NCBI GenBank assembly: GCA_951406725.2
Contig: OX597823.1
Span: forward strand, 91,574,001 to 91,638,000
Length of the DNA: 64,000 nt
From: Octopus vulgaris
Taxonomy: Eukaryota
Direction: 5' to 3'
Shown: positions 1 to 64,000 of the stretch, piece after piece
Numbering within the stretch: the first letter of the stretch is position 1
Layout of the letters: every line of letters starts with the position of its first letter
Made by a program: the position numbers and the translations under genes
Notes under the pieces: model-generated
Database searches by the model: none
What the model was told of the DNA's origin: nothing
Seen by the model: only the letters and a program-made list of their open reading frames with translations

Positions 1-565
1 CCTTTTGGGGTCGATAAATTAAGTACCAGTTGTGTGGTGGGGTCGATCTAATCGAATGGCCCCCTCCCCCAAAATTTCAGGCCTTGTACTTAGAGAAGGA
101 AAGAATATTAAAGTAATCGATGGCGGCGAGCAGGCAGAATTGTTAACATACTGGGTGAAATGCTTAGCGGTATTTTGTCCATCTTTACATTCTGAGTTCA
201 AATTCTTCCTTGGTCGACTTTGCCTTTCATCCTTTTGGGGTCGATAAAATAAGTACCAGTTAAACACTGGGGGTCGATGTAATCGATTTATCCCATCCCT
301 TGAAATTTCAGGCCTTGTGCCTACATTAGAAAGGAATATTAAGGCGATCTAAGGTGGCAAGCTGGCAGAATCGTTAGCCCACTGGACAAAATGATTAACA
401 GCATTCTGTCCATCTATAAGTTCTGAGCTCAAATTCTGCCAAGGTCGAATTTGCCATTCCCCTTTTCGGAGTCAATGAAATAAGTACCAGTTGAAAACTG
501 GAGTCAATGTTATCACCTTGAGCCCCCAAAATTGCTGGATTTGAGCCAAACATTTGGAACCATTA
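1..565 (+). mobile_element. Three head-to-tail copies of tRNA-derived SINE family A (MetaSINE-like core)
   Basis: Units at about 1-108 (partial), 122-340 and 353-565. Head ggcggcgagc(t/a)ggcagaat..gagttcaaatt (Pol III box-like); core gtcgactttgcctttcatccttttggggtcgataaaataagtaccag resembles the Meta/Sauria-SINE domain. Confidence 0.85.
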
Positions 566-2180
566 TTAAAATAATTTCTGCAATCTGTAGACACAAGTCT
601 ATTTGGCACGTTCAACTAGTAACAAAATTGGTAGACTCACCAAAGTGCCCTGAGAATGATATCACATATCTCTATAATTAGCTCTCATTAAGTTGTTAAT
701 ATGGACTGGATTTCTCTCACAACCATAATATCACAGTTGCTGAGTGCCAAGTGTGTCAGCAAAATACCTGATGTTTGGTGTGTAGTTCTTGGTATATTTT
801 GTGATGAACTACAGCAAAATACACATGAAAAACCAGCTCACCTCCAACGAATTCTCTGGAGGTTTTACAGCCTCAGTGCATGTCTGCACATCAACAGCTA
901 TTGCTGACTGAAACCAGCCTCGGATCAGAAGAATTTGGCAACAGATAGACTGCATGATTAGTGGAATGTGTCTCTTTCACAATTAATGAAAAAAGAAACC
1001 CTCAGATCTAGTCAGATGAGAACTAGTGTAAAGGACAATGGTCAGGTGATAAAATATAATGAGAGTGCTGTTTATGCTTGTCATACCTGCTTCACCTTTC
1101 AGGAATAGTTACATCTCAGCTCATCCTGCTTATTGTCTCATCCCTGATTTAATCCACTTGAAGATTCACACAGCACCTGACCCTAACAAACTTAACCAAT
1201 CTGTCTATCCTCTAATATCCCATGATGAAGCCTGATAACATAATTCTTGCCTCACCAGAGGCCAAATATTATCATTTCTGGGTTAATCTTTACTTCTGTC
1301 AACATTCTGTAAAATTTTGTAAAAACACTGTAAAAACTGTGACCATCAAAATAATTTCTGCAATGGCTGATCTTAGATCATTTAGGGGTGGTGTTGACTT
1401 GGCATATCAATAGAGAGTTTTGAAGGGGGAAGAAGCTAAGAAGACAAAGAATCTAAGGATAAGAAAGAGAAGCTGAAGGAGGAACTAAGGAGTAGAAGGA
1501 GCTGAAGAAAAGGAGGAAGAAAAAGAAGCAGCAGCTGAGAACAAGAAGAAGCTAAGAAGAAGAAGAAGCTAAAAAGAAGGAATGAAGAAAAGATTTAGAA
1601 GCTGAAAAAGAAGCTAAGCAGCTGAGATTTTCCTCAATAGCTTCTCTGGTCTTAGTAATGCATTGAAATCCAATTCACAAAGAAGAGATGGGAGAGAAAT
1701 AATTGAAGGAGGGAGAACATGATTGGAAAAATGTTGTTCAATGAAGAATTTTCGCCTCTGCAAAGGATTCCAAAGCAACAGGCTAAAAGGAAATGGTTGA
1801 TTCTTTCGTTTGATCAAATTTAATAAGAACCCTAACAAAAGCCAAATTTATTAACCATTCTTTCAACTGCAGATTCCATGAAGTGGAGCTTGTCATCTTT
1901 TATTGTTTGTTTTTTATCGTCTATTTGTCTCAGTCATTAGACTGTGGCCATGCTGGGGCACCACCTTGAAGTATTTCTTTTATTAAGCCTGGTACTTATT
2001 CTATTTGCCAAAACTCAGGCTTTAGGGATGTAAACACACTAACACTGGTTCTCAACTGGTGGTAGGGGAACAAATACACATACATACACACACACACATG
2101 CACAGATACACATGCATACATATACATATTGATGTAATGAACAGGTCTCCCTTCCTCAAAGTTTCAGGCCTTGTGCCTAT

Positions 2181-2597
2181 ACTCTTTTACTCTTTTACTT
2201 GTTTCAGTCATTTGACCGCGGCCATGCTGGAGCACTGCCTTTAGTCGAGCAAATCGACCCCGGGACTTATTCTTTGTAAGCCCAGTACTTATTCTATCGG
2301 TCTCTTTTGCCGAACCGCTAAGTGACAGGGACGTAAACACACCAGCATCGGTTGTCAAGCAATGCTAGGGGGACAGACACAGACACACAAACATATACAT
2401 ACACATACATACATATATATATACATATATACGACAGGCTTCTTTCAGTTTCCGTCTACCAAATCCACTCACAAGGCATTGGTCGGCCCGAGGCTATAGC
2501 AGAAGACACTTGCCCAAGATGCCACACAGTGGGACTGAACCCAGAACCATATGGTTGGTAGGCAAGCTACTTACCACACAGCCACTCCTGCGCCTAT
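2181..2597 (-). mobile_element. Full-length tRNA-derived SINE family B (head, internal microsatellite, tail)
   Basis: Reverse complement starts ggcgcaggagtggctgtgtggtaagtagcttgc..ggttcagtcccactg and ends gtcaaatgactgaaacaagtaaaagag. A partial tail copy lies at 1925-2100. Confidence 0.85.
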
Positions 2598-3071
2598 GTT
2601 AGAAAGAATTATATTTGACAGAACAATCTCAATGTAAAAGAGTTAATAATAATTTATTGTGGTGATAACGGTTATTCCTATGGTGATTGATGCACTTAGC
2701 AAAGTGGCCAAACTGTTTATCTAAGATGCTGAAGGATACTGCAACCGAGACTCACGTTGTCGTGCAGTTCTGTATTCTAAAAGATTCCTAAGAAAGATTC
2801 TTGAGGTTTGAGGAGACTTGTTACCAAACCTCAAGACAACATCTCTGGTAAGTAAAGTAGCATGGAATCGTTAGATAATAATAATTCATTAGGATTGAGC
2901 AAATTCTTCAGAAAGGTTAAATACGCAGGTAGAAGAGCACAATGCCATATATAATAGAACCACAGACTGGCTTTGTTTATGGAACTGAACAATATTTTGG
3001 CAGAATGTCTATCTTTTGCTGTTTCTAAATGGAAAGTACACAGAAATACACAGAAGCTGAAAAGGAGTTGG

Positions 3072-3245
3072 GAAGAAGAAAAGAAGAAGAAGAAGAAGAA
3101 GAAGAAGAAGAAGAAGAAGAAGAAGAAGAAGAAGAGGAGGAGGAAGAGGGTGAAGAAGGAGAAGGGAGAGAAGAAAAAGAAGTAAAAAGAAAAGGAAGGA
3201 GAAGAGTTAAAAGAAGAAGGAGAAAAAAGAGAAAGAAAGAGAAAG
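3072..3245. repeat. (GAA)n/(GAG)n polypurine tract
   Basis: Direct reading; explains the poly-E/K/S/F ORFs. Confidence 0.9.
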
Positions 3246-3386
3246 TGAGGAAAAGTGTGATTGTGTGTGTGTGTGTGTGTGTACATGTGTGTGTTGGGAA
3301 AGGAGCGGGCATCAGAACGTTGGCAGAAGTAAGAGAGTTTGCCATTGTAGCAGAAAGCTATGTTTTGGAATAAATTTTATTCCACA

Positions 3387-3783
3387 CTAGCAGTATCACA
3401 CGGCTTTGCAAGGGTTTGTAAGGGAAATAACTATATAAGCCTTTTTAGAGATGTAAAGTATAATAGCCATCTCAATATGGCTAACCACAAAGGGGTGGTG
3501 GTGTTACTGTAGCTTTTTACGTTCTGAGATTTAATAATAAATTTTTAGAGTTACTTCCCTTATATATGCCAAAAATGCATTAAAAATGGAAAAAATTGAT
3601 GGTAAATTATTTTTAAAATCGTAGACTCATTGTAGACGCGCGCTAATACCCAGAAGGGCTCGATATGAATCACGACTATAAGATACCCGGTTTTGGTTAA
3701 ACTGCACCACAAAATGTGGGAGTAGTTAGGAATCTAAATCGTAGGAGACAGACAGCACACAACCTCACTTTTATATATAAAGA
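3387..3783 (-). mobile_element. Non-autonomous Helitron-like element
   Basis: On the minus strand it starts TCtttatatataaaa followed by gtctgtct, ends with an imperfect hairpin and CTAG, and sits between host A and T with no TSD. Confidence 0.7.
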
Positions 3784-4228
3784 TTAATAGCAGACATAAT
3801 AATTCTATACAGTTGTTCTTCAGTTTATCAAACGGAACGGAATGAAATCAGATGAAATCAAACAATCTTTCTGAAAGCGGAAACTGTAGACATCAACATT
3901 GTCAAATTCTGAGGAAAACAATCACCGCCTTCCTGGATTGCACAGAGACAGGAATAAGGCTGTTTTGGTAATTTTTATTTCTCTGCATTACAGGTGGCAA
4001 TATTTTGATTTGCAGCTGATGCATCAGCTGCAAATCAAGATATTGCCACCTGTAATGCAGATAAATATGTTGCAGCATATTGCATTCTAGATTAGGGGTC
4101 TGTCTCCCTCATATGAGAGGAGAGTTATGCTGTCAGGGTGCTTGTGAGACCCATGGTGAGGACCTACAGGCTTCAGTTGTGACAGAAAGAAAGCTCTGAA
4201 TGTTATGATTAGAGATCTCTTCCAATAA

Positions 4229-4625
4229 TCTTTTCTACTCTAGGCACAAGGCCTGAATTTTGGGGGAGGGGCGCCAGTCGATTACATCGACCCCAGTACA
4301 CAACTGGTACTTAATTTATCGATCCTGAAAGGATCAAAGGCAATGTTGACCTCGGCAGAATTTTAACACTGAACTTAAAGACAGACGAAATACCTATTTC
4401 TTTACTACCTACAAGGGGCTAAACACAGAGAGGACGAACAAGGACATATAAACGGATTAAGTCGATTATATCGACCCCAGTGCGTAACTGGTACTTATTT
4501 AATCGACCCCAAAAGGATGAAAGGCAAATTCGACCTCGGCAGAATTTGAACTCAGAACGTAAAAACAGACGAAATACCACTAAGCATTTCGCCTGGGGTG
4601 CTAACGTTTGTGCCAGTTCGCTGCT
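4229..4625 (-). mobile_element. Dimeric SINE family A
   Basis: Two core domains in tandem (about 4275-4390 and 4460-4625); same layout as 27922-28370. Confidence 0.8.
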
Positions 4626-6191
4626 TTAGCGCCTTCCAAAAATGTCATTCAGAGTGACTTGCTGGGGGAACTGGCCTGCTCTATGGTTGCAGGATAATAT
4701 ATGCAAGCTGAGTTCACCAATTACTGCTCCACAATGACACCTGTGTGACTCACAAACCCAGAGACCAAGACGCTGGGTGCTGGGTCACTCTACTACAAGT
4801 ACACTCATCACCAAGACGAGAAGGGAACCAAACTAAGTCATGTGCTGCTCTTTGGCTGCAAAGCAAAAGGGAGGCATTTTCCGAGACAAATGTCGCGTAA
4901 AAGGAAGGACAAATCTACGACTCATGGATTTGTCTTGGAGACATCATATGTTGTGTTATTCTCAACCATAAATCTATTTATTTTTGCCTTGGCACAGGCA
5001 TGATTGTACGGTTAAGAAGCTTGTTTTGAAAGCATGCAATCTCAGGTCCAGTCCTTCTAGGAAACACCTCAAGGAAGCCTTAGACTAACCAAAGCCTTGT
5101 AAGTGGATGTTGTAGGTGGAAATTGAGAGAAGCTTGTGTGAGTGTGTTTGTGTGTACCATTGTCTTATTAAATGGTTGTAAGTAAGCATTGCTGTCTTAC
5201 AAGTGAGTGTGTATGTTTATACTGGAGATCTTATCTGAATATTTATATATTGTACTTTCACTGGTGGAATCTAAGGACTAAAATTTGATGCTAAATTGGA
5301 GGAACAAAGAGGGTGAATTTTAGATCTAAAATGAGGAGTGATGTAACTCTGGTGACAGGCACAACCTTATCACTTTTATGTTCATTTTCCTGTAATTTAA
5401 GGATACACCCAGACGAATCTTCACTACCATCCACTTTCTTTCCTAATTCGGGCAGCCATGTATCTCCCTTACAGCCACGACCCTGTTGCTGTGTCTCTGT
5501 CATTCTTTAACCCCTCATGAAGACACCTCGTTTGATATTGTTCCCCACCCTCTGTATTGATGCAATTCAAAAAGCAGCCAGTGCTCGTCGTAAATTTATG
5601 AAGAAAAATTCCATATCAGACATTGGAGCCTGGGGCAGATGTCTGCTTGAATCTGAGACTAAATGGTTGGGAAGCAGTCTCCTTAACTGCACAATCCCAT
5701 TTGCACCTTCCTGTGCAATTTTCAACCACCTTTAATAAAATCAAATCAAATCAAATCACATACAATAAAAAACAATACAATAAATAAATGAACAAAATGT
5801 AAACATCATCATCATTATCATCATCATCGTCATCGTTGCTTAACATCTGCTTTCCATGTTGGCATGGGTTGGACGGTTTGACTGAGGACTGGCAAGCCAG
5901 AAGGCTGTACCGATCAATAGATTATTATAAATAAACCAATGAATTATTCTTATCAAGAATATTTCTAGATTTTCTTAGAAATAATTCTCTGACTGTGTTT
6001 GTTCTAGAAAGTTCTTTCTCTTTGTGTGCGTGTGTGTTTGTTGTTGTAGACAGAATGTATATTTATCAGAATTTATGAATGAAATCTAGTTTTTATTTTT
6101 GGTAGTCATGAACAGCCATGAAATATTGGTGCAGCAGGAAACGAAACTGTCTTTACTGATTGGAAATGATTTCAGTAATGAAACAGTTCTA

Positions 6192-6600
6192 GTGGCTGTG
6201 TGGTAAGTAGCTTGCTTACCAACCACATGATTCCGGGTTCAGTCCCACTGCATGGCACCTTGGGCAGGTGTCTTCTACTATAGCCTCAGGGCCGACCAAA
6301 GCCGTGTGAGTGGATTTGGTAGATGGAAACTGAAAGGAGCCCAACGTATATATGGATATATATATATATTTGTATATGTGTATGTATATATTTGTATGTT
6401 TATGTTTGTCCCCCCAACATCACTTGACAACCGATGCTGGTGTGTTTGCATCCCCATCACTTTGGTTCGGCAAGAGAGACTGATAGAATAAGTACTAGGT
6501 TTACAACGAATAAGTCTTTGGGTTGATTTGCTCGACTAAAGGCGGTGCTCCAGCATGGCTGCAGTCAAATGACTGAAACAAATAAAAGAAAAAGAAAAGA
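6192..6600 (+). mobile_element. SINE family B
   Basis: gtggctgtgtggtaagtagcttgcttaccaaccacatg head and gtcaaatgactgaaacaaataaaag tail. Confidence 0.85.
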
Positions 6601-6791
6601 AAAATGAAATCAAGCAAATATAACAAAAATTAAAAATAATAGACAAAATAATACAAAATTAAAATATCTATTTATTAGCAGAGCTGACACCGAATTCTTT
6701 TCAGATTCTGTTAATCTCCCAGATTCTCCCATTGTAGTGTTGTGTTTCTGTCATGGCAGCCATTATCACCATCATCATGAACACAATAGTA

Positions 6792-7686
6792 ACAAGGCAA
6801 CACCAATGTCCTCTCAACGATTAGCCAGAGAGGATTTTTAAAATGAGAATATCTGAAATAAGCTTGACTGCTCTCACAAACAAGAATACTAAAAATGAAT
6901 CCAACCACTCTCAAAAATTAAGTAAAAAAACAGGGAAAATAATCCAGAATCCAATGGTAGTCATGGAATTTGAAGGTAGCTGTAGAAAATTTAGTAGCAG
7001 TAATAAATAGTTTATCCTTATTTAATACTAGCCAAAGTTAACAAATTCACCATTCAAATTACTTTCAAAGGCAGAGGTAATAATAATGAGTTCTACTCAG
7101 GAATTTTTAAATGAATAGTATGAGACATTTTGGTTTTCTCTTCTCTTAAATTCTAGCCTTCCTTTAGTATTCCTGTTGTTTTAGATCGATATATAGATGT
7201 ATGTATATATGTAAGTATACTGTAAAGTGTTAATATGTATGTATAATATATAATATATATATTATAAAAATATGTTAGAGTTATTTGATTTCTGAACGGT
7301 TTTGCTGCTGTTTGCTTATGTAGTTTGATTTCTTTATCCATCAGTTTCTACTAAGATGGAGATGCGAGTAAAATTAATAATAGAAAAACGGAAATAAGAC
7401 TTTGGAAACAGCCTAAAAAGGAGATAATTGAGAAAGACTTGAAAGTCAACGTAAGATTGTAATCATGTAAAGTAAAGTAGATATAACAAAATAATCCAGA
7501 ATTCTTGTTCCATACTGGATCGATCTCAAAACTAATCAGTTCGTGCCAGTTGCAAGGCCAAACATCCCTGAAGGTTTCATCCAAATACATCCAGCAGTTC
7601 TCGAGATATCTTGTCCACGGTCAAACAAACAAACAAACAAACACAACTGAAAACAATACCTCTGCTTCTACTAAGGTGGAAATAAT
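6792..7686 (-). mobile_element. Split Helentron-associated (HINE/DINE-like) element
   Basis: 6792-6952 and 7488-7686 are reverse complements of the 3' and 5' parts of the element at 38729-39097. Confidence 0.6.
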
Positions 7687-8039
7687 AATCTTTTCAAATA
7701 ATGATAATAACAATAATTATTCTGTCTAATATTAGCACTAGGCCAGCAAGTTTGAAGGTGGGGTTGGGGGCTAGTTGATTTTCTCAACTCAAATGGATGA
7801 AAGTCAAAGTCAACCTTGGCTGAATTTGTGTTCAGCACATAAAGATGGACGAAATGCCTCTAAGAATTTTTCCTGGTTTGCTAGCGATTCTGTCAGCTGA
7901 CTGCCTTGGGATAATGATGGAAGAAATAATGGGAGAAGATGAAACAAAAATGGGAAACGTAATTAAATATGTCGGAGATTAGAGCTTTACGAACATGTTT
8001 GAAAGAGAGTTTGTTGAAGAAAAGCAAACGGGGTGACAA

Positions 8040-8335
8040 TGATGATGACGATGAGGAGGATGACAGAGACGAGGACAATAAAGATGAACAGTATGAAGAT
8101 GATGATGATGAGGAGGATGGCAGAGACGAGGACAATAAAGATGAACAGTATGAAGATGATGATGATGATGATGATAAGGAGGAGGAGGAGGAGGAGGAGG
8201 AGGATGGTTCTAATAGCAACGATGATTGTTTATACAAATGGGAACTGTTATAATGATGCTGTTGAGGTTAGTGCTGCCAATAACAACACCAACACAGTGA
8301 CACCGCATGCTGATTCACTGCTGCTGCTGCTGCTG

Positions 8336-8392
<57 letters not shown>

Positions 8393-8442
8393 TTGCTGCT
8401 GCTGATGCTGATGCCATGAAGATTTTTAATAACAACAACAAC

Positions 8443-8482
<40 letters not shown>

Positions 8483-8489
8483 TAATAGC

Positions 8490-8545
<56 letters not shown>

Positions 8546-8570
8546 TAATAATAATAATAATAACAATAAC

Positions 8571-8633
<63 letters not shown>

Positions 8634-8880
8634 TATTATTATTATTATTATAATAATAACAATAGCAACAACAATACTGATAGCAGTAGTTGTTGTTATT
8701 GTTGTTGTCGTCATCATCGGTGCTGTTGTTTTCATTATTGCAATCATTGTTTCTTTTGTTGTTGTAATTAGTTTTGCTAATAATTTTAACAATAGGAATT
8801 ATGTAGAAAAATACAAAGAAATTGTCTCTCCTTATTACTGTTGCCATATTTACAATTATCGTCATCATCATCATCATCAC

Positions 8881-8923
<43 letters not shown>

Positions 8924-8944
8924 TAATTATTATTATTACATTAA

Positions 8945-8989
<45 letters not shown>

Positions 8990-9006
8990 CATTATTACTA
9001 TTATTA

Positions 9007-9052
<46 letters not shown>

Positions 9053-9149
9053 TCTTCTTCTTATTATTATTATTATTATCTATTATTATTATTATCATTA
9101 TTATTATTATTATCATATTATTATTATTATTATTATTATTATCACTATA

Positions 9150-9193
<44 letters not shown>

Positions 9194-9230
9194 CGTGATT
9201 ATTGTTGTTGTTGTTGTTGTTGTTGTTTTA
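8040..9230. repeat. Compound trinucleotide array (GAT, GAG, CTG, CTA, AAT, ATT, GTT) with a 60-bp tandem duplication near 8045-8160
   Basis: Direct reading. Confidence 0.95.
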
Positions 9231-9649
9231 GAGAACTTGATAATTAAAGAAAATAATAATATGATCAAGTAATATAGGAATATTGAAATGAATAACAAGG
9301 AAAATATGGTTTCAAAAATGGAATTTTGTAAAATTTACAATGGAAATATTTTGTGCATTTGAAAACAGTTCTTGTATTCTTGGAGACAGTAAAAGATTGG
9401 AATGAAGTTTGCCAAATTACAATTTTGGTCTCTAAAAGCGATATTCATGTGAAACATTGTTTAATTAAGATATTGTATATATGCAAACAATAGGGTGCAT
9501 GTATGTATGTATGTATGTATGTATGTATGTATGTATGTATGTATGTATGTATGCATGCATGCATGTATGTACGTATGTATGCATGTATGTACGTATATAT
9601 GTATGTATGTGTATATGTATGTATAATAATATGAATAATATATAAATAT

Positions 9650-10232
9650 ATGCATATATACTTACATATACGTACATGCCTATATATATATGTATATATG
9701 CATGCATATATGGGTACAGGACGTCAAAAAAAACGTGAACAAAATGAGAAACAAGAACATAAAAAACAAAAACATGGAAAATGAACGCTTTTGCGAACAA
9801 CGAAAGAAACAAATAGAGAACCGAGACAGGCAAAAAAAGAAAATTTCCTTCATCAGTTGTCCCCTGTTTTATCTACTCCACATTTCAAAGGTAGGGACAA
9901 AACGTGGATTTGTTAAAACAGTCCTTCCCATAAAGCAAATTAAATAAAACATGGAGGGTTAAATTAAATAAAACGCGGAGGGTTAAAGTGGTAACAAAAA
10001 CCGGACAGTGAGAACAAAACAGTTAAAACATGGCGAGGGCTTTTAAGCCATAACGAGGTGATGTGGTGAATGTTAGAAAAATGAGGTTTGAGAAGAGAAA
10101 TGTACAAGCACGTCTTGTCTTTAGGAAGAAAGTAGAAGAAAGAAAGATAGATAGCCGTTGGTCATGTATGAGCAACGAGTGAGTCAAGGAGGAAGAGTGA
10201 GAGAGAGGGAACAGTGAAGGGGAGAGGGGAAC

Positions 10233-10250
<18 letters not shown>
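9650..10250 (-). mobile_element. Diverged copy of the permuted-hammerhead repeat family
   Basis: Homologous by eye to 52040-52650 (tgtcctgtac..atatatgcatg tail, HHR block, upstream ccct.cgcg..ggaagg block). Confidence 0.65.
9847..9907 (-). ncRNA. Non-circularly permuted hammerhead ribozyme-like motif
   Basis: Reverse complement: ccacg TT ttgtccc ta cctt t GAAA tgtgg (14-nt linker) gggacaa CTGATGA agg. Confidence 0.6.
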
Positions 10251-10280
<30 letters not shown>

Positions 10281-10459
10281 TATACTTAAAATAATATAGG
10301 GTAGCAAAACTATAGAAATTTTTCTACCTTGGCTTAGCATGTATAAGAAGTTAGGGCTTTTGACTGTTCCTTCTAGCATGTAAAGCGATCTGTTAAGGGT
10401 CACCTCTTTTTATGTTCAAATATACACTAATTAATTGAATTATATGTGGTAACTAAACT

Positions 10460-10975
10460 CTGCTTGCGAAGACCTGTTGAGGCAAGTGAAATCGAAATCG
10501 AATTCAAATTCGATGACGAGCATCCGTGATAGTGGAGCGCTAAGAGTACCATACGAGTGAGATCATTGCCAGAGCAACAAGCTGCTCTCTGTGCCGATGG
10601 CTTGTAAAAAACACCATTTGAGCGTGATCGTTACCTGCATCGCCTTATGGCACTTGTGCTGGTGGCACATGAAAAAACATTCGAGCAAGGTCGTTGCCAG
10701 TGCTGCTGGACTGGCTCCTGTGCAGGTGACACATAAAAAGCACCATTTGAGTGTGGCCATTGCCAGTACCACCTGACTGGCCCCCGTGCCGGTGGCATGT
10801 AAAAGCACCCTCTACACTCTGGGAGTGGTTGGCGTTAGGAAAGGCATCCAGCTGTAGAAACTTTGCCAGATCAGATTGGAGTCTGGTGCAACCATCTGGT
10901 TCGCCAGACCTCAGCCAAATCGTCTAACCCATGCTAGCATGGAAAGCAGACGTTAATCGATGATGAATATGATGA
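10460..10975 (+). mobile_element. SINE-like family C with internal ~60-bp tandem units and (GAT)n tail
   Basis: Conserved ggttggcgttaggaagggcatccagctgtagaaact..catgctagcatggaaagc.gacgttaa.cgatgatga end. Other copies at about 5818-5910, 11625-11912, 12755-13050, 17210-17660, 20660-20960, 48920-49470, 54563-55110, 58520-58740 and 59010-59160. Confidence 0.75.
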
Positions 10976-12695
10976 TATATACATACACACACGCACGCAC
11001 ACACACACACACACACACACGTATACACACACATTCACACACTCTATGGAGGCGTATAATTTACAATGGATAAAAAATATTTTTATAGAAGAAAAGCTAC
11101 CACAGAATCTCATTTGGAACTAGTTTGGTCTTATGAAGGATACCACAAAGCATGAAAATATACAAAACATCCTTAGTCCAATCAATATACGAACATACGT
11201 TCTGTGCTCAAAATGAACTCTCACTGACATTTAAACTTAATCTTGTATGTTTCATTGTTGCGTAGTCAGAGTTCAGCTTTATTCAAATGACACATAGGAT
11301 CAAGAAGTTGTAGATCTCATGACCTGATACGATTGGTAGATTGTCTGTTCTTTTACTGAGTTGAATAATATTCTCCAATCTTTACTCTTCACTATTTTAT
11401 TTCATTTTTGCAGTTTTTTGCAAGATTCTTGGTGTAAACTCGCTTATTAAAGCAGATTTTGCTGTTAATTGTTGATAGGGTCACCATATTTTGGTTTACA
11501 ACCATTATACATCACCAAATATATTATGCCAAGTATATTAAGTCAGTAGTGTGCTTGTATAAGAAATGGTGCAACTTTCTGTGCTGGCACTAAATTCTAT
11601 AGAGAATCTATAGAGATAAAAATAGCATTCGAGCGAGGTTGTTCCCAGTGCCGCTGGACTGGCTCCTATGCAGGTGGCACATAAAAAGCACCATTTGAGC
11701 ATGGCTGTTGCCAGTACTGCCTGACTGGCCCCCGTGCCGGTGGCACGTAAAAGCACCCACTATACTCTCGGAGCGGTTGGCGTTAGGAAGGGCATCCAGC
11801 TGTAGAAACTCTGCCAGATCAGATTGGAGTCTGGTGCAGCCATCTGGTTCGCCAGACCTCGGTCAAATCGTCCAACACATGCTAGCATGGAAAGCGGACG
11901 TTAAACGATGATACACTTTAAAAAGATTGAATGGACCATGGTACCACAAAACTTGACTTAAAAAGGATTTAGCAAATCCTATCAGGTAGTGTTATTAAGC
12001 TAGATATGGCCCAGGCCAATCTTTCGTCAGAAATATTTATTTTGGGAGGGTAATTATGCTAACAATAAGCACACTCACTGGTTCTACTTCACTTCTTTAT
12101 TATTATTTGCTTATTGGTTAACTATTTAGTGGATTAACTCATTGATTATTTGATTAATCATTTGATCAACTTATCAATCAGATCAGTTCATTGCATTCTT
12201 TAATCATCTTTCACTACCTCAGTAATGAGGTAGTGAAATGTGGCTCTATATACACCCATACATACATATACACACACACGCACATACATATATATACTCA
12301 TGCACACACATATATATATATATATATATTCATGCACACAGTGGTAGACTGGCCAGGTTGCCAGTTAGCCTGATAGCAAGTGGGCCCCTGTGCCATTAGA
12401 ATCCATATATGGTCTCCCATGTTAGTATCTAAGAGGCCCATCCCCTGAAGTTTAAGAACACTCCTGGAAGAATGCTTTAATTAGTTCAGCCTGGATGCAC
12501 ATATACATATGACAGGCTTCTTCGAGTTTCTGTCTACCAAATTCATACACAAGGTTATCGTTGGTCCAGGTCTATAGTAGAAAACACGTACTCAAGATGC
12601 CATGTAGTGGGACTGAACCTGGAACTATGTGGTTGGGAAGTAAAATCTTTACCACACAGCCATACCTGTGCTTATATATACATATATTTTATTTA

Positions 12696-12748
<53 letters not shown>

Positions 12749-13051
12749 TTATCCTCATCATCGTTGTTTAACGTCCGTTTTTTCATGCTGGCATGGGCTG
12801 GATGGTTTGACTGAGGTCTGGAGAGCCAGCGGCTGCACTAGTCTCCAAAATGATCTGGCAATATTTCTACAGCTGGATGCCCTTCATAATGCCAACCACT
12901 CCGAGAGTGTAGTGAGTGCTTTTTATGTGCCACTGGCATGGGAACCAGTTAGAAGGCACTAGCATTGGCCATGTTCAGATGGTGCTTTTTACGTTTCACC
13001 AGAGTGGGAGCCAGTTAGGTGGCATTGGCATCAGCCACGTTTGGATGATGC

Positions 13052-13113
<62 letters not shown>

Positions 13114-13117
<4 letters not shown>

Positions 13118-13336
13118 AAAGTAATATGTGACAATTATTCAGTAGCCAAGATAAAACTCTGAGTTTCGGATGCGGAGATAGAAATCCATGCCACCATCTC
13201 TTCAGTTATCCGGCCATCATACCGTTTTTCTGATGGCTGGATAACTGAAGAGATGGCAGCGTGGATTTCCACCTTGGCATCCGAAACTCGGAGTTTGATC
13301 ATGGCTACCGAATAATTGTCACATACTACACTTACA
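13114..13336. repeat. About 105-bp palindrome of two inverted HHR-containing arms (PLE pLTR-like)
   Basis: Arms 13114-13219 and 13231-13336 with an 11-nt spacer. Each arm reads ggataa CTGAAGA gatg..catc c GAAA ctc.gag TT t(t/g)atc. Confidence 0.8.
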
Positions 13337-13528
13337 GATAATTTCCTCTATTTATATAATTTCGAGGTCTCTTTCTTTCTTTTGTTATCTTTCCATTTTT
13401 ATCAATATATATATATATATAGATATATATGTTTATAGATGTAAGTATGTGTGTATGTATATTTAGTTCATGTATATATATATTACCTTATTCACACACA
13501 TATGTACATAATACATGTTTGTGTGTGC

Positions 13529-13594
<66 letters not shown>

Positions 13595-14268
13595 TATATA
13601 GATACATAGATACACATATATATATGTAGAAATGCACACACATATATATATAATACATACATGCACATACACATGAAATATGCACACATTCTAGATAATG
13701 TAATATAGGGTCTATTATAATAATATAGAATACTCTCGGATATTAAAATATGAAGGTTATTGTACAAATCAGATTGAATAAACTGGCAAGATTGTGCTTA
13801 CTGTTTGTATGTTTGTCTGGAGCATGCTTTTGCATGTGGCCTGACATTGTATATATTTTAGAAAACTATGCACATACATAAATGTACACATACCCTCCTA
13901 CATATATATATGTGTATGTATAAAGACATAAGCAAATAAACATTCTCATATACGTATATTTATATATGCAATAATGTATGCGTGGTGCACATCCATGTGT
14001 GTATGTATAAGCATGCATCTAACCACATAATTTCACAAACTATATGCACATCAATACAAATAAATTAACTTTGTGTATTTTTATAAACGAACATCCAATA
14101 ATATTAGTAAATTAAAATCTTTGTTGTGTGCAGTCCATACAAATGGCGTCTCAAATAAAACACACCCACATATAACGTACACAATATTCATACATACATA
14201 GACATGCATCAATAAGCATAGACATACATACAGACACATACAGACACATACAGACACATATTAATATA

Positions 14269-14317
<49 letters not shown>

Positions 14318-14353
14318 TGTATATATATATGTATATGTATATGTGTATATCTA

Positions 14354-14454
<101 letters not shown>

Positions 14455-14745
14455 AACAAACTGAGGGAAAGAGATCCTTGAAAGGGGTGTGTTAAGCATC
14501 CAATTCAATGGTACTTCAGTCGGATACCATATAAATATGGGTATAATGCAATTATAAAGATAAATTAAATATAGAGGTCTACTATTGACAATCCAATAAT
14601 TTATTTATATTACAATATTACATGATATACTATGAATATAATATAATATTATATAACATAATCAATTATTAAAAATAAACATAAAAAGCCAACAGATTGT
14701 TTCGACTTATATACATTTTCTGATATACATACACAATAATAGTTC

Positions 14746-14792
<47 letters not shown>

Positions 14793-14940
14793 TCACTTCA
14801 GGGTCATGGTTTAAAGATTGATGAAATTCTATGTGAAAGTACAGCTGGACTGCAAAAATTAATTCAAATGTCTGTATTATGAACATGAGCGTTAACTATT
14901 CAATCATACATGTGTGTGTGTGTGTATGTGTGTGTGTGTA

Positions 14941-15034
<94 letters not shown>

Positions 15035-15044
15035 AAATTAACAA

Positions 15045-15380
15045 ATAAATAAAACATAGGCATATATACATACATATATGTACGTACCTACCTCTACATG
15101 TATATATACATGCATATATGGGTACAGGACACCAAAAAACCGTCGAACACAATGAGAAACGAAAACGTAAACACAAAACCAAGGAAATGGACATTTTTTA
15201 AAACAATGAAAAAAATAGAGTACAGGACATACAAAACAAGGAAACTTCCCCTTCTTCAGTCACCTTAATTTCATCTACTCCACGTTCGAAGGTCAAGACG
15301 ATACATGAAAATTTCCTTCCTGCGAAAATCAAATTAAATAAAATTTGAGATTTTTTTGCGGAGGGGTAAAAATGGTAACA
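15045..15380 (-). mobile_element. Copy of the permuted-hammerhead repeat family (solo LTR-like unit)
   Basis: Homologous to 51230-51560. Motif at 15248-15307, reverse complement: catg TA tcgtctt ga cctt c GAA cgtg (14 nt) aaggtga CTGAAGA agggg. Confidence 0.7.
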
Positions 15381-15398
15381 ATATATATATATATATAT

Positions 15399-15446
<48 letters not shown>

Positions 15447-15499
15447 ACAGATCTACTTCTACATACACACATATGCATATATAGTTACAGTTGTGGATT

Positions 15500-15725
15500 C
15501 ATACATTTCAGAGCATTTGGAATGCTTTTTATGCTTTGATACTGGTGATATGTTTCCATCTTCAGTCTCTAACTCCTTACAATCTTTGCAGACGAAAGAT
15601 CTGACAACTTTTAAAAATTGAGATATTTCTAAATCGTGATGCTCAGCCTTTATAACCACAATAACTGCATGCCTCTTTATTTTCTGAGCAAGCTGAGGGT
15701 CTGGTATTTTTATTTTCTGAAACAA
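15500..15725 (-). pseudogene. Tc1/mariner-type (maT/DD37D-like) transposase N-terminal HTH fragment
   Basis: KRHAVIVVIKAEHHDLEISQFLKVVRSFVCK; paralogous fragment at 17020-17200 on the plus strand. Confidence 0.5.
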
Positions 15726-16184
15726 AGATTATGTATACATGCAAGGCATATGTATATGTCAACAGACTCCCAACCACACTTGAGAATAAAAATCTATGTA
15801 ATTTTTACTTTTAAGTGTGTATGTATAATTGTCTATTTGTTCATATGCATCCATACGCATACATAATACTTTTACAAAGGCGTAACTACCTTGGAAAGTT
15901 ATATATTTCTGTGTAAACACACATACAAGAAAATTGCAACATATAGATACACATTCACAAACAATTACATATATATATATATATACACACAATTTAAAAA
16001 AGCGATAAAATCTTTATAAGAATTTATCAAGTAGTTAGCACAAAAACATCATAAGAGAAAAATCCACCAATTTTTCTCTTAAATATATTTACTTATATTA
16101 TTTATTTATTTATTTATTTAATGCCCTCTATATGATATATATATATTTGAAAAGATTTGTAGAGTAGCACACGAGTAAGTAGAT

Positions 16185-16630
16185 ATTTATGAAATACAAG
16201 AACGAAAATGCTACTTTCTTAAAACTGGGTTCATTTTAATTTACCTTTTACATGTTTCGGTTTTTGAAAAACTTATCAAAAATATGTACTAAAATGGAAT
16301 ATGTAAAGAGAAAAGAGCTATTAATAAAATAAAATTAAAATTAAAATTAAGATTAACATTCAGAGTAGTAATTTGCGGTCACAGTCAGTTGAACTTGTCA
16401 TGCTACCACAATCAAAGGATATTATCACATGTTCTTGCAGGAAAAGGAAAGTAAACTATGAATGTTAATCTTAATTTTAATTTGATTCTTTAATAGTTCT
16501 TTTCTCTTTACATATTGCATTTTAGTCCATATTTTTGATAAGGTTTTTCAAAAACCGAAACATGCAAAAGGAAAATTAAAATGTACCCAATTTTAAGAAA
16601 GTAGCATTTTCGTTCTTGCTTTTCATAAAT
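16185..16630. repeat. About 175-bp inverted repeat pair containing variant HHR cores
   Basis: Arms 16185-16362 and 16459-16630. Each contains TTGATAA g(g)ttttt c aaaaacc GAAA catg (T/C)A. Confidence 0.8.
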
Positions 16631-16770
16631 ACAAATACTTTATTAAAAAGCAGCTAAAATATCACAAAAGCTGTTACTCAGAGTTTCACTTTCCCATTCG
16701 TTGGATAGTTTTGTTTAGAATTACTCTACCTCTGGTATTTGAGTACTATTTTTCCCACCTTGTGCATTTG

Positions 16771-16891
<121 letters not shown>

Positions 16892-17019
16892 CGTGCTCCT
16901 ACAGTCAAATGACTGAAACGTAAAAGAGAATAAAAGATATATATATAGATGCTTAAGGTATTTGGGGACATACCTGTTTCGGGTCATTGCTGCATATTTT
17001 GCTAACTCTGTATAATCCT

Positions 17020-17200
17020 TGTTTCAGAAAACAATAATGGCAGACTCTCAGCTTACTCAAGAAATGAAGAGGCATGCTGTTATTGTGGTTATAAATGCTG
17101 AGCATAGCGATTTAGAAATACCTAGATTTTGAAAAATTGCCAGATCTTTCGTCTACAAAGTTTGCAAGAAGCTAGAGGCTGAGGATGGAAACTTATCACA
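17020..17200 (+). pseudogene. Second transposase N-terminal fragment of the same family as 15500-15725
   Basis: MADSQLTQEMKRHAVIVVINAEHSDLEIPRF*KIARSFVYKVCKKLEAEDGNLS, with an in-frame stop. Confidence 0.5.
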
Positions 17201-18139
17201 CACATACACACATCATCATTGTCGTTGTTGTTGTTTAACATCCACTTCCCATGCTGGCATGGGTTGGATGGTTTGACTGGGGTTTGGGAAGCCAGGGGGC
17301 TGCACTAGGCCCCAATCTGATCGGGCAATGTTTCTACAGCTGGATGCCCTTCCTAACGTCAAACACTCTGAGAGTGTAGTGGGTGCTTTTTATGTGCCGC
17401 TGGCATGGGAATGAGTCAGGCGGCGCTGGTAATGACTACGTTTGGATGATGCTTTTAATATTCTACCAGCACAGGAGCCAGTTGTGTGTGTGTGGGGGGA
17501 GGGAATGGCATTGACCACATTCGGATGGTGCTTTTTACATGCCACCGGCACAGGGAGCCAGTCAGGCAGCACAGACATCGACCCATGCTTGAATGGTGCT
17601 TATTACATGCCACCAGATTGGGTGCCAGTCAGGCGGCACCGGTATTGGCCACAACAACAATTTCCATTTTGCTTTCAATCTCAATTTGCTTTTGATTTCG
17701 ATTTTTGATTTTTCAGTTTTGATTTTTTGATTTTACTTGATTGAATGAGTCTTATCAAGCACAGTTTACACAAAGTCTATTACATGGAAGTAAGTTGAAA
17801 CAAAACTGGCCAGAGAGTGTTGTGTAGGATCACAAGGGGAAGATATGCCCTTGTGTCGAAATCAGATGCCCTCTGGACACTTGGTGGTGAGAAAAATATA
17901 AAACAAAGGGGACAGCTAGGGATTACTGATAAGGAGTTTGCAGTCCCCAAGACGTACTTTCAGTTTCATGCTTATTATCACTGGAGCAACAGAACCGTAT
18001 ATCACTCTGGCTGGGGCAAAATATGGCTGAACTTGTGTGGTTGGAGACATAATGCAACTACTTGACCAATTGGCTATCAAGGATTAAGATGTCTGGGATA
18101 ATAAAAGTTTGCAAGACTTTAAGATTTAAAGGAAGATTA

Positions 18140-18335
18140 AGGCAGCATGCTGGGCAAAATGCTTAGCAGTATTTCATCTGTCTTTACGTTCTGAGTTCAA
18201 ATTCTGTTGAGGTTGACTTTGCCTTTTATCCTCTTTGGATCGATAAATTAAGTACAAGTTGCATACTGGGGTCGATCTAATCGACTAGCCCCCTCCCCCA
18301 AAATTTCGGGTCTTGTGCTTAGAGTAGAAAAGATT
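18140..18335 (+). mobile_element. SINE family A
   Basis: Same core and tail as 122-340. Confidence 0.8.
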
Positions 18336-18795
18336 TAAAGGAAGATGGAACAAGCAAAATGCTTTCCTTCACAACCTTGCTTTGAAAGAGAGGGGCAGTC
18401 AAAATAAACTGAAAATAAATGAGAAAAAGAAGACATATATGTATACAAGCATTTTTATACATCTTACATATCTGTATAGAAAAGTTTAACACATTTTTCA
18501 TATATACATCGCAAGTTTATAAATGTAATCTACAGTATGAATATATCTATGTACATATGTTTATACACACACACATGTGTGTATATATATATATATATAA
18601 AATGGAGAACAAGCACAAAAACATCATGAGGACGTGGTTCATGCAAAGTATTAGCAGACGCTCAGGGAAGAAAAGAAATGTGTTTTTTATGTTATGAGCA
18701 AAGCTCTTTTTTCAGAAACAGGAGACAGAGGAAAGTCCAAGTAAAAAGGAAGACAGAGGAAAAAAATCACCAACGATTCACATGTGGTTAGATTT

Positions 18796-18896
<101 letters not shown>

Positions 18897-18907
18897 GCGT
18901 GGCATAG

Positions 18908-19056
18908 GCGAAGGAGTGGGTGTGTGATAAGTAATTTGCTTACCAATCACATGGTTCTGGGTTCAGTCCCACTGTGTGGTACTTTGGGCTACTACTACAG
19001 CTTTGGGCCAACCAAAGCCTTTTGAGTGGATTAGGTCAACAGAAGCTGAAAGAAGC

Positions 19057-19119
<63 letters not shown>

Positions 19120-19340
19120 ACATATATGTGTGTGTGTGTATGTTTGTGTGCGTTTGTCCTCCCACCATTGATTGACAACCAATGCTGGTGTGTTTACGTT
19201 CCCGTCACCTAGTGGTTTGGCAAAAAGAGACCAATAGTACAATACTAGGCTTACAAAGAATAAGTCCTGGGGTTGATTTGCTCGACTAAAGGTGGTGGTC
19301 CAGCATGGCTGAAGTCAAATGACTGAAATGAGTAAAAGAA
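18908..19340 (+). mobile_element. SINE family B
   Basis: Head, (TA)n middle and tail as in other copies. Confidence 0.8.
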
Positions 19341-19424
19341 TATATATACATACACACACATATGTATGTATATGTGTTTATATATATATATATACATACA
19401 CACACACATATATGTATGTGTGTA

Positions 19425-19469
<45 letters not shown>

Positions 19470-19492
19470 GTAGGGCAATATTTGATTGCCTC

Positions 19493-19553
19493 GGTAACTG
19501 ATGAGATGCCGGAGCAGTTTTCCACCCCAACATCTGAAACTTGGTGTTTTATT
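19493..19553 (+). ncRNA. Type I hammerhead-like motif, same repeat family as 13231-13400
   Basis: ggtaa CTGATGA gatg..catc t GAAA cttggtg TT ttatt; the downstream ~90 bp is homologous to 13300-13390. Confidence 0.55.
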
Positions 19554-20374
19554 ATGGCAACCAAATAATTGTTACATATTATATTTCAGATAAATTCATC
19601 TATTTACATAATTTTGAGGTCCCATTCATTCTTTATTGTCTTACCATTACTATTAATACATATATATATATATATATGTGTGTGTGTGTATGTGTGTGTG
19701 TGTACACAAACACACAAAATCCATACACGTGTGTATATTTATGTATACATACAAACATTCATATATTCATACTTATATAAAATATTCAGTGTAAATATAA
19801 TAGGACGTAAAAATTTTAAGAGAACATAATTTCAGTATCTGTGAGTTAACGATAATGATAACGACCAACATTTAGTGAAAGTTTTTACAAATATAGTTTT
19901 CTAACATAGCCTTTGTTGCTGCCTTTGTGACTAATATTGCCCTCGCCTTTGTTGTTGCAGTTGTTGTTGTTGTTGATGTTGTTGTATTTGTTGTTACTAT
20001 ATTTGTATATAATTTTAAGCGATATCAGATATATTGACTGTAGTACATTTGATAACCTAATTTTATAAACTGTGGGTGGGGCATTACTTGAGGGATTAGG
20101 TTCAGCTCTTGTTGTAGGAAATAAACTTCGGGTTGGCAGCAGAGCCAACATCATTTAATGAATTTATTATTGATTAAAATACTTTGTATCTGAGCATAAG
20201 GCAATTATAATATATATATGTATACATACATATATACATACATATTACCACATATATATAACCACATGTATCTAGCCAGCTAGGTAAATGTGTGAATACA
20301 CACACAGACGCACATATACGCACATATACAGGGCATATATGTGTATGTATATATGTATGCACGTATGTAAGTAT

Positions 20375-20436
<62 letters not shown>

Positions 20437-20449
20437 GTAAAGTTAATCC

Positions 20450-20640
20450 AAACAGAAGATAAAAAAGACAACAACGCAAGGAGGTGGAACAATTAAAGTA
20501 TTATTAGGCGCTCAGGAAAAAAGGGAAGAAGGAGGGTATGACGTTTCGAGCGGAGCTCTTCGTCGGAAACATAGGAGAAAGAAAGATCCCGAGGTGGGAG
20601 GACAGAGGGGAAAAAAATGCAAGTGGTCTCACGAGGTCGA
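20450..20640 (-). mobile_element. Short PLE pLTR-like repeat with minimal hammerhead (20536-20570)
   Basis: Reverse complement: gttt CCGACGA a gagc tcc gctc GAAA cg TC atac. Relatives at about 18600-18790, 32600-32800, 53040-53160, 54190-54340, 58190-58280 and 59345-59500. Confidence 0.7.
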
Positions 20641-21094
20641 CATATATATGTATATACACATCCAAGCGTGATCGTAGCCAGGGCTGTGGATTGGTTCCTG
20701 TGCTGGTGGCATGTAAAAAGCACCATTTGAGCATGATCGTTGCCAGTGTTGCCTTAAATAGCACATGTTCTGGTGGCACGTAAAAAGCACCCACTACACT
20801 TCCGGAGTGGTTGGCGTTAGGAAGGGCATCAAGATGTAGAAACTTTGCCAGATCAGATTGGAGCCTTGTGCAGCCTTCTGGCCCAATAGTTCTCAGTCAA
20901 ACCGTCCAACCCAAACCAGTATAGAAAGTGGCCGTTAAACTATGACGATGACGAAGATGATATATATATATATCTATATATATATATACACAAACATATA
21001 TATGTATGCATATATGTTTATATTTATAACTGCATGTTCATATTTACACACATATACAGATATACCCATATGCATATAAAAAATTTATAATGGA

Positions 21095-21130
<36 letters not shown>

Positions 21131-21347
21131 CGAGCATACCACACATATACACATATATTTATAAACCTGCCCACCTACTTATATATGTAAATATTTATAT
21201 ATATGTATATATACACATACATAGAAACAACACATATACATATATGTATAAATATTTATATATATGTATATATACACATACATAGAAACAACACATATAC
21301 ATATATGTATATATATGTAAATATACGTATATATACATATATATATG

Positions 21348-21425
<78 letters not shown>

Positions 21426-22240
21426 GACACAAAAGCATGCATGCAAATCTATCTATCTAGCTAGCTATATATCTATCAATCTATCAATCTATCCCTCTAT
21501 ATATATACATATTTATATACATATATATATATATATATACAAATACATATAGTAATGTACAAACATTATTGAATAATGCCAACAATACGAGAAATTATTG
21601 TAAATATGATAACACTAAAAATATTAATAGTAATGATAAAAATAATGATTGGTATAACAACCATACGATTATTGATTTCTCTCCCTTGATAATAATAATA
21701 ACAATCATAACAACAACAACAACAACAAAACAATAATAATAATAGTAATAATAATAATAATAATGACACATGGCGATGATACTAATAATAAAGGCAACAC
21801 ACAGAGGGATAATAAAGGGGTGCAAATAATAATAGAAATTGTGGAAATGAATAAAAATAATAAATATTGCCAACAAAATCACAATTGATTTGTATTGTTT
21901 TGTTGGGTCTACTTTGATATTTGTGTCTGCTGGTGTATATATATTTTGTTTCTTTCATAATTCTGGGTGTTTTTTTGTATTTGTTTTACACATACATTCA
22001 CACACAAATATATACAAATACATTACACATACATTCACATACATTCACACACAAGCATACACACCCACTCCTATATGCACACACAGGCACATGCAAGAAC
22101 ACAAGGACACACACACATGCATGATATAAACACACACATTTGTATACACCATGATCAAATATATATATATACATGTATATATATGTGTATACATATATAT
22201 ATGGGATAATGTATGAATGTAAGAATTGTATTTGTGTTTG

Positions 22241-22287
<47 letters not shown>

Positions 22288-22508
22288 ATATACATGTATG
22301 TATATGTAGGTATATATGTGTATATATATATATGTATACATTTGTACAAATCTATATATATTCACACGCATAAACATATGTGAGCATGCATGATATCTCA
22401 GTGCTGTACATATGCACAATGAATGATCCTGAAATAACTCTCAGTGTGTATATACATACATACATACAAACACACACCCACACATACACACATACACCCC
22501 CCCCACCC

Positions 22509-22554
<46 letters not shown>

Positions 22555-23054
22555 CACACATTCCTACATTCACAGATACATACATACATTTGTACATACA
22601 GATGTACATATATATATGTGTGTATAGATATATGTATGTGTGTGTATGTGTGTATGTGTGTGTGAGTATATATGCAGATATTCGGGCTGAGAAGGACACA
22701 CACGTGTATGTATGCATATGTACTTCTATCAAGTGTTTATCTATATCTTATCTAATCAATATATACGTCTGCCTGTGTTCAATAGTATATGTTATATGTT
22801 TATGTATATACCTCCATGGGTGATTGAATATATACATACACATACACAAACTCATGCACATACACATACACACACAAACATTTATATACATACATATATA
22901 CACATATGCATAAGTATACATAAATACATATACACCCATACGCACACAAACACATATACATACGTACATATATACACAGAAGGCTCAATGTCTATTATTG
23001 TCATTATTATTATTAGTATCAATATTGTTATTATCATCATCAATATCATTATCA

Positions 23055-23057
23055 TTG

Positions 23058-23153
<96 letters not shown>

Positions 23154-23201
23154 GCAATAATAATAGTAATAATAATAACAATGATGATGATGATAATAAT
23201 G

Positions 23202-23259
<58 letters not shown>

Positions 23260-23275
23260 TAATAATAATAATGAT
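23055..23275. repeat. (AAT)n microsatellite
   Basis: Direct reading. Confidence 0.95.
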
Positions 23276-23543
23276 TGGAGGTTTATTGCATATTTATTGT
23301 TGCAGGTGAAGTGAGGTGAAAGAGGAACGATAAAAATATTGCTTCATCTGTAGGTGTATCGAAGAGTATTCTCCACTCCCCCCTGTGGAACAACGCCCGC
23401 TCCTCTCTTACACCCCCTGCCTTGCATATATCGTATATTTGGGTAATTTACAATGTCTAGTTCTCCGTTTACAAAACATATATCGACTCTGGACACGTAT
23501 ACATATTTGTGTGTTCCTACGTCTTAAGATACAAATGTACGTG

Positions 23544-23588
<45 letters not shown>

Positions 23589-23806
23589 AAGTGTGTGTCA
23601 GCGTTTGTGTGTGTATGTGTACCTATATATATATATACACATACACACACACACATATATATATATATACACGTACACACACATATGTATCTATACATGC
23701 ATATATATTCACGTATATATTTACACATAAAAATACCAACATATACATAAGTATATATATACATACCCATATGCAAACATGCATATATACATATATATAT
23801 ATCTAT

Positions 23807-23855
<49 letters not shown>

Positions 23856-23937
23856 TACACACACACATACATACAAATATACTTATCATATACATATGTA
23901 TATATATATGTGTGTGTGCTTGCTTGTGTATATATAT

Positions 23938-23978
<41 letters not shown>

Positions 23979-23992
23979 GGTCGATACATATG

Positions 23993-24148
<156 letters not shown>

Positions 24149-24300
24149 ACATACAAATTACATACATATGCATATATACACACATATTTGTAGCGGGAGA
24201 TGTGAGAATCATAATCTTCAGTTTATGAATTATTTATGCAAAAACAAGAAATACAAAAAGAAAATACAAAAGAAAAAAAAGTAAAAAAACAACAACAACA

Positions 24301-24331
<31 letters not shown>

Positions 24332-24822
24332 TAGATTCTAAAATACAAACAAGAGAAAATTATAGAACCATACTAAATAATGCCGCCATAATTCCAACTT
24401 TCTCCTCCCCTGAAACAAAACCAAAAAAACCTACATAAACAAAGACAGTTCCAGAGAACTCTTTGATATTAGTCTTTATCATCTTTACCATTTTATATAT
24501 TTTTTTTTTATTTCTTATCTTTTCATCTATTATCCGTTTGCTTTTGTTGAGGGCTTTTATTATTCGTTTTTCTTTGTTTTTATTCTTAGCTGTCTTTTTT
24601 TTTCAATTATTTTTTTCCCTTTTTTTCAATGTTTTTCTGTTCGGTTTTCATTCACTTTTATTTTGAAATGTTTTCGGTATTGTTTTTGCTGTTGTTGTTG
24701 TTGTTGTTGCTCGCTGTTTTGTTTTTCGTGTGTAAGCGGCGGTGGTGTTGGCATCAGCAGTGTTATTATTCAGTTGTTGTTGTTGTTGTTATTATTATCT
24801 GGGTGGGTGGATGGATGAGTAT

Positions 24823-24853
<31 letters not shown>

Positions 24854-24970
24854 AGGCAGGAGGGGGCGGGGTAGTGTTTTTGACTTTCAAGAAAAGCATT
24901 GCAATGATTTCTTGTGCTTAAACAATGAAAGGAAATAAATGAACGTAATTGACAACAAACAAACATATGT

Positions 24971-25056
<86 letters not shown>

Positions 25057-25441
25057 ATTCATGCACATACATATTTATACACACATACACACATATATAC
25101 ATAGCATACAAACATACACACACATACATATACATATATATATATAAATATATAGATTCATGCACATACATATCTATACATACACACACATATATATACA
25201 TAGCATACATACACACACTCATATATATATATATATATGCAAACATACATATACATACACACACACACATATATATATATGCACACATACATATACATAT
25301 ATATACATATATTCATGCACATACATATATATATATATATACAAGTATGCATATACTCAGATGTATATATAGATATCTATGTGTGAGTACACACACAAGC
25401 ATACACACATACACACATACACACATACATGCACACATATG

Positions 25442-25488
<47 letters not shown>

Positions 25489-25889
25489 CTGCATGTATAA
25501 TTAAAATAACAATAAATGTATGTATGACAGATTATTCTAATGTAGAATATGAGGACGGAAAGTGTAACATTGTATTTTTTGTCCAGTTTTACCATATTTT
25601 CAATTCTACAAAGCTTCCTGAAATATCATTGTGCAGTGGTGATCATTGCACAGGTGGAGTGATTAAGGGCTTTTATTTAGGGTTCAAAATGCTGAGCGAA
25701 ATCAATAATTACGAAGTGAAACAGTGATATAGAAACGAGTTCTCTGTTGTAAAATAATTTGGTGGCAACAAATTGCATGGAAAATGCATGTTTCTCTTGA
25801 GTGTCTACTGGTTTCAAATGTAGGTACAAGCCAGAAATGTCAGGGGAAAGGACAAGTCAATTACATCGACCCCAGTACTCAACTGGTAA

Positions 25890-26679
25890 TTAATTCATTG
25901 ACTCTGGTTTTGCATGTCCACTGACATTACCCATCCAGTCGAACTTGCTGGTTTCGTTTCTTTCAAGCCTTCTCAGATCCTCTGTAGTCAAAGCCCATGT
26001 TTCACTGCAATTCAGCATAGCTGTACGTACACAGGCATCATACAATCTGCCTTTCACTCTGAAGGAGAGGCCCTTTGTTACCAACAAAAGTAAAAGCTCT
26101 CTAAACGTTAGCCTAGCATCTACCTTTTCAGAACTTCCTCCTCCACAGCTAACTTCGTCTCCTAGGTAACAGAAGCTATCTACTACTTCTAAGGATCCCC
26201 TGAGCATTTGACAAAGTCTATTCCCTGCGCATTCTTAGTGTTTATTGTACCTGCACATCTGCTACACACAAAGCCTACTTTCTCTGTTAACCTTCCCATG
26301 ATACCACTGCACCTCTTATGTGTCCATATCTTGCACTGGGTTCACCTAATGGAGTTTCCACCAACACCTTTCCAACATATTTAACAGGATCATCTCCCTG
26401 AAGGGATTTTGTGATTTGTCTGTTTTCCAACTTACTAGGACTTAGGTCTTCGCTAAATTAACTGTAATGTCATAAGATTCCAGACCTTTCTTCCATACCC
26501 GAAATCTCCTCTCTAGTTCGGGGAGTGATTCAGCAATAGGAATAAAGTCACCAGCATTGAGGAGCTCCTAAGGGCAGCCAATCCTAAATTCGTTTGTTAT
26601 GGCTTGGAAAACTATGATAAACAGCAGGGGTCTGAGAACCAATCCTTGGTAAACTCTTACTTGTACATTAAATTAATTG

Positions 26680-26680
<1 letters not shown>
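25890..26680 (-). pseudogene. RTE/RTEX-like LINE reverse transcriptase fragment (decayed)
   Basis: YQGLVLRPLLFIIV..GCP*ELLNAGD (decayed HQGSVLSPLLF / YADD), a Cys-rich CKIWTHKRCSG segment, then LEVVDSFCYLGD..VKGRLYDACVRTAML..SETW. Confidence 0.85.
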
Positions 26681-26730
<50 letters not shown>

Positions 26731-27254
26731 TATATCGATCGAGAGAGTGATGGTACACCTGGCAATTGCCTCCTCAGTACTTCATATAGGATTCTGGCTA
26801 GCCTAGTAGTACAATAATTGAAGGAAGATCCGTCAGACTCCGACTAATATAGAAAGGGAATATTATGCAACTCCAAGGTAAGATCCAGTAGGCTTAATAT
26901 AAGCCCTGCAAAGGGAATAATAATAAAAGGCACTACACACATCCTGCGTGAAACACTTTTAATACAGTAAAAATAAGAGAATCACAGCGAACCACAGCAC
27001 ATACCCAAGGCACACAGATCTGTGCTTGGTAGTGCAGTGAAAGCACTTCCTCGGGTATCTTGATTCGATAACACATTTAATCTACGGAGGAAGTTTGAAA
27101 TGGATGTATTTATGGGTGTGTCAACAACATGCAAACAGACCTGAGTATATAAAACCCTCATTTGATACATCATTTAAGAGTCAAGATAATTAATCATAAT
27201 AAAAATATTAAAAAAGTAATAGAAGACATAAAAGGTGAAAAATAAAGTAAATAA

Positions 27255-27585
27255 TAAAGTTGATTGTAAGTTATCATATAGATCAAGGTTATCGTATAGA
27301 TGAAAGTTATATAGATCAAATTTATCAAATAGGTCAAATTTATCAAATAGATCAAAGTTATATAGATAAAAGTTATCATGTAGATCAAAGTTATTAAATA
27401 GGTCAAAGTTATCAAATAGGTCAAAGTTATATAGATGAAAGTTATCATATAGATCAAAGTTATTGAATAGGTCAAAGTTATGAAATAGGTCAAAGTCATC
27501 ATATAGATGAAAGTTATCATATAAATCAAAGTTATACAGATCAAAGATATCAAATAGATACAAGTTATCATATAGGTCAAAGCAT
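27255..27585. repeat. Degenerate 15/18-bp minisatellite (atagatcaaagttatcat)
   Basis: Roughly 19 units by direct reading; the minus strand reads as (L-Y/F-D-N-F-D/H)n. Confidence 0.85.
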
Positions 27586-27890
27586 TTCTTATTGGACGAC
27601 TTTTAAGCCATTTTTGTGACCTCTGTTGGCGATACTAGGCCGTTGGAAGAAATGGCTGAGCCAAAGAACAGGAAGGATGTATTGAATTTTCTTTTTTCAC
27701 ACTGAAATACTTTACTTGTCCATGAGAAATATGAACTGTGTATTAAAACAAAATGTTTTCCAGAGGTGTGTGAATGTGATTTTAGCTAAGACAAGAAATC
27801 AAAGAATTCGGACTAAATGCTGGTTTTCTTGCCTGATACTTTCACCTGTACCTATGAGCTGTGTGTTTCTCTTCAAGGAAAAGTGATAAA

Positions 27891-28116
27891 TATGAGATCT
27901 GATGAAAAAGTATCGAGACTATTCTTTTCTACTCTAGGCACAAGGCTCGAAATTATTTGGGGGGTGGGGGCAGTCGATTAGATCGACCTCAGTATGCAAC
28001 TGGTACTTAATTTATCAACCCCGAAAGGATGAAAGGCAAAGTCAACCTCACTGGAATTTTAGTTCAGAACACAAAGACAGACGAAATACCTATTTCTTTA
28101 GTACTCGCAAGGGGAT

Positions 28117-28159
<43 letters not shown>

Positions 28160-28730
28160 GAGAGAGAGACAGAGAGACAGAGAGAGAGGACAAACAAGGA
28201 CAGACAAACGGATTAAGTCGATTATATCGACCCCAGTGCGTAATTGGTACTTATTTAATCGACCCCAAAAGGATGAAAGGCAAAGTCGACCTCGGCGGAA
28301 TTTGAACTCAGAACGTAACGGCAGACGAAATACCGCTAAGTAATTCACCTGGTGTGCTACTGTTTCTTCCAGCATCAAGACTATTGCTATAGTAACGGAT
28401 CTAAAGTATGCAGTGAAGCTGCTTGGCACAGATTGCACACCATTATAGCTTTCACGCTCCCTTCTGTTGCTTATAGTAGGGCTTGGAAGTAAACTGTAGA
28501 GCGTGGTCGTCTGAAAAAGCGGTCTGGGTTTCAGATGTGCAAGGTCTCTTCGATTGTGTCGAGGAAGAAAAAGTGTTTTTAAAAACGGTCACAACAGGTG
28601 ACAAATCGTGGGTCTATGGCTATGACCCTGAAAGCAAGGACGCTTTTGGAAATGGCGTCAAAAATCATTTCATTGATTTCTTTTTACTACTGAACGCCTG
28701 AAGATTTATGTAAAGTGAGTACATAAATTA
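27891..28730 (+). mobile_element. Internally deleted mariner remnant interrupted by a SINE-A dimer
   Basis: TIR-like tatgagatctgatgaaaaagtatcgagact; FLKTVTTGDKSWVYGYDPESK (first catalytic D motif) at about 28575-28640. Confidence 0.65.
27922..28370 (-). mobile_element. Dimeric SINE family A with (GA)n, inserted in the mariner end
   Basis: Flanked by ~15-bp near-direct repeats agtatcgagactatt / agcatcaagactatt (likely TSD). Confidence 0.8.
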
Positions 28731-28738
28731 ACCAAATA

Positions 28739-28781
<43 letters not shown>

Positions 28782-28902
28782 GAGAGAAAGAGAAAGAGAG
28801 AGGGGAGAAAGAGAGAGGGGGAGAAAGAGAGAGGGAGAGAAATAAAGGGAGAGATATATATATGTGTGTGCCTCTGTGTGGAGCATATATACTACAGAAA
28901 TA

Positions 28903-30189
28903 TCAGGTCATCCCATATGTTCTGTCCGAATTTTGAATAAAGAAAACGAGTGATCAAATGTTATATTTAATTGAAATTTAATCATCAATGTACTTTCCCT
29001 GATTATCTATGACTTCCTTCCATCTATTTATAAGTTTCTTAATCCCATCAATGTAAAACTCTTTTGCTTTCAAAGTGAAGAACTCTGAAATGTCAGTTTC
29101 GACCTCCTCCTGGCTTGCGAAAGTTATGTCCCCCAAATGATTCTGTAAACTACGAAACAAATGGTAGTCTGAAGGAGCAAGGTCAAGAGAATAAGGTGGA
29201 TGAGGAATTTTTCCCAACTAAGCTCTTCGATCTTCTGTCATGTGGTCCTTGCAGCGTGAGGTCATACATTGTCCTGATGAAACACCACTCCTTTTTTGAT
29301 TCAGTAAAGCGGGTCTTTTTTTCTTTAAAGCTTGGTGCAAACGCTCTAATTGCTGACAGTGGACTTAACCATTGCTTGTTGCATTAGGTGGCAACAATTC
29401 AAAGTGAATTACCCTTTTGCAATCTCACCAGGTAGAGAGAAGAACCTTTTTCCCATGAAGTTCCCTTCTCGGTTGTGGTTGAGCTTTCCCCCTTTTACAA
29501 AGCCACTGTTTATGATGTTTAACATTTCGATAGAAGATCCATTTTTCATCACCAGTCACAAGTCTATCCAAAAAGGGTGAAATGAGTTCGTGAGAATGGA
29601 GAGAAGAGTAGATGTCAACTCAGGGATTTGCGGTTGCTTCCAGACAATTCATGAGACACCCATTTTCCAAGTTTAGGAACCTTTCCAAGTTGTTGAAGAT
29701 GACGATGAACAGTTGTATTGCTTGAACTAAGTTTTATTGTCAATTCTTCAACTGATAATGCAGGATTTTCTTCAAGTAATGCCTCAAGGAGTTTATCATC
29801 AAACTCAACTGAACGTCCTGTTAAATCTTCATCTTCAAAGCTGAAATCTCCACTTCCGAATTTTGCAAAATATCTTCTGCAAGTTCTTTCATTCAAGCAT
29901 TCTTTGCCATAAACTGAGTATATGTTTTGAGTCGCTTCGACTGCAGTTTCCTTTTTTATATTCATAAAGCATTATGTGCCTTAAATGCTCTTTGGATACT
30001 TCCATGTTAGAATGGGTGTTAATCAAAGAAATTTTAATCCTATTATTCTGTAAAATAATATTTAATTAGTTTAAATGTACACAAAGGCATAAAAATAATT
30101 TTTAATTCCATCAGACATTCTAAAATACTATAAAATTTCATTCAATTTTAAAAAAGGTAAAATCGGACAGAACTTATGGGATGTCCTGA
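28903..30189 (-). mobile_element. Full-length (1287 bp) mariner DNA transposon
   Basis: TIRs tcaggtcatcccatatgttctgtccga / tcggacagaacttatgggatgtcctga; TA on both sides (28901-28902 and 30190-30191). Confidence 0.93.
28978..30005 (-). pseudogene. Frameshifted mariner transposase (DD34D type)
   Basis: Motifs WVSHEL, VTGDEKW, FHQDN and HPPYSLDLAPSDYHLFRSL are spread over several frames. Confidence 0.9.
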
Positions 30190-31371
30190 TACATGTGTGT
30201 GTCTGTATATGTGCACCATTCTAAGTTACAACTCTGCACGGTAATCCCATGACAAATATTAACAAGCGAACAGGACTTAGTCCTGCCTTCCTTCTGCACA
30301 TCAACAGAAAAGTAGATGGGTAAGTAATCATATCTACAAATCACACCTCTGTATACTGGATAGTTTGTTCATTGTCAATGCAAGTATCTAAACACAATTT
30401 TCCGACAACAATCTGCCGCCTGAAGCAAACTGTTCATTTACTGGGATTTTGGTCCTTCGGTTAGTATAATTTTCTTATTTTAATTGTCTCCCTTGCTTGT
30501 GTTTACTTTACTGAATCATTGTTTAACAATGCTTACCTCACCTCAACACAGGTATAATTGCTATTAATTAAAGTTATCACGATCACCAGACATGGTGCTA
30601 AAATTTACTTCACTATTTATATTCCATTGTAAGATTCTAGTTCCACAAAATATCGTTGTAAAGCTCGATATTTCAAGTACCATCTGTAACAGATAAAAAT
30701 TTTTGTTTTAATTTCAAGACTATGTTTGAACTTTGAATCTTCACCATCTCCATCATCTTCATCAGATCTTGCAATTATTCCTTGCAGACATTGTCTCTCT
30801 CGAATCTTTCCATTGATTTTATTTGATAGCTTTCAAATAGTTCAATGAATTTAAAAGACTTTTCATTCGTTAAAGATTTCATCTTATTCAACACAAGAAA
30901 ATGTTGAAACTTTTTTTTTTCCCAACAGGATAGTTTTGTTTTACTTTCGTTCTTTATTAATTCATTCTATAAGCGATATCTCCATTCTTTCTTATTATTT
31001 CTGATAGCGTTTCATTATCTGTTAAGTTGATAAGTCGTATTTTTATCAATACAGCGATATTATATACATTCATTCACTGTGCAACCAACACATCATTGTG
31101 TTCAGCAGCAGCAGCCGCAGCAGTAGCCTCCTTGTATCGATGTTACAACTGTCTTTTCTCTTATATTCATCACATATGTATTACAACTATAGATTTGAAT
31201 ATACATCTGTTAAATGAATCACAGACATTTCCATCCTTCATAGTATAACAGATCTATAAATGTATATAGACGTGTATAGTGAAAGCTTAGTGAAATCTTA
31301 GTGGTTTATGTATTTGGCTCATGATTCTAAGGATGTGAGTTCAATTCCCAGCAGCAGGTTGTGTCCTTGGG

Positions 31372-31638
31372 CAGTGGCTCGGGAACAAAATTTGCTTAGG
31401 GGGTGCAAACTCAGGCCCAAAACTTTTACAAATAAGGTAATGTTTTTTAATTTATTTAATTATGTTCTTTGTTCAATGAGAAGAAACCTAATCCAAGGTT
31501 CTTTTCACAGGCCACAGATCACTCACTGTTTTCTAAACCCGCGAAAAGTAAGTAGGGGTGCAAATTTTGATTTTGCACCCCTCACAAATTTTAGGGGGTG
31601 CAAGTGTATCCCCTGTACCCCCTGTTCTCGAGCCCATG
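31372..31638. mobile_element. hAT-type MITE inserted in a SINE-B-like head
   Basis: TIRs cagtggctcgggaaca / tgttctcgagcccatg; perfect 8-bp TSD tccttggg (31364-31371 and 31639-31646); repeated ggggtgca motifs. Confidence 0.8.
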
Positions 31639-32130
31639 TCCTTGGGCAAGACATTTTACTTCATTTTGCTTGCAAAGACATCTGAATATAGCCAAATCCT
31701 TTCCTCTCAGTTACCCCATTATACCTTATGTGAGTGATTGTCTCTACGCTCCACTAAATTTCCTTCAACTAATTCTAATATAGCAGTTTTGAGAAATGAT
31801 CAGAAATGCAACCAGCATACCATCATACATCAGGAAACCCACTTTATTATGGACTAACTATGGATAAATACATCGTCTGTGAGTTTGAAATCCCTCCTCA
31901 TATCTCCAGAATTGAAACCTACTTCATTATTATGGATGGATTTACATTTTCAATTTGTGTGAAACTAAGAGGTTTTTTAAAATACTTTTTTAAAGCCTGT
32001 TATATGACTGTGCAACATTAATGAACTTTGGAAGTCCGTTTATTATCTAAATCTGATTTTTATAGAACTATCCCTGATGTTTCAGGAGTGTAGCCTCACC
32101 CCCTTAGATGTTTTGAGAACTCAGATGTTT

Positions 32131-32220
32131 TTTCGGCTGATGAGTACGGGTCACTTGTATTTGCTGCAATATTTGCATCCTTAATAAAGGTGGTCTTCGT
32201 ACGAAACAATTGTACCGAAA
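32131..32220 (+). ncRNA. Intact type I hammerhead ribozyme (PLE style, palindromic stem III)
   Basis: tttcgg CTGATGA gtacg..cgtac GAAA caattg TA ccgaaa: perfect core, 6-bp stem I, extended stem II, GUA cleavage triplet. Confidence 0.85.
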
Positions 32221-32555
32221 TATTGATCCATTTTTGTTGCTTTTTTCTTGTACATATATATATGACTTCAAGAACAATTATACATCGCATAAATTAGTAA
32301 GAACACTAAACCCATGTAATTCTAAAGTAAGCTTTTTTTTCTTTATTTAGTTTTTATTATTTTTTCTTACAGTACTACTGGTGACTATTCTTTGACAACT
32401 CAGATTCTTAAAACGAATTTATTGTCTTTCTTGTATGAAACGATCATAGAGCGAAATGAATAAAAAATATTGTATTCCATATTAACATCTAATCTCAATT
32501 TACGAAAAATATGATTGAATTTGTCAAACCTCGTTCTATAACTTAAATCATATAA

Positions 32556-32600
<45 letters not shown>

Positions 32601-32664
32601 TTAATCGCGTGTGTATCGTTGGCGATTTGCTTCCTCCGCCTTCCCTTCCTTTGAACTTTCCTCT

Positions 32665-32699
32665 ATTTCTGAAGAAGAGCAAGGCTCGAAACGTTAAAT
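32665..32699 (+). ncRNA. Minimal hammerhead ribozyme motif
   Basis: attt CTGAAGA a gagc aag gctc GAAA cg TT aaat. Confidence 0.75.
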
Positions 32700-32825
32700 C
32701 CTCTTCCTTTCCTTTCTTGAGCACCCGATAATACTGTACTTGTACCACATACTCACGTTATTGTTATTTCTTGTTTGTTCTTCTTTGTTTGGATTCACTA
32801 TATATATATATATATATATACATAA

Positions 32826-33340
32826 AGTACAAAAAGCTGCCTGATAGGGCAGCTTTTAGTCTCGTATATAGTTTTTAAGCAACTGACCCTGAATGGGAAA
32901 ATCTGCAATTGCTTCCTCCAGAATTATATCCCAATGATGATCATGTTTGACGCAAAAAAAATCATGTAAAAACATCGTTGAAAACAATTGCAGTAATGGA
33001 AACATAGGAATCCAAAATTTCAAGATTGCAGGACTGGATTCGACTTGGAATGTTTTTAATTTACTCACAGAGTTGGCCTTTAGATTATAAAAATTGTTAT
33101 CATACAAAGAAATTTGTCACAAAATGTCATGTAAAACAATTGCTGAAAATAATCACAGTAATGAAAACTTGGAAATCCCAAATTTCAGGATTGGGGGTCC
33201 GGATTCAATCCAGAATGCTTTGAATTTTCTTGCAGAATCAGCCTGATTCCAAAATGGTATGATATTTTGGACTACAGCTTCTAGGAGTAAAGTTGAAAAG
33301 TGTGACACGTTGACACACTGAAATTCGCATTTATTATATT
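32826..33340 (-). mobile_element. Helitron-like non-autonomous element
   Basis: Terminal hairpin aagctgcctgatagggcagctt at one end; the other end (gtgtgacac..catttattatat) recurs at 33570-33616 and 34070-34126. Confidence 0.45.
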
Positions 33341-33347
33341 ATATTAA

Positions 33348-33560
33348 GGCGGCGAGCTGACAGAATCGTTAGCACACTGGGCGAAATGCTTAGCAGTATT
33401 TTGTCTGCTGTTAGGATTTGAGTTCGAATTCCGGCGAGGTCGACTTTGCCTTTCATCCTTTTGGGGTCGATAAAATTAGTACCAATTACATACTGGGGAC
33501 GATGTAGTTGACTTAATCCCTTCATCCCAAATATGAGGCCTTATGCTTCCAGTAGGAAGG
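33348..33560 (+). mobile_element. SINE family A
   Basis: ggcggcgagctgacagaatcgttagc head and core domain. Confidence 0.85.
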
Positions 33561-34126
33561 ATTTGTTAAAGTTGAAAAAGTGTGACACAATGACATTCAC
33601 ATTTATTATATTAGATATGCTTAATTTTGGGGTAAGTTTATTTCAATTAACGTGTACTTTATGTGTGTGTGTGTGTGTGTGTACATGTATATATGTATAT
33701 GTATTCAAGAAAGCAAAAATTAAGCAAAAAATAGAACAATACCAAAAAAATGAAACAAAAATGATAGTGTTCAGTATGTTGGCCACAGGAATTTCTGTCA
33801 AAGAGACATGGTTAATCAAAGTTGTACACCTCCCTTTTTCTCTCACATTCCCACTCTTTCTCTCTCTTTTATTATTACTCCCACTACCACCATCAACACT
33901 ACTACTTTTAATAAAACATCAACTCACCCTAAATTTCTTTGTCTCTCTTTCTCTCCCTCTCTTTTTCTTTCTCTTTCTGTCTGTCTTTGCAACTGCCTTC
34001 ACTGATACTATTACTCTCACCTCAGCATGAGGAATAGTAGGAGTGCCACTGAACAGTGAGAGAAAGGGTCTAAGTGTGACACACTGACACACAGAAATTA
34101 GTTTGCGCATTTATTATATATATAGA

Positions 34127-34710
34127 TGCAGGAGTGGCTGTGTGGTAAGAAGCTTGCTTTCCAACCACATAGTTCCAGGTTCAGTCCCTCTTGTGTGGAC
34201 GCGCCCCAGACGATGAAGTAGGCTAGCCCAATACGTAGTTATAGAGGGAGAACAGTTGAGTAGCAGTCAGAGAGTAGTAGACTAGAACAGAGTAGCAGAA
34301 TAGAAGAGTAGAGTAGTTGAGAGCAGAGAATTGGGTTGAGGAGAAGGCATCCGAACGTGCGACATAACAGTCCCGCTGCATGGTACCTTGGGCAAGTGTC
34401 TTCTACTATAGCTTCGGGCCAACCAAAGCCTTGTGAGTGGATTTGGTAGATGGAAACTGAAAGAAGCTTATATGCATGTATTTGTGTGTCTGTGTTTGTA
34501 CCCCCACCCCACCACCATCGCTTGACAACTGATGTTGGTGTGTTTGTGTCCCTGTAACTTAGCGATGGTTCAGCAAAAATGACTGATAGAATAAGTACTA
34601 GGCTTACAGAGAATGAGTCCATAAGTCCTGGTGGGGGGCGATTTGCTCAGCTAAGGGCGGTGCTTTAGCATGGCCACAGTCAAATGACTAAAACAAAAGA
34701 ATAAAAGAAT
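34127..34710 (+). mobile_element. SINE family B interrupted by a solo LTR
   Basis: Head is split at gtccc and resumes at 34370. Confidence 0.8.
34189..34369. mobile_element. Probable solo LTR (181 bp)
   Basis: 5-bp TSD gtccc (34184-34188 and 34370-34374); ends tcttgtgt / acataaca, a decayed TG..CA inverted terminus. Confidence 0.6.
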
Positions 34711-34722
34711 ATATATAAATAT

Positions 34723-34808
<86 letters not shown>

Positions 34809-35130
34809 GCAACCATATATGTCTCTATATCACCATGAAATTCCATGCTCTATGGTGGCCAAACATATTAAAGAGTATGTGTGTGTGTATATATCTATAT
34901 ATAAGTATACGTCCATTTGTGATTACATTAGTAGGAGTATTGCTGTCATCTATACCATGCTGTATCTCTCCATTTTATCTAGTTATTGCATAATTTATAT
35001 ATAACTGTTCTTCTTCATTTATTATGTGTTCGTCACGTAACTAATGTCTATTTTCAAATAATTCATCTTTTTAATGTATTATTTATTCCACAGACTTTCA
35101 CATATAACTTCACACACATATGTATATTTG

Positions 35131-35219
<89 letters not shown>

Positions 35220-35253
35220 ATATATACATATATACATATGTGTGTGAAGTTAT

Positions 35254-35310
<57 letters not shown>

Positions 35311-36329
35311 TGCATATATAACGACTACATATATATACATGTATACATTGATATTGTTAAATCCATTATCATATCTCTCACTACATATTTTCGTTTTTTT
35401 TCTTTTTGTAGTTACTCTCAATCTACAATAATTTCCAATAGTTCTTTGTGGACAGCGTGATGCTGGATGTGACAACCATTAACCATATTCAAAAGCATTA
35501 CACATTACTTCATCACATGCATTAGAATGAACTTTAGCTAATCTAGATACATTGTGGTAACAGAAAACAAAATACGTCTCCGCTGCCAAGGAAACGCTAA
35601 AAAATACAGGTCAGACAAAGCAGTCTCTGTCTATAGCCAAAGGGAAACTGCAAATATTTCAGGGATAATACAGCTGATGAAAGGTGGTATGAACCTCTTG
35701 CATTTACAGGAAGACAGCTATACAATACAACTTACTGACCAACAAAGTTCATCAAGTATAAAGGAAACCTTTTGAAATTGGGTGAACAATACTGTTTCTC
35801 ATTACAGTTTGTGCTTTGCCTTGACTAACAGTTACTTAGTGTTATACGATCACTTCCTGTTGATGGTCTTAATTCTGCTTTAGGTCTGAAAACATTTTCA
35901 AAGTTTGTTAGTGATATGCATCTTTTAAAATTCTGGTTAAACTGCGTAGATCTCAAAAAATGTGGTATTTCTTCCAAAGGTTATGGGGCCCTGTACATCT
36001 AACGATATTTCAAGATTGAAATGAACAGGTGTAGGAAAGGCTGCGTGGTTAACATCTTTGTTTCCCAGCCACAAGGGTGTCAGGTTCAGTCCAACCCTGT
36101 GACACCTTTGGCATGACGATGTGGTGCTGTGACTTTCACAATTATCCATGCACGCACAAGCACTCATATACACACATGCACAGATATATACACATGCATA
36201 CACAAGCACATGCACATACATGCACAAACATACATAGGCATATACATGCACACAAACATCCACATACACACATAGACACACATACTCACATACACACATA
36301 GATACATACACATGCACACACACACGTGT

Positions 36330-37269
36330 TTTATTTGTCAAGTTACAACAAAGGTGGCCTAGCATTCAAAGTAGAGGCCATCGTGTTGCACCATTTTTGA
36401 AGCCATCACTGCATAATCGCTGCTTATGCACGTTAGGACCGCAGTTCCTTTCTATAGCTCACTTGCTGTGTTCACGCCACTTCAACCATCAAGAAGAGGT
36501 GGAAGCTTAAGTGAAGGATTTCTTCATGTAGTGGTTAAGTGTGTATCAGCATGTGTTAAGGTGAACAAATGCGATAGGCATGTGGATGCCTTTGAAGTAA
36601 ACAAACAAATGACATCGATCCACGGTTAAAATAATTTATTTACTGTACTTGCATTTGCCTTTGGTATACAATATTCTTCACTACATGTAATTGTTGACAA
36701 CTCTTACGATTTGCTAGTAATAGAAAGAGGGAACATCTGTGTGTGTCGTTTATTTGAGAAAGTAGTCTGCCATCAACCTTTCTATCTGCCAGTGTGCCAT
36801 GAACTTTCAGTCTGTCTGCCAAAGCCTTTCTTACCTGCGTCCTAGGCTTTTCTGTCCATCTCTCTGTTGACCACGGTATTTTATAACCGCCGTGGCAGCT
36901 AGAAGGACAGACATACTGCCGCAGTGATCATACCTAAATAGGTCAGTTCCTGTCCATTTGAAATTTGCCTGACATGGTTGAGGTCGTAAGGCAAAGGGAG
37001 ATGATTTATCATCTTTTTACAGGACAAAGAAAACCTTTTTTTCGCGCCTGTTGATCGTAGTGGTTTGGATGACCAAGAATCCTTAGATTCGGTTTCGAAT
37101 TTATGCTTGGAGAAGAAAGTGTTAATTTTTACATTCACTTCAAAGGACAAGAACTACAGTAGTATCGGCATGGGATCAAAGAACTGAAAGAAAGATGGCT
37201 TCAGATGCTGCAACACGATGGCCTCTACTTTGAATGCTAGGCTTCTTTTGTCATACCTTGATGAATAAA
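36330..37269. mobile_element. About 940-bp segment bounded by ~78-bp inverted repeats
   Basis: Perfect 34-bp inverted match 36357-36390 / 37209-37242, extending imperfectly on both sides. Confidence 0.55.
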
Positions 37270-37677
37270 GCAAATAGATTATCCAAAATCTTGCAAAATT
37301 TTTGACTCAGCTCTATATATTAGAACTCAGGCCTAAAAAGTATCAGAACATTATTGAATTCCAGTGTATAACCAGAAATTAATGTAATGAAATGAAGTGG
37401 AAATGCTTTAAGAGAGAATATTATGCTTAAATCGGATGATGAAAGAAGACTTATAGGAGTTGTGTTTAAAGGATGACATCTGATTTTTGTTAAACAAGTT
37501 GTTCCCTTCAGAATATCTTCTGAAACATTGGGGAACAATATAAAGATGGACATAAAAATTTTTAATTGAACAAAGAAAATTTAATCATCTCAACATCATT
37601 GAATTATTTTCATAAGAAATACATTTCAGCCTTAGAAATTGTCTAAAAATGAAAAAAAACAACAAAACTTCTACATA

Positions 37678-37811
<134 letters not shown>

Positions 37812-37931
37812 GATATAATTATAGGTATATGTGTATGTATATATATATATATATATATAAATATATATATACATATATATATGTATATATATATATATAT
37901 TTATATATAGATATAATTATAGGTATATGTG

Positions 37932-37962
<31 letters not shown>

Positions 37963-38181
37963 CATTGTATATAGATAAAATTATATGTATATGTGTGTGC
38001 GTGTGTGTATATATATATATAAATATAGTATATATACATATATATAAATCCATATATACTATATATACATGCATATCATTTTTATACACATGTATTTGTA
38101 TGCATATGTATATCAATATATATGCATGTATTTGTGTGTGTGTGTCTATATATGCATATATATATGTATATATATACATAT

Positions 38182-38214
<33 letters not shown>

Positions 38215-38269
38215 TACACACACACACATATATATATTTCCACTCGTACGGTACCTTACAACTTCACTT

Positions 38270-38314
<45 letters not shown>

Positions 38315-38410
38315 CCCTTCTCCTCCAAACGTATATATGTGTCCATACGTGTATGTGTGTGTGTGTATATAATAGAGCTTATGTGCACTATCTAAAAATT
38401 CTATCTTCAG

Positions 38411-38553
38411 GTATTAGAACAAAGGGCTGCCATCCTTTTGAAATACGTAATATTTCAAAGCCATATTTTGAAGAAAGAGATCGATTCATTATACGATGAC
38501 AAAAATATGAAGAAGAACCGCACTGTAATTATGTTGGAGAAACATGTAAGAAG
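38411..38553 (+). CDS. Candidate internal coding exon of an unidentified host gene
   Basis: Acceptor ttctatcttcag, donor AAG|gtaagc, 143 nt open in phase 0: VLEQRAAILLKYVIFQSHILKKEIDSLYDDKNMKKNRTVIMLEKHVR; non-repetitive sequence. Confidence 0.45.
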
Positions 38554-38728
38554 GTAAGCACATTCCTCGGCTTTTAGTGCATGTGAAAATAAATGATGCT
38601 GCTGGCCCCCTCCCACCCCCTGTAATTAGCAAGGAATATTAACCTTTTATATAAAGCAGTAATAAATTAGACCATTGTCGTAGTGGATAGCATAATTTGC
38701 CTATTTGAGCCTTAAATACCTTATCATT

Positions 38729-39097
38729 ATTACCTCCACCTTTGCTAAGGCGGAGGTATTGTTTTCAGTTGTGTTTGTTTGTTTGTCCGTGGACAAGATA
38801 TCTCAAGAACTGCTGGATAGATTCAGATGAAACTTTCAGAGATGTTTGGCCTCATAACTGGCACAAATTGATTAGATTTTGGGATCAATCTGGTACCAGA
38901 CAAAGATTCTGGATTACTTTTCCTGTTTTTTTTTACTTAATTTTTGAGAGTGGTTGGGTTTATTTTTAGTATTCTCATTTGTGAGAGCAATGAAGTTTAT
39001 TTCAGATATTCTCATTTAAAAAATCATCTCTGGCTAATCGTTGACAGGATGTTGGTGTTGCCTTGGCAGAGGTTTGCGCTCTTTGAGTGCTCTTGTT
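38729..39097 (+). mobile_element. Helentron-associated non-autonomous element (HINE/DINE-like)
   Basis: 5' acctccacct..aggcggaggt inverted pair, (gttt)n tract, 3' ccttggcagaggt plus short hairpin gcgctc..gagtgc. Confidence 0.65.
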
Positions 39098-40185
39098 TAA
39101 TATAAATTTTTATGCTTGGCTCAGTGTTAATCACAAGAACTGAAACAACGGCTGGTTTACTGTTTTCCTTTCAGCTACCATCAGAATTTGCTGGAAAATT
39201 TTCCTATCCAAGATGCACTTTGCACTGGCTGGCCAACTGAGATTCACAGCAACAAAATGAAGGAGTTAATTGACATCGACCCTTTTTATATGACCATTAT
39301 GATAACATATATTCTCTAAATAACTAAATTGAGTGTTTAAAAGCATCAGCAGGGTCAATGTTCGGGTCTTCACATCAAATGAATGAGGTCAAATCATTGT
39401 AGAAACATGAAGAAAACGATCCATTTTTTGAAAAGAATGGCAACAAGGGACAAAATATGAGTATACCATAACAATATAAAGTGCAAACGATCATTGGTGA
39501 TGTGTGGTGCATCACTAAAAATAACCTCCAAAGGTGGACTTCACCTAAAAATGTTATGTGTTTAATTTGATGGAATTGTTGTTTTTTTATGAGCATCTTC
39601 CTGAAGACAAGAAAACAGGTAGGGCTGTAGCCTTCCATTCAGTATGTACCATCAGCACACACACACACACATATATATATACACACACAAACACACTCAC
39701 ACACACACTCACACACACATACACACACACATATACATACATACATATATACATACGTACATATATATATATATATATAAATAAATATATATATATATAT
39801 ACATACATACATAAATACATATATATATATACATATACATACATATATATGTGTGCATTGTGTGTGTGTTGTGTGTATGTATGTGTGTGTGTGCAAGTGT
39901 TTGTGTACACACACTCAAACACAGAAATATAAGTATATAAAACTCAGCATGCAAGGCAAATGACAAATTTGTTTTTCAAAAATATTTTCAATTCCAGATA
40001 AGGGAAAATTAACATTCAATGCCAATTATGACCGATTCTAAACGAAAAGAGAAACATGGTCTCAAAAAGCGAAGACTTTTCCTAAATTGACATGCCATTG
40101 AGGAATGGTAGGCTAACCATCTGAAGACAAGAAAACAGGTAGGGCTGTAGCCTTCCACTCAGTATGTACCATCAGCACACACACC

Positions 40186-40234
<49 letters not shown>

Positions 40235-40279
40235 GAGTGCATTTGTGTGTGTGTGTGTATGTGTGCATATATATAGATG

Positions 40280-40316
<37 letters not shown>

Positions 40317-40411
40317 GCATATTTGTAGATATATATATATATGCATCTACCTCTCTATCTATCTATTATATATATTTATACATAGATATGCATATATGCT
40401 TGTACAAACAT

Positions 40412-40442
<31 letters not shown>

Positions 40443-40475
40443 CACATATTTATACATATATATACATACATGCAC

Positions 40476-40512
<37 letters not shown>

Positions 40513-40984
40513 CACATTTTATATACATACACACACAAATAAATATACGCATGAATGTGTAGTTACACACACACACACACACATAAATGAAATACCAGAG
40601 CAAATACTGGTGTGAAAGGTTAAAGAAATAAAATAGCAATTATAAAGATGTCTCTTATAAAATGAATGAAACTTTGGCTTGTTTTTTGTCATTTAAGAGC
40701 AACTGATAGAAATATGAATGAAACTAAATAGCAAAAAAAGAAGAAAAAAGAAAACTAAAATGTAATTAAAAAAAATAGAAGCCGTTCATGGTGCCTCCGA
40801 CAAACATAACCACCATCACGCCAAACCACACACACCCCTGCTCCATTAAAGATGGCTTTAAAAAAAACACAGCAACCAGACAGGAAAAATAAACAATACT
40901 GAATGAGTCGTTTTATGTGTTTGTGTAAGTGTGTGCGTGTGTGAGTGTGTGTGTGTGTGTGAGTGTGCGTGTGTAAGTGTGTGT

Positions 40985-41024
<40 letters not shown>

Positions 41025-41163
41025 ATATGGCTGGGAAATGAGAGCAATTTGCCAAGCATAAAATTATAAAATTGTGTACGTTTATCATGAGGTATATGTT
41101 ACACTGGCAAACATACATACATACATACAAACATAGACACATGTGCCTGTGTCACTTTGTCTC

Positions 41164-41216
<53 letters not shown>

Positions 41217-41380
41217 ACACATATACATACATACATACATACATATATACATACATATATATATATACACATATATACAGATACACACACATATATATAT
41301 ACATATATACATACATGTATATACATATATATATATACATACATATATATATACATATATATATACATATATATGTGTTT

Positions 41381-41417
<37 letters not shown>

Positions 41418-41619
41418 TTTATATACATTCATGTATAAACATTTATGCAAATAAATTATATATATATATGAATAAACATATATATATATACATACATGTA
41501 TATATATATATATGTGTGTGTGTATACATATGTAAATGTGTGCATATATATGTGTGTGTGTATGTATGCACATATAAACATATAAATATACATGTTTGAT
41601 ACTCTTGCTATACATACAT

Positions 41620-41672
<53 letters not shown>

Positions 41673-41843
41673 CAGATAAGCATGCTGTAAGTTTCATCCC
41701 AATACATGTGCAAATTGACATGTACATATGTGTATGTGTGTACACGTGCATATATATATATATATACACACATATATACATATATATGTGTGTGTATATA
41801 TATATATATTTGTATATGTATATATGTATGTTTGTCTGTGTCA

Positions 41844-41921
<78 letters not shown>

Positions 41922-42359
41922 AGATTTATCCATTAAGAAAAAAAGTGTCAAGAGAAACAGAGGCCAGATAACTCCATTGAACACTTAACAGTTCTGTGGA
42001 TATGACACTATTTCAATGTATCTCCTTGAATGATTTCCGTTTCCCTGTCTGAGGTATTAAGGTGGAAATACAATTCTTCTTTGACACAGAATTGTGGCTA
42101 ACCCTCTTCATCCTGCTGGGAACAAATTGCTCTTAGATTCTCTTCCATAGGTAGACATGTTTGCTTTCATATTTTTCGTCGCTGCCTCGTGTTAACTTCA
42201 TGAACACATTACCATATGTTTAAATTCCTAAATACATACATGCATACATACATACATACCTACCTACATACATACATACATACATACATACATACATACA
42301 TACATACATGCACACACATATATATACACATATATATAACTGTATATAGATACATACAA

Positions 42360-42392
<33 letters not shown>

Positions 42393-42546
42393 CACTCACT
42401 ATGCATATGTGTGTATATATAAACATATACATATATATGTATGTATATATATGCATATGTATATATGTGTGTGTGTTTGCCTCTCTCTGTGTGTGTATGT
42501 GTGTATATATATATGTATATATATTTGTATATCTATGTATAAATAC

Positions 42547-42577
<31 letters not shown>

Positions 42578-43030
42578 GATAGATAGATATCAGACTTACA
42601 GAAATTCATATACATATGCATGGTTATATATGTAAGTAAGTACCTACAGAAATGTGTATATCTATAGGTGTGTTTGTGTAAATTAATTTATATATGCAAT
42701 CAAAGACACACATATTTTGTCAGACAAACTCTATCCTCCATGGTGTTATTTTGGTGGACAAAATGCTTAAGAAAAAATCAAACATATTTGATGAGAAGAT
42801 TGCTTTCTTTCCTTCTTTCTTGTATTCTGTCTGCCATAGGATAAAGGTCACAGACAGATAAGTGTTGAAGAAACTTGTTGAATGAAGGTGACGGGTGAAG
42901 GATGTGTCTAAATGCGGTGGGGAGTATTGGTGGAAACAGTTGTCTCTAAGATGGTCACAAGTAAGAATTGTCAAGAACAAAAGGCGCCAAAATATTCTTT
43001 GGAGTGATTGTGTCTCTGTGAGTGTGTGCA

Positions 43031-43099
<69 letters not shown>

Positions 43100-43120
43100 G
43101 TATATGTGCATATGTATATG

Positions 43121-43175
<55 letters not shown>

Positions 43176-43499
43176 TTCATTATGCATATACATAAGTGCA
43201 CACATATATGAACACACGCACACATTTAAAATGTGCTCGTTTGTAACTTCATATAATTTTATATTTATGTGTGGTTGCAAATGTAAAAACACTCTTCTAA
43301 ACACGTAGACACATATTTCTACATAAATATATCTATATTCATATCTATATGTATATATATATATATATGCGACACATGTATGTGTGTGTGTGTATGTGTA
43401 TGTGTGTGTATATATATATAGCTAAATAGATAGATATAACTATGCATATATAAACTTCTGTAAGTCTGATGTATATATATATATATATATAAATGGAGT

Positions 43500-44640
43500 T
43501 AAACGCAGGTGTTATTCAAATTCTTTTACTTCCGTCTCATGTTTCAAAGGTATCACAGTTATTATTCCAAAGGAAGAAAATAGTGTAAAACAATGTAATC
43601 TTCTCTTCGGGGAAGTGAAGAAACGAAACTCGTCAATAAAACATTTTAACAGGAAATGATGGATATGTATAGTGATTAACTGAATGTTATTAATATTGTT
43701 TTAAAAAACGTTACAGGATATAACGTCAGAGGTAGCCTATAGAAAGAGGAGGGATAAAGTAAAGAAAAACTAAATAAATAAGAAGTATATGACTATATGT
43801 ATATTAAATAAAACCTTATAGATTAGGAAAAATATATATCTAGTGAATGTGAAATGTAAAAAGAAAATTAATGTTTAAATTATATATTATAATACAAATC
43901 ACTTATATGAACTAAAGGTGTGTTTCTGCCAATGTTTACATTGGTATGCACGCTCTATAACCGTGTTTACAAGGGTTACTTTTAGAAAAAATAAAAATAG
44001 TTCAGAATTACAGAGAAGATAGAATTCCTTGCCTTTGTCATAAGGTATCGAGATTGAGAGAATCAACCAATCTAAATTAAATTGTTTATTATGGTCTCTT
44101 AGATTCCAAATTAATTTACTAAGCCCTGTACTGTTACGTTTATTCCTATCCCTAAATGTAGAGTAATGATTAGAAATTATTTTAGATAGCTGTAAAGACG
44201 TGCTTCCTATATAAAAATATACTTGATTACGAGTAGTAATTTTACAGTGGTATATAGAATTTTTAATTTTAGAGTTACTTGACATAAACTTGATTTTGTT
44301 GTAATTGACTTCAGATACAATAACCTTGTTATTAATAATGCTAGACGGATGGATGGTATTAGCTAAATTAATGTTAGTATTAGTAAATGTATTAATATTT
44401 AACAGGTTGATATTATGTGAAGAGATAATTTTAAAGAAATTTTTAGTGCTGGAAAAAACCAATCCTAACCGTATGTGAGTTGATAATGGAGTAATACCTA
44501 GAATTCTTTGGAAAATTCCTAATAATAGCTTCACAAAACTGCAATAGGAGATTAGATTTAATTTGGCTCCCATATGGAATAATTAACCAAATGGTTTTGC
44601 TACTAGTTATCTTATTTTTAGTGTAATTACATTAAAAATA
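43500..44640 (-). mobile_element. 3' part of a Penelope-like retroelement (Neptune-type) with pLTR
   Basis: GIY-YIG coding remnant, then a decayed HHR on the same strand at 43530-43616 (CCGAAGA gaag..cttt GAAA catg). Confidence 0.8.
43899..44600 (-). pseudogene. PLE GIY-YIG endonuclease domain plus linker, frameshifted
   Basis: IYHCKIT..YIGSTS..NHYSTF..STGLSKLIWNL..WLIL..PY..LCNSE..CKHWQK. The upstream frame KTIWLIIPYG..FPKNSRYYSIINSHTVRIGF joins through a frameshift near 44455. Confidence 0.85.
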
Positions 44641-44662
44641 ATTGTTAACAAGGGAAAAATAC

Positions 44663-44784
<122 letters not shown>

Positions 44785-44788
44785 CATA

Positions 44789-45789
44789 CAGGGTGTCCCC
44801 CCAAAATTTATACACATTTTAAATAATTGTAAAGTAGGTGTTTATTAAAATACATTTCATTTTCAAAATTTTATAGAATCTACAGACATTATTTTCTTGT
44901 TTGTCAACGCCTGTTTTCAAACTGACGTCCGTTCTGGTCCAGGCACTGTTGACAACACGAAGCAATGGAATTGCAAACATCACGAAACAATTCGTTTGGT
45001 ATTTGTGTGCATTCTCGTTCAATGGCTGCTCTCAAATCAGGAACTGTTGCAGGTTTCACAGCTTAGACATTGCCTTTTAGGTATCCCCATAAAAAATAGA
45101 GTACATCCCCATAAAAAAGGTCTAGTGGTGTGAGGTCTGGTGAAAGTAGAGGGTATTCAACGAAACCCCTTAGACCAATCCACCTGTTTGGCAAGATCCC
45201 ATCAAGGAAGGATCTAACATCGCGATGGTAGTAAGGGGGTACCTCATCTTGCTGAAAATAAACTCCTCAATCACTGTTGGAAAGTGTTCAACTTCTACAC
45301 ATCGTTCCAAGTACCACTCGCAATACTGCACTCTTAGGTCTGGATCATCGTCATTAATAGCATGGACTAATCTTGGAACCTAGCATATCTATTAACAACG
45401 ATTCAAAATGCGTTCGACAGACGATTGTGAAATACCTACCTCACGACTCACTTGCGGCACGGATTTTCTTGGACTTCAGTGATACGTTTCCAGCATTCCT
45501 TCTTGCTTTGTTGGGGCTGTTCATGTTCTTGCAACGCTTCTCGTGGACATCTGAACAGTTCCCTCGGCTCCAAGCTTATCTCTAATTCAAGTAATGGTAA
45601 GTCGCTTTGGAGGATCTGTTAGAAACTCCCCAGTAAAATGGCTTTGCACTTGGACTCCGTTTCACACTTCCAGTAGTCTTTTAGAATGAATTTCCTTTGT
45701 TCAAAGCTTTGTCTGACTGCCATCATTAATTCCATTCTGGAATGGAAAAACATCATTAGAGATACCAGCTGCTAAAGTGTGTATACATA
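44789..45789 (-). mobile_element. Internally deleted Tc1/mariner element (rosa/DD41D-like)
   Basis: TA + cagggtgtcc..tatacacattt TIR (other TIR truncated); [60 protein letters not shown]. Confidence 0.8.
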
Positions 45790-46089
45790 AACGTGATTGA
45801 CCAAGCAAAATACTGGGCCAAGCTCAAACGTGACTTGACTATAATTCTGTAACCTCGACGGGCATTAGAAATATCGATTTTTTTCAATTTCCCTTAACTT
45901 TCTTAAACTTGGTTAAAATTGCATATACTTTATATTCATTTATTATAACCTTTTTTGGCTAATTGAGTCACCTTTGACTCTTCTTTCTAGCAACACTGGT
46001 ACTATTTTGTACCCTTGTTTATAAATTTGCTTTGAGTTTTTATTTGCTTATAAGCCGTTTGTATTATTTCAATATTAAAGTATTATTAA

Positions 46090-46277
46090 GGCGGCGAGCT
46101 GGCAGAAAACGTTAGCACGTCTGTCTTTACGTTCGGAGTTCAAATTCTGCCGCGGTCGACTTTCATCCTTTTGGGGTCGATAATTAGGTAGCAGTTGGTA
46201 CTGGGATCGATCTAGTCGACTGGCCCCTCCTCCGTCCTCCAAAATGTCGGGTCTTGTGCCTATAATAGAAAAGAATA
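46090..46277 (+). mobile_element. SINE family A
   Basis: Head, core and tail present, with an internal deletion. Confidence 0.8.
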
Positions 46278-46315
46278 TTAAACTATTATTATTTATAATA
46301 TTATTGATTTATTAA

Positions 46316-46687
46316 TCGTCGTGGCACTCCGTCGGTTACGGCGACGAGGGTTCCAGTTGATCCGATCAACGGAACAGTCTGCTCGTGAAATTAACGTGTA
46401 AGTGGCTGAACACTTCACAGACATGTGTAGCCTTAACTTCGTTCTCGGGGTGATTCAGCGTGATACAAAGTGTAACAAGGCTGGCCCTTTGAAGTACAAG
46501 TACAACAGAAACAGGAAGTAAGAGTGAGAGGAAGTTATGGTGAAAGAGTACAGTAAGGTTCGCCACCACCCCCTGCTAGAGTCTCGTGGAGCTTTAGGTG
46601 TTTTCGCTCAATAAACACTCACAACGCCCGGTCTGGGAATCGAAACCGCGAGTCCGCTAACCCTAATCACTGGGCCATTGCACTTCC
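46316..46687 (-). mobile_element. tRNA-derived SINE family D
   Basis: Reverse complement begins ggaagtgcaatggcccagtg..ggtttcgattccc (A/B box-like) and has a distinct GC-rich body. Confidence 0.65.
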
Positions 46688-46710
46688 ACAATTTATTAAT
46701 AATACTATTA

Positions 46711-46990
46711 TCTACATGTATAAAACATAGGATGTCTGTCTGTGTATTTGTCATGTCGTTAAAACTCGAGATCCACCCAACCGATTTTACTGAAATTTTT
46801 CACATGCTTTACATAGGCTCCATGGAGTGTCAGGGGCCAAAATTCAACTTCTTGCCTAGTGAGGACCCAGGAGCAGATAAACCGCATTTTAAAGCATTTT
46901 CGTAGCGTTAAGGCTCGTAACTTGAAGAGTGCCATCTGGAAAATCCCAGAAAATCTTGTGCCAAACTTTGGCATTGTTAATTATATAAAG
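46711..46990 (+). mobile_element. 5' fragment of a Helitron-like element
   Basis: a|TCtacatgtataaaa..gtctgtctg..aaccgattttactgaaattt start. Confidence 0.45.
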
Positions 46991-47333
46991 AACAGTAGAG
47001 GGCGCCACTGCATTGTACTAAGAATCTAAAAATTGCCATCAGGATACAGAAATAGTTACTGCAACACCTTGGGTTTCAGAGGCCAGCAGCCCTTTAGTAT
47101 CATCCCACAAAGCAGTTTCAAAACAAAACTGGATCTACTTCTGTCAAGACATCAGGATGAATCTTCCTGAAAGTAAAAAAACACAGATGAGGGCAGCAAC
47201 GTCAAACTCCCACATTCACCAAATGTCACACATCAGAGGAGGTTTATTGAAAGTGCACTGAGGTAAACAATGGTGCCCCAGTATGGCCACAAAATGGTAA
47301 AATCAGAACGTTTCATTGTTCATTTATATGAAT

Positions 47334-47722
47334 GGCGCAGGAGTGGCTGTGTGGTAAGTAGCTTGCTTACCATCCACATGGTTCCCGGTTCAATCCCACT
47401 GCGTGGCACCTTGGGCTAGTGTCTTCTACGATAGTCTTAGGCCGACCAAAGCCTTGTGAATGGATTTGGTTGATAGAAACTGAAAGAAGTCCCTCGTATA
47501 TATGTATATATATATGTGCGTGCGTTTGTGTATCTGTGTTTGTTCCCCTACATCGCTTGATAACCGATGTTAGTGTTTTTATGTCCCCGTAACCTAGCGG
47601 TTCGGCCAAAGAGACCGCTAGAATAAGTACTAAGCTTACAAAGAATAAGTCCAGGGATCGATTGCTCAACTAAAGGCAGTGCTCCAACATGTCCACAGTC
47701 AAATGACTAAAACAAATAAAAG

Positions 47723-47725
<3 letters not shown>
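47334..47725 (+). mobile_element. SINE family B
   Basis: Complete head and tail. Confidence 0.85.
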
Positions 47726-47788
<63 letters not shown>

Positions 47789-48001
47789 AGAAAAAGGAGG
47801 CAGTCAGAATTTTGGATAATTCTTTATTAGTGCTTCTTTTGGTTTATCGAACTTCTCAGCACAAAATCAAAATGGTAAAATCGGAACGTTTCGTTGTTCA
47901 TTTATATAAATAGGATGTTTTTTGCTTTGTTTAGAAGAGGAGAATAAAAAAATTTTGGGGGAAAGGGGTTGGGGAAAGAAAGGAAAGGAGGGAAGAAAAC
48001 T

Positions 48002-48041
<40 letters not shown>

Positions 48042-48069
48042 TTCAGGAAAATCAAAAAAGAGGAAAAAT

Positions 48070-48187
48070 AATGAAAGATGGGGAAATGATAGATAGATAA
48101 ATAGATAGGTAGATAGATAGACAGGCAGAAGGCAAACAGACTGATAGACAGATAGTCAGATAGATAGATAGATAGATAGATAGATAA

Positions 48188-48229
<42 letters not shown>

Positions 48230-49945
48230 GTTTCTTTTCAGTTTGATGTGGTCAACCTATTGAAATTTTATTACAAAGCATTTTTCTTTTTTCTATTCTT
48301 TCTTTTCTCTTTTCCCCCTTTTTTCCTTTCTCATTGTTTACCCATCAACCTATTCATAAATAAATGCATTTTCTCACAAGGGTCTTGACCTTTCAAGATG
48401 TCAGTTTCAGGAAGTAGGATGGGAAAGACATGAAAAGAGGGGAGGGTACTGAAAAGTAAAGAAAGAGTTCAAAGTGTTATGAAAATATATATTCCTTTAT
48501 GCTTGTTTAGTCAAATCCCATATTCTGTGTAATTTCCATGTTCTGCCCAAACATTTCTGAATGTGAAACCAATGTTAAAAACGTGATACTCATCTCTATA
48601 AACGATCAGATATACTCGAGAAAGAATACTAGAATCATTTTACCACTGATTAGGAAAAATATATAATGTAGCTAATTGGCAAAGTAATTCGTGAAAAAGA
48701 TCTCTTTTGAATTCTCTTATCCAAGCAAAGAAGAAAAATAAAAATAAATTCTACAAAAGGATGAAAGATAAAAATATATTTAAGCATGTCCTGCTTTGTT
48801 ATATAATTTATATCCTACGGAATGGTTTCCAGTTACGTATACAATATAGAGGTTATTACAAAAATCCCTAATGATGTTTGATTCAATGTACATGGAGAAT
48901 AGACTGAATTATAAAGAGTCATCATCATCATCATCATCATTTAATGCCTGCTTTACACACTGGCATGGGTTGAACGGTTTGACTGAAAACTAGTAAGCCA
49001 GGAAGCTGCACCAGGTTCCGATCTGATTTGGCAAGGTTTCTACAGCTGGATGCCCTTCCTAATGCCAACCACTCCAAGAATGGAGTGGGTGTCTTTTTTA
49101 CGTGTCACCAGCGTGGGTTGCCAGTGACCTGACACCGGTATTGGCCACGACTACGGTCTTTCTTGTCTTGACAGGTCAACACAAGCACGGTATATAGCGA
49201 AAGGCCTTGGTCACCTGTCACTGCCTCCATGAGGCCCAACGCTCAAATGGTGCTTTTTACGTGTCACCAGCACGGGTGCCAGTCAGACAGCACTGGCATC
49301 GGCAACGACTACGATTTCACTCAGTTCAACAAGTACAGCATATCGTCCAATGATTGAAGGGTGCTTTTAACGGGCCAATCACACGACACTGGCTTCGGGC
49401 ACGATTGTGATCTCACTTGGATTGCGGCATCGACTCTCACTTGGCTTGACGGGTCTTCTCAAGTATGGCATATCTCCAGGTACCAAACTCATTCTTTTTT
49501 TTATATTCTGACTGTATTTTCCCAATTTATGAATATTGTACTAATATTTAATGTTTGTTGGTGCAAAACATAGAATTACACAGAATATGGGACTTGACGA
49601 GAGACAAGTAAAGGAATATACGTTTCTATAGAACTTTGAACCCTTTTTATTTGTCAGTGATGACCGCACCCCCACATCTTTTCTTGTCTTTCCCATCCAA
49701 CTTCCTAATATTGACATCCTGAAAGGTCGCAAACCTTGTGAGAAAATGTATTTATTTACAAATAGGTTGATATGTGTACAATAGGAAATGCAAAAAGAGA
49801 AAAAGAGAAGAAAATTTAAGGATAATAAAAGAGAAAATTACTTTGCAGTCAAATTTCAATGGGTTAACCACGTCAAATTGAAAAGAAACCTCTGTCTGTC
49901 TGTCTATTTATCTATCTATCCTTTCCCAACCCTCTCATTGTTTGC
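48070..49945. repeat. Old foldback structure with diverged 400-480-bp inverted arms
   Basis: 48070-48555 is the reverse complement of 49550-49945 (e.g. cccatattctgtgtaatt / aattacacagaatatggg; cattttctcacaagg / ccttgtgagaaaatg). Confidence 0.75.
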
Positions 49946-50242
49946 CTATTAAACTCATTTATTTTCATATTTCATGTTGTTTACTGTTGGTGACGTCTTA
50001 TACACACATATGTATTTATATATATCATATTTATCATTATAGATATAGGGTAAAAATTATTAATTTATAATTAATAAATTTCACCAAGTAGTTTCGGTAT
50101 GAAAAAGAACCATATTCGGTAAAAACTTATACAAGAAGTTTTATATATAATTATAACAATAATTAAGGGTTTATACAACAATTAAGGGTTTAGCAACAAG
50201 TTGGTACGTGGTTAAGCAACTTGTTGTTAAACCCTTAATTAA

Positions 50243-50285
<43 letters not shown>

Positions 50286-50287
50286 CA

Positions 50288-51182
50288 CTATATATATGTG
50301 AGAAATTCTGTCTGTGGGTGTGTTTGTAGAGTTGTTAGCTAACTCATACATCGTTTTATGGATTTTGATGAAACTTAATACGTGAACGGAACTCATGTCT
50401 GGAAACCTCATGGCATACTCAGATTGTTGCAAAAATCGATAATAGGGCCCTGGAAAAAATCCTTATATATCTAATATATTTCATTTTAACATCCAAGGGA
50501 AATAACCCATTCGTCTAGATTTTAATACCCAAAGGATATAACCCATTCATTTTCCTAAATTATTTATTAAAAATGAAATGAATATTCTTATTTCTTAGTA
50601 TTTGAACTGTTAGAGTTATTTTCGCAATTTATCCAGTACAAGCCTTAAACAAGTAGATAGTATTTTCCTAAACAATAGATCCACTTATTTCACTTAGGGA
50701 CTTATTCACGATTATACCAACACTAGCGCTGCTGAGGGTAAAATTCTCTGGGAATGCACAAAAGTCCTTTTCAGAGATATTTACTTTGAATTGTTATTAT
50801 TTCATATCTGATTGGTCTGTTATTACGTAACATGCTTCACGATTTTAGTATACATATCTTATTAGTATTTCCTCTTATGTTCTATATACTCTGGGAATGC
50901 ATTAAAGCCCTTTTCGGGCCTACTTTATTTGAATTCTTACTATCGGGTAACTAATTTCATGTTATTATATAACTGACTTCATAATTTGGGTATTCATATC
51001 TTATTGGGAATTCCTAAAAACAAGATACCGTGTAAGACATTCGGTATTATCTGTAAATGCAGAAAACCCATTTTAAGGGCTACATACTTTGTATTGTTGT
51101 TATTGGATTAACGAAACAATTATGAGAACGGAAACAAAGGATAAGCCCCGCTTTCCCGGGAATTACCGGGTACGACAGCTAA
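50288..51182 (+). mobile_element. Helitron-like non-autonomous element with ~145-bp internal repeats
   Basis: 3' hairpin cccgg-gaatta-ccggg followed by CTAA; internal ctctgggaatgca units at about 50746 and 50890. Confidence 0.5.
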
Positions 51183-51291
51183 TAATTTTATTTGTATCGT
51201 TTTTTTGTCACATGTTTAACTTTCCTTGTTTTTACCCCTCTGCGAGGTAATTTTATTTAATTCCTTCGCAGGAAGGATTAGTTCCACGAGT

Positions 51292-51350
51292 CGTGTTCTG
51301 TCCAACTTTCGAAACACGCTGGAGTTGAACTAGGGACAGCTGATGAAGGG
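51292..51350 (+). ncRNA. Non-circularly permuted hammerhead ribozyme candidate
   Basis: cgtg TT ctgtcc aa cttt c GAAA cacg ctggagttgaacta g ggacag CTGATGA aggg. Confidence 0.7.
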
Positions 51351-52392
51351 GATTTTTCCTTGTGTAGTTTGTCTTGTACTCTGTTTTTTTTTCCGTTTAG
51401 GTCCGTTTCCACGTTTGTTTTTACGTTTTCGTTTCTCGTTGAGTTCTACGTCTATTTGTGGTGTCCTGTACTCACGTATATATACTTATATATGCATGTA
51501 TATATACATGTAGATGTAGGTACGTACATATATGTATGTATGTATGCATATATTTTATTTATTTACCCCTCTGCGAGGTAATTTTATTTAATTCCTTCGC
51601 AGGAAGGACTAGTTCCACGAGTCGTGTTCTGTCCAACCTTCGAAACACGTATATATATTTATATATGCATGTATATATACATGTATATATATATGCATGT
51701 ATATATGCATGTATATATACATGTTTTTACGTTTTCATTTCTCGTTGAGTTCTACGTCTATTTGTGGTGTTCTGTACTCACGTATATATATTTATATATG
51801 CATGTATATATACATGTAGATGTAGGTACGTACATATATGTATGTTAGTAAGCATATATTTTATTTATTACACTATTGTATGACTGAGCGCCCTCGCGTC
51901 GATTCGATTCGTTTTCGTTTCGTTTCATCTCCTCCAAGTAAGTTTTGCTATTTATAATTGTGACGCGAAACTCTACAGCTCTTTGCTTGACCTTCTCTTC
52001 CTTCCCTATCTCCCTCTCTCTCTCACAGCCGCTTGTCTTCCTCTATATCTCTCTCTCACTCCTCCTCATCTCTTTCACAGCCGGGCGAGTTGCTTCCTTT
52101 TGCTGCTGGCATTCTAACAGTGAACACTGTTCTTCTAGCGTTCTTAGAATCTTTCCTCGTGTAGGCCAGCATTAAGGCCCTCATTGTCTGTTTTTTTGTT
52201 TGTTTTATTTCTTGTACTGTATTTTTCGTACTTGTAATTTTATTCTGTACTTTTATTTTTTTCTTATTTTTGTATTTTATTTTGTAATTTTATTTGTATC
52301 GTTTTTTTTCACATGTTTAACTTTCCTTGTTTTTACCCCTCTGCGAGGTAATTTTATTTAATTCCTTCGCAGGAAGGAATAGTTCTACGAGT

Positions 52393-52444
52393 CGTGTTCT
52401 GTCCAACCTTCGAAACACGGATGAAGGGACAGCTGATGAAGGGG
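52393..52444 (+). ncRNA. Non-circularly permuted hammerhead ribozyme candidate (short linker)
   Basis: cgtg TT ctgtcc aa cctt c GAAA cacg gatgaa g ggacag CTGATGA agggg. Confidence 0.65.
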
Positions 52445-52646
52445 ATTTTTCCTTGTGCAGTTTGTCTTGTACTCTGATTTTTTCCGTTTAGGTCCGTTTC
52501 CACGTTTGTTTTTACGTTTTCGTTTCTCGTTGAGTTCTACGTTTATTCGTGGTGTCCTGTACTCACGTATATATATTTATATATGCATGTATATATACAT
52601 GTAGATGTAGGTACGTACATATATGTATGTATGTATGCATATATTT

Positions 52647-52684
<38 letters not shown>

Positions 52685-53238
52685 TCATCATCGTCGTCAT
52701 CATCATCATCAGGTTTCCATGCTGGCATGAGTTGTATATGTATATAAATATATATGTATGTATACAAGCAAGTCTACATATATTGTATCATTATGTTATA
52801 CCCTAGGGCTCCCACTTAATACAAACATTGTTAGCCAATAAGAAAAAGGAAATCATTACAATAGATACCTGTTGAATATGTTTTATTAAAAATGGACAAT
52901 CGAACAATACTTACGTTACTGCACTCACAGTTTCTATAAAACCTGTACGTGCAGATGTACAGAGATACAAATATTCCTAATCAATCTCTCTCTCACACAC
53001 ACACACACACACAGCTGGAATTTGCAAAAAAAAAAAAACAAAAACAAAAGATGAAGACGGGTGTATAAACAACAAAGAGATGTATTAGTTCAATGTTTGG
53101 GGAGTGAGAAAGTCTTTTACGTTTTGAGCCTACGCTCTTCAACAGAAAGGAAGACACACACACATACACACTCATATACATGTGTCTAAATATATAAACA
53201 CACATACACACACATACATACACACTCATATACATGTC

Positions 53239-53269
<31 letters not shown>

Positions 53270-54267
53270 TTATATACATGTGTATGTATATATTAATTTT
53301 CAATGGCAATATATATTCATATATATTGATATAGATATGTTTAATACACACACACATGCATAAACATGTGTGTGTGTGTGTTTATTCATGTATAACCATG
53401 TGTCTATGTTTGTGTATGCATATATCACTTGGTGATATATATGCATATATGCATATATGTACATAGATAAGTTTTCTCCTCACATGCACTTGCAAATATA
53501 TATATATATGTGTGTGTGTATACATATCCATGCATATGTATCTATGTATATTATATGTACATATATATATATATAAAATATATATATATGAATATATATA
53601 CACGCACTCACATATATTTATATATATATGTATATATAAATATATATATATATATATATCAATGCATATGTGTATGTATCTATGTATATACCTATCTATC
53701 TATATATATGTATATGTGTATATGTGTATGGCTATAAACACAACAAATAAATGTAACAGTAAAATTTGAATACGAAGGAGAAGTTAATTATTGATGAAGT
53801 ATTTTTGTCACTTCTGTTCAAAACACAGATTAAAATCTCTAATATTTAGATCATCTCTTTAAATATTCATAATCCACAATTTGCTGTAATTCACCATCAA
53901 GACTATCGCTGTTCCTATTGACAAAAGTTTTGATGTAGGCGCAGGTGTGGCTATGTGGTAGGAAGCTTCCCTCCTAACCACATGGTTCTAGGTTCAGTCC
54001 TAATGCTTGGCATCTTGGGTAAGTGTTTTTACTATAGCCTTGGACTGACCATAGACTTGTGAGTGGATTTGGTAGACCAAAACTGAAAGAAGCCCATCAT
54101 ATGTATATATATGTACACAAACACACACACACACACACATATACATACACACACTCACACACACACGCATATATAGGGAGAATTCACAAAAAAAAAACAA
54201 AAGACGAAGACAGGTGGTGTAGACACCAAACAGATGTATTAGTATAACGCTCGGAAATTGAAAAAGT

Positions 54268-54303
54268 CTTTAACGTTTCGAGCCTACGCTCTTCTACAGA
54301 AAG
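54268..54303 (-). ncRNA. Minimal hammerhead variant (U at core position 6)
   Basis: Reverse complement: cttt CTGTAGA a gagc gtag gctc GAAA cg TT aaag. Confidence 0.6.
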
Positions 54304-55133
54304 GAACACAGAAGAAACAAGGAGAGAAAATAAAAATGTGTAGCGACTATGTATGTATATATGTACACATGTATGTATGTGTATACATGTATGTATGTAT
54401 GTATGTATGTATGTATGTATGTATGTATGTATGTATGTATGTATGTTTTATGTATTTATTTATGTGTGTGTGTCTCAAGACTATTGAAAAGTTTGCAAGA
54501 CGCAACGAAAATTGTGTGTTACAATATAAGGCATAAAAAGAAGATGACTCTCCCCAGGCACCTCATCATCATCATCATCATCGTTTAACGTCCGCTTTCC
54601 ATGCTAGCATGGGTTGGACGATTTGACTGAGGACCGGCGAACCAGATGGCTGCACCAGGCTCCAATCTTGACCTGGCAGAGCTTCTACAGCTGGATGCCC
54701 TTCCTAACGCCAACCTCTCCGAGAGTGTAGTGGGTACTTTTACGTGCCATCGGCACGGGGCCAGTCAGGCGGTACTGGCAACGACCTCGCTCGAATGCTT
54801 TTTCCCGCGCCACCGGCACAAGTGCCAATAAGGCGACGCTTGTAACGATCACGCTGGATGGTGCCTTTTACGTGCCACCGGCATGGAAGCCAGTCAGCCG
54901 CTCTGGCAATGATCACGCTCGGATGGTGCTCTTAGCACCCCACTAGCACGGGGCACAAGTGCCAGTAAGGCGACGCTGGTAACAATCACACTCGAATGGT
55001 GCCTTTTACGTACCATTGGCACAGGTCACATGTGCCGCTCTGTCAACGATCACACTCGGATGGTGCTCTTTGCGCCGCACTAGCACAGATGCCAGTTATT
55101 GAATTTGATTACACACGCACGCACGCACACACA

Positions 55134-55205
<72 letters not shown>

Positions 55206-55207
55206 CA

Positions 55208-55747
55208 CACAAGAGTGAGTAAAATAATAATGCCATTTTCTTTAGGACAGGTATAATTACCAACACACGAACATGTATCATACGTCAAAATGAAGCTGGT
55301 CCTCTGCGGATCACAACCCTACTTCTCAACATAGTCACCGTTTCTCTCAATAACAATGTTCCACATTCGAATGAGAGCATGTATCCCTGCCCTGTAGAAT
55401 TCTGTTGACTGTACTTTGAGCCACTTCTTCACTACAGTTTTCACTTCCTATCATCTCTTTGGTCCCATGAAAGAGATTTGAGAGGTAAACATTATTCCAG
55501 TGATGGGGAAGTGAAAACTGTAGTGAAGAAGTGGCTCAAAGAACAGTCAACAGAATTTTACGGGGCAGGGATACATGCTCTCATTTGAAGGTGGAACATT
55601 GCTATCGAGAGAAACGGTGACTATGTTGAGGGGTAGGGATGTGGTCCAGATAGGACCAGCTTCATTTTGATGTATGATACATGTTGCTGTGTTGGTAATT
55701 ATTCCTGGCCTAAACAAAATGTCATTACTTTTTGACCCACCCTCATA
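55208..55747. mobile_element. Mariner-derived foldback MITE made of two 3' ends
   Basis: 240-bp inverted arms 55208-55447 / 55508-55747 encode the transposase C-terminus (EVKTVVKKWLKEQSTEFY.AGIHALI*RWNIAIERNGDYVE). Confidence 0.85.
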
Positions 55748-55748
55748 T

Positions 55749-55787
<39 letters not shown>

Positions 55788-56874
55788 TGGTATTGGTATC
55801 CAGAAGACCCAAGATGGCAGATAAGGCTAAATAAGTGCTATGGGAAGACTGTAGTTAGGTTCTTGTCTTGGCTCGGTAATAATACAAGAGAGGCGCCTAA
55901 TCCACACCTTGTGCGAGCGTGTGTATGTTAAATAAAATGAGACAACAAAACTAAAGCTGTGTGGAATTAACAGGACATTTATAAAGAGAAAGGTTGTCTA
56001 CCTTTTGCTTTATAAATGTCCTATAAATTCCACACAGCCTTGGTTTTTTTTGTCTCATTTTATTTAACACAAACACACACACACACACACACGTACACTC
56101 AATATATACATACATATGCATACACATGTATAGTTTATGTATATATGTATATATAAATATAGTGTCTGCTATATATAACACAATATATAGCACTTCTGCT
56201 ATATATAATACAATTTGGATATATATTCGATATCTATTTGTAGATACATTGTAGGCTTGCTGCCTGAAACCTGCCATACTGTTTCTGTGTCTTCGGTTGG
56301 CGCTTTGCCATAATTGTCACTAAACCAGCTGCCATTTTTGCATTTATTTCTCTTGTAATGTTACAGAACATTTTGATATGTATTCGTTTTTCCGAAATAA
56401 ATTTTCTTTTGAAGTGCATATAACAGTTAGAACAGGCTGTTTAATTTGTCACTGATTGACAACCAATAAAAATATTGTGAAGAAATATCGATAAACTCTG
56501 CCATTACGCTAGAAATCTAACAGCTATTTATCAATTTACACTTTCAGTTAAAAACTAATGGAATAAATTGCATTAGATTCCAGAATTGCCAGAGAACGAT
56601 GCCATCAGAGGTATGAGGAATAGTTACTCCTCAGTTTAAACCATTTTATTCTCCCGTGTGATTGAACAAAAATGTGTTATGATGTCATTAAAATCTATCC
56701 CTGGGGGAGTTTAATGACGTAAATGTAAATAAATTTTGCATTTATCGTTAGTTAGATGTTTGATTGTGTTAAAGGGGTGTGGCGAATAACCTCCGAAAAG
56801 AGGCAAAACTGAAGTGTTAATTAGTTTGTTGCTCACACATTTATAGCGATAACGATGCGGGATATGTCTCTTAT

Positions 56875-57345
56875 CTTTCACTTGTTTCACTCTATAGACT
56901 GCGGCCATGCTGGGGTACCACCTTGAAGAATTCGTAATTAAAAAAAAACAACAAAAAGACGGTAATTGTTTTTTTTTCAAGCCTGGTACTTATTCTATCA
57001 GTCTCTTTTGCCAAACTGCTAATATATGGGGATGTAAACACACCAACACAGGTTATCAAATGAGGGTGGGGGAACAAACACAGATACAAAAATGCCCCCC
57101 CCCGCATACACTTATATCTATGTGTGTGTGTGTCTGCATCCGTGTTTGTTCCCCACCCCCATTCTACAAACGATGTTGGTGTGTTTACATCCCCATAACT
57201 TAGCAGTTAGACAAAAGAATCTGATAGAATGAATAACAGTCTTTAAAAAAATGAGTACCGGGGTTGATTCATTTGACAAAAAGAATCTTCAAGGCAGTGC
57301 TCCAGCATGGCCATGGTCTGATGACTGAAAAAAGTAAAAGAAAAA
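56875..57345. mobile_element. Two SINE-B tails in inverted orientation
   Basis: Minus-strand tail 56875-57110 followed by plus-strand tail 57120-57345. Confidence 0.7.
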
Positions 57346-57689
57346 AAATCACATTACTGAAATCTCAGTGCTCTGAGATGATGTCTGATTACTTCCTCAC
57401 AATGTGAATCAATAAGCACTAGATTCGACTGATTGATTTGAAGGCTAAAGGCATTAGTCTTCGACTAGATTCTCTGATGTTTGTCCTCGATTAAAAGCTA
57501 GACTATACTCCTTGTATTAAATCAGATATCTTTTGTGTAAAGTTTGTGAGTTGGTGAAAGAGTACCAGGATATGGAAATGGTGTCTTCAGTTGAAAGAAA
57601 TATGTCAAATGTCTACAGAGTCATGTCTTGCAAACAACTTGCACATGCAAGTGCTACCAGTCGAGAACTCTGCATATCAGAAGCCAGTA

Positions 57690-57985
57690 AGTGTATGGGG
57701 TCATCAGGAGAGAATGCGCACCGTTTCAGGGCCTATCTCTTCACAGCATCGATGCGCACCAGCCCCACTCACGGATATGAGGCCCTGCTTGTTTCATTAT
57801 CTCTTTTTAACCAAATCTAGTGGCTGGCCTTCTCCACTGTAGTTTGGATATCGGTCATGGTGGTATTGACTTTACGATGAGTTAGGCCTAGCGATAACAA
57901 CAGTCGTCTCACACTCTGTCCATCAAACCCTCTGCATCCAACTTCGATTGGAAAATGCTCCGCTTTCCAGCCTGTGTCTTCACAA
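57690..57985 (-). pseudogene. 3' end of an RLE-type LINE (HERO/R2-group-like)
   Basis: CEDTGWKAEHFPIEVGCRGF..SVRRLLLSLG..VEKASH matches the C-terminal restriction-like endonuclease motif. Confidence 0.65.
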
Positions 57986-58467
57986 GATGGTAGAATATGA
58001 GAAGTATAAAGTTCCAGTGGTAATCTAGGTGGAGTGGTGGTAATTTGGTTCAGGAGAGGTAACAAAGGTCTGTGAAAGAGTCAGGAAAGGAGATGTGGGT
58101 CCAAGAGAGGAGGAAGTTTGGTCAGGCAGGATCAAACTTGGGTGACTACATGAATGTATATTATATATGGTTCAAAATTGTAAAAGGAAAATAAAAGACA
58201 AATGACAGAGACAGATGAGGGAACAACAAATAAGGCGTATGAGTCTGATGCACATGAAAAATGGAAGTGTCTTTGATATATATATAGATATATATATATA
58301 ATTATAAATTAGTTATAAGAATTCAATAGAATCTAGGCACATCAGCATGTAGGATGCCAGAAATGGCTAGGTACAATAACATATAATTTACATTGAAGTA
58401 AACAACAATGAAGGTATCAAGAGCTGGTAGGATACCAATATATCATCATCATCATCACCATCATCAC

Positions 58468-58515
<48 letters not shown>

Positions 58516-58811
58516 AATCTTCATCATCATCATCACTTAATGTCTGTTTTCTATGCTGGCATGGGTTGGATGGTTTGATCAGTGCTGGCAAGCCAGAGAG
58601 CTGCAACAAGTTCCTGTCTGATTTGGTCAGATGCCCTTCCTAAAACCATCCACTTAACAGTGTGTACTGGATGCTTTTAATCTGGCATCTCACGAACGCT
58701 TTTACGTGGTATTGGCACGAGTGCTTTTAATGTGGAACCTGTATATATACAGTTCTATATTTAAGAGATGAGGAATTATATACATTATTTACATTATATA
58801 CATTATTTACA

Positions 58812-59300
58812 TTTGACGGATATTTGTCCTCATCTTGTTTGTTGTTAACACAACGTTTCAGCTAATATACCCTCCAGCCTTCATCAGATGTCTTAGGGAA
58901 ATTTTGAACCACAAGCATAGTGGTTAAGATTGTTTGATTCCAGGCAATAATCTGAAAAATAACAATAATAATGATAAGCGATGTTGAATAATAAGTGATG
59001 AATAATAATAATGGCCCCTGTGTTGGTGGCACGTAAAAAGCACCCACTACACTAATGGAGTGGTTGGCGTTAAGAAGGGCATCCAGCTGTAGAAACACTA
59101 TCAGATCAGGCTGGAGACTTGCGCAGCCCCATGGTAAACGAGGATGATGATGATGATGTATAAGATTGAAAACTACCTTAGGAATGTGAACCCAGGTTCA
59201 AAAATGTCCCCATGACATCTGATGAGGGCTTGGAGGGTATATGAGCTGATATGTTGTGTTAACAACAAACAAGATGAGGACAAATATCCATGAATTGTAA
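58812..59300. repeat. Inverted pair of HHR-containing pLTR-like repeats around a family C fragment
   Basis: 58812-58910 vs 59195-59300. Minus copy: gacat CTGATGA a ggct..agct GAAA cg TT gtgtt (58846-58892); the plus copy is decayed (GATA). Confidence 0.8.
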
Positions 59301-60136
59301 ATAACATAAATAATGTACCTGTATATATAGTTTAAAATTGTATAAAAAGAAAAACTAAAAGACAGAGACGGGTGAGGGAACAACAGACAAAGTGTATTAA
59401 TTTGGTACTCAGGAAGAAGGGAAGAATCATTAATGCTTTGAGCCTGTGCTCTTCTACAGAAAGGAATGAGGAAAGTAAACAGATGGAGAAACACGATGAG
59501 CTAAGTTCTATAAAAATCTGATGAAACTGATGGTGAATTCTTTATTAGTTTTGTATTTGAAATTTTTCCCTCTTCAAACATATGTATGAGTGTATTTATA
59601 AACGTGAGTGTAGGTTTGAGTGTGTGAACATACGTCCATGTGTGTCAGTCTATATATTTATCAATTATAGAAAATTCCTTCAATAATATTGTGTAATTTC
59701 CTTCAGTAGATGTTCAGAAATTCCCAATATTTCGATGTTGCTTCTCATGTCATGACATTTCTTTGTTCAAAACTATGTTTCGGATGTTTTATTTATTTAC
59801 AGATTATTTGTACATTTATTTGTCTATTTAATGTTGCTTTTTCTCCAGGGTTATCCAGTTGCATCTCTATAGAATATTTCGAAACTAGGAATTACAGAAA
59901 CATATTTCGTCGGAAAAATAAACTGTCAAAAGCATGGAGAGAAGAACTGGATACCTGGAGATACATATTTAACAACGGATCGTCAGTGAATATTATATCA
60001 TGATATATGGTGACATAGTAAGCATACGTCACTTAGTAACAAACACCAACAAACACCAACCGCATTTCTTCCACCCACCTATGACTCTCAAGAACATTTA
60101 TCATGTCTACCTAATTTATAAGCAGAATATATATAC

Positions 60137-60218
<82 letters not shown>

Positions 60219-62554
60219 TTACACACATGCACATACGCAAAGTCAGTCCTGTACTTGGTTTTCTTATTCTCCATATATACAAGTATTTATAGCTTGTACC
60301 AGTGACATGTCCTATGTGCAGCACAAACTGCAATTATTCAACCTAGAAAAACATACATGAGCTAATGGTGGAGCCTGTATGTGGTCACTCAACCATCTAT
60401 AAATGGTTGCCTAATTTCCTCAAGATCCCAACTCCATCATTCTATAAAGAGTCCAGATACAGGAGATGGTTAAATATAGATATTTTCTTTTGGTTATAAA
60501 ACTGCATTGAATACAATGTATTATATCTTTAAGATATAGAATTGCCACAACCATGGTTGTGTGGTAAGAAGTTTGCTTCCCAACTACATGGTTCCGGGTT
60601 CAATCCCACTGCATGGTACTTTGGGTTTTCAACTATAGTCTAGGTCTAACCAAAGCTTCATCAGTGGATTTCGTGTCTCGAAGTGTGCTGCATATTCTCT
60701 ATTTGGATATATTTGGGGTACTTAAGTGTACACATGGCTTTGTGTATGCTTGTTCCATGTGTGCAAGTGGGTATTTCATTTATTTTCTTAATGTATTTAC
60801 TGCTGATGACAAGAAAACTCTTTATGAATTAACTCAGATATCGGACCAATTTGGTAATAATAGAATTTTCAGGGATTTCTGTCAGCTTGCTTTGAGATGC
60901 AAGCTTTTAGTGATGAATTATATGAAGTTTTTGACAATTTAAAGTCTATTCTCAGCGTATTTGGTACAGGAATTTTATTCTTTTGCCCTTATTTATAAGT
61001 TGTTTATAATTTTGACCTTAAAAGGTATTTTTTAATATGCTGGCCACTGATTGAATTTTTTGAAAATTTTTTCCTATATTAGATGTGTATGTGTGTGTGT
61101 GTGCATATATATATATATATATACATACATATATATATATATTTCTGTGTGAGTTAGTGTACCCAACTTTTCATACCCAAGCTTTGGTTATTGTGTGGAA
61201 ATCTCGCAATTGAGTGTTATATATGGGCAAGGGTAAAAAGTGATTTACCTTTAATTTATATGGCAAATATCTACTGGCCGATGTAAGTCTTTTTTGCATC
61301 CTCTCCATTTTCTTATTTGCCATATACATATATATATATGTGTGTGTGTATATATATATATATATATGTAGATATATATATATCTGTGTGTGTGTGTCTC
61401 TTTGTTTGTCCCTTACCTTCACTTGACAACCGGTGTAGGTGTGTTTATATCCTTGTAACTTAGCTGTTCAACAAAAGAGCTGAATAGAATAAGTATTAGG
61501 CTTTAACATCGTCCTCCCCTCAAAAAAAAAAAAACACGAGTACTGGGTTGATTTGCTTAACTGAAATTCTTCAAAGCAGTGCCCCAGCATGGCCACAGTC
61601 AGATGCCTGAAGCAAATAAAAGACTAAAGATGAAACGTGTGAGTGTGTGTGTGTGTGTGTGTGTGTTGCTGCTTGATGTATAGAGAAAGGATTATTTTTG
61701 CCCCTTTGAGTGCTGCTAATACTCTGCAGGTTTCAATTAGAGCTTGACCACTGACGGTATTTTGTCAGACACAATCATTGTAATCAGGGATTATAACATT
61801 AGATTTTATCTGCTGGGAGAAATGAATTAGCATATATTTTCCATTTTTCTTTGCTGATGGCTAATTGTTTAACACATAATGAAATTCTTGTATCTAGAAG
61901 CTTCCCAACTATTTTTAGTAGGAATATAGCAATAATTATAGTGAGATGAACTCTAGAAATAAGCTGAAATCTTTTAATTATATTCCTATTATTGTGGTAT
62001 ATAGCTTGATTTACTATTATCACCTTCAGTCGCATTATGCTACTGCTGCTGCTACTGCTGCCACAATGAAAACTACAGCTAATAATAATAATAATAAACT
62101 AATCATGACAGAAGGCTAGCAATTTTAGAGGGACGGGGTTAGTCATTTACGTTAACCCCCAGTATTTGACGGGTATTTTGATTTTATTGACCATAAAAGG
62201 ATGGGAAGTAAATTTGACCTTTGTGGTATTTGAACCAGCTCGGTCATGTGACTCTTAGAGGCTGCAACTTTTTTGTTTCGAGGCCTCCATCCCTTCAATG
62301 AAAATTCATAATCTACGCACTTTTTATTCATGGCTATATTTTACTTTATTCTCTCTGAAGTTCAATATTTCACATCAACCAAAAGAACATCTTTAAAAGT
62401 ACAACATGTTAAAATTATTTAGGTCGATTCCAAATTTCAACAAGTAAAACGATTCTGGATAAAATGCTTACGTCACTTCGTCCATGTCTTTTGGTCTGAA
62501 GTCTTGTCTTTTGTCCAATTTTAAATAAGCTTTTTTTGAAAACAAGGTGAAAAC

Positions 62555-62835
62555 AAGCTGGAGCACCACCTTTAGTCAAGCAAATCGAGCCCATGACTTA
62601 TTCTTTATAAGCCTAGTTCTTATTCTATCGGTCTCTTTTGCCGAACCGCTAAGTTACGGGGACGTAAAGGCGCCAGCATCGGTTGTCAGGCAATGGAGGA
62701 GGGACAAATACAGACACACTAACATATACATATATATATATCTATATACGATGGGATTCTTTCAGTTTCTCCCTACCAAATCCACTCACAAGGCTTTGGT
62801 TGGCCCGAGGCCATATTAGAAGACACTTGCCCAAT
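62555..62835 (-). mobile_element. SINE family B (head truncated)
   Basis: Matches 2230-2520. Confidence 0.8.
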
Positions 62836-64000
62836 GTTTTCAACCATTGAGAATTTTATTGATAAGATTTGTCATGGGACAAAAAAAATCATCGGACCAA
62901 AAGATGTCGGACCGAAAGACGTTTGATGATGTGACGTCAGATGAAAAGACATAGCAACGAAATAAAGTGTCTTGCTCAAGAACACAATGCACCATTGAGA
63001 ATTGAACTCACAACCTTATAATCATGAGCCGAAAACCCTGACTATGGATCCACATGGCTCAACTATTGAGAGATTAAAGCATGAAACACAGACAGGCAGA
63101 TAGGCACAGAGAATCTTGCTGTTATGAAGATATGGGACTAACCCAGCATCCAGGTTATATTTGCCCATATCTCAGGCTTCTTCCTTGGCACCCATCTCAG
63201 TACTGTCTGGTTACACTTCATTGCTTGCTTGATGATCTTTGATGAATCGTCTCCTTCCAATGAAAAAGATATCGAACATTATAACAATTTTGAGCAGCTA
63301 ACATCTGTTCTTCCTTTTTGCCATTTCTTATGATGGTGAAAATCCCTCTCCCTTATGGTTACAACCCCATAATGTCATCTTTACATTTCATTGTGCGTTA
63401 TGAGAAATTTCAGATCAGTTACATCAGATTTCAAATCGTTTTAGACAGTTTCTGATTGGCCGTTACAAAGTGCTTTGCTTGTTTCTTTGTCAGCAGATGA
63501 GGGACATATTCCAGGACAGCTTGACCCATCTTCAACACTTGTCTTTTAAAATAATGTGCCTTTAACTGTTGCAGGTGCTTCTTCAGAAACATCATTGACA
63601 GTTTATATAAATGTGAGTGGATTTAGTAAATGGAAATTGAAGGAAGCCCATCGTATATAAGTATGTGTATGTGCATGAGTGTGTGTGTTTGTGTGTATAC
63701 ACACATACACACACACACCACACACACGCACACACACACATACACACACATATATATATATATTTCTGTGTGAGTTAGAGATTGGGAAACCAACCAAGGG
63801 ATAGTATTTATCCAATAGACTGCTGGTAGTTTACCTAATTTTTCATACCCAAGTTTTGGTTATTGTGTGGAAATCTCACAATTGAATATTATATATGAGC
63901 ACGGGTAAAAAGTTATTTACCCTTAATTTATATGGCAAATGTCTACTGGCTGATGTAAGTCTTTTTTGTATCCTCTCCATTTTCTTATTTGCCATATATA

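Follow-up and report, generated by a model that had tools for sequence, protein, structure and literature searches.

The locus studied here raises a question: what kind of element carries hammerhead-like motifs in nearly identical direct repeats, and how would such a motif fold and cut? The locus lies in a 64,000-nucleotide stretch of the Octopus vulgaris genome (contig OX597823.1, positions 91,574,001 to 91,638,000), called the window below. The host genome is 2.8 Gb long and rich in microsatellites. An earlier note on the window described a retrozyme-like arrangement, with two ribozyme-bearing direct repeats around a non-coding core and a truncated third copy. Much of this description holds up. 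The direct repeats (51183-51559 and 52285-52650) share 94.7% identity over 377 alignment columns, the third piece (51562-51870) is scrambled and has the S (cleavage) and G (GAAA) blocks without the CTGATGA block, the middle stretch (51871-52284) is non-coding, with no ORF kept between copies, and the predicted cuts after 51297 and 52398 are indeed 1101 nt apart. The diverged copy that the note had seen maps to the minus strand (about 9640-10235) and its core is degenerate, and there is an additional minus-strand copy at 15010-15345 that the note did not list. What did not survive is the reading of the layout as repeat, core and repeat. What looked like a core belongs to the repeat unit as its 5' half, and mapping of other copies gives a natural unit of about 780-830 nt in place of an 1101-nt monomer.

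On this mapping, a ~0.8-kb non-coding element is present here three times head-to-tail: as a 5'-truncated piece, as a scrambled piece that is also 5'-truncated, and as a full unit. The features are collected in Table 1. S blocks begin at 51292, 51623 and 52393. The shared CACG in the scrambled piece is a microhomology which suggests a template switch. The full unit has an intron-like stretch, whose GTAAGT donor is also retained in subfamily B. Assembled contigs of probable RNA runs span the element and the predicted cut with no splice joint; such contigs are blind to transcript ends, strand and level.

Table 1. Features of the repeat locus and of two related copies, in window coordinates. Ribozyme parts and cuts are predicted.
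Feature	Position	Strand	Basis or remark
5'-truncated unit copy (unit positions ~415-780), pseudo-LTR-like upstream piece	51183-51561	+	sequence mapping
Competing hairpin UCCUUC-GCAG-GAAGGA, able to hide the upstream stem II strand	51262-51277	+	~-8 kcal/mol
Upstream stem II strand GAAGG, copy 1	51272-51276	+	G10.1 first
Tethering helix, 5' strand, copy 1	51278-51284	+	counterpart of Eckert's helix 'I'
S block, copy 1	51292-51303	+	stem III strand, GUU triplet, predicted cut after 51297, stem I strand
G block, copy 1	51306-51318	+	stem II strand (one C-to-T change, giving a G-U pair), GAAA, stem III strand
Tethering helix, 3' strand, copy 1	51327-51333	+	
C block, copy 1	51334-51346	+	stem I strand GGACAG and CUGAUGA
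Scrambled middle piece, no CUGAUGA	51562-51870	+	S and G blocks, switch at shared CACG, TA-rich 3' tail, then last ~140 nt of unit
Full-length unit, ~780 nt	51871-52650	+	5' half is the 'core' of the earlier note
Intron-like stretch	51938-52080	+	sequence: GTAAGT donor, pyrimidine tract, CAG acceptors ending at 52028 and 52080
Upstream stem II strand GAAGG, copy 3	52373-52377	+	
S block, copy 3	52393-52404	+	predicted cut after 52398
G block, copy 3	52407-52419	+	CCUUC GAAA CACG
C block, copy 3	52427-52439	+	
(TA)n run adjoining the 3' end, likely target site	52651-52682		other copies alike
Subfamily B copy, 5'-truncated, core degenerate	9640-10235	-	
Subfamily C copy, 5'-truncated, deletion inside motif	15010-15345	-	

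The motif is predicted to be a hammerhead ribozyme that cuts after H17. Its conserved core is complete (C3 U4 G5 A6 N7 G8 A9, G12 A13 A14 A15.1, U16.1 H17), and its blocks come in the non-circular order S-G-C, where C is the CUGANGA block. The circular orders CGS, GSC and SCG (types I, II and III) do not match it, and an Rfam scan of the window at gathering thresholds gave 0 matches. Across 83 distinct S-G-C motifs, position 7 is T in 53, A in 23, G in 4 and C in 3, and the NUH triplets are GUU, GUA, GUC and AUH. Stems I and II are joined by a short linker, as type SGC demands. Comparable motifs were absent from 7.68 Mb of shuffled window sequence. A pattern scan of metagenomes gave chance matches only, and these were reused as a control: stems I and III were found in 0 of 120 chance matches to the core pattern versus 36 of 42 matches from the octopus genome itself, 33 of which have GAAGG upstream.

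The most unusual point, missed by the earlier note, is how stem II is made. Covariation indicates that its second strand lies upstream of the cleavage block and is not supplied by the bases after CUGANGA. With its partner upstream, the chain would be open between A9 and G10.1, and the motif is predicted to be the SGC/CSG circle opened at that junction. A helix begins 0-2 nt after the upstream stem II strand, and the strand it pairs with lies immediately before stem I. Given upstream stem II, this tethering helix joins the far ends of stems I and II, and it shows compensatory changes. Both window copies depart from the family type: in copy 1 one stem II pair is G-U, and copy 3 is without the tethering helix, having lost a 3' strand which other copies keep.

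Stem III and the tethering helix are separated by an internal loop, which in subfamilies B and C (e.g. L040:1519-1616) places AGUA across from GAA. We take this loop to resemble the loop E or sarcin-ricin motif; it is not seen in subfamily A.

The reading preferred here, to which we give a probability of about 0.7, is that a ~0.8-kb repeat, likely a non-autonomous Penelope-like element (PLE) of Naiad type, was inserted here as three head-to-tail pieces. Its 3' third would carry a full S-G-C hammerhead core with stem II completed from upstream and the chain open at A9/G10.1, and is predicted to cut itself after 51297 and 52398. Plus-strand transcription would run from the upstream partial copy through the unit into the next, as Penelope and Chlamys suggest. 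A PLE protein acting in trans would nick (TA)n and begin to reverse-transcribe the RNA internally, from one of two sites ~74 nt apart; for this step the two 3' ends are observed, and the mechanism is modelled on in vitro work with the PLE protein PAc. Fall-off and template jumps would give the 5'-truncated, tandem, inverted and scrambled pieces which are observed in the genome. The ribozyme would fold through stems I to III together with the tethering helix, as the SGC/CSG permutation opened at the site where those ribozymes have a bulged base. It would probably cut only a fraction of read-through transcripts, for example freeing the element's 5' end. Partial cutting is probable because competing pairings can switch the ribozyme off and because the genomic copies would derive from RNA left uncut; the site is intact in the copies examined, which a query spanning it had selected.

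The other copies in the genome were used to define the unit and its ends. At least 3,919 exact matches to the motif pattern of the GAAGG subfamilies were found, and 0 to the reversed pattern used as a control. Searching the genome for the 3' part yielded 2,475 first-look candidates; 40 were scored, with other loci at 90-93% identity. Twenty-eight other top loci, chosen by a query spanning the cut site, were mapped onto 51871-52651. They show a unit of ~780-830 nt with variable 5' ends and two fixed 3' ends ~74 nt apart, one used by 15 and the other by 12 of the 28 copies; one copy is cut short. (TA)n adjoins 26 of the 27 intact 3' ends, a bias also seen in Neptune-type families of the same genome. 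Inverted pieces are present in 3 of the 28, and at several loci head-to-tail partial pieces are followed by a full unit. First-look candidates number 2,710 for subfamily B and 2,489 for subfamily C, and these sets may overlap. An unrelated-looking sister family, family F, has an 855-nt non-coding unit with the same architecture and the same split-core motif, built with different stems and without the competing 5' hairpin. All 40 of its scored matches, from 1,612 candidates, are ~100% identical, and its arrays exceed two units (loci L361-L375, e.g. L371:670-790). This identity and these arrays suggest that family F has spread very recently.

This behaviour has the hallmarks of a PLE: 5' truncation, partial tandems (pseudo-LTRs), inverted 5' pieces, alternative 3' ends and (TA)n targets. 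PLEs show 5' truncation, partial tandems and a tail, and Naiads are biased to (TA)n, in the sections of PMC8557442 that were available. The two 3' ends recall the two internal start sites that produce the PLE tail (PMC11167929, excerpts); the ~74-nt spacing here is larger than the 30-40 bp described for the tail in the same parts of PMC8557442 and PMC11167929. Copy ends, truncations and tandems support the suggestion of the earlier note that this retroelement is non-autonomous, bears a permuted hammerhead and behaves in the manner of a PLE, and they point to an element which is likely a non-autonomous Penelope-like retroelement of Naiad type. The unit carries no ORF with N-terminal GIY-YIG and RT, and since it is non-coding it is not classed as a Naiad itself.

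The link to Naiads comes from the ribozyme layout. Craig et al. 2021 described Naiads as being without a canonical hammerhead and flagged some as 'HHR_half_core', including an octopus family (PMC8557442, in the portion available). Of the published Naiad consensus sequences in the supplement of that paper (PMC8557442), 48 were read by eye over their last 330-420 nt or at motif matches. The split layout was found in the 3' ends of 10 of the 48 (Bfor, Chem-3, Amil, Aacu, Anas, Movir-2, Plae, EuTe, Obim and Ovul), each with different paired sequences and Aacu with mismatches. The Esco Naiad seems, by eye, to have a degraded version of it. Seven nematode entries have type CSG, which appears intact and well paired, and the other 30 have other motifs, unclear cores or nothing in the part read. 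In the octopus genome, the 3' motif of the octopus Naiad has 237 exact matches (control 0), and the full motif lies 0.87-1.4 kb behind Naiad RT remnants at 6 of 25 and 3 of 30 loci, the others being decayed or too short. Homologs of the Naiad RT piece bear an N-terminal GIY-YIG domain. A word-indexed protein search with a Naiad fragment gave no match, and neither did a comparison of the Naiad alignment with viral contigs.

The earlier note had wondered if this repeat terminates autonomous PLE ORFs. For the exact sequence the answer is no, with a same-strand upstream PLE ORF at 0 of 112 non-autonomous loci; for the ribozyme layout the answer is yes, as it is found at the ends of Naiad elements. 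Judged from these sequences, the split layout likely explains why Naiads seemed to have no hammerhead. On balance we lean towards a broader statement, that this is a seventh natural hammerhead permutation, whose chain ends meet at A9/G10.1 inside the core, and that many Naiads (in ctenophores, cnidarians, acanthocephalans, crustaceans and cephalopods) as well as a large, still spreading non-autonomous set in octopus carry it as a ribozyme that was overlooked. Nematode Naiads would have the sister type CSG, and the step between the two would be traceable on the transposon tree.

The oyster, clam, hemichordate and some hydrozoan Naiad 3' ends have two other conserved, structured-looking motifs in place of the hammerhead (PMC8557442, supplement as read above). 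Naiads may swap ribozyme classes. One of the replacement motifs may resemble HDV-like ribozymes and the other twister-like ribozymes.

The protein acting in trans could come from more than one source. Two young two-ORF Neptune-type PLE families, with RT plus C-terminal GIY-YIG in ORFs of 781 aa and 811 aa (L057 and L101-L106; L376-L386), are present in many intact copies ending in (TA)n, and the sampled Naiad ORFs are all broken, with a longest open frame of 361 aa among the 110 scored of 3,418 candidates. Together with the youth of family F, this makes it conceivable that the element and its fold are as described above, that the helper is an intact Neptune-type PLE, and that the ribozyme was inherited from a Naiad ancestor. 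We hold this version only tentatively, as the strongest of the alternatives. The 3' ends of the 781-aa and 811-aa elements show neither the motif nor any hammerhead (10 and 11 regions), and these elements were rejected as carriers of the motif. The unit has no DNA similarity to Neptune bodies beyond simple repeats, and the same is true of Naiad bodies. The broken Naiad ORFs come from a small scored share of the candidates. Among scored candidates, no autonomous RT/GIY-YIG element has 3' sequence in common with the unit; the ribozyme layout is common with the Naiad. At L062 / L102, on the minus strand and ~1.2 kb past the Neptune-type ORF, there is a type I hammerhead candidate, which is a separate insertion.

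Animal non-LTR retrozymes were reportedly described by Cervera and de la Pena in 2020. The earlier note proposed a cycle of this general kind, with monomers released by tandem ribozymes and then circularised; tandems would arise when the circle is reverse-transcribed more than once round. Li et al. discuss a circle-based cycle for type I retrozymes (bioRxiv 10.64898/2026.07.22.740005, available part). Some features speak for it: head-to-tail junctions fuse the 3' end of the unit exactly to its 5' start, tandem ribozymes are seen in subfamilies A, B and C and in family F, the arrays of family F have more than two units, and animal retrozymes have been proposed to be non-autonomous PLE derivatives (bioRxiv 10.64898/2026.07.22.740005, available part). 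The mapped copies make it unlikely. Two complete tandem ribozymes occur at just one of the 28 other top loci, L020, where they are spaced by one unit (~830 nt), and the rest are 5'-truncated single units, some accompanied by partial pieces, and not an LTR-core-LTR arrangement. Copies end at two fixed sites ~250-330 nt 3' of the cut and not at the cut. The 1101-nt spacing in the window is incidental and owed to the scrambled middle piece. With PAc, the main template is uncleaved RNA, and ribozyme mutants are still inserted (PMC11167929, excerpts).

The preferred reading also depends on the pairing of stem II, for which there are two candidate partners. Pairs were counted over the first five positions of each stem in 16 hand-picked subfamily representatives. 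Stem I has 79 Watson-Crick pairs and 1 G-U of 80, and stem III has 75, with 4 G-U and 1 mismatch. Upstream stem II is Watson-Crick at 80 of 80 positions, with G10.1-C11.1 in 16 of 16 representatives; downstream stem II, in its best register, has 29 Watson-Crick pairs, 28 G-U pairs and 23 mismatches. Because 12 of the 16 share GAAGG, few independent covariation events stand behind these counts. Across all 83 motifs, the GAAA-adjacent strand makes at most two consecutive Watson-Crick pairs with the bases after CUGANGA, and a downstream stem of at least 4 bp is possible in 49 if G-U is included. The same strand makes at least five pairs with the segment upstream of the S block in 70 of the 83, a count biased by the 30 loci which were picked with a pattern requiring GAAGG.

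Four upstream solutions to stem II are found in the genome: GAAGG:CCUUC, GAGCA:UGCUC, GGCUG:CAGCC and GACAC:GUGUC (extended, GACACC:GGUGUC). The last three belong to families found without requiring an upstream partner, and in each the partner is perfect and has G first. For each of them the chance is ~0.02-0.03. The four-helix model beats all 500 shuffles on 4 of 5 measures (pair counts in MAFFT alignment A2, 21 copies), a test inflated by the relatedness of the copies; counts in A2 are lowered in turn by three Naiad rows that are off by one column and by F and Naiad rows that are off in the S block. Downstream stem II is not above shuffles in this alignment.

Other registers were tried and set aside. 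Stem II registers 3' of A9 with 0, 1 or 2 inserted bases pair poorly, and a register with two unpaired bases before GAAA fits some families and fails others by eye. Nested folding gave unremarkable z-scores, and a doubly pseudoknotted fold is beyond its scope.

These numbers bear on whether the motif is an ordinary type SGC, with stem II formed by the G run after CUGANGA plus one bulged base and with the upstream strand acting as an inhibitor or folding helper. The idea has a natural basis. Published SGC ribozymes usually carry one extra base at that place (PMC10085705, available sections), subfamilies A, C and D can pair G-C, G-U, G-U, G-C, and a strong hairpin masks the upstream strand in subfamily A. 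Natural hammerheads include some with a weak stem II, which can have just 1-2 bp (PMC3088659, in part). In the window's subfamily the downstream AGGGG allows a 4-bp stem II with two G-U pairs, both folds are near equal in energy, and the competing hairpin is strong in this subfamily only. The window's subfamily may thus be switched off, or may fold as plain SGC. For the motif as a whole we consider this improbable. The short downstream pairing in all 83 motifs and the lack of covariation above shuffles argue against it. The downstream stem fails in family F, in the octopus Naiad and in several published Naiads. Finally, the helix 'I' that proved necessary in Eckert's work exists here only when the upstream strand serves as stem II.

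An upstream stem II is compatible with what is known of the junction. A9/G10.1 accepts a bulged base in published SGC ribozymes (PMC10085705), in PLE hammerheads and in the CChMVd ribozyme, as far as the available excerpts go. A search of full-text literature found no experiment on a hammerhead working with its chain ends between A9 and G10.1. Across all families, the sequence that starts at G8 frequently resembles the upstream stem II strand (slid control), and its potential pairing with the GAAA-adjacent strand is a possible built-in off switch.

It is very unlikely that the motif has stopped cleaving and persists as a structured handle used by the PLE protein or as a stabiliser, since the invariant core, free position 7 and NUH triplet kept across unrelated subfamilies and phyla would be needless for a handle. 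Some points favour the idea: in several families the bases from G8 can pair with the GAAA-adjacent strand, which would sequester the core, nested folding predicts inactive folds, and only 1 of 9 frog retrozyme dimers was cleaved in the available part of bioRxiv 10.64898/2026.07.22.740005.

If the preferred reading is right, the CUGANGA block can be split after all, contrary to the earlier assumption, and hammerheads gain a topology beyond the six predicted in 2023. The reading would also move non-circularly permuted hammerheads from anonymous metatranscriptomes to animal genomes, at high copy number. Naiads dominate many invertebrate genomes; their seeming absence of hammerheads would be explained, and one argument that the ribozyme is dispensable there would fall away. 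A ~90-nt RNA of the very young family F would offer a simple test. The motif escapes both Rfam and standard ribozyme descriptors, so elements of this sort have probably gone unannotated in many genomes.

The window has other repeats of its own. A type I hammerhead of canonical C-G-S order lies at 32133-32218 on the plus strand; its loop II is long, and a short tail and (TA)n come after it. This is probably the 3' end of another PLE family, and the same family is also present twice, inverted, in L059. An inverted repeat at 55166-55789, with 283-nt arms that are 84% complementary and 58 nt apart, lies between microsatellites; it looks like a MITE or a fold-back of a mariner-type piece. Copies of a common SINE-like repeat at 6277-6394, 18993-19110, 47427-47544, 54030-54147 and 63612-63698 have the same 3' end, followed by microsatellites.

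How does the window element compare with known systems? A search of full-text literature, with subscription journals, Repbase and Dfam outside its scope, returned no description of a genomic SGC or CSG hammerhead, of a split core or of this element. The repeat may already be catalogued without its ribozyme. The closest ribozyme is type SGC, which Eckert et al. 2023 named and validated in vitro, including a required fourth helix 'I' tying stems I and II together (PMC10085705). They assumed CUGANGA and its stem II strand to be inseparable, predicted six permutations, and reported type SGC from metatranscriptomes only, with none in the genomes of known organisms, in the sections available (PMC10085705). 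Like type SGC (HRIMA-1 and its variants, PMC10085705), the window motif has the S-G-C order, the core bases, the short linker and the tethering helix. Unlike type SGC, where the stem II strand comes directly after CUGANGA with an insert of 0-2 nt, the motif has this strand at its 5' end and resides in thousands of genomic copies of a mobile element (same parts of PMC10085705); directly after CUGANGA there is at most a weak, G-U-rich version, possible in the GAAGG subfamilies. Type CSG, with two metagenomic examples in the same sections (PMC10085705), has the same cyclic order C-S-G as the window motif, whereas its circle is opened after stem III and not at A9/G10.1.

As mobile elements, plant LTR retrozymes are the most distant, with true LTRs, a type III hammerhead and a 4-bp target duplication; here truncated units make up the repeats, a type III motif is absent, and (TA)n borders the ends. 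The animal non-LTR retrozymes of Li et al. 2026 are also non-coding, ribozyme-bearing, tandem-forming and PLE-related, whereas they have a type I hammerhead in every tandem unit and the octopus element has a non-circularly permuted one in mostly truncated single copies (bioRxiv 10.64898/2026.07.22.740005, available part). Chlamys MRC1 is closer, being non-autonomous and head-to-tail, with a pseudo-LTR formerly taken for an LTR; its 3' end resembles its autonomous partner by sequence, whereas here the RNA fold alone is shared (PMC8557442, in part). Naiads differ from the window element, which has no ORF, is ~0.8 kb long, and has other stem sequences, a longer 3' tail and no alignable body DNA. 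The two are alike in their 5' truncation, partial tandems, inverted pieces and (TA)n targets (PMC8557442, portion available), and the octopus Naiad shares the split layout.
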